Source: an uncultured bacterium (GTDB taxonomy: Bacteria; Fidelibacterota; Marinisomatia; Marinisomatales; UBA1611). Taken from it: a DNA stretch of 51,601 nt. Of the stretch, positions 1 through 51,601 are shown piece after piece; within the stretch, counting starts at the first letter, position 1; each line of letters begins with the position of its first letter. The stretch is taken from contig CAWVTW010000002.1 of NCBI GenBank assembly GCA_963933175.1, forward strand, positions 1-51,601, given 5' to 3'. The position numbers and the translations under genes are program-made. The notes below the pieces were generated by a model. The model saw nothing but the letters and a program-made list of their open reading frames with translations. It did not search any database and had not been told where the DNA came from.

Positions 1-14
1 ACACCTCTCAAAGC

Positions 15-956
15 GTGATGGAGCAGGTTGGATCAAATATAATCCACCATGTTTCAAATACTTATACCCCAATCCTAGAAAAATTTCATCCTATAGTCTA
101 TTTCCCAGATTTATTTGGGATAGAAAAGGGCCATGGTATGTATAATATTTTGTATTCCATGTCTGTAACTAAACATGTTTTTATGTTATGGATTGTAGCT
201 TTATTAGTTGGAATTGCTGTTATTATCCCTGTTAGAAAATTTTTATCCAGTAACAAGGCTGTACCCTCAGGATGGATGAATGGTATTGAAGCCATTGTTC
301 AATTCATTAGAGATTCCATTGTTAAGCCAAATGTAGGGCCAAAATGGGTCATGACTTGGACTCCGCTTGTTCTTACATTTTTCTTTTTCATTTTATTTGC
401 AAATGGGATTGGTATGATACCCATTTTTGATGTTTTAGGCGCATTTAACCGTTTTGTATTAGACGTACCAGCGTCAGACTCCCATAATATGATCAATAAT
501 ATTCTTCATGGTGGCGCGACAGCCACAGGAAACTTCAATGTAACAGCCGGATTGGCAACAATCACCTTTTTTTCAATCATGGTAGCGGGAACGATGGCTC
601 ACGGTTTTATTAATCATTGGAAAAATTTGGCGCCACACGGATTGGCATGGCCCATATATATAATTCTGATCCCTATTGAATTAATGGGCCTTTTTGTAAA
701 GCCATTTGCCCTAACCATGCGTTTGGCAGCCAACATGACAGGTGGGCATATTGCACTGTTGGCACTTTTATCTCTCATGGCCATTTTTGGCGAAATGTTT
801 CATAGTACAATCGCAGGAGTTGGAGTGGCATTTGTCGCCATCCCTATTGCTGTCGCTATTTCAGCACTCGAAATTATTGTCGTTCTTGTACAGGCATATG
901 TATTTACCTTACTTACATCTGTATTTGTTGGGATGGCAATTAATGTTCATCATTAA
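15..956 (+). CDS. atpB: F0F1 ATP synthase subunit a
   Basis: Polytopic membrane protein with the subunit-a signature MRLAANMTGGH. First gene of the atpBEFHAGDC order. GTG at 15 or ATG at 18. Confidence 0.92.
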   Translation: MMEQVGSNIIHHVSNTYTPILEKFHPIVYFPDLFGIEKGHGMYNILYSMSVTKHVFMLWIVALLVGIAVIIPVRKFLSSNKAVPSGWMNGIEAIVQFIRDSIVKPNVGPKWVMTWTPLVLTFFFFILFANGIGMIPIFDVLGAFNRFVLDVPASDSHNMINNILHGGATATGNFNVTAGLATITFFSIMVAGTMAHGFINHWKNLAPHGLAWPIYIILIPIELMGLFVKPFALTMRLAANMTGGHIALLALLSLMAIFGEMFHSTIAGVGVAFVAIPIAVAISALEIIVVLVQAYVFTLLTSVFVGMAINVHH

Positions 957-975
957 TAAAAAAAGGATATAAACA

Positions 976-1191
976 ATGGAAGCAACTGTATTTGTACCTA
1001 TAGGATTGGGGCTCACAGTCATTGGGGCAGCACTTGGAATTGGCCGTTTTGCAGCAGCAGCAGCAGAAGGTATCGCCCGTCAGCCGGAAGCCGCTGATAA
1101 GATCACGGGTGCCATTAACTTGCCACTCTTTCTTCTTGAAGGTGTTGCAATTCTCGCAGAAGTGTTCATTTTTTTAATGCTGATTCTTTAA
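976..1191 (+). CDS. atpE: F0F1 ATP synthase subunit c
   Basis: 71-aa helical hairpin with the ARQPEA loop and a carboxylate in LLEGVAI. Confidence 0.93.
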   Translation: MEATVFVPIGLGLTVIGAALGIGRFAAAAAEGIARQPEAADKITGAINLPLFLLEGVAILAEVFIFLMLIL

Positions 1192-1210
1192 TCAAAAACT
1201 GTAAATAATT

Positions 1211-1786
1211 ATGGATCAAATTTGGGGAATTCCCGGAGGTGATGATTTCCATGAGTCCACAGAGGTTCATGGGAGTGCGAATACTCCGAACCCGTTAGTC
1301 CAATTAGATCCGGGTCTGTTCATTTGGACGATCCTGACTTTTTTGATTCTGTTCTATGTTTTGGCAAAGTTTGCCTGGAAGCCCCTGCTTACTGCATTGG
1401 AATCCAGGGAAAATATCATCAAATCTTCATTGGAAGATGCTGAAAAAGCCAAAACAGAATTAGAACGGCTCAACGCAGAATCTGAAGAGATAATGGCTAA
1501 AGCCCGGTCTGAAGCTCAAACTATTCGTGTAGAAGCGAAATCAGCAGCTGAAAAGATCAAGGCTGATGTTATGGTTCAAGCAGGCGAAGATGCGAAAAAA
1601 ATTCGTGATGAAGCCCAAAACCAGATCAAAGTTGAAAAGGACAAAGCCATAAGTGAAATTCGCCAAGAAGTGGTGAGTTTAACAATGATGGTAGCCGAAA
1701 AGGTAATAAAAAGGAATCTATCTAAAGAAGATAATCAATCGTTGATTGATGACTCACTTCAACATCTAAAAGGCAATGGCGCTTAA
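1211..1786 (+). CDS. atpF: F0F1 ATP synthase subunit b, with about 35-aa N-terminal extension
   Basis: Single TM (FIWTILTFLILFYVLAKFAW) followed by a long charged helix. Position in the operon fits. Confidence 0.85.
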   Translation: MDQIWGIPGGDDFHESTEVHGSANTPNPLVQLDPGLFIWTILTFLILFYVLAKFAWKPLLTALESRENIIKSSLEDAEKAKTELERLNAESEEIMAKARSEAQTIRVEAKSAAEKIKADVMVQAGEDAKKIRDEAQNQIKVEKDKAISEIRQEVVSLTMMVAEKVIKRNLSKEDNQSLIDDSLQHLKGNGA

Positions 1787-2315
1787 ACAAAACGCAAAAC
1801 ATCTCGCTAAAGCACTTTATTCCGTCTCAGAACAAAATAAAGTTTTAGATTCTGTTCATAGTGCATTAAATACTGTGAATGATTTGGTGAAAATAAATTC
1901 CCAATTTCGGGCTTTTGTTCAATCCAAACGAATCAAGAGCGAAGAAAAGGTTTCTATCTTGAATAATGTGATGGGTGAAGTAGGTCATCCATTGGTTTCT
2001 GAAATTCTTTCTTTTTTAAAAGGGAATCAGGCTGTAAATATTTTTCGAGATGTGACCAGTTTATTTAATCGTCGTTATAATCATGGGAAAAATATTGTTT
2101 CTGTAAAAGGAACCGTGGCCAGTAGTATCACCGAAGATGAAAAATCTTCATTGAAATCATCTTTGGATTCGATACTTGGAAAAAATACAGACCTAGTCAT
2201 AAATGTTGATGAAGCTTTAATTGGTGGAATCAGACTTAGAATCGAAAATACATATCTGGACGCTTCAGTTCAGAGCCAATTGCAAACGCTTAGAGGTGAG
2301 TTGTTGCAATTGTAA
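1776..2315 (+). CDS. atpH: F0F1 ATP synthase subunit delta (OSCP)
   Basis: 179 aa. Overlaps atpF by 11 nt and lies between b and alpha. C-terminal LIGGIRLRIENTYLDASV is delta-like. Confidence 0.85.
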   Translation: MALKQNAKHLAKALYSVSEQNKVLDSVHSALNTVNDLVKINSQFRAFVQSKRIKSEEKVSILNNVMGEVGHPLVSEILSFLKGNQAVNIFRDVTSLFNRRYNHGKNIVSVKGTVASSITEDEKSSLKSSLDSILGKNTDLVINVDEALIGGIRLRIENTYLDASVQSQLQTLRGELLQL

Positions 2316-2329
2316 AAAATTAGGAAATC

Positions 2330-3856
2330 ATGGATATACATACTGATCAATTAACCCAGCTACTTCGCGAACAAATCGAAAAATTTGATGGTTCGGTTGA
2401 TGTTGCTGAGGTCGGAGAAGTGATTGCAGTGGGCGATGGTGTTGCTCGCGTCTCCGGTCTAGAAAATGTAATGAGTTCTGAATTAGTCGAATTACCGAAT
2501 GGTGTTTTCGGGATGGCATTGAATCTTGAAGAAGACAATGTGGGTCTCGTGTTGTTTGGTGAAACGCGGCTGGTGAAAGAGGGTGATTTAGCAAAACGGA
2601 CTGGCCGTGTTGTGGAAGTACCGGTAGGAAATGCAATGCTTGGCCGTGTTGTAAATCCATTGGGACAACCTATTGACGGAAAAGGTCCAATAGACACCCC
2701 CCACTCGCTTCCTATTGAAAGGAAAGCGTTGGGTGTTATGGCTCGTCAACCTGTAACAGAACCCTTGCAAACTGGTATCAAAGCTGTGGATAGTATGATC
2801 CCCATTGGCCGTGGTCAACGAGAACTGATTATTGGCGATCGTCAAACCGGGAAAACTGCTATTGCAATTGATGCTATCATCAATCAAAAATACACCCATA
2901 AAACAGATGATCCTGTTTATTGTATTTATGTGGCGATAGGACAAAAAGCATCAACCGTTGCTGCTCTTGTTCAAGAATTAGAAGCTAATGGTGCCATGGA
3001 ATACACAACTGTTGTGGCTGCAAATGCATCTGATCCGGCACCGACACAATACATAGCACCTTACTCAGGTGCAGCCATGGGCGAATATTTTCGTGACAGT
3101 GGTAAACATGCTTTAATCGTATATGACGATCTTTCAAAACAAGCTGTGGCTTATCGTCAAATGTCATTGGTTCTTCGTCGTCCACCGGGACGAGAAGCTT
3201 ACCCTGGTGACGTTTTTTATCTTCATAGTCGTTTATTAGAACGGGCATCCAAATTATCGGATGACTTGGGTGGTGGTTCCTTGACTGCATTACCCATTAT
3301 TGAAACGCAAGAAGGTGACGTATCTGCATACATTCCAACAAATGTGATTTCAATCACAGATGGACAGATTTATCTGGAAACAAACCTTTTTAATTCAGGG
3401 ATTCGTCCTGCGATTGATGTGGGGCTTTCAGTATCCCGTGTGGGTGGTAACGCACAGATCAAAGCTATGAAATCTGTTGCCGGTACCCTCCGTTTGGATC
3501 TGGCTCAATATCGTGAATTAGAAGCATTCGCAAAATTTGGTTCTGATTTGGATAAAGCAACCTTAGCCCAATTAACTCGGGGTGAACGGATGGTTGAGAT
3601 CCTTAAGCAGAATCAATATGTTCCCATGGATGTTGAAAAACAAGTTGCAATCATCTTTGCTGTTTCAAAGGGGCATTTGGATGATATTGATGTAAATCGA
3701 GTTTTGGAATTTGAAACTGGATTATTTGAATATCTTGAAGCAAATGCGGCAGATTCTCTCGCATCTATTGTGAAAGAAGGGAAAATTTCAGATGAATGTT
3801 CCCTGACTCTTGAAAAAGCGATTGTTGAATTTAAAGCGGGATTCAACGTGAATTAA
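2330..3856 (+). CDS. atpA: F0F1 ATP synthase subunit alpha
   Basis: Walker A GDRQTGKT; the highly conserved alpha sequence is recognisable throughout. Confidence 0.98.
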
Positions 3857-3859
3857 TTA

Positions 3860-4711
3860 ATGGCAAATCTTAAGGACATTCGTGACCGTATAAAATCGGT
3901 GAAAAGCATCCAACAAGTAACTAAAGCTATGAAAATGGTGTCAGCTGCAAAAATGCGTCGTGCTCAGGAACGAATGGAACAATCACGACCTTATAGTAAT
4001 TCATTGACAGACGTGATTCACCATTTGTTACCGGATGTGGATCGGGATATGCTTCCACTTTTGGATGTTCGGGAGGTCAAGCGAAAAGCCTATGTGGTTG
4101 TTTCTGCTGACCGTGGACTTGCCGGTGCATTCAATACTAATTTGCTGAAAATTGCCCAAAATGAAATTGATTCTTTTGGTAAAGAAAATGTGGATCTGTT
4201 CTGTATCGGGAAAAAAGCCAGGGATCATTTCAAGCGCCGCGAATACACTATTATTACAAGTCATGTTGATTTCTGGGCCGAAATGGAATATGACAGCGCC
4301 ATGATTATAGGTCGCAGCATCATAGACCATTTCACCAGCGGCAAGGTGGACGAGATTCACGTGGTGTACAATTACTTTATTAATGTTGGGAAGCAGGAAG
4401 TGAGATCAGAAGTGTTGCTACCTCTTATCTATGAAGAAAGTAGCAGTATCCCTCAAGATCGCTTATACGAACCATCCAAGGAAGAATTAGTATTATCTTT
4501 AATACCTCGACATCTGAATGTTCAGATGTGGAAATATTTACTTGAATCATATGCCAGTGAACAGGCAGCTAGAATGTTGGCTATGGAAAATGCCACTTCA
4601 AATGCCCAAGATATGATCAAGGACCTTACATTACAATTCAATAAAGCTCGTCAAGCTACAATTACGACAGAAATGCTGGAAATTGTCGGTGGCGCCGAAG
4701 CTTTAGGTTAA
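3860..4711 (+). CDS. atpG: F0F1 ATP synthase subunit gamma
   Basis: N-terminal IKSVKSIQQVTKAMKMVSAAKMRRAQ and C-terminal ITTEMLEIVGGAEAL gamma helices. Confidence 0.95.
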   Translation: MANLKDIRDRIKSVKSIQQVTKAMKMVSAAKMRRAQERMEQSRPYSNSLTDVIHHLLPDVDRDMLPLLDVREVKRKAYVVVSADRGLAGAFNTNLLKIAQNEIDSFGKENVDLFCIGKKARDHFKRREYTIITSHVDFWAEMEYDSAMIIGRSIIDHFTSGKVDEIHVVYNYFINVGKQEVRSEVLLPLIYEESSSIPQDRLYEPSKEELVLSLIPRHLNVQMWKYLLESYASEQAARMLAMENATSNAQDMIKDLTLQFNKARQATITTEMLEIVGGAEALG

Positions 4712-6129
<1,418 letters not shown>

Positions 6130-6130
<1 letters not shown>

Positions 6131-6528
6131 TGAGCAATTTCAATCTTGAAATTGTAACACCAATCCGCGAACTGGACGAAGGACAAGTGAGCTATGTTCG
6201 CTGTCCCGGACTGGATGGTTCATTCGGCGTAATGGCAAACCATCGTGAAGGGATCATTGCATTGGCGGTTGGAGAGATCAAAGTCACGCGAGATGGCAAA
6301 GATGTATTCTTGGCCACAAGTGGCGGTTTTTCAGAAATCATGAAAGACAAAGTTAAACTGTTGGTTGAATCCGTGGAGACGGCATCCGAAATTGACGCTG
6401 ATCGCGCCGAAAAATCTTTAGAACGGGCGACTCAACGCAAATCTGAACAAGATTCAGAAATGGATGATGCTCGTATAGAAGCATCCTTGATGCGGGCCAT
6501 TAATCGTTTACGAGTTTCAAAAAGATAA
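6130..6528 (+). CDS. atpC: F0F1 ATP synthase subunit epsilon
   Basis: 132 aa. 1-nt overlap with the atpD stop. Beta-sandwich plus helical-hairpin pattern. Confidence 0.9.
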
Positions 6529-6556
6529 TTTTTCGAAAAAATGAAATTTTAAACAG

Positions 6557-6596
6557 AAAACTCGAAACGGTTATTGTTTCGAGTTTTTTGTTTTTG
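6557..6596 (+). terminator. Rho-independent terminator of the atp operon
   Basis: Perfect 12-bp stem aaaactcgaaac / gtttcgagtttt, 7-nt loop, then a T-run. Confidence 0.85.
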
Positions 6597-6629
6597 AACT
6601 AATTAATAAAAAACCTGATAAATTAAGAT

Positions 6630-8387
6630 ATGTTTAAACGGACACATACAAACGGCGAATTACGAAAATCCCACAGTGGGAAATCTGTTAACCTAAACGG
6701 CTGGGTGAATACAGTTCGCCTCCATGGACAGGTGGTTTTTGTGGATCTCCGGGACCGTTACGGTAAAACGCAAATTATTTTTGATGCTGATTCTTTTACC
6801 GGTGATTTTGAAGCGGTGAAAAAATTGTCTATGGAAGATGTCTTGTCTCTCCGGGGAACAGTGAAAGATCGGGCTGAATCGGCAATAAACCCAAATATGG
6901 AAACCGGTGAAATCGAAGTCGCCGTTACGGAATATATTATGCTGAATGAAGCGGCGCCGTTGCCGTTTGTATTGTCAGACAGGGACAGTGCTGAAGAAAA
7001 CCTTCGCTTAAAGTATCGCTATCTTGAACTTCGGATGGAAGAACTCCAGCGGAATATGCTGATTCGTCATGACACCTATCAAGCCGTTCGCGGATATTTG
7101 TCCGGTCAAGATTTTGTAGAAATAGAAACGCCGATTTTAATGAAATCCACACCGGAAGGCGCTCGGGACTATTTGGTTCCCAGTCGGATTCATCCGGGAA
7201 AATTTTACGCACTGCCCCAATCACCCCAGATCTATAAACAGATCCTTATGATCGCTAATTATGACCGCTATTTCCAAATCGTAAAATGTTTTCGGGATGA
7301 AGATCTTCGGGCAGACCGCCAGCCGGAATTCACCCAAATTGATATCGAAATGTCTTTTATAGATGAAGAAGACATTTTTGCTCAGATGGAAGGGTTGACC
7401 TGTCATGTTTTTAAATCGGTACGTGGTGTTGATCTACCCAATCCTTTCCCAAGATTAACATATGCTGAAGCCATGGAAATCTATGGTTCCGATAAACCGG
7501 ATCTTCGTTATGGCATGAAACTTCAAGATGTGAAAGACTTCACAGATGCTTCAGACTTTAATGCCTTCAAATCTGCTGAAAAAGTGAAAGGCATTGTGGT
7601 GGAAGGCGGTGCTAAATATTCACGAAAGAATATTGATGAATTCACAGATTTCGTTAAAAAATACAAGGCCAAAGGCCTGGCGTGGATGAAAGGGGAAAAT
7701 GGGGCGTTTACCGGCGGAATATCAAAATTTTTCTCTGATGATCTCCAAGAAACCATGTGTGAAATATTGGGTGTGAATGATGGTGACATTTTATTCATGA
7801 TTGGCGATAATTCATCCGTTACTCTGAATGCTTTAGGCCAGCTCCGTGTGGCAATTGCCAAACGTGAAGCGTTAACAAACAAAGATGATTTTAAGCCGGT
7901 TTGGGTGACAGAATTCCCCATGTTCGAATATGATGAAGGCGCAGACCGATTTATTGCTATGCACCATCCATTCACCGCACCAAGAGAAGAAGATGTTGAT
8001 ATGCTGGATTCGGATCCATCCAACACTTTGAGTCGTGGCTATGATTTAACCTTAAATGGATATGAGATTGCCGGTGGCTCTATTCGAATTCATTCACCAA
8101 AAGTTCAAGAAAAAGTATTCTCTTTATTAGGATTAAGCCGTGAAGAGGCGGTTGAAAAATTTGGCTTTTTAGTAGAAGCCTTGACTTATGGTGCGCCACC
8201 CCACGGCGGAATTGCATTTGGCTTTGATCGCTTGGTAATGCTTTTAGCAGGAACAGAAAATATCCGTGACGTGATTGCGTTCCCCAAAACAACTTCAGCA
8301 ACATCTCTCATGGATAGAAGCCCCAGTAATGTATCAAAAGAACAGTTGGATGAGTTGGGGATTCAAATCAAAAAATCTAAAAAATAA
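6630..8387 (+). CDS. aspS: Aspartate--tRNA ligase
   Basis: Class II motifs FRDEDLRADRQPEFTQID, GGSIRIH and GFDRLVM. Bacterial-type 585-aa length. Confidence 0.97.
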   Translation: MFKRTHTNGELRKSHSGKSVNLNGWVNTVRLHGQVVFVDLRDRYGKTQIIFDADSFTGDFEAVKKLSMEDVLSLRGTVKDRAESAINPNMETGEIEVAVTEYIMLNEAAPLPFVLSDRDSAEENLRLKYRYLELRMEELQRNMLIRHDTYQAVRGYLSGQDFVEIETPILMKSTPEGARDYLVPSRIHPGKFYALPQSPQIYKQILMIANYDRYFQIVKCFRDEDLRADRQPEFTQIDIEMSFIDEEDIFAQMEGLTCHVFKSVRGVDLPNPFPRLTYAEAMEIYGSDKPDLRYGMKLQDVKDFTDASDFNAFKSAEKVKGIVVEGGAKYSRKNIDEFTDFVKKYKAKGLAWMKGENGAFTGGISKFFSDDLQETMCEILGVNDGDILFMIGDNSSVTLNALGQLRVAIAKREALTNKDDFKPVWVTEFPMFEYDEGADRFIAMHHPFTAPREEDVDMLDSDPSNTLSRGYDLTLNGYEIAGGSIRIHSPKVQEKVFSLLGLSREEAVEKFGFLVEALTYGAPPHGGIAFGFDRLVMLLAGTENIRDVIAFPKTTSATSLMDRSPSNVSKEQLDELGIQIKKSKK

Positions 8388-8708
8388 TATATTCTGTTGG
8401 CTTTTGCGAAACGGTTTTCTATTACCATTCTCATAATTAATTCTTTTCATTATAAAAACATCCAATACCGGTTATAGCCAAAGCCGGAGCGATAATGAAA
8501 TTGATTAACGATAAAAATTGCTATTGCCAATATTCTGAAACAGGTACGCTCAATATGAATTTTAATAAAAGGAAAGGTTGGCTTGAGTATTAAACTCAAA
8601 AATAAAATGCGTACCAACAATCTTCCTACCCAAAGTGAAGTCTAGGAGTAGGATAAAAGCAGAATTTCTATACCGAGTGGATATGAATTTATAAAGGAAT
8701 TTAGATAA

Positions 8709-9329
8709 TTATTGAAACAACTTCCTCATCTGATTCACCCCATTCCTAACACAGATTTCCATGGCACGGTGGAGTTCAAGACTGCTGTACCAATAGGAAT
8801 TGGACCACACCAATGCATCGGAATCTGCATCAATCATTTTGAGCATAATTCCGACTCTGGCACTTGTATAATTCACTTTACTCCCAGAAGACATGGCACC
8901 ACCATCAGTTTTGGTAGTTGTGGAAGATGATGTTTTTGCATTATTAGTTTCTGCATCAGCTGCAGCAGATTGACTCACGGTTGTGGTGGTAGAACCATGG
9001 TCTTCGTATCGATAGGGAACAATGATTATTTCTGAATCAGTGAATTCCGTAATAATGCAAGAGAGTTCAAGGGTTTTTCCTCCATGTCCAAGTGTTATTG
9101 TGGGAAAATCACTTGATAATTCATTTACATTAAATCCATATTTCAGGAAACTATGGGAAAGACTAGTTTCAACCATTTCACCAGAGCCGGAAATATAGGC
9201 ATGATCATTAACTGGGATAATTTTAATGAAACTCACCGTGGTAAAATCATAATTCTCATTTACAGCGGGGCCGTTCCAGCAGGAAGCAAATAAGAAAATT
9301 ATTGAAATAGAAAGAAATGGTTTTATCAT
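8709..9329 (-). CDS. Hypothetical lipoprotein with internal Ser/Thr-rich linker
   Basis: Lipobox-like LFASC. 4-nt overlap with the upstream ORF. No family recognised with certainty. Confidence 0.6.
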   Translation of the reverse strand: MIKPFLSISIIFLFASCWNGPAVNENYDFTTVSFIKIIPVNDHAYISGSGEMVETSLSHSFLKYGFNVNELSSDFPTITLGHGGKTLELSCIITEFTDSEIIIVPYRYEDHGSTTTTVSQSAAADAETNNAKTSSSTTTKTDGGAMSSGSKVNYTSARVGIMLKMIDADSDALVWSNSYWYSSLELHRAMEICVRNGVNQMRKLFQ

Positions 9330-9628
9330 TCAAGGCTCAAGCTTTGGATGTGCACCTTGGCTTCGCTACTTAAAATTTCATTTTTAGAATATTTTAAGCA
9401 ATATTGCCATGCTATCAATGCGTGATTGGGTTCATCCAAGGCTTCATGAAGCAAAGCTTTCATGCGATAGATATCTGGATTGGTCATATCAGTTTGTTGA
9501 GAAACAGAAATATGGCCTAAAGCTTCCTTGTACATCCCAGCTTTCATTGCAGCGGATGCCTTGGATAGGGCATCATTTGAGCCTGCGAACAATAGTCCGG
9601 ATAAAATAAAAATTCTTAATATTTTCAT
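9326..9628 (-). CDS. Small secreted helical (TPR-like) protein
   Basis: Signal peptide MKILRIFILSGLLFAGS. ATGA overlaps on both sides. Confidence 0.55.
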   Translation of the reverse strand: MKILRIFILSGLLFAGSNDALSKASAAMKAGMYKEALGHISVSQQTDMTNPDIYRMKALLHEALDEPNHALIAWQYCLKYSKNEILSSEAKVHIQSLSLE

Positions 9629-10056
9629 GATGATTGTGCCTCATTTGAAAGTTGATGAATGGCACGTAATACATCTCGTCGGCTGATTTGTCCCACCAGT
9701 TTATCTCCTTCTAAGATGGGGAATCTTCTAAACCGGGATTTCATGAAACTATCAGCCACATTTGAAAGGGTATCATTCACGTCAATGGTAGTAACATCTG
9801 TGGACATATATTCTTTCACATATCCACCAAGATTGTTGTAATAGGAGGCTTCTATGAGAGTTCTCATACAATCTTTCTCAGAAAGGACCCCTACCAACTT
9901 ACCTGCAACATTTACAACAGGTGCCCCGGATATTTTATGGGTTAAAAAAGATTCAATGGCTGTTTCAATTGGCGTATCAGGAGAGAAAGTTATAAGGTTG
10001 GTAGCCATAAATTTATGAATAGTATAATGTATATTCATTTGAGAGTTCCTTGTCAA
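9625..10056 (-). CDS. CBS-domain pair protein
   Basis: Two CBS-like repeats (ISGAPVV...GVLSEKD and FRRFPILEGDKLVGQISRRDVL). The start could be an internal Met. Confidence 0.8.
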   Translation of the reverse strand: MTRNSQMNIHYTIHKFMATNLITFSPDTPIETAIESFLTHKISGAPVVNVAGKLVGVLSEKDCMRTLIEASYYNNLGGYVKEYMSTDVTTIDVNDTLSNVADSFMKSRFRRFPILEGDKLVGQISRRDVLRAIHQLSNEAQSS

Positions 10057-10225
10057 GTTTAATTGAAATTAGAGCCATCAAGACCATAAAACAACCAGAT
10101 GAGTAAATTGTTTCAGTCACTCATTTGTTTATTATCTTTATCGAAATGATCGTGGAATTAATAATCTATTTTCCATCTTTTTAAAAGAAATTTTTCCGAT
10201 CTTCATTCCATAAATGTGCGATATA

Positions 10226-11089
10226 TTATTCAAACAAAGAAGATTCTTTAGAAAGGAGCCATCGAGCCCGATCCTGATAAAATAAGTTTTCTGCTATAAC
10301 ATCGGGGTTGGCTGAAAAATCAGCCTTTACTACATCAGTGAGCATTGTATGGAACTGCTCCCGATTTCCTGCTTTTTGGTGATAGAATTCTGCCATATGA
10401 ACCGCGTTGCCGAGGTAATCCGGATTAGCAGAAAGTGCCTGATTAAAATAGGTTTCTGATTGGGATAGTTCTATCCCAGGAATTCGAGTATAAAGAGACC
10501 CAAAGAACCGATATGGGCCGCTATAAAAAAATCCTGGTTCCAATGACAAGGTTCGATGCATCAAAACCTCTAATATTTCCCGATGGTTTAATCGTTCGAT
10601 TACGGGCCTTGTATTTAGATACCGTGCCAAATTTGTGGCCCACCAGAATAAACCAGGAACAACCGAAATAGGTACATCTGCCAATGCAGTAAGCATTTTA
10701 AAGGTACTGTCACCTTGAGTGTTTTTATAGATCACAGAAAAATCCTGATGATTTAATACTGCCTCCTGACAAAGTTGGCTTGCCTGTAAAAATAAACTGT
10801 TCTGTGTTTCACCATCTTTTTCAAAAAATAATCCACGGGTGTACAGAATTTGTGCATATAAAATAGCGATATCGAATTGACCGGGACGCTGTTGACAGGC
10901 AAGACTGATAAAATGTTCAGCTTTTTTCAGGGTTAAAGAGTCTGATCGCTGTTGCCAAAAAAATATCCCTTGCTCAATCAGAAATTCTACATTCTGAGTT
11001 TTGGCAATCGAATCTTGCTGGGTGCCGGCACAATCCAGTAAAAAGAATCCTGCAAATAGGATAGGGAATAGGATGTATTTTTGTTTCAA
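10226..11089 (-). CDS. TatT-like TPR lipoprotein (TRAP transporter TatT component family)
   Basis: Lipobox LLDC. The C-terminal ...QDRARWLLSKESSLFE resembles the TatT-family terminus. Confidence 0.6.
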   Translation of the reverse strand: MKQKYILFPILFAGFFLLDCAGTQQDSIAKTQNVEFLIEQGIFFWQQRSDSLTLKKAEHFISLACQQRPGQFDIAILYAQILYTRGLFFEKDGETQNSLFLQASQLCQEAVLNHQDFSVIYKNTQGDSTFKMLTALADVPISVVPGLFWWATNLARYLNTRPVIERLNHREILEVLMHRTLSLEPGFFYSGPYRFFGSLYTRIPGIELSQSETYFNQALSANPDYLGNAVHMAEFYHQKAGNREQFHTMLTDVVKADFSANPDVIAENLFYQDRARWLLSKESSLFE

Positions 11090-11148
11090 GTTATGAAGGA
11101 TCCTTTAGCCTAAATTTTGATGGATGAAATTACAGTCTACATTGGAAT

Positions 11149-12114
11149 ATGGAAAAGGTCATTGAACTAAAAACGCTTGAGCCTACAGCGTTGCTAGGTG
11201 TGGCTGATACCCATATAAAACTCATTGAAGCAGCTATTCCTGCAACCATCATTGCCCGAGGTGAAACGATCAAGATTCAGGGAGAAAATTCCGATGTTGA
11301 ACATATCCATGAAATTCTTCATGAGATGATGGAAACCCTTTCAGGAAAAGGTAGTCTTACCGTAAGAGATGTGCAAAACCTTATTGCTCTTGTTACCTCG
11401 AAAAAAGAAAAATCAAATGGTGAAATACACGTACCGGGAATTGTGATCCATTATGGTAAAAAAGGTGCAATAGTACCGAGAACAAAGGGTCAGGAAGCTT
11501 ATGTGAAAACAGTTCGAAAAAATGATGTAGTTTTCAGCATTGGTCCTGCAGGTACCGGAAAAACGTTTCTTGCTGTGGCTTTTGCAGTGGCGGCATTGGA
11601 AAACCATGAGGTGGATCGAATCATTCTGTGTAGACCAGCTGTTGAAGCAGGAGAAAACCTAGGTTTTCTCCCTGGCGATTTAAAGGAAAAAGTTGATCCT
11701 TATTTAGCTCCTTTATATGATTCACTCCGAAGGATGCTTCCTGAAAATAAATTAAAAAAACTTTTTGAACAAAAGGCTATAGAAGTTATTCCCCTAGCGT
11801 ATATGCGGGGCAGGACATTGGATAGCGCCTACATGATTCTGGATGAAGCGCAAAACGCCACCGTGATGCAAATGAAAATGTTTCTCACTAGACTTGGCAT
11901 TGGTTCCAGAGCCATTGTAACTGGAGATATCACACAAATTGATCTCAAAAGACGAACTGATTCGGGATTGGTTCAAGTTTCGGATATCTTGAAAAAGGTA
12001 GAAGGTATCGGATTTGCCACCTTAGATCGTAATGATGTGGTACGACATTCGCTTGTAATGAAAATAATCCAGGCTTATGACGAAAATTCTTGCATTAAGA
12101 AAAATATAGAATAA
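11149..12114 (+). CDS. phoH: PhoH-family ATPase
   Basis: Walker A GPAGTGKTFLAVA and ILDEAQN Walker B-like motif. Typical 321-aa length. Confidence 0.93.
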   Translation: MEKVIELKTLEPTALLGVADTHIKLIEAAIPATIIARGETIKIQGENSDVEHIHEILHEMMETLSGKGSLTVRDVQNLIALVTSKKEKSNGEIHVPGIVIHYGKKGAIVPRTKGQEAYVKTVRKNDVVFSIGPAGTGKTFLAVAFAVAALENHEVDRIILCRPAVEAGENLGFLPGDLKEKVDPYLAPLYDSLRRMLPENKLKKLFEQKAIEVIPLAYMRGRTLDSAYMILDEAQNATVMQMKMFLTRLGIGSRAIVTGDITQIDLKRRTDSGLVQVSDILKKVEGIGFATLDRNDVVRHSLVMKIIQAYDENSCIKKNIE

Positions 12115-12135
12115 TTAAAATAATAGAGGTTTTCT

Positions 12136-12165
12136 CTCTGAAAATACTTTCATCTATTTTCAGAG
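12136..12165. promoter_or_regulatory. Perfect 11-bp inverted repeat (CTCTGAAAATA-N8-TATTTTCAGAG), operator or weak terminator
   Basis: Read directly from the sequence. Lies between the phoH stop and the thiolase start. No immediate T-run. Confidence 0.5.
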
Positions 12166-12227
12166 CAAAGATTGAAATTATTTTTTAATTTCAAGACTCT
12201 CGTATACACGAATTTTAAAGGAATACA

Positions 12228-13409
12228 ATGCAACGGCAATCAGTTATTGTTGCGGCGAAACGGACACCCATCGGCGCATTTCAAGGTAATTTATCATCCG
12301 TATTGGCTCCAAAACTTGGAGCAATTGCGATTAAAGCAGTCGTGGAAGAAACCGGCATCGATAAAACCCAAATAAATGAAGTCATCATGGGAAATGTTTT
12401 ATCAGCTGGAATCGGACAAGCCCCGGCAAGGCAGGCAGCTATTTATGCAGGATTACCCAATTCGGTAGAAGCACTGACAATCAACAAAATGTGCGGTTCC
12501 GGATTAAAAGCTGTGATGTTGGCAGATCAAGCTATTCGGTGTGGTGATGCAGAAGTGGTGATCGCTGGTGGTATGGAAAGTATGTCCAATGCGCCCTATC
12601 TTTTGCAAGATGCACGGTCCGGCCAACGACTAGGCCATGGGAAAATGATAGATAGTTTGATTCATGATGGGCTCTGGGATGCCTACAATGATACCCATAT
12701 GGGGAATTGTGCAGAAATGCTTTCGAAAGAACGGAATTATACTCGTGAAGCCCAGGATAAATTTGCTGTAACTTCATACAAACGTGCCCAAACAGCACAG
12801 GCGGAAGGTGTCTTCGATTCTGAAATTGTTCCGGTAAAAATCCCACAAAGAAATGGAGATTCCATATTTATTTCCGAAGATGAGGAACCGGGTAAAGCCA
12901 GATTTGATAAGATACCAACATTACGGCCAGTTTTTGAAAAAGATGGTGCCATTACTGCAGCAAATGCATCAAAACTGAATGATGGTGCAGCGGTTATTCT
13001 TGTCATGAGTTGGGAAAAAGCGAATAAACTGGGACTCACTCCGATTGCACGTATTGTGGCTCAAGCTTCTTCAGCGCATGAGCCGGAATGGTTTACCACG
13101 GCGCCGGGAAAAGCCATTGGCAAAGTTTTAGAAAAAGCAAATTTATCTACAAATGATATCGACCTTTGGGAAATCAATGAAGCATTTTCTGCAGTCACCA
13201 TGGCCGCCATTGATGATTTTAAAATTAATCCTGCTAAGGTGAATATTTATGGTGGTGCTGTGGCTATCGGGCACCCCATCGGTGCTTCCGGAGCACGGAT
13301 ATTTACAACCTTGATGAATGGTATGACCAGAACCGAAACAAAATACGGATTAGCAACTCTTTGTATTGGTGGTGGAGAGGCATCCGCTTTGATCGTGGAA
13401 AAAGTATGA
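12228..13409 (+). CDS. Acetyl-CoA C-acetyltransferase (thiolase II)
   Basis: Active-site NKMCGSGLKAV, GGAVAIGHPIGASGARI and CIGGGEASA. Confidence 0.95.
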   Translation: MQRQSVIVAAKRTPIGAFQGNLSSVLAPKLGAIAIKAVVEETGIDKTQINEVIMGNVLSAGIGQAPARQAAIYAGLPNSVEALTINKMCGSGLKAVMLADQAIRCGDAEVVIAGGMESMSNAPYLLQDARSGQRLGHGKMIDSLIHDGLWDAYNDTHMGNCAEMLSKERNYTREAQDKFAVTSYKRAQTAQAEGVFDSEIVPVKIPQRNGDSIFISEDEEPGKARFDKIPTLRPVFEKDGAITAANASKLNDGAAVILVMSWEKANKLGLTPIARIVAQASSAHEPEWFTTAPGKAIGKVLEKANLSTNDIDLWEINEAFSAVTMAAIDDFKINPAKVNIYGGAVAIGHPIGASGARIFTTLMNGMTRTETKYGLATLCIGGGEASALIVEKV

Positions 13410-14548
13410 TCGATTTCACCCTAACATCTGAACAGGAACTCATCCAAAAAACTGCTCGGGAATTTGCAAAAGAACATTTAGCGCCCGGTGTAATTGAACG
13501 GGACGATAAAGCTGAATTTCCTACTGAACAAATTAAAGTGATGGGTGAATTGGGCTTTATGGGAATGATGGTTCCAGAAGAATGGAGTGGCGCAGGGTTT
13601 GATACTTTGACCTATGTGATCGCTATGGAAGAGATTGCCGCAGTAGAGTTAGCAACATCTACAATCATGTCCGTGAATAATTCTCTCGTTTGTCAACTTT
13701 TTGTGGATTATGGTACCGAAGATCAAAAAGAAAAGTATTTAAAACCACTGGCAATAGGTGAAAAACTAGGTGCCTACAGTTTAAGCGAACCCGAATCAGG
13801 TTCTGATGCCAGTAACATGAGAACCTTTGCAAAAAAAGAAGGGGATCATTATGTTATCAATGGAACCAAAAATTGGGTCACAAATGGGATTAATGGGGAT
13901 ATTGTCATTCTATTTTGTATGACAGAAAAAAATGTTGGTTATAAAGGGATTTCTGCATTTGTTGTTGAAAAAGGGACACTTGGACTATCTACTGGAAAAA
14001 AAGAAAACAAATTGGGAATTCGTGCGTCGGACACGTGTGAACTCTATTTTGAGAATTGTTTGATTCCTTGTGAAAATATGATTGGTGAAGAAGGTCAGGG
14101 ATTTAAAGTGGCTATGAAAGCATTGGGCGGTGGACGAATCGGAATTGCCGCACAGGCACTTGGATTAGCCCGTGCTGCATTGGATGCAAGTATATCCTAC
14201 GCAAAAGAACGAAAACAGTTTGGAAAAACTATCGGCGAATTTGGTGCTATCCAGAATAAGTTGGCCGATATGGCTACGGAAATTGATGCTGCACGAATGC
14301 TGGTATGGCGTGCAGCAAAATTAAAGGACGACGGTAAAAATTATTATCGAGAAAGTTCCATGGCAAAACTTTATGCATCATCCACAGCCATGAAAGCAGC
14401 AACAGAATGTGTGCAAATTCATGGTGGGTATGGGTACATGCAGGAATATGGTGTGGAACGACTCATGAGAGATGCGAAGATTACACAGATCTATGAGGGC
14501 ACATCCGAAATCCAACAACTTGTTATTGGCAGAGATTTATTAAAATGA
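13406..14548 (+). CDS. Acyl-CoA dehydrogenase (short/branched-chain type)
   Basis: YSLSEPESGSDA and QIHGGYGYMQEYGVERLMRDAKITQIYEGTSEIQ. I chose the ATG at 13406 (ATGA overlap with the thiolase stop) over the track start at 13361. Confidence 0.93.
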   Translation: MIDFTLTSEQELIQKTAREFAKEHLAPGVIERDDKAEFPTEQIKVMGELGFMGMMVPEEWSGAGFDTLTYVIAMEEIAAVELATSTIMSVNNSLVCQLFVDYGTEDQKEKYLKPLAIGEKLGAYSLSEPESGSDASNMRTFAKKEGDHYVINGTKNWVTNGINGDIVILFCMTEKNVGYKGISAFVVEKGTLGLSTGKKENKLGIRASDTCELYFENCLIPCENMIGEEGQGFKVAMKALGGGRIGIAAQALGLARAALDASISYAKERKQFGKTIGEFGAIQNKLADMATEIDAARMLVWRAAKLKDDGKNYYRESSMAKLYASSTAMKAATECVQIHGGYGYMQEYGVERLMRDAKITQIYEGTSEIQQLVIGRDLLK

Positions 14549-15576
14549 GTTTAGATACAAAACCAAATATTGATTGGGACTCCCTGGAGTTTAACGTTAC
14601 GGAAACAAAAAGTATGTTTCGCGCCACCTGTGCCTTAGGCGAGAAGTGGTCTGGCGGTGATTTAATTCCTTACGGCGATATTTCTTTGTCTCCTTTTGCA
14701 GGTGTCCTGAATTATGGACAAGGTGTTTTTGAGGGGGTGAAAGCATTTCGCTCTTCGAAAGGGAATGTGGTGCTTTTTCGGGCCGATATGAATGGGAAAA
14801 GAATGGCTTTTTCCACCCGACGAATTTGTATGCCAGAAATGGATCCAGACTTTTTTGTGGACGCTGTGATTAAAACAGTTAAAGATAATATAGATTATGT
14901 TCCGCCCTATGGACGGGGAAGTCTTTATATTCGTCCGGTTGTTTGGGGAACAGCACCTATTCTTGGCGTGGGGCCAACATCTGAATATACTTTTATGGTT
15001 ATCGTTTCACCGGTGGGCCCTTATTTTAAAGGAAGCATTAAACCGCTTAATTTAAAAGTGAATACTAATTACCATCGTGCAGCACCCAAAGGGATTGGGA
15101 ATGCAAAAGCAATTGGAAATTATTCTGCATCTCTTTTCTCTCTGATGGAGGCCAAGGCAGAAGGTTTTGATGAAAATATTTATTTAGATGCAAAAGATGA
15201 AAAGTTTGTAGAAGAATTAGGGTCTGCAAATGTGTTTATTTACAAGGATGGAGTATTAAAAACACCTGCTTTGAATGGGTCAATCTTAGGTGGAATCACA
15301 CGACAATCAGTATGCCAGGTTGCATCGGATATTTTAGGAATTACCGTGAAAGAAACTGAAATAACAGTCAATGATCTTTTAGGCGCAGAAGAAGTTTTTT
15401 GTACAGGAACGGCTGTGGTTGTTACACCAGTTGGGAAAATAACCTACCAAGGGAAAACTACTGAGATAAATCAAAATCAAATGGGACCAATAGCAATAAA
15501 AATTAGGGAAATGCTTGTGGGAATTCAGCGCGAAGAAATTGAAGATCCATTTGGTTGGATTCTGCCTGTAAAATAA
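14545..15576 (+). CDS. ilvE: Branched-chain amino acid aminotransferase
   Basis: Class IV aminotransferase pattern. 4-nt overlap with the upstream gene. Confidence 0.88.
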   Translation: MSLDTKPNIDWDSLEFNVTETKSMFRATCALGEKWSGGDLIPYGDISLSPFAGVLNYGQGVFEGVKAFRSSKGNVVLFRADMNGKRMAFSTRRICMPEMDPDFFVDAVIKTVKDNIDYVPPYGRGSLYIRPVVWGTAPILGVGPTSEYTFMVIVSPVGPYFKGSIKPLNLKVNTNYHRAAPKGIGNAKAIGNYSASLFSLMEAKAEGFDENIYLDAKDEKFVEELGSANVFIYKDGVLKTPALNGSILGGITRQSVCQVASDILGITVKETEITVNDLLGAEEVFCTGTAVVVTPVGKITYQGKTTEINQNQMGPIAIKIREMLVGIQREEIEDPFGWILPVK

Positions 15577-15584
15577 TTAAATCA

Positions 15585-16019
15585 ATGATAAATTCAAAAA
15601 TACATCCACGAAGGGTCGCACGTGAAAGTGTACTGCAAGCATTATATGCCCAACAGTTTTCTGAGGATGAACCCGCCATTGTTCTAAACAGAATAATGAC
15701 TTTATATCCTGAAAAGAAGAAAAATTTCAAATTTATTTTATCTCTTTTTCAGTGTGTATTGGATCATGTGGATTGGGCAAATGATATGATCAAAAGTCAT
15801 CTCCAAAATTGGGAATTTGACAGAGTGGCACAAATAGATCGAGTTTTGTTAAGAATGGGCATCTGCGAGATCTTTTACATGGATGATATTCCACCCAAGG
15901 TTTCCATTAGCGAAATGGTGGAAATCGCCAAAGTGTACAGCACAGAAGAAAGTTCAGGATTCATCAATGGGATTCTGGATGCGGTTTATAAAGAATTTCA
16001 ACAAAAAAATAAGAATTAA
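15585..16019 (+). CDS. nusB: Transcription antitermination factor NusB
   Basis: RRVARESVLQALY start and a C-terminal GFINGILD motif. The start at 15585 avoids overlap with ilvE. Confidence 0.85.
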   Translation: MINSKIHPRRVARESVLQALYAQQFSEDEPAIVLNRIMTLYPEKKKNFKFILSLFQCVLDHVDWANDMIKSHLQNWEFDRVAQIDRVLLRMGICEIFYMDDIPPKVSISEMVEIAKVYSTEESSGFINGILDAVYKEFQQKNKN

Positions 16020-16024
16020 TTAAA

Positions 16025-19000
16025 ATGATACTAGCAAAATTTTTTGGTACAAAATCTGATCGGGAGATGAAAAAACTCCTTCCTACCTTGGATAAGATAA
16101 ACCAATTGTATGAGACATTCTCTTCCAAAACAGATGATGATCTGGTCACTCGAACACAAGAATTGAAAGAGTTCGTGATCAATCAGCGTTCAGAGAAAGC
16201 TCAATCTCTCCATGCAGATATGGATCGACAGGAGCGAGAAGCAGAGATCTTAAAAGCGGAGCAAGGTGCCCTCGATTTTATCATGGTAGAAGCTTTTGCC
16301 ATCGTTAAAGAAACGTGCCGTAGAATTTGCGGCTCTTCTTGGCGTATATCTGGTCAAGAAACACTCTGGGAAATGGTTCCATATGATGTTCAGCTAATGG
16401 GCGCCATCACGCTTCATTCAGGCAAAGTCTCTGAAATGAAAACCGGTGAAGGAAAAACACTTGTTTCAACTATGCCCATTTATTTGAATGCTCTCACAGG
16501 ACGGGGAGTTCATGTAATCACCGTAAATGATTATTTAGCCCAACGAGATGCAGAATGGATGGGAGAAGTATATAAACGTCTAGGTCTTACGGTAGGATTT
16601 ATTTTGAATTCCATGGACAATGTACAACGCCGGGAAATGTATGAACGGGATATCACCTATGGGACCAATAATGAATTTGGTTTTGATTATCTTCGTGACA
16701 ACATGGCACTTCAGAAAGAAGATATGGTTCAGCGCGGTCATGCTTTTGCAGTTGTTGATGAGGTGGATAGTGTCCTTATTGATGAAGCCCGAACACCTTT
16801 GATCATTTCCGGTGCTGTGGATGCCCCTGTGGATGAAACGTTTTCCACTCTAAAACCTGGTGTTCAACAATTGGTAAAAAAACAAACTGCTCTTGTCTCC
16901 GAGCTTGTTCAGGAAGCCAAAAAATTATTGTTAGAAGATGATGAAGATGCTGCAGGATTAAAACTGCTCCAGGCCCAACGAGGCATGCCAAAACATCGAC
17001 AGGTCATGAAGATATTCCAGGAAACAGGCATGTTAAAGTTGGCTCAGGATATAGAATCCATCTATATCCGTGATAAGAAAATGCATGAGGTAGATGACGA
17101 CCTTTATTTTGCTATTGAAGAAAAAAGTCATGTCATGGATTTGACTGATAAGGGACGGAATTTACTGGCACCAGATAATCCTGAGACATTTATAATTCCA
17201 GACTTGGGTGAAATGCTTTTAGAAATTGATGAGATGGGTGATCTTTCTTCAATTGAAAAGGAACAGGAAAAAGAGAAAGCCCACCAAACCCATGCGCAAC
17301 GAAGTGGGACTATCCATAATTTTAATCAATTGCTTCGTGCTTTCACTATGTATGAAAAAGATGTGGAATATGTTCTACAGGATGGGAAGGTCATGATTGT
17401 GGATGAATTCACGGGCAGGGTTCTTCCGGGTCGTCGTTATTCCGATGGACTTCACCAGGCTCTGGAAGCAAAAGAAAATGTCCGAATTGAAAGAGAAACC
17501 CAAACATTGGCCACCATCACCATCCAAAATTATTTCAGGCTCTATGATAAATTGGCAGGCATGACAGGAACTGCAGAAACTGAAGCAGAAGAATTGGGAT
17601 CCATCTATGGATTGGATGTGACTGTGGTACCAACTCATCGGAATATTATCCGGGATGATCGGGAAGATCTGGTTTATAAAACAAAACGGGAAAAATATAA
17701 TGCGGCTATTGACGAGATTTCTGAATGCCATCATCGCGGTCAACCTGTTTTAGTTGGAACAATCTCTGTAGAAATTTCTGAATTATTAGCGCGTATGCTA
17801 AAACGGAATAATATTTCTCATAATATTTTGAACGCAAAACAACATCAAGGTGAGGCCGAAATTGTGGCTCGTGCTGGTCAACTTGGCGCTGTTACGATTG
17901 CAACCAATATGGCTGGCCGGGGAACCGATATTAAACTGGGTGAAGGGATTAAGGAATTAGGTGGGCTCCATATTATTGGAACAGAACGCCATGAATCGCG
18001 TCGAATTGATTTACAGTTACGGGGACGAAGCGGTCGACAAGGTGACCCAGGCTCATCCCGTTTTTATTTATCACTTGAAGATGATTTGATGCGTCTATTT
18101 AGTTCAGATCGCGTGGCGACCATTATGGATAAAATGGGAATAGAAGAAGGTGAGGTCATTTCTGCAAAAATGGTCACACGAGCCATTTCTAATGCGCAAA
18201 AAAAAGTGGAGGTTCGAAATTTTGGTATTCGGAAACATCTTCTTGAATATGATGATGTGATGAATCAACAACGGCAGGTGGTTTATGATATTCGTAACCA
18301 AGCTTTATCCGGAGAAGATATGTACGGGACAACCGAGCAGATCTTGGATGATTTTATCATGGATGAGATCGAAGCCCAATCTTTAATGGGAACACCAGAC
18401 ATGTGGGATTGGGATCATTTGAAGCAATCTTTTGCTTCCCATATCATGGTAGATGCATCTTTAGAGCAGATCAAGGCGTCAACTGGAAATTTAGACCTAA
18501 CTGCAAACGATATTGGAGATTGGGTCGGAGAAGATGCGAGATCCATTTATAAAGCAAGGGAATCCTTGCTACCGGAAGATGCGTTGCGTGGTTTCGAACG
18601 ATTTGTGATTCTGCGAACTATCGACGATAAATGGAAAGACCACCTCTATGCCATGGATCAGTTGAGAGAAGGGATCAATCTTCGCGCTTATGGGCAGAAG
18701 AATCCACTTTTAGAATACAAATCAGAAGGATTTAAAATGTTTCAGGAAATGATGACAGACATGAATTCTGTTACGGTTCAACGATTATTCAGAACACAGC
18801 TTCAAGGGATGGAACAACCAGAAGGTGTTCAGGAACGATCCGTCAGAAATGTCCAAACATCCCATCAAGATACAACTGGCATGGGATTTCAGGGGCAGCC
18901 AGAAGGGCAAAAAGCAAACCAGCCCCAACAGGTTCGAACACCGGTCCAAGTCGGAGAAAAACATGGCCGGAATGAAAAGGTAACGGTTCGAGGTCCCGAT

Positions 19001-19072
19001 GGAAAACAAATTGAGATCAAATATAAAAAACTCCAGAATTATTTAAATAGAGGATATACTCAGGTGTCATAA
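16025..19072 (+). CDS. secA: Preprotein translocase ATPase SecA
   Basis: MKTGEGKTLV Walker A, DEVDSVLIDEARTPLIISG and TNMAGRGTDIKLG. Confidence 0.98.
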   Translation: MILAKFFGTKSDREMKKLLPTLDKINQLYETFSSKTDDDLVTRTQELKEFVINQRSEKAQSLHADMDRQEREAEILKAEQGALDFIMVEAFAIVKETCRRICGSSWRISGQETLWEMVPYDVQLMGAITLHSGKVSEMKTGEGKTLVSTMPIYLNALTGRGVHVITVNDYLAQRDAEWMGEVYKRLGLTVGFILNSMDNVQRREMYERDITYGTNNEFGFDYLRDNMALQKEDMVQRGHAFAVVDEVDSVLIDEARTPLIISGAVDAPVDETFSTLKPGVQQLVKKQTALVSELVQEAKKLLLEDDEDAAGLKLLQAQRGMPKHRQVMKIFQETGMLKLAQDIESIYIRDKKMHEVDDDLYFAIEEKSHVMDLTDKGRNLLAPDNPETFIIPDLGEMLLEIDEMGDLSSIEKEQEKEKAHQTHAQRSGTIHNFNQLLRAFTMYEKDVEYVLQDGKVMIVDEFTGRVLPGRRYSDGLHQALEAKENVRIERETQTLATITIQNYFRLYDKLAGMTGTAETEAEELGSIYGLDVTVVPTHRNIIRDDREDLVYKTKREKYNAAIDEISECHHRGQPVLVGTISVEISELLARMLKRNNISHNILNAKQHQGEAEIVARAGQLGAVTIATNMAGRGTDIKLGEGIKELGGLHIIGTERHESRRIDLQLRGRSGRQGDPGSSRFYLSLEDDLMRLFSSDRVATIMDKMGIEEGEVISAKMVTRAISNAQKKVEVRNFGIRKHLLEYDDVMNQQRQVVYDIRNQALSGEDMYGTTEQILDDFIMDEIEAQSLMGTPDMWDWDHLKQSFASHIMVDASLEQIKASTGNLDLTANDIGDWVGEDARSIYKARESLLPEDALRGFERFVILRTIDDKWKDHLYAMDQLREGINLRAYGQKNPLLEYKSEGFKMFQEMMTDMNSVTVQRLFRTQLQGMEQPEGVQERSVRNVQTSHQDTTGMGFQGQPEGQKANQPQQVRTPVQVGEKHGRNEKVTVRGPDGKQIEIKYKKLQNYLNRGYTQVS

Positions 19073-20238
19073 TGTCGAAAAAATTACGGTTCGAAACTAA
19101 AGCGATTCATGTTGGAAATAAACCGGATGAAGAAACCGGAGCTGTGTCGCCTCCAATCCATTTTACATCAACATATCAACAAAGTGGTGTGGGCAAAAAC
19201 CGTGGTTTTGATTATTCACGTGCAGCCAATCCAACCAGACAGCGATATGAAGAAAATATTGCGTCGTTGGAAGGTGCAAATTATGGAATCGCATTTGCCA
19301 GTGGGATGGCTGCCACAACAGCTCTATTCCAAACCTTGAATCAGGGAGACCATGTTATTATTGGTAGGAATACTTATGGTGGTACCTACCGAATGGCGGT
19401 TGAAGTTTTATCCAAACATGGTTTTTATTTTGAGTTTGTAGATACGCGGTTTTTGGATCAAGTTGAAAATGTAATCAAGCCCAATACAAAATGGATCTTT
19501 CTTGAAACACCAACTAACCCATTATTGGAATTATGTGATATAAAAGCAATTGCACAGTTATGCAAATCACATGATGTTAAGTTGGCTGTTGATAACACTT
19601 TTATGAGCCCTTATGGACAAAACCCTTTAGCGTTCGGTGCAGATTTAGTCATGCATAGTGCTACAAAATCTATTGGCGGACATAGTGATTTGCTAGGTGG
19701 AGTATTAATAACAAATGAGAAAGAATTGGCAGACCGACTTTATTTTATCCAAAAATCTGGAGGCGCTGTGCCGAGTCCATTTGATTGTTGGATGTTGCTT
19801 CGTAGTACAAAGACCATGGGTCTTCGTGTTCAGAAACAATCGGATAATGCCATGATATTAGCAAATCGGTTAGAATCTCATCCTTCCATTGAATCAATCA
19901 TGTATCCCGGTCTTGAATCCCACCCTCAGTTTGAATTGGCAAAGTGTCAGCAACTTAATTCAGACGGTGTACCCATCTTTGGTAGCATCATTTCTATAGA
20001 GTTGGGATCGGTGGAAGCACGTGACCATTTCTTATCAAAAATTCAATTATTTACCTTAGCAGAAAGTCTTGGTGGTGTAGAAAGTTTGGTCTGTGTTCCA
20101 TTTGGCATGACCCACGGATCCGTGCCAGTGGAAATCAAAAATGAAATAGGGCTCACGGAGTGCCTCATTCGATTATCGGTTGGCATTGAACATATTGAAG
20201 ATTTATATGACGATATTACCCAAGCATTGAAAAAATAA
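19072..20238 (+). CDS. Cys/Met-metabolism PLP enzyme (cystathionine beta-lyase / gamma-synthase family)
   Basis: PLP-lysine motif HSATKSIGGHSD. 1-nt TAATG overlap with secA. Confidence 0.9.
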   Translation: MSKKLRFETKAIHVGNKPDEETGAVSPPIHFTSTYQQSGVGKNRGFDYSRAANPTRQRYEENIASLEGANYGIAFASGMAATTALFQTLNQGDHVIIGRNTYGGTYRMAVEVLSKHGFYFEFVDTRFLDQVENVIKPNTKWIFLETPTNPLLELCDIKAIAQLCKSHDVKLAVDNTFMSPYGQNPLAFGADLVMHSATKSIGGHSDLLGGVLITNEKELADRLYFIQKSGGAVPSPFDCWMLLRSTKTMGLRVQKQSDNAMILANRLESHPSIESIMYPGLESHPQFELAKCQQLNSDGVPIFGSIISIELGSVEARDHFLSKIQLFTLAESLGGVESLVCVPFGMTHGSVPVEIKNEIGLTECLIRLSVGIEHIEDLYDDITQALKK

Positions 20239-20371
20239 ATTATGAGTGAATTATAGGTAGAAAATCGTTATTTTAATGAAAGACATTTGGCTTTATGTTG
20301 GAGAATATTCGAGGAGATTCGTCTAATTAATTTTTTTACCTTTTTAATTTTCAAAATTGTCGGAGGACAAT

Positions 20372-23300
20372 ATGATCTTATTGCGAAGAACTTTTAATCC
20401 ATTAATCCTTTTAATGGTACTGGTTGGATTTGCGTTTTCAAATGTTACAGTATCACTGAGTGATGTAGAGGTGGATGGATATACTGCGGACATTATCGTC
20501 CCGGTAAACCTGAGCAATCCCAACGATGGCGTTGGAGGGTTCCAGTTCGACGTAATTGCTTTGCCTGCATTAGTTCAACTTTCAGATGTAACGCCATCTG
20601 ATGAAGAAAACTTCAGTGCAGATTATACTGTTTTTGAAGACGGATCCGGTCGCGTTGTTTTTTATTCAAATAATGCCACGGGTATTGGTGCAGGTGGTAA
20701 CGGTGTCGTTTTAAATCTTCATTTTGATGGATCAGCTATTTTATCTGCGTCATTGGATTTGGATATGTTCTCATTGGCTGTAAGTGATGAGGGTGGAAAC
20801 GTATTAGAAAGCAGTGCAGAGGGCGGAACAATTATTATTGGAAATGTCGTTACAATAAGTGCAACATCTGATACGGGCGATGTGAATGAAGAAGTTTTTC
20901 TCGATATTAATTTAGATAATCCCGGGGTTGTCGGGGGTCTCCAGTTTGATCTTTATGATACACCCGACTATCTTGATGTATCTGGTTTTACTACCACAGA
21001 TCGTTCAAACGGATTTTCTGTGGATTATACCCAATTAGATAATGGGATGACTCGTGTTATCATGTATGACGGCAACAATGGGAATATTGCTCCAGGTGAA
21101 GGTGCAATTTTAAATATGACCATGACTGTTCATACGAATGCTTACAATTCAAATGTTGGTGTGAATTTTGATAATGCGATTGTCACGGATGAAATTGGCG
21201 GCACCTATTGGGTCGCTGGTGCAGATTCCGGAACAGTTACAGTTACCCCAGGTTATATTGAAGAACCACACAATTTAGAAGCACAAGATGGAATGGATGC
21301 ACAGGTCCTTCTATCATGGGATCCTCCTTATGGGCCAATCCCTGAAGATTTTGAAGAAGATTTTGAAGAAGGTGAAATTCCTGAAAGTTGGACGTTGACC
21401 ACCAGCTCTGCCCAGGGCTGGTTCATTACGCAAGATGGTTCAAGTGCATTCTGGGCTGTCCCCTCCCACACCTGGTATATGTGTTCCAATGATGATATGG
21501 CTGATGATGATGGTTCCGTCGATTATTTGATTACACCGCCCATCAATGTTAGCGGGGCAGAAAATATCAATTTGAATTTTGCATCTTATTATGATGGTGC
21601 ATATGGTCAAACAGCACATATTGAAGTGAGTACCGATGGATCTAATTTCACTGAAGTTACTTCTTTGAATCCTACATCAGAATGGGTTATGGAATCTATA
21701 GATTTATCTGAATACGCTGGTGCACCGAATCTTTACATTGCATTCCATTCCAATGATAATGGGGCTTGGGCATCTGGTTGGGCTGTGGATGATATCATGA
21801 TCAATTTTAGTGCAAGGGCAGTTGAACAAACCGTTCATTTTAATTTGACTGAAACAGGCGCCTGGGTTGTTACTGCTGATAAGGAAGATGTGATTCAACG
21901 TTTTGGCGGTGGAATTCCTTATGAAGTAAGGGTGGATATTGATAATCCTATCACACCTGAGAATCGTCCAGTAGAAATTGATGCCTACAAAGTGTATCGA
22001 TCTTATAATGAAGATAGCGATTTTGAAGAAATTGCGGAAGTAGATGGCAATACAACAATCTATCTAGACGAAGGTGTAGTTAACAGTACTACTTATTTTT
22101 ATTATGTTACAGCTATTTATCCGGATGGTACTGAATCTCAGCCTACCAACACAGTTTCTGCCACGCCAGTCGAATGGGTTGAATGCTGGATGGATGATGG
22201 TGCTTCGCTCACAGGGCAAATGGATACATTGGATTTTTACATCAATAATGAAACAGATCTTGGATTGTTTTACTTTGAAATTGTGGATTATCCTGATGTT
22301 ATTAGCAGTATTAATGTTATTCCCACGGAAAGAACTTCGAATTGGTCCATTGAGATTTCAAATCAGGGGAATGGTACTATTGCTATTACTGGCATAAGTC
22401 TTGGAAGTCCTCTATCAGCCGGAGATGGAGCTGTGTGCAGCGCTATTCTTTACCCGGATGCAGATGAGGCAATGACAGTTTCACTTTCCTACTCCAACGG
22501 TACTGCTATTCAGGACGTAAACTTTGTTGATTTGAATTGGACCAGTGAAAGTGCTACCTATGAGGTAGGGATTGAAACACAATATATCCATTTTACCGGT
22601 GGTTATGGGGATGATGGTAGTAATTTTACATCTTCATTAATGCTAGGGAATACACAACCAGTTTATGGACTTCAATTGGATATAGCACCTGATCCACCAT
22701 TTATGATGGGGACCGAAGTAAACGTAAGTGATGCCCATGATTTTTCTGACTGGGAAGTGTCAGGAATGGTGATTGGTAATTATTATCGAGTAACCTTGGT
22801 GAACAATGCTCATAATTCACCAATCAATCCAGGAATGTCTCATATAGTTGATATTACATTTGAAATTCCTGCCGGCACACCAGATGCATCTATAGTTGTT
22901 TTAGATTTACAGGATGCTGAAATTACAGATTTTAATGATTTGCCCATGCATGCCGAATCAATTCCGAGTGAGGTCTATATCGGAATTCCACCTGCAGCTT
23001 ACACAATCCAAAACACGTCTGGTGCACTTATTCCCGGCGGGACTGGAACATTCGAGGTTCACTTAGATAATACTGAATTGGTGGGAACATTGCAATTTAC
23101 AATAGTTGATTTTCCCGAAAGTATGACAGTAACAAATGTAACTCCTGTGGGCCGATTCGATGATGGAATAGTAGATGGTAGTTCAGAAGAACAAGAAGAT
23201 GGCTCTTATTATTTTCTTGGTTATGATTTTTCTTCAGGGATTGAAGCAGGTTCTGGGCCCATTCTTGAATTTGAGGTTCAATTTGATAATAACTTGAATA

Positions 23301-23713
23301 ACTCATCCATAATTTTGTCTATGGCCAGTCATGCTACCGGAGATGCAGGTGCAAACCCACTAACAACCGTTTTCCATGGGTTTGGCCAGTTTACAGGATA
23401 TGTTGTTGCCTTAGACGAAGAAGTAAGCCTTCCTGGTGAATTTGCCCTACATCCAAACTTTCCGAATCCATTCAATCCAACAACAATGATCGCTTATGAT
23501 TTGGCTGATGCATCAGATGTACAGTTGGATATTTATGATCTCATGGGAAGAAATATTAATACGGTTGTTAATCAAAATCAATCTGCTGGTCGCCATTTTG
23601 TGACCTGGAATGCAAATGATTATCTGGGTAATCAAGTTAGTGCAGGTGTTTATCTTTATAGGCTGCAAGCAGGAAATAAGATATTCACCCGAAAAATGAT
23701 CTTGATGAAATAA
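20372..23713 (+). CDS. Large secreted multi-domain protein: about five cohesin-like modules, a MAM or choice-of-anchor-J-like module, FN3, and a T9SS C-terminal sorting domain
   Basis: Signal peptide after the ATG at 20372, with GGAGGA upstream. Repeated (V/L)GG(F/L)QFD cohesin-like signature. C-terminal ...NFPNPFNPTT...GVYLYRLQAGN...KMILMK is a T9SS CTD. Confidence 0.85.
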   Translation: MILLRRTFNPLILLMVLVGFAFSNVTVSLSDVEVDGYTADIIVPVNLSNPNDGVGGFQFDVIALPALVQLSDVTPSDEENFSADYTVFEDGSGRVVFYSNNATGIGAGGNGVVLNLHFDGSAILSASLDLDMFSLAVSDEGGNVLESSAEGGTIIIGNVVTISATSDTGDVNEEVFLDINLDNPGVVGGLQFDLYDTPDYLDVSGFTTTDRSNGFSVDYTQLDNGMTRVIMYDGNNGNIAPGEGAILNMTMTVHTNAYNSNVGVNFDNAIVTDEIGGTYWVAGADSGTVTVTPGYIEEPHNLEAQDGMDAQVLLSWDPPYGPIPEDFEEDFEEGEIPESWTLTTSSAQGWFITQDGSSAFWAVPSHTWYMCSNDDMADDDGSVDYLITPPINVSGAENINLNFASYYDGAYGQTAHIEVSTDGSNFTEVTSLNPTSEWVMESIDLSEYAGAPNLYIAFHSNDNGAWASGWAVDDIMINFSARAVEQTVHFNLTETGAWVVTADKEDVIQRFGGGIPYEVRVDIDNPITPENRPVEIDAYKVYRSYNEDSDFEEIAEVDGNTTIYLDEGVVNSTTYFYYVTAIYPDGTESQPTNTVSATPVEWVECWMDDGASLTGQMDTLDFYINNETDLGLFYFEIVDYPDVISSINVIPTERTSNWSIEISNQGNGTIAITGISLGSPLSAGDGAVCSAILYPDADEAMTVSLSYSNGTAIQDVNFVDLNWTSESATYEVGIETQYIHFTGGYGDDGSNFTSSLMLGNTQPVYGLQLDIAPDPPFMMGTEVNVSDAHDFSDWEVSGMVIGNYYRVTLVNNAHNSPINPGMSHIVDITFEIPAGTPDASIVVLDLQDAEITDFNDLPMHAESIPSEVYIGIPPAAYTIQNTSGALIPGGTGTFEVHLDNTELVGTLQFTIVDFPESMTVTNVTPVGRFDDGIVDGSSEEQEDGSYYFLGYDFSSGIEAGSGPILEFEVQFDNNLNNSSIILSMASHATGDAGANPLTTVFHGFGQFTGYVVALDEEVSLPGEFALHPNFPNPFNPTTMIAYDLADASDVQLDIYDLMGRNINTVVNQNQSAGRHFVTWNANDYLGNQVSAGVYLYRLQAGNKIFTRKMILMK

Positions 23714-23734
23714 TCTGGCTCAGATAGAGTAATT

Positions 23735-23772
23735 AAAAAAGCCCTTTTCCTGTAGGTGAAGGGCTTTTTTAT
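23735..23772 (+). terminator. Rho-independent terminator
   Basis: Stem aaaagccctt / aagggctttt followed by a T-run. Confidence 0.8.
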
Positions 23773-23807
23773 TGAGAAAAATTTGTAATTTATCCCCCCA
23801 ATTTTAT

Positions 23808-23890
23808 GCCGCGGTGGTGGAATTGGTAGACACGCCAGATTTAGGATCTGGTGCCCTTTGGGTGTGAAGGTTCGAGCCCTTTCCGCGGTA
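23808..23890 (+). tRNA. tRNA-Leu (anticodon UAG), class II with long variable arm
   Basis: Hand-folded cloverleaf. Acceptor GCCGCGG/CCGCGGU with G1:U72. 3-bp D stem. Anticodon stem CCAGA/TCTGG with loop UUUAGGA. Variable arm GCCC-UUU-GGGU. T loop TTCGAGC. Discriminator A. No encoded CCA. Confidence 0.9.
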
Positions 23891-23899
23891 CACTAAAGT

Positions 23900-23935
23900 A
23901 AGCCTTGTTTCTCTGACGAGAAGTGAGGCTTTTTT
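23900..23935 (+). terminator. Rho-independent terminator after tRNA-Leu
   Basis: About 14-bp stem (aagccttgtttctc / gagaagtgaggctt, with 3 G:U pairs) and a T5 run. Confidence 0.7.
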
Positions 23936-23997
23936 ACTTTGTATAACTGTAATGAAACAGCCGGTTTTAATTCTAAAAAAATGAAAATATAGGTTAA

Positions 23998-24035
23998 TCT
24001 CATTTCTATTCACTTTATTTTAACTAGAAATGAGA
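23998..24035. repeat. Perfect 11-bp inverted repeat TCTCATTTCTA-N16-TAGAAATGAGA
   Basis: Read directly. Intergenic, upstream of the small membrane ORF. Confidence 0.4.
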
Positions 24036-24097
24036 GATGTTGTGGCTTGCAGAAGAAACTCTACACATATAGTAATGCTATTTTTGTAATTTGAAGT

Positions 24098-24388
24098 ATG
24101 AGCAGAAAAATAAAATTAGATTTTCAGATTATTCGCAACATTTATTACAGAATGGGGACGCTATTTATAGTAATTACTCTATTAATTAACATTTTGACTA
24201 ACTATGAAGTAATCCCCATTGGGTTGAAAGAAATACGAATTTTTACAGCATCTGTGGGTATTCCTCTTTACCTTTATGGTACATTTGTTCATTACAAAAC
24301 AACGAAGGATGTATCTTTTGTAAAGCAGAGTTTAGTAGGCTTTTTAATCGGTTTAACTATAATTGCAATTGTTTTTATAAGCAGATAA
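24098..24388 (+). CDS. Hypothetical small membrane protein (about 3 TM)
   Basis: ORF with hydrophobic segments. Very AT-rich. No family recognised. Confidence 0.45.
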   Translation: MSRKIKLDFQIIRNIYYRMGTLFIVITLLINILTNYEVIPIGLKEIRIFTASVGIPLYLYGTFVHYKTTKDVSFVKQSLVGFLIGLTIIAIVFISR

Positions 24389-24518
24389 GGACTCCACATT
24401 CGTGGGAATTTTAACTGAATATGGATCATCCTTTTTTCTTTAGCACAAAGTCATCAATCTCTGTAGCAAGCAATGACTGATGAAAATATGTTGATTATAA
24501 TGATTATATATTGAAAAT

Positions 24519-24553
24519 AAAAAAGCCATCTGTTTACTAGCGGATGGCTTTTT
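24519..24553. terminator. Bidirectional hairpin terminator (end of the oxidase operon)
   Basis: Stem aaaaagccatc / gatggcttttt, flanked by A-run and T-run so it works on both strands. Confidence 0.7.
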
Positions 24554-24577
24554 ATTAATATCTATTAAGTCTGCTTT

Positions 24578-25402
24578 CTACCAGTCGTCGTCGTCGCCAG
24601 ATTCTTCTTCAAGGTACTCTGCTTGTTCATCGAGCCAGGCCTGGTAGCCATCATCATCATGCACTGTGAAGAAGCCTCTCATACGATAGTGACCTAACCC
24701 ACAAAGCTGAGCACAGGTGACTTCCAATGATTTTCCTTCCCGTTTGGATCCGATAGTCGTTTTAAGAAACTCGTCCGATGTCATGGTAGCTGTGAAATGA
24801 ACAGGAATAACCATCCCCGGGATTATGTCTTGTTTTACTCGAAGTTCTGGCAAAGAAAAACTATGAATCACATCTAGGGATGTAAGATCAATTCGTATCT
24901 TTTTATTAACAGGTACATGCAATTGGTTTACTGTATAAAAATCATCTGATGCATTGTCGCTGGAACGATCTAAACCGACTGGGTTTTCCTGTTCATCTAC
25001 AAGATCAGCCCGTGTTTTACCAAATTTGCCATCAGGTCCAGGATAATGAAAATTCCAGGCAAATTGCTGTGCTACAACACGAAGATGAACAGATTCATAT
25101 GTGGATGGAACATCAGTGACTCGTGCTGCCCAAATTGGAAATCCGAATCCGAAAAGGATCACAATTTCAATCACAGCTACAACTGCTTCCAGTAAAGATG
25201 ACAAATGAGACTTGACGCCTATATAATCTGCTTTCGCATTTTTAGATGCACGGAATTTGACAAGACTGACTATAAAAAATGAACCCCAGCCTACGAACAA
25301 AACGAGCATTAACCAGTGGACAATTGCATTAATTTCATCAATAGCAGCGCCCTGCACCGACATATTGATGGGTAAACCTAGTTTATGGAGAATATCGATC
25401 AA
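24578..25402 (-). CDS. coxB: Cytochrome c oxidase subunit II (CuA, no fused cytochrome c domain), acidic ...GDDDDW C-terminus
   Basis: Two N-terminal TMs. CuA ligands in VIHSFSLPE and CAQLCGLGHYRM. Confidence 0.93.
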   Translation of the reverse strand: MIDILHKLGLPINMSVQGAAIDEINAIVHWLMLVLFVGWGSFFIVSLVKFRASKNAKADYIGVKSHLSSLLEAVVAVIEIVILFGFGFPIWAARVTDVPSTYESVHLRVVAQQFAWNFHYPGPDGKFGKTRADLVDEQENPVGLDRSSDNASDDFYTVNQLHVPVNKKIRIDLTSLDVIHSFSLPELRVKQDIIPGMVIPVHFTATMTSDEFLKTTIGSKREGKSLEVTCAQLCGLGHYRMRGFFTVHDDDGYQAWLDEQAEYLEEESGDDDDW

Positions 25403-25413
25403 AAGAAGATCCT

Positions 25414-25647
25414 CTACTGTTTATTCAATTTTTGAAAATTTTTGTCTTTTTTCCCGATCGAAATGATCGTACTGATTACGCCACCCAATACTCCACCTGT
25501 AACACCTAGCAATGTAATGATCGCCCAATTCATTCCTTGAGATGCCGGTGCACTTGGGTCGCCAAAACAAGTGGCACATGCATCAGCCGTCTCCGGAACA
25601 AATAATAGGATGAATAAAAGGATGATTATGTGAGTATTCTTATTCAT
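25414..25647 (-). CDS. Small membrane protein: signal peptide, CATC motif, C-terminal TM
   Basis: 77-aa ORF packed between cox genes with gaps of 3 and 11 nt. ADACATCFGDPSAP, then the TM WAIITLLGVTGGVLGGVISTII. Confidence 0.6.
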   Translation of the reverse strand: MNKNTHIIILLFILLFVPETADACATCFGDPSAPASQGMNWAIITLLGVTGGVLGGVISTIISIGKKDKNFQKLNKQ

Positions 25648-25650
25648 GAA

Positions 25651-25848
25651 TCAGATCTGTTTGAATTTTTTAACCACCGAAAATCCATAGACGATGAGCC
25701 CGGCAGCCACCATGAAAGAAATTGCTGCCAGCATGTTGGAAACAGTTCCGGGATTGGAAGGATGAGTCATTTCAAACACACCATAGTATCCGGTAATCAG
25801 AATAGAAACAGTAATAAAAAATAAGTGGAATTGTTTAAGAGAAATCAT
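25651..25848 (-). CDS. Small 2-TM membrane protein
   Basis: 65-aa ORF with a 4-nt ATGA overlap on the subunit IV gene. Confidence 0.55.
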   Translation of the reverse strand: MISLKQFHLFFITVSILITGYYGVFEMTHPSNPGTVSNMLAAISFMVAAGLIVYGFSVVKKFKQI

Positions 25849-26150
25849 GAAAGACTGGTATGGTCAATATAAGTGATCATGGGGATGAACATGCAAAACA
25901 GGAAAAAGATAAATGTCAGGGCTAAGAGCCAGATAATAGTTTGTTTTTCGGTAATGAGATGCATGAAATATCCCGCCACCAGGCTGGCTTTCACTGTTGC
26001 GATAGTCAAGGCTAAAAAGATGGCCTCTATTGTTGACACATTCAGGTAGGAGACTGCCACGGTTAAGAGTGTTAAGACTCCCAGGGCACCAAATACGGTT
26101 AAATAAACCTTAATGTGCTCTTGGATATGTCCGTTATCATGATCGCTCAT
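25845..26150 (-). CDS. Cytochrome c oxidase subunit IV (prokaryotic COX4 family)
   Basis: YLTVFGALGVLTLLTVAVS...ATVKASLVAGYFMHL pattern, with 3 TM. Confidence 0.8.
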   Translation of the reverse strand: MSDHDNGHIQEHIKVYLTVFGALGVLTLLTVAVSYLNVSTIEAIFLALTIATVKASLVAGYFMHLITEKQTIIWLLALTFIFFLFCMFIPMITYIDHTSLS

Positions 26151-26159
26151 TATTGTCCC

Positions 26160-26759
26160 CTAAAGTAAGTAAAGAATTGGGAAAAGGAAAATCCAGACAA
26201 GATCCACAAAGTGCCAGTAAAGTCCCGCAACCTCAATTCTGTTCGTAAATTGTTCAGGGTTGGAATGCCACATCTTATTCCCAAAAGGTAACCAGAAATA
26301 GCCCATAACAATCATACCACCGATTATGTGCAACATATGTAAACCAGTCAATGTAAAATAGATTCCCATGAATGTACTGGATGACGGGTAAATCCCATGG
26401 TGGAATTTTCCAGTGTATTCAAAGTATTTGACAATAAGAAATATAAATGCGCACAGGAGGGTAAGTCCCATATACATTTTATATTTTTCAAAATCTTTCA
26501 TTTTCAAAGATGCCCATGACATGATCACCGTTACACTCGATGAAATCAATACTAAGGTATTAAAAGTTGCCATAGGGATGCTCAATTTGGAACCCCAGTA
26601 GGCAAAGTCGCCTACTGGCGCTGCCATTCTCAAAAAAACATATGCAGAGAATAATCCGCCAAAAAGCATGATTTCGGAAGCCAGAAAAACCCAGATTCCA
26701 AGTTTAGAATTATTTAGACCTGTATCTGGTCTTTCTTCAATTGTGTATGGAATTTGCAC
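26160..26759 (-). CDS. coxC: Cytochrome c oxidase subunit III (short 5-TM form)
   Basis: LGIWVFLASEIMLFGGLFSAY, HMLHIIGG and LYWHFVDLVWIFLFP. Confidence 0.92.
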   Translation of the reverse strand: MQIPYTIEERPDTGLNNSKLGIWVFLASEIMLFGGLFSAYVFLRMAAPVGDFAYWGSKLSIPMATFNTLVLISSSVTVIMSWASLKMKDFEKYKMYMGLTLLCAFIFLIVKYFEYTGKFHHGIYPSSSTFMGIYFTLTGLHMLHIIGGMIVMGYFWLPFGNKMWHSNPEQFTNRIEVAGLYWHFVDLVWIFLFPILYLL

Positions 26760-26771
26760 CGTCAGAGTCCT

Positions 26772-28481
26772 TTATTTTTCTGTTTGCGGTGAGAAATCTT
26801 TATCTGCACCGGGAACACTATACTCATAAGGTCCTCGATACACTTCAACATCGCCTTCAAAGTTCGCATGGGGAAGGGGAGGAGAAGGCGCTGACCATTC
26901 AATGGTTGTTGCACCCCATGGATTCCGATCTACTTTTTCGCCATTAAACATGGAAATAAATATATTAATAATGAATGGAATCTGTGCTGCCGCAAGGCAG
27001 AAGGCGGAAATAGACATAAATTCATTCCATTGCAGTACATCCTGAGCATGAGCATAAAGTTGTCCACCATCATACAAACGGCGAGAGACGCCGGCAAGCC
27101 CTTGGATAAACATAGGCATAAAAATACCATTCATAAAAATGAGTGATGGCCAAAAGTGAAGTTTTCCCAGAGCTTCACTCATTCTTCTCCCTGTAATTTT
27201 AGGGAACCAATAATAGATTCCAGCAAAAAGGCCGAAGATAGTACCAGGTGCTACTACATAATGAAAGTGACCAATCACATAATAGGTATCATGAAGATGA
27301 ATATCCGATGCTCCTACACCCAGAGGGAGACCAGTTAAACCACCAATCCCAAACATGGGTAAAAATGCCAACGCAAATAACATGGGAGTTGTAAAACGGA
27401 TAGATGCTCCCCATAGTGAAAGGAAGAACGCAGTTAAAATTACAACCGATGGAATCGAAATAATCATGGTAGTTGTTTGAAAAAAAGCACTCATGGCCTG
27501 TCCCATTCCCGTAAGGAACATATGATGTGCCCAAACGACAAAGGACATAAAGCCAAGGAAAACGGTGGCATAGACTAAGGATTTATAACCCCAAAGAGGT
27601 TTCCGTGTATTGTTGGCAATCACTTCTCCCACTATTCCCATGGCAGGAAGAATCAACACATATACTTCCGGGTGAGCTAAGAACCAAAATAAATGCTGCC
27701 AAAGAAGGGGAGATCCAGAGCCATAAACATCAACGGGTGCGCCGCTGTAGACCAATCCGCTGGGCAAGAAAAAACTTGTATGAGCTACTCGATCCATTAA
27801 TTGGAGAACTGCAGCTGCTTCGAGGGGTGGGAAAGCAAGGACCAATAAAAAAGCAGTGACAAACTGTGCCCAAACAAAAAAGGGCAATCTAAACCAACTC
27901 AAACCAGGGGCACGGAGTTGAACAATGGTGACAATCATATTCATAGATCCAAGCAGGGAAGATGTAATTAAAAAGAGCATCCCGATAAGCCATGTAGTTT
28001 GACCGGTTTCAAAGATTGAGAGTGGTGGATAAGATGTCCATCCAGATCTTGCAGCACCTTCCGGCATGAAGAAACTTGTCAGCATGATCACCCCACCAAT
28101 AAAATAAGACCAGTAACTGGCAGCATTTAATTTTGGGAATGCCATATCAGGTGCACCAATCTGCAAAGGAACAATATAGTTTCCAAATGCACCGACAGCT
28201 AAAGGCACGATACCTAGGAAGATCATGATCGTCCCATGCATAGCGCCCAACATATTATAGATCTCAGGCATTAGAATACCTGTTTCACCTAATATGCCGC
28301 CGACAATTGGAACCGGTGTTTCTGGGTAGGCCAATTGCCATCTCATGACCATCATCAGGCAAAATCCAAAAAGCAGGAACAACAGCGAAGTAATCCCATA
28401 TTGGATGCCAATTATCTTATGGTCTACAGAAAAAATATATTTCTGTAAAAAATTCTCTTTGTGGTGAGAATCATTACTCAC
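26772..28481 (-). CDS. coxA: Cytochrome c oxidase subunit I (A-type haem-copper oxidase)
   Basis: WFLAHPEVYVLILP, VWAHHMF and HDTYYVIGHFHYV haem/CuB ligand motifs. Confidence 0.98.
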   Translation of the reverse strand: MSNDSHHKENFLQKYIFSVDHKIIGIQYGITSLLFLLFGFCLMMVMRWQLAYPETPVPIVGGILGETGILMPEIYNMLGAMHGTIMIFLGIVPLAVGAFGNYIVPLQIGAPDMAFPKLNAASYWSYFIGGVIMLTSFFMPEGAARSGWTSYPPLSIFETGQTTWLIGMLFLITSSLLGSMNMIVTIVQLRAPGLSWFRLPFFVWAQFVTAFLLVLAFPPLEAAAVLQLMDRVAHTSFFLPSGLVYSGAPVDVYGSGSPLLWQHLFWFLAHPEVYVLILPAMGIVGEVIANNTRKPLWGYKSLVYATVFLGFMSFVVWAHHMFLTGMGQAMSAFFQTTTMIISIPSVVILTAFFLSLWGASIRFTTPMLFALAFLPMFGIGGLTGLPLGVGASDIHLHDTYYVIGHFHYVVAPGTIFGLFAGIYYWFPKITGRRMSEALGKLHFWPSLIFMNGIFMPMFIQGLAGVSRRLYDGGQLYAHAQDVLQWNEFMSISAFCLAAAQIPFIINIFISMFNGEKVDRNPWGATTIEWSAPSPPLPHANFEGDVEVYRGPYEYSVPGADKDFSPQTEK

Positions 28482-28520
28482 GTGATTTCTCCGATGTTAA
28501 TTAAATTAGTTAAGAATCGT

Positions 28521-28847
28521 TCAGTCTATTGCTAGACCATAATTTTTTTCAAAAACATCCGTTCCAAGCATTCGTATTGCATCCCAAGTCATCTTAGTAC
28601 ATACACGGGCGCAAACTTGACAACCTGTACATTCATTAAAACGAACCTGAACCGGTGGGATAAGAACTTCATATTTATCCTTTGCTACTGGTTCTATGCA
28701 ATCCACGGGGCAAAACGGCACACATACTTGACAACCTGTGCAATTATCTTCATCAACAACTGCCATGAGTTTCGGACGTTTTGTTTTTTCTCGAGGAACG
28801 TCCGGTAGATCTGGAATTCCTTTAAAATGATTATATTTGTTTGCCAT
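28521..28847 (-). CDS. 2x[4Fe-4S] ferredoxin-type protein
   Basis: CTGCQVCVPFCP and CTGCQVCARVC cluster motifs. No signal peptide. Confidence 0.88.
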   Translation of the reverse strand: MANKYNHFKGIPDLPDVPREKTKRPKLMAVVDEDNCTGCQVCVPFCPVDCIEPVAKDKYEVLIPPVQVRFNECTGCQVCARVCTKMTWDAIRMLGTDVFEKNYGLAID

Positions 28848-28909
28848 GTTTTTCTAAAAATATTAGATCACCAATTTACTAATAAATTTTAAAATGAAAG
28901 AAATGAAAT

Positions 28910-29068
28910 TTACTGTAGGATATATTTTTCTATTACCCACCCTGCCACAAAAAAAGCAATGCCAGCGAGGAGCAATTTGGGATCCATCAATCGGGGGAAT
29001 TTAATAATAAACCCAATTCCGATCAGTGTCATACCCAGGATTTCCAATCCTTTGGCACCGTAATACAT
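28910..29068 (-). CDS. Unannotated 52-aa 2-TM ORF (MYYGAKGLEILGMTLIGIGFII...)
   Basis: Hand-translated; below the track's length cutoff. Its ATG shares one base with the TAA of the upstream gene (TAATG). Confidence 0.4.
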   Translation of the reverse strand: MYYGAKGLEILGMTLIGIGFIIKFPRLMDPKLLLAGIAFFVAGWVIEKYILQ

Positions 29069-29544
29069 TATTCAGTATCTGGTTTTAGTTCTGAAATAAT
29101 AGCTATCTGTTCTTTAAAGGCATAATTCTTGATTATGAGTGACCAGACATGATGTCCGTAAGCGATGAGGAATAAAGGTCCGTGTAGCCAGGATGATGGT
29201 AAGTGGTTATCCACCGCACCACCATGAATAAATACGGCGCCCACCAAGGTAAGTGTTAACATGAGATGCGGGAACAGTTTCATTTTTAATTTTCGTTCTC
29301 GTATCCAGAGTTCATTTTCTCCCAACTTTTTTAAAATGGCTTCCTTGATTCCCTTTCCGGTAGAAATAAAAAAATACATTACTACTGTTTCTGTTATGGC
29401 AAAGATCAAGATCATAAACAATGCAAAGCGAGGGTGGTTTGCACCTAGCAAATCTAATTGAAAATATCCGCTAATTCCTGTCAAGGTTAAGTTTATAAAA
29501 TTAATAAACATGAGCAAGTAACAGGTGATCATAAATATCCACAT
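29068..29544 (-). CDS. Hypothetical 4-TM membrane protein with several conserved-looking His residues
   Basis: 158-aa ORF at the head of the oxidase gene string. No family recognised. Confidence 0.6.
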   Translation of the reverse strand: MWIFMITCYLLMFINFINLTLTGISGYFQLDLLGANHPRFALFMILIFAITETVVMYFFISTGKGIKEAILKKLGENELWIRERKLKMKLFPHLMLTLTLVGAVFIHGGAVDNHLPSSWLHGPLFLIAYGHHVWSLIIKNYAFKEQIAIISELKPDTE

Positions 29545-29699
29545 TTGAGTTTCTTTTCTCCGGGTTAAAAATGGGAGCAGAAAATACTAAACTAACTTTA
29601 ACTTTTCATAGGAAGATGCGCCTAAATATTCTATCCATTGTAAAAGAAAACTGGTAAATTTCACATCAGAATTAACCAAGTTATCAAAGGAATAATAAC

Positions 29700-30410
29700 A
29701 TGAAGCTTAAGAAATTAATCATCAGCGGAATTGCCTTGACTGTTGCAATCGCATTTGTGGATGCTGGTACCTTAAAAGGCCACGTGAAATTCGATGGAAA
29801 AGCTCCGAAATCAAAAAGGTTAAAAATGAATGCAGATCCAGTTTGTGGTGCATCCCACTCAGGCCCGGTCTATAGTGAGAGTTTTAAAATGGCAGCTGAT
29901 GGCTCTATGGCAGAAGCAATTGTTTATTTAAAGAATGTTTCTTATTCCGGTGGTTCACCTGCAGATCCTGTGGTTTTAGATCAAAAGGGCTGTATTTATA
30001 ATCCCCATGTATTAGGGATGGTTGCAGGACAAGAACTGCTGATTAAAAACAGTGACGCTACGTTGCATAATATCCACTCCAGACCCAATGTGAATAAAGA
30101 ATTTAATTTTGCTATGCCGAAAGTAGTAAAAGAAAAAAAAGCATCTTTTTCAAAATCTGAACCAGAACCATTTTACATTAAATGTGATGTGCATCCCTGG
30201 ATGAAAGCTTGGGTCTTGGTTTCAGATCATCCTTATTTTGCAGTTACAGATTCGAATGGGAATTTCTCCATTGATGGCATTCCAGCTGGGTCTTATGAAG
30301 TGGTTTGCTGGCAGGAAAAATTCAAAAAAATGCCATTGACTGCAACTGTAACCGTTGGTGATGGTGAAACAATAAAAGATTTTACTTTTACCCGTCCGAA
30401 GAAAAAGTAA
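29700..30410 (+). CDS. Secreted cupredoxin-like protein with carboxypeptidase-regulatory-like segments
   Basis: Signal peptide. Candidate type-1 Cu ligands LHNIHS ... CDVHPWM, with the same C-x2-H-x2-M spacing as the amicyanin loop. TDSNGNFSIDGIPAGSYEV beta-sandwich motif. Confidence 0.75.
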   Translation: MKLKKLIISGIALTVAIAFVDAGTLKGHVKFDGKAPKSKRLKMNADPVCGASHSGPVYSESFKMAADGSMAEAIVYLKNVSYSGGSPADPVVLDQKGCIYNPHVLGMVAGQELLIKNSDATLHNIHSRPNVNKEFNFAMPKVVKEKKASFSKSEPEPFYIKCDVHPWMKAWVLVSDHPYFAVTDSNGNFSIDGIPAGSYEVVCWQEKFKKMPLTATVTVGDGETIKDFTFTRPKKK

Positions 30411-30430
30411 TTAGATAATTTAATGAATTA

Positions 30431-30462
30431 AAAAGGCGGAGCAGATACTCCGCCTTTTTTTT
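30431..30462 (+). terminator. Rho-independent terminator
   Basis: Stem ggcggag / ctccgcc, 6-nt loop, T8 run. Confidence 0.85.
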
Positions 30463-30476
30463 GACTAATTTAAACT

Positions 30477-31316
30477 ATGAAAAAGAAAATATTATTTTTA
30501 TCAATCTTCATCGCATATAATTGCAGTGCCCCGGAAAAAGTATATCCTGTAAAGGGGGCAGTTTATGAGATCAAACCGGATTCCATGATGATCGTTATTG
30601 CACATGATACAATTCCTGATCTTATGTATCCCATGGTCATGCCCTTTGATTTGAAAGATCTGAACGAGATCAATGGCTTGTCTATCGGTGATAGCGTTCA
30701 TTTTGAATTTGTTTGGGGCGATACATCCACGTGGGCTCGGAAGTTTAAAGTTGTAGGTCAGGGGAAATTGCCGGAGGATGAGGAGGATGATTTTTTCGAA
30801 GATGAAGAATATGCCAAAAGAGAGATTGGTGAAATACTGGACGATGTGAGTTTTTTGAACTTAGATAGCTCAAAAGTTCGATTGTCAAATTCCGATGGGA
30901 GATACCGGTTTTTGTCTTTTATTTTTACACGGTGCCCTATGCCCACCATGTGCCCTGCCGTGGTAATTAAGAATGATTATTTGGTAAAATCCTTTAAAGA
31001 TCGAAATGATATTGAATTTGTTATGGTCAGTTTTGATTATAAATATGATACTCCAAGAGTTTTAAAAGATTTTTATGGCTCGACCATTAGCGATCATGAT
31101 AATTGGAAAGTATGGTCAAGTACGGATCATATTGAAGATGTATATCGTCTAGCCAAACAAAGTGGTTGCAACTTTTGGGGAATTGAAGAAAACAAAATTG
31201 GCCACACACTTAGGTCTATTTTAATAGGTCCCAACCGTGAGGTATTAGGCTACTGGCTCGGCGACAATTGGAAAGCAAAAAACGTGAAAACTGCAATTGA
31301 ATTGTTAATGAAATAA
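30477..31316 (+). CDS. CusF-like Cu(I)-binding domain fused to an SCO1/SenC thioredoxin-fold domain
   Basis: N-terminal HDTIPDLMYPMVMPFDL (CusF-like His/Met motif). C-terminal FIFTRCPMPTMCP (SCO-like; the two Cys are separated by 5 residues). Confidence 0.78.
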   Translation: MKKKILFLSIFIAYNCSAPEKVYPVKGAVYEIKPDSMMIVIAHDTIPDLMYPMVMPFDLKDLNEINGLSIGDSVHFEFVWGDTSTWARKFKVVGQGKLPEDEEDDFFEDEEYAKREIGEILDDVSFLNLDSSKVRLSNSDGRYRFLSFIFTRCPMPTMCPAVVIKNDYLVKSFKDRNDIEFVMVSFDYKYDTPRVLKDFYGSTISDHDNWKVWSSTDHIEDVYRLAKQSGCNFWGIEENKIGHTLRSILIGPNREVLGYWLGDNWKAKNVKTAIELLMK

Positions 31317-31390
31317 CTCACTCTAGTCCATCTCTTTTAAAAGAGTGATGTCCTCAGGTTGGCGGAGAGAAAAGTGAAAAAAAAGATATT

Positions 31391-31426
31391 AAAAAAGCCA
31401 TCCACTTTCAGGTGATTGGCTTTTCT
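31391..31426. terminator. Imperfect bidirectional hairpin between convergent genes
   Basis: aaaaaagccatccac / gtgattggctttt with 2 mismatches. T-runs on both strands. Confidence 0.55.
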
Positions 31427-31449
31427 AATTTTAAATATAAAATAGGTTT

Positions 31450-34431
31450 CTACCAGTCCTCGTCGTCACCCCAATCGTCTTCATCTTCGTCTCCACCAAA
31501 ATCATAACCATTTTCATCAAAATAATCTTTTATAATTGCATCAATATTTGTGTTACCTTTGATTTTCCACATATAATCTCTCAACCCATTAAGCATTCTT
31601 GTTGTATCACCTTCAAGAACGACAAGAGCTTTACCCCAATCATTTTCAGCTCCATCAGCGGATAGAAGTTCACTATCTGGCAGATAAGGTGCAGGCATTT
31701 TCGTTCCCGGCATTATATCTGATGGATTATAAAGCCATTCTCTAACCCAATCAGGATTGAGGCGTTCTTTTGTCATGGCTAAGTTAGGAGCCCAAGTAGG
31801 AGCATCTCCGGTTGGAAATTCTTCTCCATAAAAGTGACAACTATTACACTGACCAAATTCATGTAATTTCACTCCAGCTTTAAAATCCATTGATTTTTCA
31901 TCAACAACTAAGTCACTTCTGTAAGATATCTTTTCATTATCTATATGCTTAAAATATGCTATTATAGCGTCCCACTCTTCATCTGGAATTTGATGAAAAC
32001 TTGGCATTTTAACTTGAAGGTTTGGCCTAATAATTCCAGGATTATTTAAAAATGATAGTAGCCAGTCTGGATTTGCCTTTTTACCTTCAGTATTTAAATT
32101 GGGTGGTGCATACTCAGATGCTCCAATAACATCAATTAATTGACCGCCACGATTTTGAATCAAATGACATCCTTGACAGTTATATTGTTTTACAAGACGA
32201 TGGCCTTTCTTATAGTTATCAGGATCTTTAAGATAAGCGAGTAATGGTTCAGCAACAATATTTGCATTAAATGATAATACAGCCGTAGTAATTGCTTCTA
32301 TTTCTTCTTCAGAGAAATAGAAATTAGGCATTTTCAGTAAATCTAAATGTTTACTCTCTTTTCCTCGATCATAAATTCTTGGGGTCCTGAGTTTGTTTTC
32401 TATCCAAGCATAATTAGTATGTTCAATATCATGGAATAGCCCAAAATCAAACTTATTTACTGGTTTAGATCCTTCTTCGGTGATTTCTACACCAATTGGT
32501 TTTGCAGTTTCAAAGCCATCAATATTATGACATCCAAAACAACCATAATGACGAATGCTTTTTTCACCAATATAATCTAGTTTATCTTTAAGATCCATTT
32601 TTTCAGCTTTGGCTAGCGCATATTTTTCAGGATTTGATTTTTTTAGCCAATTAATAGTGAGATCATTAAGGACTGAATCATCATAGGAATGATTTGGTGT
32701 CTGTTCAAATTCTAAATTTCTATTATTTAGTAGATATGCAGTAAGATCTTTTGCCTGTTGAGGCTCGAGTCTTAGGTTTGGCATTTTAGTCGTGGGCATA
32801 TATTCCTGAGGATTCATTAGCCAATTATATAACCACTTAGATGAAACTTTAGATCCTAATCCAATGAGGTTTGGTCCATGTACTTTAGTTAAATTATAAT
32901 AATTACTAATGGGCGGTGCTTCTGATGGATCAATTTCCGAAATATGACAGCCCATACACCCAATTGCATTAAATAATTTTTCTCCTTCTTTGGCATTGCC
33001 TAAAAAGCGGGAACTATTTCTTTCAATCTCTTTTTTGTTTCCATTAAATAAGTACTCAGTTATCCCTGCAATTTCTACATCATTATATTCACTGATTTCT
33101 TCTGTTTCTTGGTTATCCTGCTCAAAAATTGATGGCATGCGCGTGTTGTATCGGAAATGCCTTGGGTTTTTTACCCATTTTGCAACCCATTCTCTGTCTA
33201 ATTTTTGATTTATTTTTGTTAAATCAGGACCAGATTTTGTCTGACTTGCCCAGTCTGAATTATAATGGCAACCATTGCAACCTGCTTTATCAACAAGGGA
33301 TAATCCAAAATTCAATTTGTCAGCACCAGCTAAATCACTTGTATTTGAGTGGCATTTGAAACAACTTGCCTCCGTATATTTAGTTGGGAGCATTGGGGTC
33401 AGCCAGTGGTGCATAACCTCCCAATCATATTCTTCCTGCCAACGTTCTTTTTCGTCATCATTACTTGGTGTGTGCGTAGATGATACAAATGACGTTCCCC
33501 GTCCACGCCCAGCATGGCAACTGGTGCAACCAAAGGTATCCATGGGGTGCGAAGAAGCAGATGTAATATATAGATCTAAATTAGGATGAGTAGTATAGGG
33601 TTGGGGTGCATCAGCAAAGTCAGGGTTTTCGATTCCCAAATGACAACTGGTACAACGATCCACTTTGGGAACCACCGCAAAGTTCACATCATACTTCACA
33701 TCGCGAACCACAACTTGTTTTACCTTATAATAAGGATCTAAAAAGTCAATGATAGGTAGGTCTCGAACAACATCTCCAATTTTATTAGTGAAGGTCATTC
33801 GCTCACGGTCTATTTTACTGAGTTTAGTATCAGCAATTGTTACATCTTTCAAAACGATATTGAGTTTTTCTATCTTTAGCTTAACATTTGCTTTCAGATC
33901 TTTGAGAGCTTTTTCAGTATCACCGATCTCTATCTCGGATGCTTCCTTGATGAGTTGGTACTTATGAAGTAATTCCAAAGCTGCCGCATAATCATCTTTA
34001 TGAGATGGACCGTGATTTTCACCATCATCCTGGTGTGAATTTTCTGCTTCAACGAGATATTTAAGTCCATCTACTTCAGCCTTTTGGCCTTGATAGATCA
34101 TATTCTCATTATAGTACCGGCCTTTCAGTGTGGTTAAGGTAGTTTTAAGTTCAGCCAATTTCTCATTTTGAGAATTTAACCTGGATTGGGCATCAGCTAA
34201 TTCCTTTTCATAAGAAACACGCTCAGTTGCAACCGCGTTCTTTTCTTTTTCAAGATTCTTTTCTGCGATTCCAATTTCCATTTTACGGAATTCACGCTGA
34301 TAAACTTTGAATTCATCATCATTATCATCAACAAAGGTCCACGCCATACTGATCAAAAACAGGATCGATGATATGGCGAACCATTTATTTAATTTTTGAA
34401 TATCCCAATAGCGTTCGTCGTTATTAAACAT
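31450..34431 (-). CDS. Membrane-anchored octahaem cytochrome c (TM, about 175-aa coiled-coil region, 3-haem module, five class-I-like monohaem modules, acidic ...DDEDW tail)
   Basis: Eight CxxCH motifs, with Cys at aa 260, 302, 357, 385, 492, 631, 752 and 862 by my count. The last five are each followed by a (K/R)MP motif. Confidence 0.9.
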   Translation of the reverse strand: MFNNDERYWDIQKLNKWFAISSILFLISMAWTFVDDNDDEFKVYQREFRKMEIGIAEKNLEKEKNAVATERVSYEKELADAQSRLNSQNEKLAELKTTLTTLKGRYYNENMIYQGQKAEVDGLKYLVEAENSHQDDGENHGPSHKDDYAAALELLHKYQLIKEASEIEIGDTEKALKDLKANVKLKIEKLNIVLKDVTIADTKLSKIDRERMTFTNKIGDVVRDLPIIDFLDPYYKVKQVVVRDVKYDVNFAVVPKVDRCTSCHLGIENPDFADAPQPYTTHPNLDLYITSASSHPMDTFGCTSCHAGRGRGTSFVSSTHTPSNDDEKERWQEEYDWEVMHHWLTPMLPTKYTEASCFKCHSNTSDLAGADKLNFGLSLVDKAGCNGCHYNSDWASQTKSGPDLTKINQKLDREWVAKWVKNPRHFRYNTRMPSIFEQDNQETEEISEYNDVEIAGITEYLFNGNKKEIERNSSRFLGNAKEGEKLFNAIGCMGCHISEIDPSEAPPISNYYNLTKVHGPNLIGLGSKVSSKWLYNWLMNPQEYMPTTKMPNLRLEPQQAKDLTAYLLNNRNLEFEQTPNHSYDDSVLNDLTINWLKKSNPEKYALAKAEKMDLKDKLDYIGEKSIRHYGCFGCHNIDGFETAKPIGVEITEEGSKPVNKFDFGLFHDIEHTNYAWIENKLRTPRIYDRGKESKHLDLLKMPNFYFSEEEIEAITTAVLSFNANIVAEPLLAYLKDPDNYKKGHRLVKQYNCQGCHLIQNRGGQLIDVIGASEYAPPNLNTEGKKANPDWLLSFLNNPGIIRPNLQVKMPSFHQIPDEEWDAIIAYFKHIDNEKISYRSDLVVDEKSMDFKAGVKLHEFGQCNSCHFYGEEFPTGDAPTWAPNLAMTKERLNPDWVREWLYNPSDIMPGTKMPAPYLPDSELLSADGAENDWGKALVVLEGDTTRMLNGLRDYMWKIKGNTNIDAIIKDYFDENGYDFGGDEDEDDWGDDEDW

Positions 34432-34439
34432 GCATAAAC

Positions 34440-35558
34440 CTAAATATTAAAAAACCATTCTGGAATTGCGATAATGTATTTGAGGTTGAAAAACCACCGG
34501 AGATACATCTTGATGGGCAATGAAAACATAGATAGTCCAAAAAGCATTAATGTTGTATATCGGATTGGACCTATTTTTTCAAATAGATCCTTTAGCCATG
34601 TTTTTGCTAAGAGGATAGGGAAGACGAACATGTAGGCAAACACCACCAGAAATCCCATAAATTCCCTTAACATGATATTTGCGGGTAATCCTGTGCTGAG
34701 CATTTTTACCCATAAATATTCAGAAAGATTAACGTTGTTCAATGGAACTACTTTATGGGGGTCCCAATATTCAAAGGGTCCGAAGAAATTCCAATTTGGT
34801 CCACGGAAGAATGTTCCAATTACGATTAAGAAAAGCCATAAAATGAGCCAGCCATACATAAAAATAAAAATGCCGATCCGCCGTTCTTTAAAGGAATAAT
34901 ACCCGTCCCCTTTGGGATTTGTATCCATGTAAGGAATAGCCATCATTCCGAATATGATGAACATAGGGAAAACAATTCCAGCCAACCACGGATCGAAATA
35001 AACTAGCATTTCTTGGAGTCCAAGAAAATACCAAGGTGCTTTGGATGGATTTGGCGTTGATGCCGGATTTGCTGGCTCTTCCAATGGTGCAGCAACCAAG
35101 ATTGACCAAACTATCAAGAAGACCATAAATAAAATTAGAGCAATGAATTCAATATAAACCAAGTCCGGCCACACCAGAACTTTATCATCTGGGTCATTAT
35201 ATTCTTCGGGTTTCAAGCCTTCTGCCAACCTGCCATCATTGATGTACGCTTTCTTCATTCCCAGCCAAATGTAGAAAAACATGGAATAAACCATTAGTAC
35301 AATCGGAAAGTTATCCGGCTTTGTAAGGGTAATATTAAAGTTTGGATCGAAATAACCAACTATAAAGAAAAAAGTGATGAATCCCATTCCAGCCCAAAGC
35401 CCGGGCTTTGTCCATAGTCTCCATATCCCCAATTTACGATTCAATTTATCAAACCAATCTGTTGGTGGAAAAATGAGAGGTGTTAAAAGGGTTAAAAGTG
35501 TAAAACTGACAGTGGGAGCTGAAAGTGTGTCAATTACAGATTTAAATGTTTCAATCAT
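34440..35558 (-). CDS. Cytochrome b6f subunit IV-like protein (cytochrome b C-terminal domain) with extra TMs
   Basis: EEPANPASTPNPSKAPWYFLGLQEML aligns with the PetD EPANPFATPLEILPEWYF region. About 8 TM against 3 in PetD. Confidence 0.85.
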   Translation of the reverse strand: MIETFKSVIDTLSAPTVSFTLLTLLTPLIFPPTDWFDKLNRKLGIWRLWTKPGLWAGMGFITFFFIVGYFDPNFNITLTKPDNFPIVLMVYSMFFYIWLGMKKAYINDGRLAEGLKPEEYNDPDDKVLVWPDLVYIEFIALILFMVFLIVWSILVAAPLEEPANPASTPNPSKAPWYFLGLQEMLVYFDPWLAGIVFPMFIIFGMMAIPYMDTNPKGDGYYSFKERRIGIFIFMYGWLILWLFLIVIGTFFRGPNWNFFGPFEYWDPHKVVPLNNVNLSEYLWVKMLSTGLPANIMLREFMGFLVVFAYMFVFPILLAKTWLKDLFEKIGPIRYTTLMLFGLSMFSLPIKMYLRWFFNLKYIIAIPEWFFNI

Positions 35559-35577
35559 AAGAATCTCAAATCAGTGT

Positions 35578-36372
35578 TTATAGAGGCCCGGAGATTCCGC
35601 CATCTTTTCGGATGCGCCAGAAATGTACGGCCAGGAATATCATCATAATAAAGGGTACGGCAATACAGTGAAGCACGTAAAACCGAAGGAGTGTAGCTTC
35701 ACCCACGAATCTGCCACCCAATAATGCAAAGCGCACGTCTGAACCCATATGGACCAAATTAATATCTCCAATTGCAAGCAAAGAAGCACCTGGCCCTTCA
35801 TGACCAATAAAGGGATGTGCCCTTGCCATATTTGTACCTACGGTGACTGCCCAAATTGCCAATTGATCCCAAGGAAGAAGGTAGCCAGTGAAGGATAAAA
35901 ACATAGTCAAAGTCATGAGCAGCACTCCAACACCCCAATTAAATTCACGTGGTGGTTTGTAAGAACCGGTCATAAAAACGCGAAGCATATGTAACCAAAC
36001 AGTTAAGACCATAGCATGAGCACCCCAGCGATGAAGTTCTCGCATCATACCCAAGGGTACTTGCTCTGTGAGATCTATAATATCTGTGTAGGCATATTCC
36101 ACTGTGGGCCGGTAATAGAACATAAGCAGAATTCCTGTAATTGTGAGGACCACGAACAGGAAGAATGAAAGTCCACCCATACACCATGTATAGCCAACCT
36201 TAACAGCATGTTTTGGTAATCGAGCAGGATGGAGGTGTAAAAAAACACTTCCAAGAATTGCATGCATCCTCTGGCGCCTAGTATGTGGTACACCAGATCG
36301 AATGATGGATTTCCAAACCTGAGATTCACCCATCTGCTCTAAAAATGATTTTTGTTTATTGTCTTTTGCCAT
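35578..36372 (-). CDS. Cytochrome b6-like protein (cytochrome b N-terminal domain)
   Basis: [35 protein letters not shown] and [16 protein letters not shown]. Ends in ...GISGPL, as cytochrome b6 does. Confidence 0.94.
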
Positions 36373-36390
36373 TGTACCTAGATTGATTGA

Positions 36391-36945
36391 TTAAACTACC
36401 AAGAATGATTCAGAATTCTCCCACTCGCCTTTTTCCCATTTAAAACTTTTTGTTTTATCAACGAGAATTTGTCCGTCATTTGAAAGAGATACTTTATATC
36501 TTTCCAATGGACGGGGTGCTGGCCCTTCGAAATGAATTCCAGTCATCCGAAAACCGCTTCCGTGACACGGACATTTAAATTTTCCTTCTGTTCGTAGCCA
36601 ATTTGGTGTACATCCTAAATGGGTACAAACTGTGGAGAGAGCAAAGATAGATTCTTCATCTCTAACCACCCAAATATTAAATGATTTTTTATATCGGATA
36701 TCCACTGTATTTGTTGCATAATCATTCGGAAACCCAATTTTTAATGTTTGAGGCGGTTCAAATAATACATTTGGGAAAAGAAACCGTATCATCACAGTAA
36801 AAAATCCACCAGTTGCGCCGGCAAAAGCTATCCATCCTAGGGACAACCATTTAAAAAAACCACGCCGACCCATTTCTTTTCCATTTTCAGAATTCTGGGT
36901 GGATGTACCTACTGATGCGGTTGGGGTGTTTTTTTCTTCACTCAT
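36391..36945 (-). CDS. Rieske [2Fe-2S] protein
   Basis: Tat-like GRRGFFKWL, a TM anchor, and CTHLGC ... CPCHGS. Confidence 0.93.
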   Translation of the reverse strand: MSEEKNTPTASVGTSTQNSENGKEMGRRGFFKWLSLGWIAFAGATGGFFTVMIRFLFPNVLFEPPQTLKIGFPNDYATNTVDIRYKKSFNIWVVRDEESIFALSTVCTHLGCTPNWLRTEGKFKCPCHGSGFRMTGIHFEGPAPRPLERYKVSLSNDGQILVDKTKSFKWEKGEWENSESFLVV

Positions 36946-36947
36946 AA

Positions 36948-37826
36948 TTATATAACTTTGTTGTACGCAGATTGTAATGTTTTCATGGCAGCATCTCGAA
37001 TCCGAAGATTCTCATCAGTTTTAGCTAACGAAACTAATTTTGTTTTGAATTGATCCTGTTTTAACAGGGACGAGACTTCAATCGCCACAAGAATCACTTG
37101 ATTTTTTTCTGCTTCATCCACTTGGGGAAAAGCATTTAAATATTGTCTGTCCATAAGGCTTTCAATGATGAATGCACCGGATGGATCCCCCATCTTGGCT
37201 AAAGCAACGGCTGCATCCCATTGAATATTTGGCTCTTCATCCTCTAATAATTTTTTCAATAATGGGATGGATTCTGGATTGCCTATCAATCCCATGGAAA
37301 TAGTGGCCGCGAGTTTCTCATCGAGAAAATCAGAATTTTCAACAATCTCTTTTAATTTGTTTGACGCATTATTTGCACCTATCAACCCAACAGCCTGTAT
37401 TGCAGCTCGCCGTGATTCACGGTTTTCATCATTTAATCCATCAACCAATATTTCGGAATAAAATTTATCCCCGGTAACACCCATGGCCAAAGCTAAATAT
37501 GCCCTTACAAGAGGATCATCATGAATAGAATGATTATAAATTGAAACCATTTGATTTTTAAATGAAAGATTTGTGGGAATTTTATCCGGGTTGTTAAACA
37601 CTTTTGATAGTTCAAATGCAGATTGCCAGCGTTTGGAAGCAGAGCCGATCTTTACTTGGTTTAAAAGGGCTGAAGCATCAGTTGTTTCAAAGGTAATGAA
37701 ACGAAACAATAGAAAGAAAACAGCACCAAAAATAGCGATCATAAAGGGGATCAGGAAAAAAGAATAAAAAAGGGTATAGATCCTGGTTGATTCTTTTTTA
37801 GATAATTGTGTTGCGTTTTCGTTCAT
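36948..37826 (-). CDS. TM-anchored HEAT-repeat (PBS-lyase-like) protein
   Basis: N-terminal TM, then repeated helical-pair motifs (RRAAIQAVGLIG; IPLLKKLLEDEEPNIQWDAAVALAKMGDP; IRDAAMKTL). Ends 2 nt before the Rieske start. Confidence 0.75.
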   Translation of the reverse strand: MNENATQLSKKESTRIYTLFYSFFLIPFMIAIFGAVFFLLFRFITFETTDASALLNQVKIGSASKRWQSAFELSKVFNNPDKIPTNLSFKNQMVSIYNHSIHDDPLVRAYLALAMGVTGDKFYSEILVDGLNDENRESRRAAIQAVGLIGANNASNKLKEIVENSDFLDEKLAATISMGLIGNPESIPLLKKLLEDEEPNIQWDAAVALAKMGDPSGAFIIESLMDRQYLNAFPQVDEAEKNQVILVAIEVSSLLKQDQFKTKLVSLAKTDENLRIRDAAMKTLQSAYNKVI

Positions 37827-37860
37827 GATTTTAAACTGATCTTAGGCTTAATTTTATTAT

Positions 37861-38013
37861 TTAGCTTCCATCTTTTAATTTTTCGATATCATCTTTCAAG
37901 TGCTTTGTCAAATTTTGAAGGTGCCGCACTTCTTTTTTTAATTTCATATGTTCTCCTAAAAAGATCATGGTAAAAACCAGAACTAAGATGGAGATCATGG
38001 GTAACGAGTTCAT
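37861..38013 (-). CDS. Unannotated 50-aa single-TM ORF (MNSLPMISILVLVFTMIFLGEHMKLKKEV...)
   Basis: Hand-translated. Its ATG shares one base with the stop of the upstream mini-ORF (TAATG). Confidence 0.45.
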   Translation of the reverse strand: MNSLPMISILVLVFTMIFLGEHMKLKKEVRHLQNLTKHLKDDIEKLKDGS

Positions 38014-38159
38014 TATAAATCTTTTTCACCATCATCATCTTGTTTTAATTGCAAGGCCAATAGAATTGGAAAAAAGAAAAGGATAATACATCCAACCATG
38101 AGCAGTCCAACCGCCCATTCCAGGTTCCGCATGAGCCATTCTAGTGTGAACCATTCCAT
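38013..38159 (-). CDS. Unannotated 48-aa single-TM ORF (MEWFTLEWLMRNLEWAVGLLMVGCIILFFFPILLAL...)
   Basis: Hand-translated. Hydrophobic core and an acidic tail. 7 nt after the upstream mini-ORF. Confidence 0.45.
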   Translation of the reverse strand: MEWFTLEWLMRNLEWAVGLLMVGCIILFFFPILLALQLKQDDDGEKDL

Positions 38160-38166
38160 TGTTTTA

Positions 38167-38274
38167 TTAGAGCACCCATGTTACTAATGTGACATAAACC
38201 AAAAGAAGCAGTGTACACACAATCATAGAAATGACCTGCGTTTTAGTTAAAGATTCTTTTTGTGTTTCAGACAT
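38167..38274 (-). CDS. Unannotated 35-aa single-TM ORF (MSETQKESLTKTQVISMIVCTLLLLVYVTLVTWVL)
   Basis: Hand-translated codon by codon. Its ATG shares one base with the TAA of the 471-aa gene (TAATG). Confidence 0.42.
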   Translation of the reverse strand: MSETQKESLTKTQVISMIVCTLLLLVYVTLVTWVL

Positions 38275-39689
38275 TATTTCCCTGCTCGTTTTGCTTTGAC
38301 AATTGCGGATTTAATCTTTCCTCGTAAAGGTCTGTTATCAAGAGCATTAATCTCATCCATGTCGCCTTCCAGCCCTTTGGCAATCAAGCGCTCAATTAAT
38401 TGGTCTTCTGTCTCACCGGCATCCGTGTTTCCATTAGATGTTTCAGGGATTTGCGGCATGGGTGGACGTTCAAAAGTCCCCCGTTTAATTTTAACAATCA
38501 TGGCTTTTGCTTTTCCGCGAGTTACTTTATCCGAGTGTGCGTTCACCGTATCCATATCGCCATCTAATCCTTTATTCACCAATAAAGCCACTAGTTCTTT
38601 CGATGATAATGCATCTATTCCACCTCCTGTAGCGCTTGTCACTGCACCAGAAGGCTTGTCTGGTTTTGGTGGTGTAATACCGTTTCGTTTGGCTTTAGCA
38701 ATGCCTGCTTTGGCCATGCCACGGATGGGTTTTTCAGGGATGGCATTCACAAAATCCATATTGTTTTCCATGCCCATATTAATTGCGTAGTCGATATAAT
38801 CTTGTCGCGATGCAAAACCGCCAAATTGGTTTGCACTATCAGCACCGGCACCCGTTTGCTCGTCTTTTTTGGTGAAATCTACTTTAGGTACAATTATATC
38901 TAATTTTTGCAGGATTCGTGATTTGGCTGGCCAGTTGAATTGTGTTAAAAATGAGAAAAGGCCTTTGGACGTCCGCCTGCATGTTACCCAAACACCCAAC
39001 TCTGTTTCTTCAATGGTAAATTGGACATATTCACTAACAAGCGGGGATGTCCTAAAAGTGAAACCAAATTCTTTTTCTTTTTCAACAGTAATGATTCGGC
39101 ATTTAAAATATGGAGCGATGGTTCGAGGTCGAATCTTAAAGAATGATCCTGGTTCAAGATTAAGATGGGTGAAAGAATATTTATGGACATAGCGATCAAT
39201 ATCAAGAACAGGAAGTGCTCGCTGAATTCCGTAGAACCACACATTATACATATTCAAAGATGTGATCATTTGCCACATGATGTCTTTGGTGGTGGAAAAA
39301 TGGTGTTTGACAATACTTTCGCCTGTAAATGGGTCCCAGGCAGTCCAATTTTCGCCAACACCATTTTGGGGAACAGGTGGAGCCTGAAGTTTTGCTTCGG
39401 GTTGTTCAATACCTTCAAACTCAAGATCTTTCGATGAGTAATGCTTGATATTTCCATCTGAAAATTCTATTTCATACTTTGTGGGGTAGAAATAGATCTT
39501 CTTCAGAATACCGGCTTCACCGCTATTGCGAACTGTACAGGCTGTACCCAGATCGATCCTATTTAGAATCATTAATAAAAGTCTTTGGTTATCGTTTTGG
39601 TATAAACTGTTAAAATATTGTTCTAAATCCAGTCTGAAACTTAATATTATGTTTGTCCATTTGAAGTGGAAAAGTTTTATTAGATCCAC
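38274..39689 (-). CDS. Hypothetical cytoplasmic protein: N-terminal domain, possible SRPBCC/START-like middle domain, three C-terminal Lys/Arg-rich 44-aa repeats
   Basis: Long ORF with no signal peptide. Repeats are seen directly. The fold assignment of the middle domain is a guess from sequence pattern. The start may be an internal Met, for example at 39572. Confidence 0.7.
   Translation of the reverse strand: MDLIKLFHFKWTNIILSFRLDLEQYFNSLYQNDNQRLLLMILNRIDLGTACTVRNSGEAGILKKIYFYPTKYEIEFSDGNIKHYSSKDLEFEGIEQPEAKLQAPPVPQNGVGENWTAWDPFTGESIVKHHFSTTKDIMWQMITSLNMYNVWFYGIQRALPVLDIDRYVHKYSFTHLNLEPGSFFKIRPRTIAPYFKCRIITVEKEKEFGFTFRTSPLVSEYVQFTIEETELGVWVTCRRTSKGLFSFLTQFNWPAKSRILQKLDIIVPKVDFTKKDEQTGAGADSANQFGGFASRQDYIDYAINMGMENNMDFVNAIPEKPIRGMAKAGIAKAKRNGITPPKPDKPSGAVTSATGGGIDALSSKELVALLVNKGLDGDMDTVNAHSDKVTRGKAKAMIVKIKRGTFERPPMPQIPETSNGNTDAGETEDQLIERLIAKGLEGDMDEINALDNRPLRGKIKSAIVKAKRAGK
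38277..38810 (-). repeat. Three in-frame about 44-aa coding repeats (38679-38810, 38475-38606, 38277-38411)
   Basis: Consensus xxxELIxxLIxKGLEGDMDxINAxxxKPxRGKAKAxIVKAKRxG, separated by Pro/Gly/Ser-rich linkers of 21-24 aa. Confidence 0.85.
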
Positions 39690-39719
39690 TAAAAATGTCT
39701 CTAATTTTGCAGGCTGTTT

Positions 39720-40655
39720 ATGAATACATTTCGATATTTTTCATATTTATCAACAGGGTTAACTTATCTTTTAATTTTTGTAGGTGGGCTGGTCCGTGTT
39801 GCTGGTGCTGGTATGGGATGTCCCGATTGGCCCAAATGTTTCGATCGTTGGATTCCTCCAACCAGTTTGGAACAACTTCCGGATCATATTGATCCTGCCA
39901 AATTCAATATCGTTTTGGCATGGATAGAATACAGTAACCGTTTGTTTGGTGCATTGGTTGGATTGGTTATTACGATCACTACATTTTTGGCTTTCAAATA
40001 TTATAAACATGTGGATCGGATCAAATGGTCGGTTTTAGCCGCATTTTTTCTCACATTGGTGGAAGGTTGGCTCGGTTCTGTTTTAGTAGATACTGTATTA
40101 AATCCGATCACGATTACACTACATTTATTTCTGGCATTGGTAATTGTAATGCTCTTATTATATGCAGCACAAGAAGCCTATTATATAGAAAATCCTGATT
40201 CGGAGAAGATGAGCCGCTATCCTTCTAACCTGAAATGGATGTTTGTACTCCTGGCGGGTATTTTGCTCCTGGAGGTGGTTTTGGGAACCGAAATTCGTGG
40301 TGGTTTGGAAATGATCCACAAAGATAATCCCATGGTAGAAAGCCAATTTTTACTTAATATGTTAGGCCCTTTTAAATACATTCATACCATCCTTGGATTT
40401 ATCATTACCGGATTTTCCGGAATGCTTTGGTATAGATTGGTGAATAATTCTATAAATCCTTCAAAGATCATGACACAAATTTCAACTGCTATTTTAGGAT
40501 TGGTTTTAACACAAATTATTATGGGAGAATTGTTAGTCTTCCTAGATGTTATTCCGTTAATCCAACTTTTCCACATGTGGGTTGCTTCCTGGATACTGGG
40601 GCTGGTCATGATCCAATACACAGCCTGGAATCAATCTCAATTGGCTCATGAATAA
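39720..40655 (+). CDS. ctaA: Haem A synthase (COX15/CtaA family)
   Basis: N-terminal GAGMGCPDWPKC motif and about 8 TM with conserved His residues. Confidence 0.9.
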   Translation: MNTFRYFSYLSTGLTYLLIFVGGLVRVAGAGMGCPDWPKCFDRWIPPTSLEQLPDHIDPAKFNIVLAWIEYSNRLFGALVGLVITITTFLAFKYYKHVDRIKWSVLAAFFLTLVEGWLGSVLVDTVLNPITITLHLFLALVIVMLLLYAAQEAYYIENPDSEKMSRYPSNLKWMFVLLAGILLLEVVLGTEIRGGLEMIHKDNPMVESQFLLNMLGPFKYIHTILGFIITGFSGMLWYRLVNNSINPSKIMTQISTAILGLVLTQIIMGELLVFLDVIPLIQLFHMWVASWILGLVMIQYTAWNQSQLAHE

Positions 40656-41235
40656 AAATATTTTCCTAATAATAATTTGTATCATACTTTTAGGTTCAGG
40701 TGCATCATGGGTAATCCAAAAAGCGAATTCATCATATGAATTAACTGTCATTAAAAAAGTACCGGCTTTTTCATTTATTACACAGGATGGTTTATTATTC
40801 ACCGAAAAAAGTTTCCATAAAAAAGCCACGGTATTAGATTTTATATTTACAAGTTGTGCCGGGCCATGTCCAATAATGACCAATAACATGACGCATCTTT
40901 ATGAAGATTATGAGAAGGTACCAGAAGTTCAGTTTGTTTCTGTAACTGTTGATCCAAAAATTGATAATGCGACTACTTTAAAAGAATATGCAAAGGCAAA
41001 TAGTGTGAAAGATGATCGCTGGCAATTCTTAACATCTGATATTGAATCCATTAAGGATTTGAAGAAAAATGGATTTATGTTGTATGCCGATGAATTACCA
41101 CGTGGGCACGCTATTAAATTTGTATTGATAGATCAGGATGGACAAATTCGAAAATATTATGATGGGACAGATAAAGCCAGTATGGCCGTTCTTCGGAAAG
41201 ACCTAAATATAATTGTAAAAGAAATTCAATCTTAA
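40648..41235 (+). CDS. SCO1/SenC copper chaperone
   Basis: FTSCAGPCP (CxxxCP) and a downstream His in PRGHAIKFVLID. N-terminal anchor. Confidence 0.88.
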   Translation: MNKNIFLIIICIILLGSGASWVIQKANSSYELTVIKKVPAFSFITQDGLLFTEKSFHKKATVLDFIFTSCAGPCPIMTNNMTHLYEDYEKVPEVQFVSVTVDPKIDNATTLKEYAKANSVKDDRWQFLTSDIESIKDLKKNGFMLYADELPRGHAIKFVLIDQDGQIRKYYDGTDKASMAVLRKDLNIIVKEIQS

Positions 41236-42117
41236 ATGAAAAGAGTTCCACCAAAAGCCAATTCATTGCCTGCAGCTTATTTTGAGCTAACCAAACCCAA
41301 TATCACTTTTTTGATCCTGATTTCAACAGCAATGGGATATTATCTTGGTGTTGATGGAATAGATGATTGGTTCAAATTGTTTATAACATTGATTGGTTCC
41401 GGGTTGGTCTCTTCCGGTGCAAGTGCATTGAATCATTATGCTGAACGGGAATTGGACCAACGAATGAACAGGACAAAATCCCGTCCTATTCCAACTGGAA
41501 TGATTTCACCTAACCATGCTATGTATTTTGGAATAACGATCACCCTTTTAGGTGTGGGAATACTTTTTTTCTTGGTTAATGAATTAACAGCGTTTCTTGC
41601 GATCTCAACTGCGTTACTTTATTTATTCGTTTATACACCATTGAAAAAAATAACTTGGCTCAATACATCCATTGGAGCGATTCCCGGTTCCCTTCCAACA
41701 TTGGGAGGCTGGGTAGCAGCCACCGGAACTTTGGATCCGGAAGCGTGGATTCTGTTTGCCATTTTGTTTTTCTGGCAGCATCCCCATTTTTATGCCATCG
41801 CTTTCATGTGCAAAGAAGATTATGAAAGAGCGAACCTGAAAATGTTACCTGTCCTTGAAACGGATGGAAAGCGAACTAATCGTCAAATCATTTGGCATTC
41901 ACTTTTATTGATCCCTGTATCATTAGTGCCATCCTACATTGGCTTATTGGGGATGACCTATTTTTGGGGTGCACTCATATTAGGCATTGGGTACTTTGTA
42001 TCCGGATTCCCGTTAGTAAAAAATTATTCTTTGCAGAATGCAAAGCTGCTTTTGAAATCTTCAGTGATTTATTTGCCAGCCCTTTTCATAATCATTATTT
42101 TAGATAAATTAACTTAA
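41236..42117 (+). CDS. ctaB: Protohaem IX farnesyltransferase (haem O synthase)
   Basis: UbiA-family motif NHYAERELDQRMNRTKSRPIPTG. Polytopic. Confidence 0.95.
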   Translation: MKRVPPKANSLPAAYFELTKPNITFLILISTAMGYYLGVDGIDDWFKLFITLIGSGLVSSGASALNHYAERELDQRMNRTKSRPIPTGMISPNHAMYFGITITLLGVGILFFLVNELTAFLAISTALLYLFVYTPLKKITWLNTSIGAIPGSLPTLGGWVAATGTLDPEAWILFAILFFWQHPHFYAIAFMCKEDYERANLKMLPVLETDGKRTNRQIIWHSLLLIPVSLVPSYIGLLGMTYFWGALILGIGYFVSGFPLVKNYSLQNAKLLLKSSVIYLPALFIIIILDKLT

Positions 42118-42118
42118 T

Positions 42119-42634
42119 ATGCTAAGTAATTCATTCTGGACAAAGATTATCTACATTCTATCTGTGGTAATTAGTTTAACAGTGGCTTTTTTGATTTTAG
42201 GGCCAAGGCCGGAAGGAATTGAAGGGGCGCTTGATGTATCAATATTGCCGCTGGTGAATGCCCTGCTTAATGGAACTACTACAATTTTGTTGATTTTAGG
42301 ATTCATCCTGATAAAGCAAAAAAAGAGAGAAAAACATAAGAGTGTGATGCTCTCGGCTTTCGGAATGTCATGCCTTTTTTTAGTGACTTATGTGATTTAT
42401 CACTGGTTTAAAAGCGGTCCGAAACTGTATGTGGGTGATTTTACAACCATTTATTATTTTATCTTAATAACTCATATTGTATTGGCTATTATCATTATAC
42501 CTCTTGCATTATTTACGTTATATAGGGGATGGACTAGCCAGTTGAAGCAACATAGGAAAATCGCAAGGATCACATTGCCAATTTGGCTTTATGTATCGAT
42601 AACGGGCGTCATTATTTATTTAATGCTCTATTAA
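42119..42634 (+). CDS. DUF420-type membrane protein (CtaM-like oxidase biogenesis factor)
   Basis: 171 aa, 4-5 TM. Canonical position after ctaB. The family call rests on context plus general resemblance. Confidence 0.75.
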   Translation: MLSNSFWTKIIYILSVVISLTVAFLILGPRPEGIEGALDVSILPLVNALLNGTTTILLILGFILIKQKKREKHKSVMLSAFGMSCLFLVTYVIYHWFKSGPKLYVGDFTTIYYFILITHIVLAIIIIPLALFTLYRGWTSQLKQHRKIARITLPIWLYVSITGVIIYLMLY

Positions 42635-42701
42635 TTGTATTTCAAGTTTAATAGCTATTGAATATATGCGGGTTGAAAAGACTTGGGGCTTTCCGGGAGT
42701 C

Positions 42702-45700
42702 TTATTTCAGTCTTTTTACTAATCCGCCATATTGTTTATTAATCTCAAACCCCTGACGGAAGAAAAATTTCTCTACATAGAATCCAACCGTAATTATGTC
42801 AACACCTCGGTGCTTCATTCGTTTGTAAAAATCGTCCATCAATCGATTACTTAAAGAAATATTTCGGTAATTTTCCCGAACAGCAACCCATTCTAAGTGA
42901 ATTCGATTATTCTCCATATTTTTCCAATACAACCCACCGACCATTCGATTACGGGAATTAAATAAAAGGAGGAAATCGTGTTGCGCCGTAAAGGTCCCTG
43001 ATAAGGATGATTCTGATAATAAAGAATGGAATTGACCAATTTCTTTTGGCAAAAAAGGTGGGCGAATTTGATAGATCTGACCATCCATGCCCTCGGTTTG
43101 AATAACCAAATTTAATCGATTATCCTCACCATGGGTTGTTGTCACCAACTCAACATAATCCGCAGCATCAACATGGGGAAATAGCATTCGAGCGAGGTAA
43201 AATTTTTCTTCTTCGCTTAATATTATATTGGTTTGAATTTGAGTAATCCGTTCATGCAGATTCCAAGGACTTAATAAACCATCTCTCATGCTCAGGATTA
43301 TGGATTGAAATTCACTTAGCAGATTCGGGTTGTCTTGCTTAAAACAGGTCATCATAAAAAATCGCACACGAGTCTCCGGGTATTCTTCCATGAGGGAGTC
43401 CAAATCATAATCTTGATATAATTCCTGTAGAATGGATGCCCGGGCTGTCAAGGTTGCTTGAGGGTTCAGGTCCAACCAACGTTCAAAGCGTAGGGATGCA
43501 AAAACCACCGGTTTTGTCAAAACGCCAAATTTTTCTATATCATCTAAAAACCGGTCAATTCGAGCCACTGTGCATCCCATTGATTCGAATTTCATTCGTA
43601 GAGTTCGTTGGTTCAAATCCATTTTGAGTTGGTTTAATATTTTCTTACCGCGTTTCAGTTTAACTGCTTGCAGTGTTGCCGTGAAGATCACTTCCCAGTC
43701 AGACATATGCTTCAGACCTGGATATTTATTTTCCGTTCTAATGATATAATCCGTGTATAAAGACAAAAAATGTTCTGCTATAGACTCAGTTGGTTTGCGT
43801 CCAGAAATTGAGATCAGTCGCGTACCCGTAGAATAGTCATGTTGCGGAATAACAAGATTTGAAGGTGATGGCGGTTGGATTGATAATTTGAATTCGGTTC
43901 TATTCCAAAATTCTTGATAAGCCTGAACACCATTCCAGATAAAATGAAGCCACCGCATTTGCCATCGATCGACCTTAGATTCATCCAAAATATCATCCCG
44001 GTTCCGGTCAAGATAAGCTGTTAATGTTTCACCGTGAATATACTCCTCCGTATAAAGTTGATATTCCGGCCAATAACCTCCGAAATTTTCGACCAGAGGT
44101 TTGTCCTTAAATCCGGATCCCATGATAATAAGCCATTTGATCTCTTCTTCTAGAAAATTTTGATCCCAACCATCATTCAAATTCACCACGAGATTATGTG
44201 TTCCAAGAGAACGCGTCCGAACTAAAATTCTGAAAACACTTTTATTATTTCGTGAACCTAGATGAGAAACCCAAAGACTATTTTTAGCGATATCATTCAA
44301 CCCAACAATACAATTAGAAGATAAAAGAAAGATCGACTCTCTTATCATGGATGTTTCAGTAATAGCTTCCATTAATTTCTTTCGATGAATGGATTTTACA
44401 TTTTCATCAAAGGTGACTACATCTTGCCATGTGTATTCCTCACCTGTATCTCTATCAATGGTCAATTTAGATGATTTTCCGATCCAAGTTCGAAATCCTT
44501 TTGTTAAAGCATAATATGCTTTTTGGGCCGTTGAGAAAAGGGGTTTAGAAATATGGGAGATCTGCCACCAAATGAGTTCAGATCTGGCCCAAACAAACCG
44601 AGTAGGATGAATTGTACCAAAATCCGTCACCATGAGCAAAATAGTTTGGATGAATTCCTGATCAACGGATTTTGAATTCTTGAAATTTAAATGGGCTTCT
44701 TGTAAATAGCTGATAAAAGCACGATAATGTTCATCAGTAGTTCGATCGATATTGAAAGAAAACCCTTTGGATCTATCCTGTTTTTTCTGGTATTGATATG
44801 CATCACGCAGCATGGAAATGAGAAAATTCCCAGACAAAAGGGGTGTAAGTGTTTCAATCAGTTTTATGCGAAATGTTGGGTCTGAATGAGATTGATAATT
44901 CAAAAATGTATCAATTAAAACGCCGGACCAATTCCCAAGATCGCCATCAACTACTTCTCTCAAGTAATTAAATACACTTGGATCATCTGCCAAGTATTGT
45001 CGAACTGCCAAATGGAAATTATACAGTAAAATATCATTTTTATTGTCTGGAGTTACGGGAGAAAAAGATGCCCCGATCTTTGGTTCATGAATTTGAACTG
45101 TAATGTAAAGTTCAGGTTCTTTTAACCGGTAGATAATAGGGCCGGTAAATTCTGTTATTCCAAAATTGCCTAACCAGTGTGTGGGTGATTGGATCAGAGC
45201 ATCAAAATCCAATATATCTGAATCAATAGAATAGGTAAAATCACCTATTTGGATCTTGGTATCCACCCAGGAAACCAGAAGTGATTCGGTTTGACCTTTG
45301 ATAGAAACTTTTCGTCCATCCCATTTCACATTAGTTCGAACGGTTCCAATCTCTCGAAGCAACCAATTTGGAATTCGGATCTCTTTTGAGCCGGAATAAA
45401 GGGCTACATAATTTTTTTCATAAAGGGGTTCAATAATATGAAAAAAATTCTTTAAAACATTTTTTCGATTAAATGTTCCTTTGGCTGTCAATTCACCTTT
45501 TTCTGCAGAAAAATCCCTATTGATTATGACATAATTCACAATTCGTTCAAATGGAGACAGAAAGCTGTTCACTGACAAGATTATAGAACTGTATAAATCA
45601 CGGATGGCCTGTTTATCCGTAGTTTCAATGTTAATGAGGGAATTCGTGGTATCCGGGAATATTAAAATTGTATTGAATTCCCGGCCATCACCCACAAGAA

Positions 45701-47279
45701 AGACCGACTTGACTGAATCAAAATCCTGAAAAAGGTTCTCGATCTTTTGGGGCGCAATGGTTTGGCCTCGACTATTTTTATATATATCTTTTTTACGATC
45801 GACGATAAAATAATGCCCATCTTTTTCTTCAAAAATATCGCCCGTGTGGAACCAGCCATCCATAATTACATCCGAATCATCCTCCTTATAATAACCATCT
45901 GTAACGTAGGAACCTTTCAGACATAATTCTCCGTCATTAGCGATTTTCAGTGTTATTCCTGGGAGAGCTATTCCAACAGAATCGATGATATATTCAGTGG
46001 GTGGCGTCATAGTAATACCGCCAGTAGCTTCTGTCATACCATATCCGCTCAAAACATTCACACCATGGGATTGATAAAATTTGAAAATATCAGGATCTAA
46101 ATAACCTGCCGCTGACAATCCCCATTTCAATTTTCCACCTGTGATGGATTTTAATTTTGTCTCTATGGTTTCACTATCTTCAGAATCCATGTCTAATTGT
46201 TTTTCCAGCATTTCGTAGAGTTGAACCCACCGCTTTGGAATACTTATAAAAATGGTAGGGTTCACCATGGGAAAATCTTTTAACAATGAATTAAAAGCGG
46301 GTGATTCGGCGAAAGAATAGGTAGCTCCCCAAAAAATGCTCCCCATCAATTCGAAATATCGTCCAAATGTATGAAAGAGTGGCAAATAACAAAGAAATAT
46401 ATCATCTGAACCAAACTCAGGTAAAGCCAAGGCCCGGGCAAATCGTTTACTGATAATATTACTCTGATTAAATGTAATCCCTTTCGGGTTTGCGGTGGAG
46501 CCCGATGTATACATAATAGTCTGGGTGCGATCCATTGACACGTAGGACAAACGCTGATCTACATCAAAATTTTGTGAACGATCCCGATTTTCAAAAAATA
46601 TCTCCCAATCCATGACCTTTCCTTGGATTAAGTTTGAATCATTCAAGCCAATCACAAGAATGTCGTAGTTGTGATGCACTTCATTCCAAAGGCGAATAGC
46701 TGTTTTGCCACCAACAAAGAGGTGATTTATTTCTGATTGTTTTAAAATATACGAGAGATGCTCGGAGGTTGAATTCAGTGGAATGGGAATCACACGAATC
46801 CCAAATGATAAGCAGGCCAAGTCCACCAAAACACCATTTAGTTGATTGTAGGTGAGAAGACCTATAACAGGTGGCTTTTCCGGTCCACCTAAGACAGAAA
46901 GTGCTTTTCCGGTCATTTGGATTTTTGACCATAAATCTGAGTAGGATAGAGTGTGGAGATCATCACCGCGAATCATATTAAAAACAGTTTTATCGCCATA
47001 CCGTTTTGCCCGTTGCTGTATCATGGTTCCTGTATGGAATTGGGAAAGATCAATGAGTCGAACAACTTGCTCCAGCCATTCTTCGGTTACGTTGGCTTTA
47101 GAAATTATTTTTGCAACGGATTGAAAATGAGCCAGGTCAAGGAACTGATGAATAATTTCGCGATCCGGAGATTGATCCAAACAATCATTCACCAGGCGGA
47201 TCAATGCATCAGCGGTCAAATTTCCCTTATAAGCTTGGGAAATGGATTCGTTAATCCGGGTTTGGAGCCCTGTGTCCAT
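42702..47279 (-). CDS. 1525-aa fusion: acyl-AMP/CoA ligase (aa about 95-615), about 770-aa unknown region, C-terminal GNAT-like acyltransferase
   Basis: AMP-binding motifs MYTSGSTANPKGI, SGYGMTEA and TGDIFEEKDGHYFIVDRKKD. The C-terminal LEWVAVRENYRNISLSNRLMDDFYKRMKHRGVDIITV is GNAT-like. Confidence 0.85.
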   Translation of the reverse strand: MDTGLQTRINESISQAYKGNLTADALIRLVNDCLDQSPDREIIHQFLDLAHFQSVAKIISKANVTEEWLEQVVRLIDLSQFHTGTMIQQRAKRYGDKTVFNMIRGDDLHTLSYSDLWSKIQMTGKALSVLGGPEKPPVIGLLTYNQLNGVLVDLACLSFGIRVIPIPLNSTSEHLSYILKQSEINHLFVGGKTAIRLWNEVHHNYDILVIGLNDSNLIQGKVMDWEIFFENRDRSQNFDVDQRLSYVSMDRTQTIMYTSGSTANPKGITFNQSNIISKRFARALALPEFGSDDIFLCYLPLFHTFGRYFELMGSIFWGATYSFAESPAFNSLLKDFPMVNPTIFISIPKRWVQLYEMLEKQLDMDSEDSETIETKLKSITGGKLKWGLSAAGYLDPDIFKFYQSHGVNVLSGYGMTEATGGITMTPPTEYIIDSVGIALPGITLKIANDGELCLKGSYVTDGYYKEDDSDVIMDGWFHTGDIFEEKDGHYFIVDRKKDIYKNSRGQTIAPQKIENLFQDFDSVKSVFLVGDGREFNTILIFPDTTNSLINIETTDKQAIRDLYSSIILSVNSFLSPFERIVNYVIINRDFSAEKGELTAKGTFNRKNVLKNFFHIIEPLYEKNYVALYSGSKEIRIPNWLLREIGTVRTNVKWDGRKVSIKGQTESLLVSWVDTKIQIGDFTYSIDSDILDFDALIQSPTHWLGNFGITEFTGPIIYRLKEPELYITVQIHEPKIGASFSPVTPDNKNDILLYNFHLAVRQYLADDPSVFNYLREVVDGDLGNWSGVLIDTFLNYQSHSDPTFRIKLIETLTPLLSGNFLISMLRDAYQYQKKQDRSKGFSFNIDRTTDEHYRAFISYLQEAHLNFKNSKSVDQEFIQTILLMVTDFGTIHPTRFVWARSELIWWQISHISKPLFSTAQKAYYALTKGFRTWIGKSSKLTIDRDTGEEYTWQDVVTFDENVKSIHRKKLMEAITETSMIRESIFLLSSNCIVGLNDIAKNSLWVSHLGSRNNKSVFRILVRTRSLGTHNLVVNLNDGWDQNFLEEEIKWLIIMGSGFKDKPLVENFGGYWPEYQLYTEEYIHGETLTAYLDRNRDDILDESKVDRWQMRWLHFIWNGVQAYQEFWNRTEFKLSIQPPSPSNLVIPQHDYSTGTRLISISGRKPTESIAEHFLSLYTDYIIRTENKYPGLKHMSDWEVIFTATLQAVKLKRGKKILNQLKMDLNQRTLRMKFESMGCTVARIDRFLDDIEKFGVLTKPVVFASLRFERWLDLNPQATLTARASILQELYQDYDLDSLMEEYPETRVRFFMMTCFKQDNPNLLSEFQSIILSMRDGLLSPWNLHERITQIQTNIILSEEEKFYLARMLFPHVDAADYVELVTTTHGEDNRLNLVIQTEGMDGQIYQIRPPFLPKEIGQFHSLLSESSLSGTFTAQHDFLLLFNSRNRMVGGLYWKNMENNRIHLEWVAVRENYRNISLSNRLMDDFYKRMKHRGVDIITVGFYVEKFFFRQGFEINKQYGGLVKRLK

Positions 47280-47533
47280 AAGAGAAATTAATGGAGAGTC
47301 TTTATGAAAATTGAAGACAAATTGATTATTAAAAAAATATTTAATCTTGAATCTATCGCATTTTTTCCTTAATAAAGATTGAACGTTTTAAACTGTGATT
47401 AAATTTTTATATTAATTCAGGGAAAGTTTTCAAAAAATAATAAAGTTCATTAGCCTAAAATAAATACTCTCTTTTTACCATCTATTTATGATATAATTTT
47501 ATGTGCCTCAAATGGAGGACACTGAAGATATTT

Positions 47534-49138
47534 ATGGATGCATTAAACAGAATCAAATTTTTAGAAGATAGGCTTCACCGCTTAAGCGAGATTGGCATGG
47601 CTCTTTCCACGGAAAAGAATACCGATCGTTTGTTTGAGATGATCCTGGAAGAAGCTAAGGCGATTACCCGTGCGGATGGCCAAACTCTCTATTCTATGAA
47701 TAAAGATGGGAACCTGAAATTTGAAATAATGCGTAATGATACCATGAATATAAACATGGGGGGAACATCTGGGATAGAGATCCCATATTATCCAGTTAAA
47801 CTTTGGATGGATAACCAAACACCCAATAAACAGAATGTTTCAGCTTATGTTGCACTCGCCCAAAAGACAGTCAATATCCATGACGCGTACGAAGAAGAAG
47901 GGTTTGATTTTGAAGGGACCAAGAATTTTGATGAAAAATCCGGTTATCGTTCCAAATCTTTTTTAACGGTTCCCCTGAAAAATCATGAGAATGAGATCAT
48001 TGGTGTTATGCAGCTGATCAATGCTCGGAATGACCACGATGAGGTCATCTCATTCAACAAGGAAATGCAGGAACAGTTAGAATCATTGGCATCTCAGGGT
48101 GCCGTGGCTTTGACCAATAAGCGTTTGGTGGAGGAACTCAAGACACTCTTCGAAGCATTTATCAAATTGATTGCCACCGCCATTGATAAAAAATCTGAAT
48201 ACACCGGTGGCCATTGTAACCGTGTTCCGGTGATTACCATGATGCTTGCAGATGCGGTTGCTAAAATAACTGAAGGAAAATTCAAAGATTTTTCCATGAC
48301 GGCAGACCAACGGTATGAATTATACATCGCTGCTTGGCTCCATGACTGCGGGAAAGTGGCTACACCGCCCCATGTAGTGGATAAAAGTACAAAACTTGAA
48401 ACAATTTTTGATCGTATTGAATTGGTTAAAACGCGCATGGAGCTCTTAAAACGAGATGCGGAAATCGCTTTTCTCAAACGGCAACTCAATGGACAAAAAT
48501 CCGACACATTCGATGAAGAGTACAAAGAGACCGTTCGCCAAATAGAAGAAAATATGGCATTTTTAGAAACGTGTAATGTTGGAGGTGAATTCATGAAACC
48601 AGACCTTCAAGATCGTGTAAACTCTATTGGTGAACAACAAGTTAATTTATATGGCAAAAAACAAAATTTTTTAACAGATGAAGAATTAAAAAACCTCAAT
48701 ATTCCAAAAGGAACTTTGCTCCCCGAAGAACGAGAAATCATTAATGACCATATTGTCATTACCATCGAAATGCTGGAGCAACTTCCTTATCCGAAGCATC
48801 TGAAAAATGTGCCGGAATTTGCTGGTGGACATCATGAAAAAATGGACGGAACCGGTTACCCAAAAGGGTTGAAAGCAAACCAAATGTCCACCCAAGCAAA
48901 AATGATGGCTATTGCAGATATTTATGAAGCACTCACTGCTGCGGATCGCCCCTATAAAGATGGAAAAAAATTATCTACTGCTATGCGTATTATGGGATTT
49001 ATGAAAAATGATTATCATATCGATGAAGATTTATTTGAGATTTTTGTAAAGTCAGGAGTTTATAAAAAATATGCGGAGGACTATGTTGCCAAAACGCAGA
49101 TTGATGATGTGGATGAGGAGGTTATCCTGGAACCATGA
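47534..49138 (+). CDS. GAF-domain HD-GYP phosphohydrolase (probable c-di-GMP phosphodiesterase)
   Basis: LHDCGKV and GGHHEKMDGTGYPKG motifs with an N-terminal GAF-like region. The ATG at 47534 is preferred over 47501, because a TATAAT-like box sits at about 47492. Confidence 0.87.
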   Translation: MDALNRIKFLEDRLHRLSEIGMALSTEKNTDRLFEMILEEAKAITRADGQTLYSMNKDGNLKFEIMRNDTMNINMGGTSGIEIPYYPVKLWMDNQTPNKQNVSAYVALAQKTVNIHDAYEEEGFDFEGTKNFDEKSGYRSKSFLTVPLKNHENEIIGVMQLINARNDHDEVISFNKEMQEQLESLASQGAVALTNKRLVEELKTLFEAFIKLIATAIDKKSEYTGGHCNRVPVITMMLADAVAKITEGKFKDFSMTADQRYELYIAAWLHDCGKVATPPHVVDKSTKLETIFDRIELVKTRMELLKRDAEIAFLKRQLNGQKSDTFDEEYKETVRQIEENMAFLETCNVGGEFMKPDLQDRVNSIGEQQVNLYGKKQNFLTDEELKNLNIPKGTLLPEEREIINDHIVITIEMLEQLPYPKHLKNVPEFAGGHHEKMDGTGYPKGLKANQMSTQAKMMAIADIYEALTAADRPYKDGKKLSTAMRIMGFMKNDYHIDEDLFEIFVKSGVYKKYAEDYVAKTQIDDVDEEVILEP

Positions 49139-49464
49139 ATCATTTAATTTCGTTGAATTATAACCAATTGAAAGAACAATTGATATCCCTGATGGATATT
49201 GTGGTACACCATTTAAAAAATGAACCGGATGTGGACAAATTCCTAGATGAAACGGATATTTTTGATGAGTGGGAGGAAGCACTTCCGGAAGCAGAATACC
49301 CTATTTTTGTCATTGCTGTATTGAATAATACACGACGGGATGTCATTATGGATACAATTATAAATGCCATGTTAAAAAAGGATGATCTCTCTAATCATCC
49401 CGAAAAAAGGTCATTTAAACCCGTGGCGGCAAGATCCCACGTTGGAGAACATCCTTTCAATTGA
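49135..49464 (+). CDS. Hypothetical small acidic protein
   Basis: 109-aa ORF with a 4-nt ATGA overlap on the HD-GYP gene. No family recognised. Confidence 0.5.
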   Translation: MNHLISLNYNQLKEQLISLMDIVVHHLKNEPDVDKFLDETDIFDEWEEALPEAEYPIFVIAVLNNTRRDVIMDTIINAMLKKDDLSNHPEKRSFKPVAARSHVGEHPFN

Positions 49465-49512
49465 TTAATTCCCAGATTGTTCTCTTCAATCTCTTGAATT
49501 AAATTTGCTTCT

Positions 49513-51306
49513 ATGACACCTGATATTGCTATTGTAATTGGCTTACTTGCCTTGGGGTTTATCCTATTTGTGACCGAGATCTTCTCAATCGATGTTACAG
49601 CCATGATTCTTCTCTCTATCCTTTTCTTATTTGGATATTTGACTCCGGAGCAGGCTATCTCCGGTTTTTCAAATCCTGCAGTGCTTACCATTGCTTTCCT
49701 GTTTATTTTGAGTCATGCTCTCCAGAAAACAGGTATTCTTGAGTATCTTGTTATTCGGATCAATAAGATTGCAGACCGCTCCAGGCTCCTGGGAAGAGCT
49801 GTTTATTTATTCACCATTAGTTTGGCTTCAGCGGTTGTGAACAATACAGCTGTAGTTGCAATTTTTATGCCGGTAACAATTCGGTTGGCTCATAAATATA
49901 AACTGAGCCCATCCAAAATGTTGATACCATTGAGTTATGCTGCTATATTGGGTGGTACGCTCACTTTAGTGGGGACATCCACAAATCTACTGGTGAATTC
50001 AATTTACGTTTCTGAACCAAATGTTGAACCCATGGGTATGTTTGAATTTGCTCGATATGGTGTAATTCTAATGTCCATCGGATTACTCTATATTCTTTTT
50101 ATTGCGCCCAAATTATTACCATCTCGAACTGTCACATCCAGTTTAACAAAGAGTTATCACCTGGGTGGATATTTGACTGAAATGAAAATCAAGGAAGAGT
50201 CACCATTGGTGGGGACAAGTTGTTTAGACCGTGGCATCAATAAACATTATGATGTGATGGTTTTAGACATTCTTCGAGATGAGAAAATGATCACATCCAA
50301 TATCCGCCAGACAATACTAAAAGCAGGTGATATTCTGTTTGTCCGGGGAACGCTGGACAATTTTCTCAGCATGAAAGAAGTGGAAAAAATTACTTTATTA
50401 ACTGACGAAAAATTGACGCAACAGGAATTAGAAAGACAAGACAATGTGTTGGTGGAATGTTTGTTGACAGAACAATCGGATTTAGTTGGCCATAGTTTGA
50501 TGACGTCAAATTTTCGCCGGCGATACGGTGCATTCATTCTGGCCATCCGTCGAGAAGGTACCATTTTTCGGAAAAAGATCGCACATGTCGTCCTCCATGC
50601 ATTTGATACTTTTTTAGTATATGGTCCATCCAATAAGGTAAATGAATTATCCAAAAGAGGAGACTTTATCGTATTGGGAGAAGTGGAAGCAAAATTGCGA
50701 AAACAACGATTCTGGTGGATGTCCATTGTGGTAGTTTTGGGAGGGATTGGATTGGCCGCTGCGGGCATCATGCCAATCATGGGCGGAGCCATGATCGGTG
50801 TTGTCTTATTACTGGCTATGAAGGTTATTACACCCCAGGAAGGATACCAATCCATTCATTGGCAAGTGATTGTTCTTATTGCTGCATTGATTCCGGTAGG
50901 TATTGTTATAGAATCATCTGGTGCAGCAGAATGGTTAGGCGGTTTTATTTCTTCAGCCGCACGTATGGCTCCTATTGAATGGCAAGCGCATGCACTTTTA
51001 GCATTGATATATTTGATCACCATGATCTTGACAGAAGTTTCGTCTAATGCTGCTACAGCGATTATTATGACTCCCATAGCCCTAGCTGTAACACAGCAAA
51101 TGGAATTTGAACCTAGAGCATTCATTTTTGCAGTGGCATTTGCAGCATCTGCTTCATTTATTACACCGGTTGGATACCAAACCAATTTGATGGTCTATGG
51201 TCCGGGTGGATACAAATTCAGTGATTATATCCGAGTTGGATTTCCATTGGCATTGGTATTTTGGATCTCCGCTGTTTACTTTTTACCGATTCTTTGGCCC
51301 ATTTAA
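49513..51306 (+). CDS. SLC13/DASS-family anion transporter with two central TrkA-C (RCK_C) domains
   Basis: Polytopic N and C halves. The central soluble region has two TrkA-C-like repeats (...VGTSCLD... and ...VGHSLMTSNFRRRYGAFILAIRREG...). Confidence 0.9.
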   Translation: MTPDIAIVIGLLALGFILFVTEIFSIDVTAMILLSILFLFGYLTPEQAISGFSNPAVLTIAFLFILSHALQKTGILEYLVIRINKIADRSRLLGRAVYLFTISLASAVVNNTAVVAIFMPVTIRLAHKYKLSPSKMLIPLSYAAILGGTLTLVGTSTNLLVNSIYVSEPNVEPMGMFEFARYGVILMSIGLLYILFIAPKLLPSRTVTSSLTKSYHLGGYLTEMKIKEESPLVGTSCLDRGINKHYDVMVLDILRDEKMITSNIRQTILKAGDILFVRGTLDNFLSMKEVEKITLLTDEKLTQQELERQDNVLVECLLTEQSDLVGHSLMTSNFRRRYGAFILAIRREGTIFRKKIAHVVLHAFDTFLVYGPSNKVNELSKRGDFIVLGEVEAKLRKQRFWWMSIVVVLGGIGLAAAGIMPIMGGAMIGVVLLLAMKVITPQEGYQSIHWQVIVLIAALIPVGIVIESSGAAEWLGGFISSAARMAPIEWQAHALLALIYLITMILTEVSSNAATAIIMTPIALAVTQQMEFEPRAFIFAVAFAASASFITPVGYQTNLMVYGPGGYKFSDYIRVGFPLALVFWISAVYFLPILWPI

Positions 51307-51308
51307 AA

Positions 51309-51601
51309 ATGAAATTATTTTTTATCATCGCTACAACAGTATTTGCGCTAAACTTTCTATGGAGTTGTGTAAAAAGTAATCCTGAAGCCATTCCAACCCT
51401 AAGTAGTCATCAAGGTGAAAAGTTGTTATCTAATCATAATTATATTTTCATTGATGTGCGAACAAAACAAGAGCATGATACGGGCCATATCCCCAATTCG
51501 ACCCATATTCCCGTGAAGTCACTGGAATCAAGAATTGATGAAATCAAAAAATTCAAAGAAAAGAAAATTGTTGTGTATTGCCGCAGTGGAAACCGATCTT
51601 C
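51309..51601 (+). CDS. Rhodanese-domain lipoprotein (3-prime partial, runs off the window)
   Basis: Hand-translated; not in the track. Lipobox FLWSC, FIDVRTKQEHDTGHIP, and the active-site loop VVYCRSGNRS. Confidence 0.8.
   Translation, partial: MKLFFIIATTVFALNFLWSCVKSNPEAIPTLSSHQGEKLLSNHNYIFIDVRTKQEHDTGHIPNSTHIPVKSLESRIDEIKKFKEKKIVVYCRSGNRS

What the first reader, a model, noticed from the sequence alone, without database searches (positions are those of the whole stretch)
24578..24625. Matching acidic ...D(D/E)DW-stop tails on CoxB and on the octahaem cytochrome
CoxB ends ...EEESGDDDDW-TAG. The octahaem cytochrome (3-prime end at 31450-31497) ends ...GGDEDEDDWGDDEDW-TAG. Both C-termini belong to periplasmic redox domains. 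The DNA across the stop is also alike: 24571-24598 against 31443-31470 is 23/28 identical by my alignment, including tttctaccagtc. CoxB has no fused cytochrome c, and no small soluble cytochrome c is encoded nearby. Between the two operons sits a secreted, Lys-rich cupredoxin ending in RPKKK. The tails may therefore be docking elements for a shared basic shuttle, or a supercomplex or sorting tag.
Basis: partly seen in the sequence, partly recalled or inferred. Interest (0 to 1): 0.65.

Follow-up and report, generated by a model that had tools for sequence, protein, structure and literature searches.

The report
Shared acidic-tryptophan tails on respiratory enzymes
In the ocean bacterial group Marinimicrobia, several unrelated respiratory enzymes end in the same short acidic tail finishing with tryptophan, and the copper protein encoded between them ends in a lysine tail, so the tails probably act as a common docking tag for one electron carrier, though no binding was tested.

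Summary
CoxB ends in EEESGDDDDW-stop and the octahaem cytochrome c ends in DEDEDDWGDDEDW-stop. The DNA match is 23/28, but it only reflects coding for the same peptide.

In the source genome (a Marinimicrobia/SAR406 MAG) these are the only 2 of 1987 long ORFs that end in [DE]3W. Most close CoxB homologues carry a doubled unit, DDDDWGDDDW.

A scan of about 186,000 species genomes for [DE]3-W-G-[DE]3-W-stop gave 98 loci. About 96 are Marinimicrobia, and nearly all are CoxB or the multihaem cytochrome.

Relatives carry the tail on two more periplasmic redox proteins: a Tat-exported NarG-like molybdoenzyme and a NapC/NirT tetrahaem cytochrome.

An amicyanin-like cupredoxin always sits between the two operons. 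It is the only basic periplasmic protein of the cluster. It ends in RPKKK-type tails in 65 of 68 orthologues.

Distant families of the phylum lack the acidic tails, and their cupredoxin homologues mostly lack the basic tail.

Best reading, inferred and not shown: the tails are disordered electrostatic docking tags for the cupredoxin shuttle. No description turned up in the searchable literature.

The parts
24578..24625 (-). CoxB C-terminal tail ...QAEYLEEESGDDDDW plus TAG stop. This is the one-unit form of the acidic-Trp tag.
   Evidence: The AF2 model has a helix at 250-268, then GDDDDW (269-274) with pLDDT below 50. Of 120 close homologues, 101 have two units and 19 have one.
24578..25402 (-). 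coxB: A-type haem-copper oxidase subunit II with two TM helices and a periplasmic CuA cupredoxin domain. No fused cytochrome c.
   Evidence: Pfam COX2. NCBIfam CoxB. PDB sequence matches to Rhodobacter and Paracoccus subunit II. The CuA motif H...CAQLCGLGHYRM is read.
31450..31497 (-). Octahaem cytochrome C-terminal tail ...GGDEDEDDWGDDEDW plus TAG stop. This is the two-unit acidic-Trp tag.
   Evidence: The tail is conserved in multihaem orthologues of only 38-60% identity. It is absent in family f21, where the whole ~30-aa extension is missing.
31450..34431 (-). 993-aa membrane-anchored octahaem cytochrome c. It is the last gene of the HEAT-Rieske-cytochrome b-subunit IV operon.
   Evidence: 8 CxxCH motifs. 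Pfam Cytochrom_C, Cytochrome_CBB3 and multihaem families. Synteny.
29700..30410 (+). Secreted amicyanin-like cupredoxin with type 1 Cu ligands H123, C162, H165 and M168, joined to a CarboxypepD_reg-like beta-sandwich. It is the candidate shuttle and the candidate receptor of the tails.
   Evidence: AF2 pLDDT 88.9. Foldseek top hits are amicyanin, pseudoazurin and plastocyanin. PDB phmmer finds amicyanin at E about 0.007 with the ligands aligned. NCBIfam amicyanin scores below cutoff. It lies between the two operons wherever the loci cover that stretch. Mature pI is 9.0.
30393..30410 (+). Polybasic C-terminal tail RPKKK plus stop of the cupredoxin.
   Evidence: 65 of 68 orthologues have at least 3 K/R in the last 5 residues, against 27 of 1093 other ORFs in the same loci. 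The tail is mostly absent in the distant families f22-f29.
25414..28847 (-). The rest of the oxidase operon: ferredoxin, coxA, coxC, coxD and two small membrane ORFs. coxB comes last.
34440..37826 (-). The rest of the Rieske/cytochrome b operon: HEAT-repeat membrane protein, Rieske protein, cytochrome b and a subunit IV-like protein.
   Evidence: The soluble part of the HEAT protein has pI 5.2.
30477..31316 (+). CusF-Sco fusion protein, a likely copper chaperone, next to the cupredoxin.
   Evidence: Pfam CusF_Ec and SCO1-SenC. Often syntenic.

Best explanation
The tail [D/E]3-4-W, often doubled as DDDW-G-DDDW-COOH, is a short disordered C-terminal tag. One class-level lineage of Marinimicrobia has placed it on the periplasmic ends of unrelated respiratory proteins that must exchange electrons with a soluble carrier:
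- CoxB of the aa3-type oxidase;
- the octahaem cytochrome of the Rieske/cytochrome b complex;
- in relatives, a periplasmic NarG-like molybdoenzyme and a NapC/NirT quinol dehydrogenase.

The most likely partner is the amicyanin-like cupredoxin encoded between the operons. It is basic and carries the opposite tail, RPKKK-COOH.

Proposed mechanism (inferred): the flexible acidic tail captures the basic carrier by long-range electrostatics. The terminal Trp adds a hydrophobic or cation-pi contact, possibly at the hydrophobic patch around the exposed Cu ligand or against the Lys tail. This raises the local concentration of carrier and the encounter rate at both donor and acceptor while keeping binding weak and fast.

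Shown: the sequence pattern, its specificity, its conservation, the synteny, the charge complementarity and the fold of the cupredoxin.

Inferred: that the cupredoxin is the shuttle, that tail and cupredoxin bind each other, and that binding speeds electron transfer.
For: - **Specificity in the source genome.** Only CoxB and the multihaem cytochrome among 1987 ORFs of 100 aa or more end in [DE]3W.
- **Specificity in relatives.** In six near-complete relatives, every [DE]3W-stop ORF of 100 aa or more is CoxB, the multihaem cytochrome, the NarG-like enzyme or the NapC/NirT cytochrome; the reversed-pattern control gave 0 hits. In 301 genomes of the class, all 14 long ORFs ending in [DE]W[DE][DE]W-stop are the NarG-like enzyme (8), CoxB (5) or the multihaem cytochrome (1).
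- **Lineage restriction.** The double-unit pattern in all GTDB species genomes gave 98 loci, about 96 of them Marinimicrobia.
- **Conservation at protein level.** Codons vary synonymously. The tail persists where the multihaem cytochrome is only about 40% identical.
- **Gained on unrelated proteins.** NarG-like enzymes end in GDDEW, GGDEWDEW or GGDDWDW in the tailed lineage, but in IDMKE in family f22.
- **The partner.**
  - The cupredoxin is syntenic.
  - It has the fold and ligands of amicyanin.
  - Its mature pI is 9.0, while CoxB, the multihaem cytochrome, Sco and the HEAT protein have pI 4.5-5.4.
  - It has a polybasic tail in 65 of 68 orthologues.
- **Co-variation.** Families f22-f29 lack acidic tails on CoxB and the NarG-like enzyme, and their cupredoxin homologues mostly lack the Lys tail. 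Across 59 loci the tail charges correlate (Spearman -0.43, not phylogenetically corrected).
- **No rival carrier.** No small basic cytochrome c is present in the genome.
- **Fusions.** In metagenomes CoxB occurs fused to this cupredoxin family (P0209, 46% identity) and to other type 1 Cu domains.
- **Disorder.** The CoxB tail tip is predicted disordered.
Against: - No binding or electron-transfer data exist, and no complex could be modelled with these tools.
- **Counter-examples.** One complete genome (L162/G186) has both acidic tails but a cupredoxin ending in GPQKN. In family f21 CoxB keeps a W tail while the multihaem cytochrome has none and the cupredoxin tails are weak.
- The co-variation rests on few independent evolutionary events.
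- Most loci were selected by the tail pattern itself, so the motif frequencies are biased.
- The fusion P0209 is a singleton on a 2-kb metagenome contig.
- The Lys tail could instead hold the cupredoxin on the anionic membrane surface.
- The octahaem cytochrome might pass electrons to CuA directly in a supercomplex, without any shuttle.
Confidence: 0.5

Rival explanations
1. The tails are assembly or tethering tags that hold the Rieske/cytochrome b complex, the oxidase and other enzymes together in a supercomplex. They would bind a common scaffold or each other's subunits rather than a mobile carrier. Electrons would then pass directly from the last haem of the octahaem cytochrome to CuA.
For: The same tag sits on donor and acceptor complexes encoded side by side. 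The octahaem cytochrome ends in monohaem class I domains that could reach CuA, as the dihaem QcrC does in actinobacterial CIII2CIV2 supercomplexes (established knowledge; weak NCBIfam similarity to QcrC). A conserved HEAT-repeat membrane protein of unknown role belongs to the operon.
Against: Four different carriers, including a soluble Tat-exported molybdoenzyme and a NapC/NirT protein, are hard to fit into one fixed supercomplex. The soluble part of the HEAT protein is acidic, pI 5.2, and so is a poor receptor for an acidic tail. Family f21 keeps the CoxB tail but has lost the multihaem tail. No basic scaffold other than the cupredoxin appears in the cluster.
Confidence: 0.2
2. The tails act on their own protein or on its surroundings rather than on a protein partner. 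They might bind divalent cations (Ca2+, Mg2+), park the Trp at the membrane interface, tune the local surface potential near the redox centre, or protect the C-terminus from periplasmic tail-specific proteases.
For: Asp-rich stretches bind Ca2+ and Mg2+, which are abundant in seawater, and Trp favours membrane interfaces (general knowledge). More distant CoxB relatives outside the lineage also carry shorter acidic-aromatic ends such as DDFW, DPFW or NNDDW, one of them in a Verrucomicrobia MAG, without any known link to this cupredoxin.
Against: This does not explain why only electron-exchanging respiratory proteins carry the tag. It does not explain the syntenic carrier's opposite tail. It does not explain why the acidic and basic tails are largely absent from the same distant families.
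Confidence: 0.15
3. The tail is a C-terminal sorting or processing signal that is recognised and perhaps removed by an export, anchoring or maturation system.
For: The strictly terminal position and the nearly invariant last residue W resemble recognition of C-terminal aromatic residues by PDZ proteases and by the BAM machinery (general knowledge). CoxB of Rhodobacter is C-terminally processed (recalled, not checked here).
Against: There is no hydrophobic helix or basic cluster as in PEP-CTERM, LPXTG or GlyGly-CTERM signals, and no T9SS beta-sandwich domain. No Pfam or NCBIfam sorting-signal model matches. The carriers already reach the periplasm by different routes (a Sec membrane anchor and Tat). 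No dedicated sorting enzyme is seen in the cluster.
Confidence: 0.05
4. The tails are functionless low-complexity ends produced by triplet slippage of GAY repeats.
For: The number of units varies between near-identical homologues, 1 or 2 and once 3. This points to slippage as the mutational source.
Against: The terminal W and the W-G spacing are kept across families. The codons vary synonymously. Four unrelated protein families carry the tail, and no long ORF outside the respiratory set does.
Confidence: 0.03

Closest known systems
Acidic 'hinge' protein (QCR6/UQCRH) and the acidic surfaces of cytochrome c1 and COX subunit II that dock basic cytochrome c in mitochondria and proteobacteria
   Same: Negative charge sits next to the redox centres of both complex III and complex IV. 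A single basic soluble carrier is steered to both by electrostatics. Disordered poly-acidic stretches are involved.
   Different: Here the charge is packed into a short portable C-terminal tag that ends in Trp. The tag is identical on unrelated proteins. The carrier is a cupredoxin with its own opposite tail, not cytochrome c. No separate hinge subunit exists.
The Lys-rich N-terminal extension of PsaF in eukaryotic photosystem I, which docks acidic plastocyanin or cytochrome c6
   Same: A terminal extension added to a membrane complex, whose charge is complementary to a cupredoxin carrier and speeds electron transfer.
   Different: The charges are reversed. PsaF's extension is a folded helix-loop-helix, not a 6-13 residue disordered tag. 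It sits on one complex only.
Pseudospecific docking of pseudoazurin and amicyanin (a Lys ring around a hydrophobic patch) onto several acidic partners in Paracoccus, such as cd1 nitrite reductase, N2O reductase and cytochrome c peroxidase
   Same: One basic cupredoxin serves several periplasmic redox enzymes through generic electrostatic and hydrophobic contacts. The cupredoxin here has the amicyanin-type C-x2-H-x2-M loop.
   Different: In Paracoccus the acidic docking surfaces belong to the folded partners. Here a common linear tail would supply them, and the cupredoxin has an extra beta-sandwich domain and a KKK tail.
Cupredoxin donors to aa3-type oxidases: AcoP and rusticyanin in Acidithiobacillus, halocyanin in haloarchaea, sulfocyanin in Sulfolobus
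   Same: A type 1 copper protein replaces cytochrome c as the donor to CuA, and its gene is linked to the oxidase genes.
   Different: None of these systems, to my knowledge and in the searched literature, uses matching terminal tails.
Eukaryotic acidic-tryptophan short linear motifs, such as the WASP acidic region that binds Arp2/3 and the acidic W motifs that bind COPI subunits
   Same: An acidic run plus a Trp anchor in a disordered tail. The motif is multivalent through repeats and binds basic pockets weakly and reversibly.
   Different: This is an analogy only. The compartment, the partners and the evolutionary origin are unrelated.

Membership tests
A-type haem-copper oxidase subunit II (CoxB, CuA-containing) | Two N-terminal TM helices followed by a periplasmic cupredoxin domain | tested here: met
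   AF2 helices at 16-52 and 67-96, then a beta domain. Pfam COX2. PDB sequence matches to Rhodobacter and Paracoccus subunit II.
A-type haem-copper oxidase subunit II (CoxB, CuA-containing) | CuA ligands H, C-x3-C-x3-H-x2-M, and the electron-entry Trp | tested here: met
   HSFSLPE ... CAQLCGLGHYRM is present. The W of AQQFAWNFHYP aligns with the WYW of the Rhodobacter and Paracoccus subunits.
Type 1 copper cupredoxin (amicyanin/pseudoazurin type) | Greek-key beta-sandwich fold | tested here: met
   AF2 model with pLDDT 88.9. Foldseek hits to amicyanin, pseudoazurin and plastocyanin, probability 1.0 and target TM-score 0.56-0.72.
Type 1 copper cupredoxin (amicyanin/pseudoazurin type) | The His, Cys, His, Met ligand set with a C-x2-H-x2-M loop | tested here: met
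   H123, C162, H165 and M168 are invariant in 30 orthologues and align with the amicyanin ligands. NCBIfam amicyanin scores 24.8 bits against a cutoff of 110, so the protein is not an equivalog.
Type 1 copper cupredoxin (amicyanin/pseudoazurin type) | Binds copper and shuttles electrons between the bc-type complex and the oxidase | not testable with these tools
   Inferred from synteny, the absence of a basic cytochrome c and CoxB-cupredoxin fusions.
Known C-terminal sorting signals (PEP-CTERM, LPXTG, GlyGly-CTERM, T9SS CTD) | A signature motif followed by a hydrophobic helix and a basic cluster, or an ~80-aa beta-sandwich CTD | tested here: not met
   The tail has 6-13 acidic residues, W and G, and no hydrophobic segment. 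No Pfam or NCBIfam model matches it.
Electrostatic docking element for a soluble electron carrier (functional class, as in QCR6 or PsaF) | Charge complementary to the carrier, placed next to the redox domain on the carrier's side of the membrane | tested here: met
   The tail follows the CuA domain and the last haem domain, both periplasmic. The tail has 8 D/E and 0 K/R, and the carrier has pI 9.0 and a KKK end.
Electrostatic docking element for a soluble electron carrier (functional class, as in QCR6 or PsaF) | Physical binding, and a rate enhancement that depends on ionic strength | not testable with these tools
   No multimer modelling or experiment was available.
Type II DMSO reductase family alpha subunit (periplasmic Nar/Nxr-like), the third tail carrier, in relatives | Tat signal, molybdopterin domain, and neighbouring beta (4Fe-4S), delta and haem gamma (EB_dh) genes | tested here: met
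   Pfam and NCBIfam hits for L212 and L163. The RREFLK twin-arginine motif is read.

The most novel reading that the evidence does not exclude
Marinimicrobia may use a portable linear 'wiring code' in the periplasm. Any redox enzyme that acquires the C-terminal tag [D/E]3W(G[D/E]3W) would be plugged into the same KKK-tailed cupredoxin pool. Branched respiratory chains (oxygen, nitrate and others) would then be wired by short tags instead of by co-evolved folded surfaces. The number of tag units (1 to 3 or more) would tune affinity.
Probability: 0.35. Interest if true: 0.75.

Novelty: new variant of a known kind. Interest (0 to 1): 0.62.

Why it matters
Electron carriers must find several partners quickly and leave them quickly. 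The textbook solution is complementary charged patches on folded surfaces. This lineage, among the most abundant in the dark ocean and in oxygen-minimum zones, seems to have moved that function into a 6-13 residue tag shared by the oxidase, the bc-type complex, a nitrate reductase-like enzyme and a quinol dehydrogenase.

If confirmed, three things follow:
- It would be a bacterial example of short-linear-motif recognition organising a respiratory chain.
- It would identify the missing link (a cupredoxin, not cytochrome c) between complex III and complex IV in an uncultured phylum.
- It would give a simple sequence marker for finding other members of the same electron-transfer network, and a small tag that could be tried for wiring redox enzymes in engineered systems.

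Tried and rejected
- **DNA-level homology of the two 3' ends (gene conversion or a mobile cassette).** Rejected. Identity is confined to the shared codons and the stop, and only AAA is shared after it. Across 98 loci the codons vary synonymously.
- **HEAT-repeat subunit as tail receptor.** Disfavoured, because its soluble part is acidic, pI 5.2.
- **A small basic cytochrome c as the true partner.** None was found among the CxxCH ORFs of the 85%-complete genome.
- **Another basic-tailed secreted protein in the cluster.** None recurs in 133 loci.
- **A known sorting signal.** No Pfam or NCBIfam match.
- **Literature on such tails.** Four full-text searches found nothing relevant. The library lacks most subscription journals.
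- **Modelling a tail-cupredoxin complex.** Not possible. The structure tool folds single chains only and accepts only unmodified sequences. The natural fusion P0209 was not submitted, because the tool returns no inter-domain geometry.
- **Taxonomy of more distant tailed CoxB clusters.** Mostly unnamed metagenome proteins.
Full report
**1. Observation**

On the minus strand, window 24578-25402 encodes a 274-aa CoxB that ends ...AWLDEQAEYLEEESGDDDDW-TAG. Window 31450-34431 encodes a 993-aa cytochrome that ends ...GYDFGGDEDEDDWGDDEDW-TAG. The cytochrome has eight CxxCH motifs.

CoxB has the CuA ligands and no fused cytochrome c domain.

The matches fall in six shared codons (16/18) and the TAG stop (3/3). 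Only 4 of 7 bases match after the stop. The nucleotide likeness therefore follows from the shared peptide and is not separate evidence.

**2. More than chance**

The window lies in a 1.74-Mb, 288-contig assembly with 38.7% G+C. Source names given to near-identical proteins place it in Marinimicrobia, also called SAR406, Neomarinimicrobiota or Fidelibacterota.

- Of 1987 stop-to-stop ORFs of at least 100 aa, exactly two end in [DE]3W, and they are these two.
- Only one further ORF ends in [DE]2 plus an aromatic residue.
- From the frequency of terminal W (24/1987) and of D/E, about 0.04 such ORFs would be expected (my rough estimate).

**3. Conservation**

The 120 closest CoxB homologues (83-100% identity) all keep the tail. 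Of these, 101 carry two units (for example DDDDWGDDDW) and 19 carry one, as in the window. The CoxB tail is thus normally the same two-unit motif as on the octahaem cytochrome. The number of units varies even between 99%-identical proteins.

I scanned one genome per prokaryotic species (GTDB, 596 Gb) for the DNA pattern [DE]3-W-G-[DE]3-W-stop. This gave 98 loci.
- About 96 are Marinimicrobia.
- The exceptions are a hit that does not end at a stop codon (L025) and a 64-aa ORF in an Acutalibacteraceae MAG (L048).
- The carriers are CoxB (about 280 aa, plus a 365-379-aa variant with an insertion), the ~1000-aa multihaem cytochrome, and one 185-aa lipoprotein-like ORF.
- For random sequence I estimate well under one hit.
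- Codons within the tails vary freely between synonyms: GAT/GAC and GGT/GGA/GGC. Selection therefore acts on the peptide.

**4. An unbiased sample**

Most of those loci were chosen by the motif itself. I therefore fetched 20-kb regions around the cupredoxin gene in 20 genomes from other families of the phylum.

- CoxB keeps an acidic end with a terminal W in all families of the class: EDDEDW, EEEEEEEW, EDDWEDW, GDDDWW.
- The multihaem cytochrome keeps it everywhere except family f21. There the protein stops about 30 residues earlier (...RDYIYSVGEK).
- In the distant families f22 and f27, CoxB is of another type and ends ...NENWPES, without the tail.

**5. Further carriers**

In locus L163 a 1172-aa Tat-exported molybdoenzyme of the type II DMSO reductase family, NarG/NxrA-like, ends ...TIGDDEW.
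- Its orthologues in some twenty genomes of the tailed lineage end in GDDEW, GEDEW, GGDEWDEW, GGDDWDW or REAWGW.
- Those of family f22 end in ...IDMKE, and one f21 member ends in ...VETES.

A 202-aa NapC/NirT-family tetrahaem cytochrome, encoded 8 kb downstream of such an enzyme, ends ...EEEQIDEDW.

In six near-complete genomes, every [DE]3W-stop ORF of at least 100 aa is one of four proteins: CoxB, the multihaem cytochrome, the NarG-like enzyme or this NapC/NirT cytochrome. The other hits are ORFs of 6-22 codons. The reversed pattern gave no hits.

In 301 genomes of the class, the 14 long ORFs ending in [DE]W[DE][DE]W-stop are the NarG-like enzyme (8), CoxB (5) and the multihaem cytochrome (1).

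Within 133 fetched loci, 63 of 86 CoxB-class ORFs and 51 of 59 multihaem ORFs end in [DE]2W. Only two of the other 1567 ORFs do, the L012 lipoprotein-like ORF and the L163 NarG-like enzyme.

The tag is therefore specific to periplasmic proteins that hand over or receive electrons.

**6. The candidate partner**

A gene homologous to window 29700-30410 lies between the Rieske/cytochrome b operon and the oxidase operon wherever the loci cover that stretch.

- The protein has a signal peptide and a central domain with H123, C162, H165 and M168 invariant in a C-x2-H-x2-M loop.
- An AF2 model (pLDDT 88.9) has amicyanin, pseudoazurin and plastocyanin as its best structural matches.
- Sequence search of the PDB also finds amicyanin with the ligands aligned.
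- The C-terminal part is a CarboxypepD_reg-like beta-sandwich.
- The mature protein has pI 9.0. The CoxB periplasmic domain (5.4), the multihaem cytochrome (5.1; its last haem domain 4.5), the Sco protein (4.9) and the soluble part of the HEAT subunit (5.2) are all acidic.
- Its last residues are (R/K)P(K/S/A)KKK in almost every orthologue. 65 of 68 have at least three K/R among the last five residues, against 27 of 1093 other ORFs. No other secreted family in these loci has such an end.
- The genome holds no small basic c-type cytochrome.

**7. Co-variation**

Families f22, f24, f27 and f29 lack the acidic-W ends on CoxB and on the NarG-like enzyme. Their cupredoxin homologues mostly end without a Lys run...DAKFSPA...KADAKFSS...DFTIQ. 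A few have weaker basic ends such as KPKGK.

Across 59 loci, the positive charge of the cupredoxin end and the negative charge of the acidic ends correlate (Spearman -0.43, p about 6e-4). This figure is not corrected for phylogeny and rests largely on motif-selected loci.

Counter-examples exist:
- The complete genome G186 (L162) has both acidic tails and a cupredoxin ending in GPQKN.
- In f21, CoxB keeps a W end while the multihaem tail is missing and the cupredoxin ends are weakly basic or neutral.

**8. Fusions and wider relatives**

Among representatives of 50%-identity clusters related to CoxB:
- One protein (P0209) is CoxB, then an acidic linker, then a cupredoxin 46% identical to the window's.
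- Two others are fused to different type 1 Cu domains.

These fusions support cupredoxins as donors to this CoxB clade. Each is a single metagenome sequence, so they are weak evidence.

Many more distant CoxBs carry shorter acidic-aromatic ends: DDFW, DPFW, DEDDF and NNDDW, the last in a Verrucomicrobia MAG. One has several D-W-G repeats. The Marinimicrobia tag may therefore be an elaboration of an older habit of this CoxB clade.

**9. Anatomy of the tail**

In the AF2 model of CoxB, the canonical domain ends in a helix (250-268...AWLDEQAEYLEEES). GDDDDW follows with pLDDT below 50. In some families a further 30-40-residue helical linker precedes the tail. In the multihaem cytochrome an amphipathic segment (...DVSxIVKxHLxxEGYGF...) precedes it. 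The tag is thus a flexible tip on a tether of variable length.

**10. Interpretation**

The best-supported reading is that the tag is a docking element for the basic cupredoxin. It would work by electrostatic capture, with the terminal Trp as a hydrophobic or cation-pi anchor. This step is inferred.

Rivals:
- A supercomplex or scaffold tag. This fits poorly with a soluble Tat enzyme and a NapC protein as carriers, and the only extra subunit, the HEAT protein, is acidic.
- A cation-binding, membrane-interface or protease-protection role. This does not explain the specificity or the opposite tail on the carrier.
- A sorting signal. It has no features of the known ones and matches no model.
- Neutral low complexity. 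Conservation contradicts this.

**11. Comparison with what is known**

The principle is that of cytochrome c docking on acidic surfaces of complexes III and IV, helped by the acidic hinge protein. It is also that of the Lys-rich PsaF extension that docks plastocyanin, and of the pseudospecific docking of pseudoazurin and amicyanin to several partners. These comparisons rest on my own knowledge of those systems.

What differs is the form: one short linear C-terminal tag, identical on unrelated enzymes, paired with an opposite tail on the carrier. Four full-text searches found no description of it. The library misses most subscription journals.

That is a repeat of the idea, not independent evidence.

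**12. Verdict**

- It is a new variant of a known kind of system.
- Interest is moderate to high.

Noticed in passing
own genome contig C71, minus strand, 226-aa ORF (not in the window): A multi-TM membrane protein ends in a long acidic run with one Trp near the end, ...YYYDDDEDDEDDEDDEDDEDWDEEDADE. It is the most acidic C-terminus in the genome but does not end in W. Its function and topology are unknown.
   Followed up: partly
window 24578-24625, compared with close homologues P0001-P0120: The number of GDDDW units differs (1 or 2) between CoxB proteins that are 99% identical, and one relative (L070) has 3. This suggests frequent gain and loss by triplet slippage within populations.
   Followed up: partly
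L163:1175-4693 (-) and L212:1400-15183: Some relatives carry a periplasmic NarG/NxrA-like gene cluster. It comprises a Tat molybdoenzyme, a 4Fe-4S subunit, a delta chaperone, an EB_dh-cytochrome c fusion, a second Rieske/cytochrome b pair with an octahaem cytochrome, and a NapC/NirT protein, next to a KKK-tailed cupredoxin. The source genome of the window lacks it.
   Followed up: partly
L012:1895-2452 (+): A 185-aa lipoprotein-like ORF (lipobox LLTAGCS) with no family match ends in GEDDDDDWGDEDW. Its neighbourhood shows no respiratory genes in the 8 kb held.
   Followed up: partly
window 29700-30410 (alignment A1): Beyond the four Cu ligands, the cupredoxin family has two invariant cysteines (C49 in DADPVC and C98 in DQxGC) and an invariant W167 beside the ligand loop. 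The cysteines could form a disulfide or a second site.
   Followed up: no
window 24520-24577 and 31395-31449: Both tailed genes are followed by terminator-like hairpins with similar stems and a T run (AAAGCCATC...GATGGCTTTTTT and AAAGCCAATCAC...GTGGATGGCTTTTTT). I read this from the sequence and did not test it against chance.
   Followed up: no
window 25414-25848 (-): Two small membrane ORFs (65 aa and 77 aa, the latter with a CATC motif after a signal peptide) lie between coxD and coxB. A gap of the same size is kept in relatives.
   Followed up: no
L243, L244, L245: A 34-codon ORF ending in ...AEWEEW recurs in three genomes of families f4/g30. It is probably a chance frame inside another gene, but I did not check.
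   Followed up: no
P0209 (metagenome protein, 451 aa): A natural fusion of CoxB, an acidic linker and a cupredoxin of the window's family. It is a single sequence on a 2-kb contig, so a chimeric assembly cannot be excluded.
   Followed up: partly

Follow-up and report, generated by a model that had tools for sequence, protein, structure and literature searches.

A 1525-residue ligase and GNAT fusion protein of a marine SAR406 bacterium as a possible self-supplying acyltransferase

The fusion gene and its family

The fusion gene belongs to a marine SAR406 (Marinimicrobia) bacterium and lies in the window, which is the whole 51,601-nucleotide stretch of DNA that was analysed. The frame is open from an ATG start for 1525 codons (Table 1). 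Public data contain near-identical proteins that are also 1525 aa long (P0003, 99%), which supports both the start and the length of the ORF. The intact ORF proposed in the sequence-only reading therefore stands, and the fusion protein is a real single polypeptide. A GAF-HD-GYP gene is divergent from the fusion gene and a ctaA-sco1-ctaB-DUF420 cluster is convergent with it. All of the motifs quoted in the sequence-only reading were found in the translation. Family-conserved positions of the N-terminal extension include L47 and R90.

Table 1. Features of the fusion gene and of its translation
Feature	Residues (aa)	Position (strand)	Remarks
Whole gene	1-1525	42702..47279 (-)	1525 codons plus stop; apparently monocistronic
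N-terminal extension	1-87	47019..47279 (-)	Upstream of the Pfam ligase domain
ANL ligase, large domain	88-464	45888..47018 (-)	PF00501, 1e-53; A3 YTSGSTANPKG, A5 GYGMTEA
Ligase hinge and C-terminal domain	465-622	45414..45887 (-)	FACS-type signature; displaced A10 lysine
Beta-rich domain	623-731	45087..45413 (-)	AlphaFold, pLDDT about 90
All-alpha domain	750-990	44310..45032 (-)	AlphaFold, stacked helical hairpins
Protein-kinase-like fold and helical C-terminal extension	~994-1365	43185..44300 (-)	
Predicted GNAT acyltransferase domain	~1375-1525	42705..43157 (-)	Pfam core aa 1411-1511
MYTSGSTANPKGI	256-268		Quoted motif, present
GYGMTEA	412-418		Quoted motif, present (motif A5)
TGDIFEEKDGHYFIVDRKKD	479-498		Quoted motif, present
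TAKGTFNRK	598-606		Quoted motif, present
EEYIHGETL	1078-1086		Quoted motif, present
IQPPSPSNLVIPQHDYSTGTRLISISG	1134-1160		Quoted motif, present
RNISLS	1472-1477		Quoted motif, present (GNAT motif A position)

The phyletic survey proposed in the sequence-only reading found the full architecture in more than 446 species representatives, with a length that stays at 1475-1640 aa. The carriers are uncultured bacteria of the Marinimicrobia, Fidelibacterota, Calditrichia and other FCB lineages. Within the phylum the gene is single-copy and patchy, and is present in 49 of 151 genomes. Intact matches are stop-free open frames of about 1475-1640 aa, and the domain order (ligase, beta domain, helical domain, pseudokinase, Gcn5-like GNAT) is invariant across the family. 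In 83 of 87 loci, which are all those with enough upstream DNA, the middle follows immediately on the ligase part. The fusion of ligase, middle and GNAT is obligatory. Of 16 high-quality carrier genomes, 15 encode lysine deacylases (SIR2 or HDAC type). A literature search found no paper describing the fusion family.

The ligase part and its displaced lysine

The N-terminal adenylate-forming ligase of the sequence-only reading is confirmed by Pfam and by the core motifs. AMP-binding matches aa 88-464 (1e-53) with 182.9 bits (cut-off 29.9), which places the domain in the ANL superfamily, and AMP-binding_C_3 matches aa 503-622 (3.6e-13, 50.4 bits). Motifs A3, A5, A7 and A8 (defined as T/S-S-G-T/S-T-G-x-P-K-G, G-Y-G-x-T-E, T-G-D and D-R-x-K) read YTSGSTANPKG, GYGMTEA, HTGD and VDRKKD. 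The C-terminal part contains a FACS-type signature, DGWFHTGDIFEEKDGHYFIVDRKKD, at aa 474-498, a motif known from the FadD literature. The nearest named families in NCBIfam are the long-chain fatty-acid-CoA ligases and FadD11, with scores that do not reach the equivalog or subfamily cut-offs (155.6 bits vs 476 for PRK06187; 155.2 vs 950 for FadD11). The nearest solved structures are the adenylation domains of carboxylic acid reductase (CAR), with a PDB sequence match of 5e-29. From these matches the ligase is assigned to the long-chain fatty-acyl-CoA-synthetase type of the ANL superfamily. Across 65 full-length family members, conservation of motifs A3, A5, A7 and A8, and of the ATP, AMP and hinge motifs in general, reaches 90% or more, whereas the middle regions of the same proteins drop to ~20% identity. 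A working enzyme shows this pattern, and a decayed regulatory remnant does not.

The A10 lysine of ANL ligases is required for adenylation. Counting back three residues from the conserved Arg of the C-terminal loop gives its canonical position, which in the fusion protein is T602; T602 is opposite the canonical Lys both in the HMMER alignment to CAR structures and in an ungapped alignment to a stand-alone 591-aa paralogue from the same genome (ELTPTLKIRRK in the paralogue vs ELTAKGTFNRK in the fusion). K600, two residues N-terminal of the canonical position, is more than 90% conserved family-wide. Its conservation suggests relocation of the catalytic Lys and not loss, with K600 as the candidate relocated lysine. 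This displacement is a detail that the sequence-only reading did not contain.

The 'enzyme-regulator fusion' considered in that reading would be a ligase regulated in cis, with the GNAT acylating K600 of its own chain and so inactivating the enzyme, in the way that Pat and AcuA act on Acs in trans. The context of K600 is ELT-x-K-G-T, unlike PxxxxGK, the lysine context acetylated by Pat enzymes. This explanation also leaves the conserved 770-aa middle without a role, the loci examined have no linked eraser gene, and none was found in the fusion gene's own genome (85% complete). Autoregulation is thus very unlikely, although erasers occur in the 15 of 16 carrier genomes counted above and GNATs are well known to control ANL ligases by way of the A10 lysine (PMC8556138).

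The middle region and the GNAT end

The central ~770 aa had been left without a family, and aa 623-1400 have zero sequence matches in Pfam, NCBIfam and PDB; the lack of an assignment is therefore genuine at the sequence level. AlphaFold models split the middle into a beta domain, an all-helical domain and a protein-kinase-like fold. The beta-rich domain is the best-conserved section of the middle, with P637, W639, G679, Y683, P699, W702, G704, N705 and F711 conserved at 90% or more. The all-alpha domain has a weak and generic resemblance to 14-3-3, TPR and ARM/HEAT repeats, and its importin-beta/ARM profile matches are weak (E about 0.03). Neither of these two domains has a significant fold match in a structure search of the PDB. 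The searches of the middle thus gave a fold match, and no known family with an assigned function.

The stretch described earlier as vaguely kinase-like falls within this fold match. Foldseek against the PDB places aa ~994-1365 in a bilobal protein-kinase-like fold; the best 50 matches are all kinases (probability 0.98-1.00, best E 5.8e-05), and the highest target-normalised TM is 0.60, to Bud32/PRPK. The model pLDDT of this region is mostly 85-95. The IQPPSPSNLVIPQHDYSTGTRLISISG stretch is the catalytic-loop and DFG region of the fold, in which P1136 occupies the position of the catalytic HRD Asp and S1157 that of the DFG Asp. Lys is absent from the beta3 strand (GTHNLVVNLN, aa 1026-1035). The catalytic positions are not consistently restored in relatives: none of the members inspected has the beta3 Lys or the DFG Asp, and most lack the HRD Asp. 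Since these three residues are missing, the domain is predicted, from sequence and model, to be a pseudokinase.

If the domain were instead a real enzyme with non-canonical residues, such as an atypical kinase, ATPase or nucleotidyl-transferase, the protein would have three catalytic activities. The good match to Bud32/PRPK, a minimal atypical kinase/ATPase, would agree with this, as would the more than 90% conservation of R1017 (beta2), G1067, W1125, N1141 and D1148 in the pocket region and the Asp or Glu found at the HRD position in some clades (e.g. ADPKPAN in P0128). However, D1148 does not lie near the canonical site but in the turn between beta7 and beta8, and none of the Pfam kinase models matches any of the 31 family members scanned. 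Together with the missing catalytic residues, this makes an active domain highly improbable.

Pseudokinases commonly serve as allosteric modules. The protein could be a sensor acetyltransferase similar to Pat, in which the GNAT uses acetyl-CoA from the pool, and the ligase domain and pseudokinase are mainly a regulatory module that binds a metabolite (the acid, ATP/AMP or acyl-CoA), the ligase domain having the part played in Pat/PatZ by an inactive NDP-forming synthetase domain. The missing canonical lysine at T602 could mean impaired adenylation, and a large acyl-CoA-synthetase-related domain followed by a C-terminal Gcn5-like GNAT parallels the type I GNAT lysine acetyltransferases (PMC8556138). 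However, the ligase keeps all of its other catalytic motifs at 90% conservation or more across very deeply diverged members, whereas the synthetase domain of Pat is without its catalytic His (PMC8556138), and the conservation of K600 suggests a lysine that is moved and not lost. A sensor of this kind is therefore unlikely.

The C-terminal GNAT is upheld at the level of the family, and the degenerate motif A is upheld for the 1525-aa protein. For the 1525-aa protein, Acetyltransf_1 scores 20.7 bits, equal to the cut-off of 20.7, and Acetyltransf_10 scores 22.4 bits, under the cut-off of 23.6. The call is therefore weak for the single sequence but firm for the family, in which GNAT models match 31 of the 31 members scanned (best 1.6e-9). 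Motif A, the pyrophosphate-binding loop, does not read Q/R-x-x-G-x-G/A in this protein. Distant relatives have canonical R-x-x-G-x-G-type motifs (e.g. RGKGLG, QRSGLG, RGQGIG), so the family has the canonical loop and it was lost in this protein's clade. Each of the 26 members compared has an acidic residue at the beta4 position of E1463 (HLEWV). The structural prediction agrees in part with the fold: the AF2 model has the GNAT elements in the expected order (beta1-alpha1-alpha2-beta2-4-alpha3-beta5-alpha4-beta6/7) at model residues 783-904 with a core pLDDT of 60-84, but the N-terminal strands have low confidence (pLDDT <50). The Foldseek matches listed are kinases throughout and contain no GNAT structure. 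The GNAT domain is real at the level of the family and is probably active.

The family profile matches the Gcn5 histone acetyltransferase (Tetrahymena Gcn5 structures) at 6e-9, which bears on the lipoamino acid-type synthase suggested in the sequence-only reading. In such a small-molecule N-acyl synthase, the ligase would make an acyl-CoA and the GNAT would place the acyl group on a small amine such as an amino acid or polyamine, giving a lipoamino-acid-type or N-acyl-amine product, with the middle as a scaffold or as an adaptor to the membrane or a partner. N-acyl amino acid synthases with a GNAT fold are known, the ligase is of the fatty-acid type and has the FACS-like signature at aa 474-498, and one Bacteroidota MAG has envelope-related neighbours (Acyl_transf_3 and a GT2 glycosyltransferase). 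However, the profile is nearest to protein acetyltransferases and not to OlsB/NAS-type enzymes, lipid-biosynthesis neighbours are not conserved in the loci examined, and a 770-aa scaffold is difficult to justify for a small-molecule reaction. Such a synthase seems quite unlikely.

Proposed function and comparison with known systems

The reading favoured here, with some reserve, is that the gene product may be a cytoplasmic, single-chain, self-supplying acyltransferase. The ligase would take a carboxylic acid in free form, probably a fatty acid, activate it with ATP and link it to CoA. The tethered GNAT would then N-acylate an amine from the resulting thioester, and the conserved beta4 Glu/Asp (E1463) would be the general base. 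Since Gcn5-type protein acetyltransferases are the nearest to the GNAT, a protein lysine would be the most likely acceptor amine. Rather than acting as an enzyme, the ~770-aa middle may recruit the substrate, sense a ligand and/or form a rigid scaffold. The SIR2/HDAC deacylases of the carriers are compatible with protein acylation, but are non-specific. Several points count against self-supply: Thr stands at the canonical A10 position, motif A is degenerate in the protein's own clade with Pfam GNAT scores at or below the cut-offs, and the first GNAT strands are modelled at pLDDT <50. A long-chain acyl donor would also be unusual for a small Gcn5-like GNAT, and no conserved neighbour gene indicates a target in the loci examined.

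It is conceivable, though somewhat doubtful, that this family adds a sixth type, so far undescribed, to the bacterial protein acyltransferases, as a 'writer' that makes its own, possibly long-chain, acyl-CoA from free acid on the same chain, with the pseudokinase-solenoid module choosing targets or sensing a metabolite. If so, there would be a direct coupling in SAR406 and other dark-ocean FCB-group bacteria between the acylation of protein lysines and the supply of one particular organic acid.

The fusion protein resembles Salmonella Pat, E. coli PatZ/YfiQ and Streptomyces PatA (type I/II) in being large and multidomain, with an acyl-CoA-synthetase-related domain and a GNAT that has a candidate general-base acid on beta4. 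In contrast, its ligase is AMP-forming (ANL) with the catalytic motifs kept, whereas Pat has an inactive NDP-forming synthetase-like domain, and it has ~770 extra residues (beta, helical and pseudokinase) between ligase and GNAT. The regulatory domain of type I/II enzymes, similar to an NDP-forming acyl-CoA synthetase, is about 700 aa long (PMC8556138). CoA_binding_2, Succ_CoA_lig and ATP-grasp_5 have no match in the fusion protein or the scanned relatives (Pfam, E up to 1), and the protein is not assigned to the Pat/PatZ types. Its architecture is outside the five types of reviewed bacterial GNATs (PMC8556138).

The ligase shares the two-domain ANL fold family, an AMP-binding_C_3 type C-terminal domain, motifs A3, A5, A7 and A8 and the FACS-like signature with FAA1/FadD11/ACSBG-type synthetases (COG1022) and the CAR adenylation domain. 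Compared with the COG1022 synthetases, it is far under all NCBIfam equivalog cut-offs and its A10 Lys is shifted two residues N-terminal (K600 vs 602); compared with long-chain acyl-CoA synthetases and CAR, it carries ~900 further residues. CAR membership was rejected. The adenylation part alone aligns (aa 247-622), the NCBIfam carboxyl_red score is 132.6 bits vs 1300 and covers only profile positions 13-621 of 1160, and unlike CAR the fusion protein has no carrier or reductase domain (no PP-binding or NAD_binding_4 match in Pfam).

The kinase-shaped domain has the N-lobe sheet, alphaC helix, hinge (TEEYIHGETL), catalytic-loop N1141 and helical C-lobe of Bud32/PRPK, minimal kinase-like folds and pseudokinases. 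It differs in having no beta3 Lys, HRD Asp or DFG Asp (Ser at DFG) and no sequence-level match to a kinase family, and in its location between a helical domain and a GNAT. The bifunctional aminoglycoside-modifying enzyme AAC(6')-Ie/APH(2'')-Ia is a rare single chain with both a GNAT and a kinase-like fold. Its domain order is the opposite, its kinase is active and specific for small molecules, it has no ligase, and its sequence has no detectable relationship with that of the fusion protein.

Gene model and distribution of the family

The coordinates and domain matches of the giant protein are listed in the table. Near-identical proteins of 1525 aa occur in public metagenomes, together with a graded series of homologues of 1519-1542 aa that are labelled mostly as Marinimicrobia or Neomarinimicrobiota. 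Based on the uninterrupted frame and on these proteins with their labels, the gene model and the assignment of the organism to SAR406 are secure. The anatomy of the protein is directly observed. The sequence-only reading had described an N-terminal adenylate-forming ligase, a C-terminal GNAT and an unassigned region between them; every peptide it quoted was located in the protein at the expected place, and Pfam recognizes the ligase. The central region (aa 623-1400) has no match in Pfam, NCBIfam or PDB sequences. A phmmer search of the middle against the PDB and a Pfam search of 31 family members (E up to 1) recovered the GNAT alone. A few stray NB-ARC and HTH matches in single members were taken as noise.

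Features of the giant gene, its protein and the neighbouring genes in the window (nucleotides unless marked aa)
Feature	Position	Strand	Evidence or remark
Giant gene	42702..47279	-	open frame, 1525 codons from ATG
AMP-binding	aa 88-464		Pfam, 1e-53
AMP-binding_C_3	aa 503-622		Pfam, 3.6e-13
Beta-rich domain	aa 623-731		model of aa 620-1000
All-helical domain	aa 750-990		model of aa 620-1000
Kinase-shaped part	aa ~994-1365		Foldseek fold match
GAF-HD-GYP gene	47501-49464	+	545 aa; HD_5 6e-40, GAF 5e-11
CitMHS-family permease	49513-51306	+	597 aa; two TrkA_C domains

The sequence-only reading also called for a survey of the full architecture. A scan of the middle alone against 1.84 billion representative proteins gave 323 clusters; the intact clusters are nearly all 1475-1640 aa long with the parts in the same order. 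Relatives were confirmed in at least 446 species by a scan of GTDB species genomes. The carriers belong to Marinimicrobia, Fidelibacterota, Calditrichia, 'Cytophagia' and other FCB-group MAGs, and no cultured organism is among the match titles listed. Wherever the locus extends far enough upstream (83/87), the middle directly follows the ligase part. Within the phylum of the window the gene is patchy: 49 of 151 genomes and 19 of 67 genera carry it as a single copy, always with a long frame that is uninterrupted, and the streamlined lineage of about 1 Mb lacks it. In the ocean interior, Marinimicrobia (SAR406) rank with the most abundant uncultured bacteria, and this gene belongs to the largest of their conserved genes that have no assigned function.

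One public metagenome protein of 886 aa (P0126) begins exactly at the boundary between ligase and middle (MYEKNY...) and contains the middle and GNAT only. Possible origins are a split gene, a frameshift or a start codon called in the wrong place; if the short form is genuine, the two halves would be able to function as separate chains.

Gene neighbourhood

The giant gene looks monocistronic. It is flanked by a divergent GAF-HD-GYP gene and a convergent ctaA-sco1-ctaB-DUF420 cluster. The GAF-HD-GYP gene overlaps the start of a 109-aa ORF with no Pfam match. Of the 63 loci with sufficient flanking DNA, 45 share the HD-GYP/CitMHS neighbourhood, and 10 of these 45 are without the downstream cta cluster. 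In most Marinimicrobia loci the permease accompanies the HD-GYP gene on the upstream side of the giant gene. The HD-GYP gene has a single-copy, near-core orthologue in the phylum (113/151 genomes versus 49/151 for the giant gene); this orthologue is unlinked to the giant gene in several carriers and is adjacent to none of seven homologues outside Marinimicrobia. The arrangement was read as inherited synteny that gives no grounds for a functional coupling of the two genes. The orthologue was not found at the threshold used in two carriers (G091 and G150). Its best match has one in-frame stop in six genomes (G005, G063, G071, G140, G066 and G122).

The neighbours are variable outside Marinimicrobia, and citrate synthase adjoins the giant gene in only 2 of 87 loci (L006 and L085). 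Loci L003 and L004 represent a distant Marinimicrobia lineage in which the middle is 29% identical. An O-methyltransferase gene (Methyltransf_3; 12567-13193, minus strand) lies there between the giant gene and DUF420, and ctaA is followed downstream by a full cox operon (COX1-COX3, COX4_pro, COX2). Locus L007 contains the distant homologue P0201 and comes from a MAG whose only label is 'bacterium'; a GatD-like gene (GatD_N and asparaginase domains) and a GatE-like gene (GatB_N and GAD) are found just upstream (3543-6790), and a baeRF_family10 gene is downstream. GatDE is normally archaeal; MAG taxonomy or gene transfer at this locus deserves a look. No defence system was matched by PADLOC. Promoter and terminator consensus scans gave no excess over the shuffled expectation, such scans being uninformative for this phylum.

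The middle of the protein

With 31 homologues as input, AlphaFold2 modelled aa 620-1525 confidently (mean pLDDT 83, pTM 0.71), and a second model covering aa 620-1000 is better (pLDDT 90, pTM 0.83). With the first model, the top 50 Foldseek matches in the PDB are exclusively protein kinases with a probability of about 1.0. These include Eph, LIM kinases, JAKs and VPS34, and the minimal kinase Bud32/PRPK is best by TM (0.5-0.6). The stretch that the sequence-only reading had found vaguely kinase-like (aa 1134-1160) corresponds in the model to the region from the catalytic loop to DFG. The proposed structure prediction and fold search resolved the kinase-shaped part and gave no significant PDB match for the beta and helical domains, which were searched together as aa 620-1000.

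Family alignments show that the beta3 strand (aa 1026-1035, GTHNLVVNLN) is without the lysine, that P1136 occupies the catalytic Asp position and that a conserved Ser (S1157) replaces the DFG Asp. On these grounds the kinase-shaped part is, in the canonical sense, a pseudokinase. An Asp or Glu is found at the P1136 position in some clades only, and the conserved residues are instead R1017, G1067, W1125, N1141 and D1148. A non-canonical, active enzyme with a kinase fold is very improbable.

The fold search with aa 620-1000 gave nothing below an E value of 0.038 in the PDB, with generic 14-3-3/TPR-like helical repeats only. At the profile level, the helical domain is weakly similar to importin-beta/ARM repeats (E about 0.03). 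Since both domains are modeled with confidence and lack a PDB counterpart, they may represent new domain families. Within the middle, conservation is highest in the beta domain (P637, W639, G679, Y683, P699, W702, G704, N705 and F711; at least 90%), which is probably functionally important.

Catalytic ends, proposed reaction and known systems

The nearest NCBIfam neighbours of the ligase are long-chain fatty-acid-CoA ligases and FadD11, with all equivalog cut-offs missed by far. Residues 474-498 conform to the fatty-acyl-CoA synthetase signature of the FadD literature. The closest solved structures are adenylation domains of carboxylic acid reductases (CAR; 5e-29, HMMER). In 65 full-length members, conservation reaches at least 90% in motifs A3, A5, A7, A8 and in the hinge, while identity in the middle falls to about 20%.

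The HMMER alignments to the CAR domains place T602 opposite the canonical A10 lysine. An ungapped comparison (GELTPTLKIRRK vs GELTAKGTFNRK) with a stand-alone FAA1/COG1022-type acyl-CoA ligase of 591 aa from the same genome (contig C190, 683-2458, minus strand) does the same. This ligase, with the canonical context ELTPTLKIRRK retained, can usefully serve as an internal control for the lysine shift. A lysine two residues upstream, K600, is almost invariant in the family (consensus ELT-x-K-G-T/S-x-x-R-K) and is a candidate stand-in for the A10 lysine. For the adenylate-forming superfamily, the family-wide displacement of an ANL catalytic lysine by two residues poses a clean structure-function question that can be tested. 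Acylation in cis of the ligase's own lysine by the GNAT is quite improbable.

The C-terminal GNAT is borderline by Pfam in the window protein (aa 1411-1511), but GNAT models match all 31 members scanned and the family profile matches Tetrahymena Gcn5 (6e-9), which bears out the earlier call. The beta4 acid (E1463, HLEWV) is kept in 26/26 members displayed. Motif A is the canonical R-x-x-G-x-G in distant members and, as had been noticed, the degenerate RNISLS in the clade of the window.

Both catalytic ends are under strong purifying selection. Because of this selection and the obligatory fusion, we tentatively favour a coupled reaction. The chemistry is inferred as follows: the ligase would make acyl-CoA from a free acid, a fatty acid being most likely, and N-acylation of a target by the tethered, Gcn5-like GNAT would consume it. 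The three modules in between (beta domain, helical domain and pseudokinase) could serve as a scaffold, recruiting surface or ligand sensor. Caution is called for mainly by the displacement of the A10 lysine and by the degeneracy of motif A in the clade of the window. It is distinctly unlikely that the protein is a small-molecule N-acyl synthase. Of 16 carrier genomes of good quality, 15 encode deacylases of the SIR2 or HDAC type. They were not found in the window's own assembly, which is 84.6% complete; one or the other is present in three genomes of its family. Their presence does not discriminate between the models. If the coupled reaction is correct, the protein would be a new architecture in bacterial protein or metabolite acylation with donor synthesis and transfer hard-wired together, and a rare case in bacteria of a metabolic enzyme with a built-in pseudokinase.

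In logic, the protein acetyltransferases of type I/II (Pat/PatZ/PatA) are the closest known systems. The reading as a Pat-like sensor acetyltransferase with a ligase that would be mainly regulatory is unlikely. The giant protein lacks the NDP-forming synthetase-like domain that defines these enzymes and has three extra modules, and membership of the Pat type was rejected because the defining domain is absent. CAR-like membership was likewise rejected on its defining domains. A review of bacterial GNATs (PMC8556138) distinguishes five types, none of them with this architecture, and no description of it was found in the literature searched. The protein is akin to the multidomain GNAT acyltransferases that are fused to domains of the acyl-CoA-synthetase type, and two of its own domains are possibly new.
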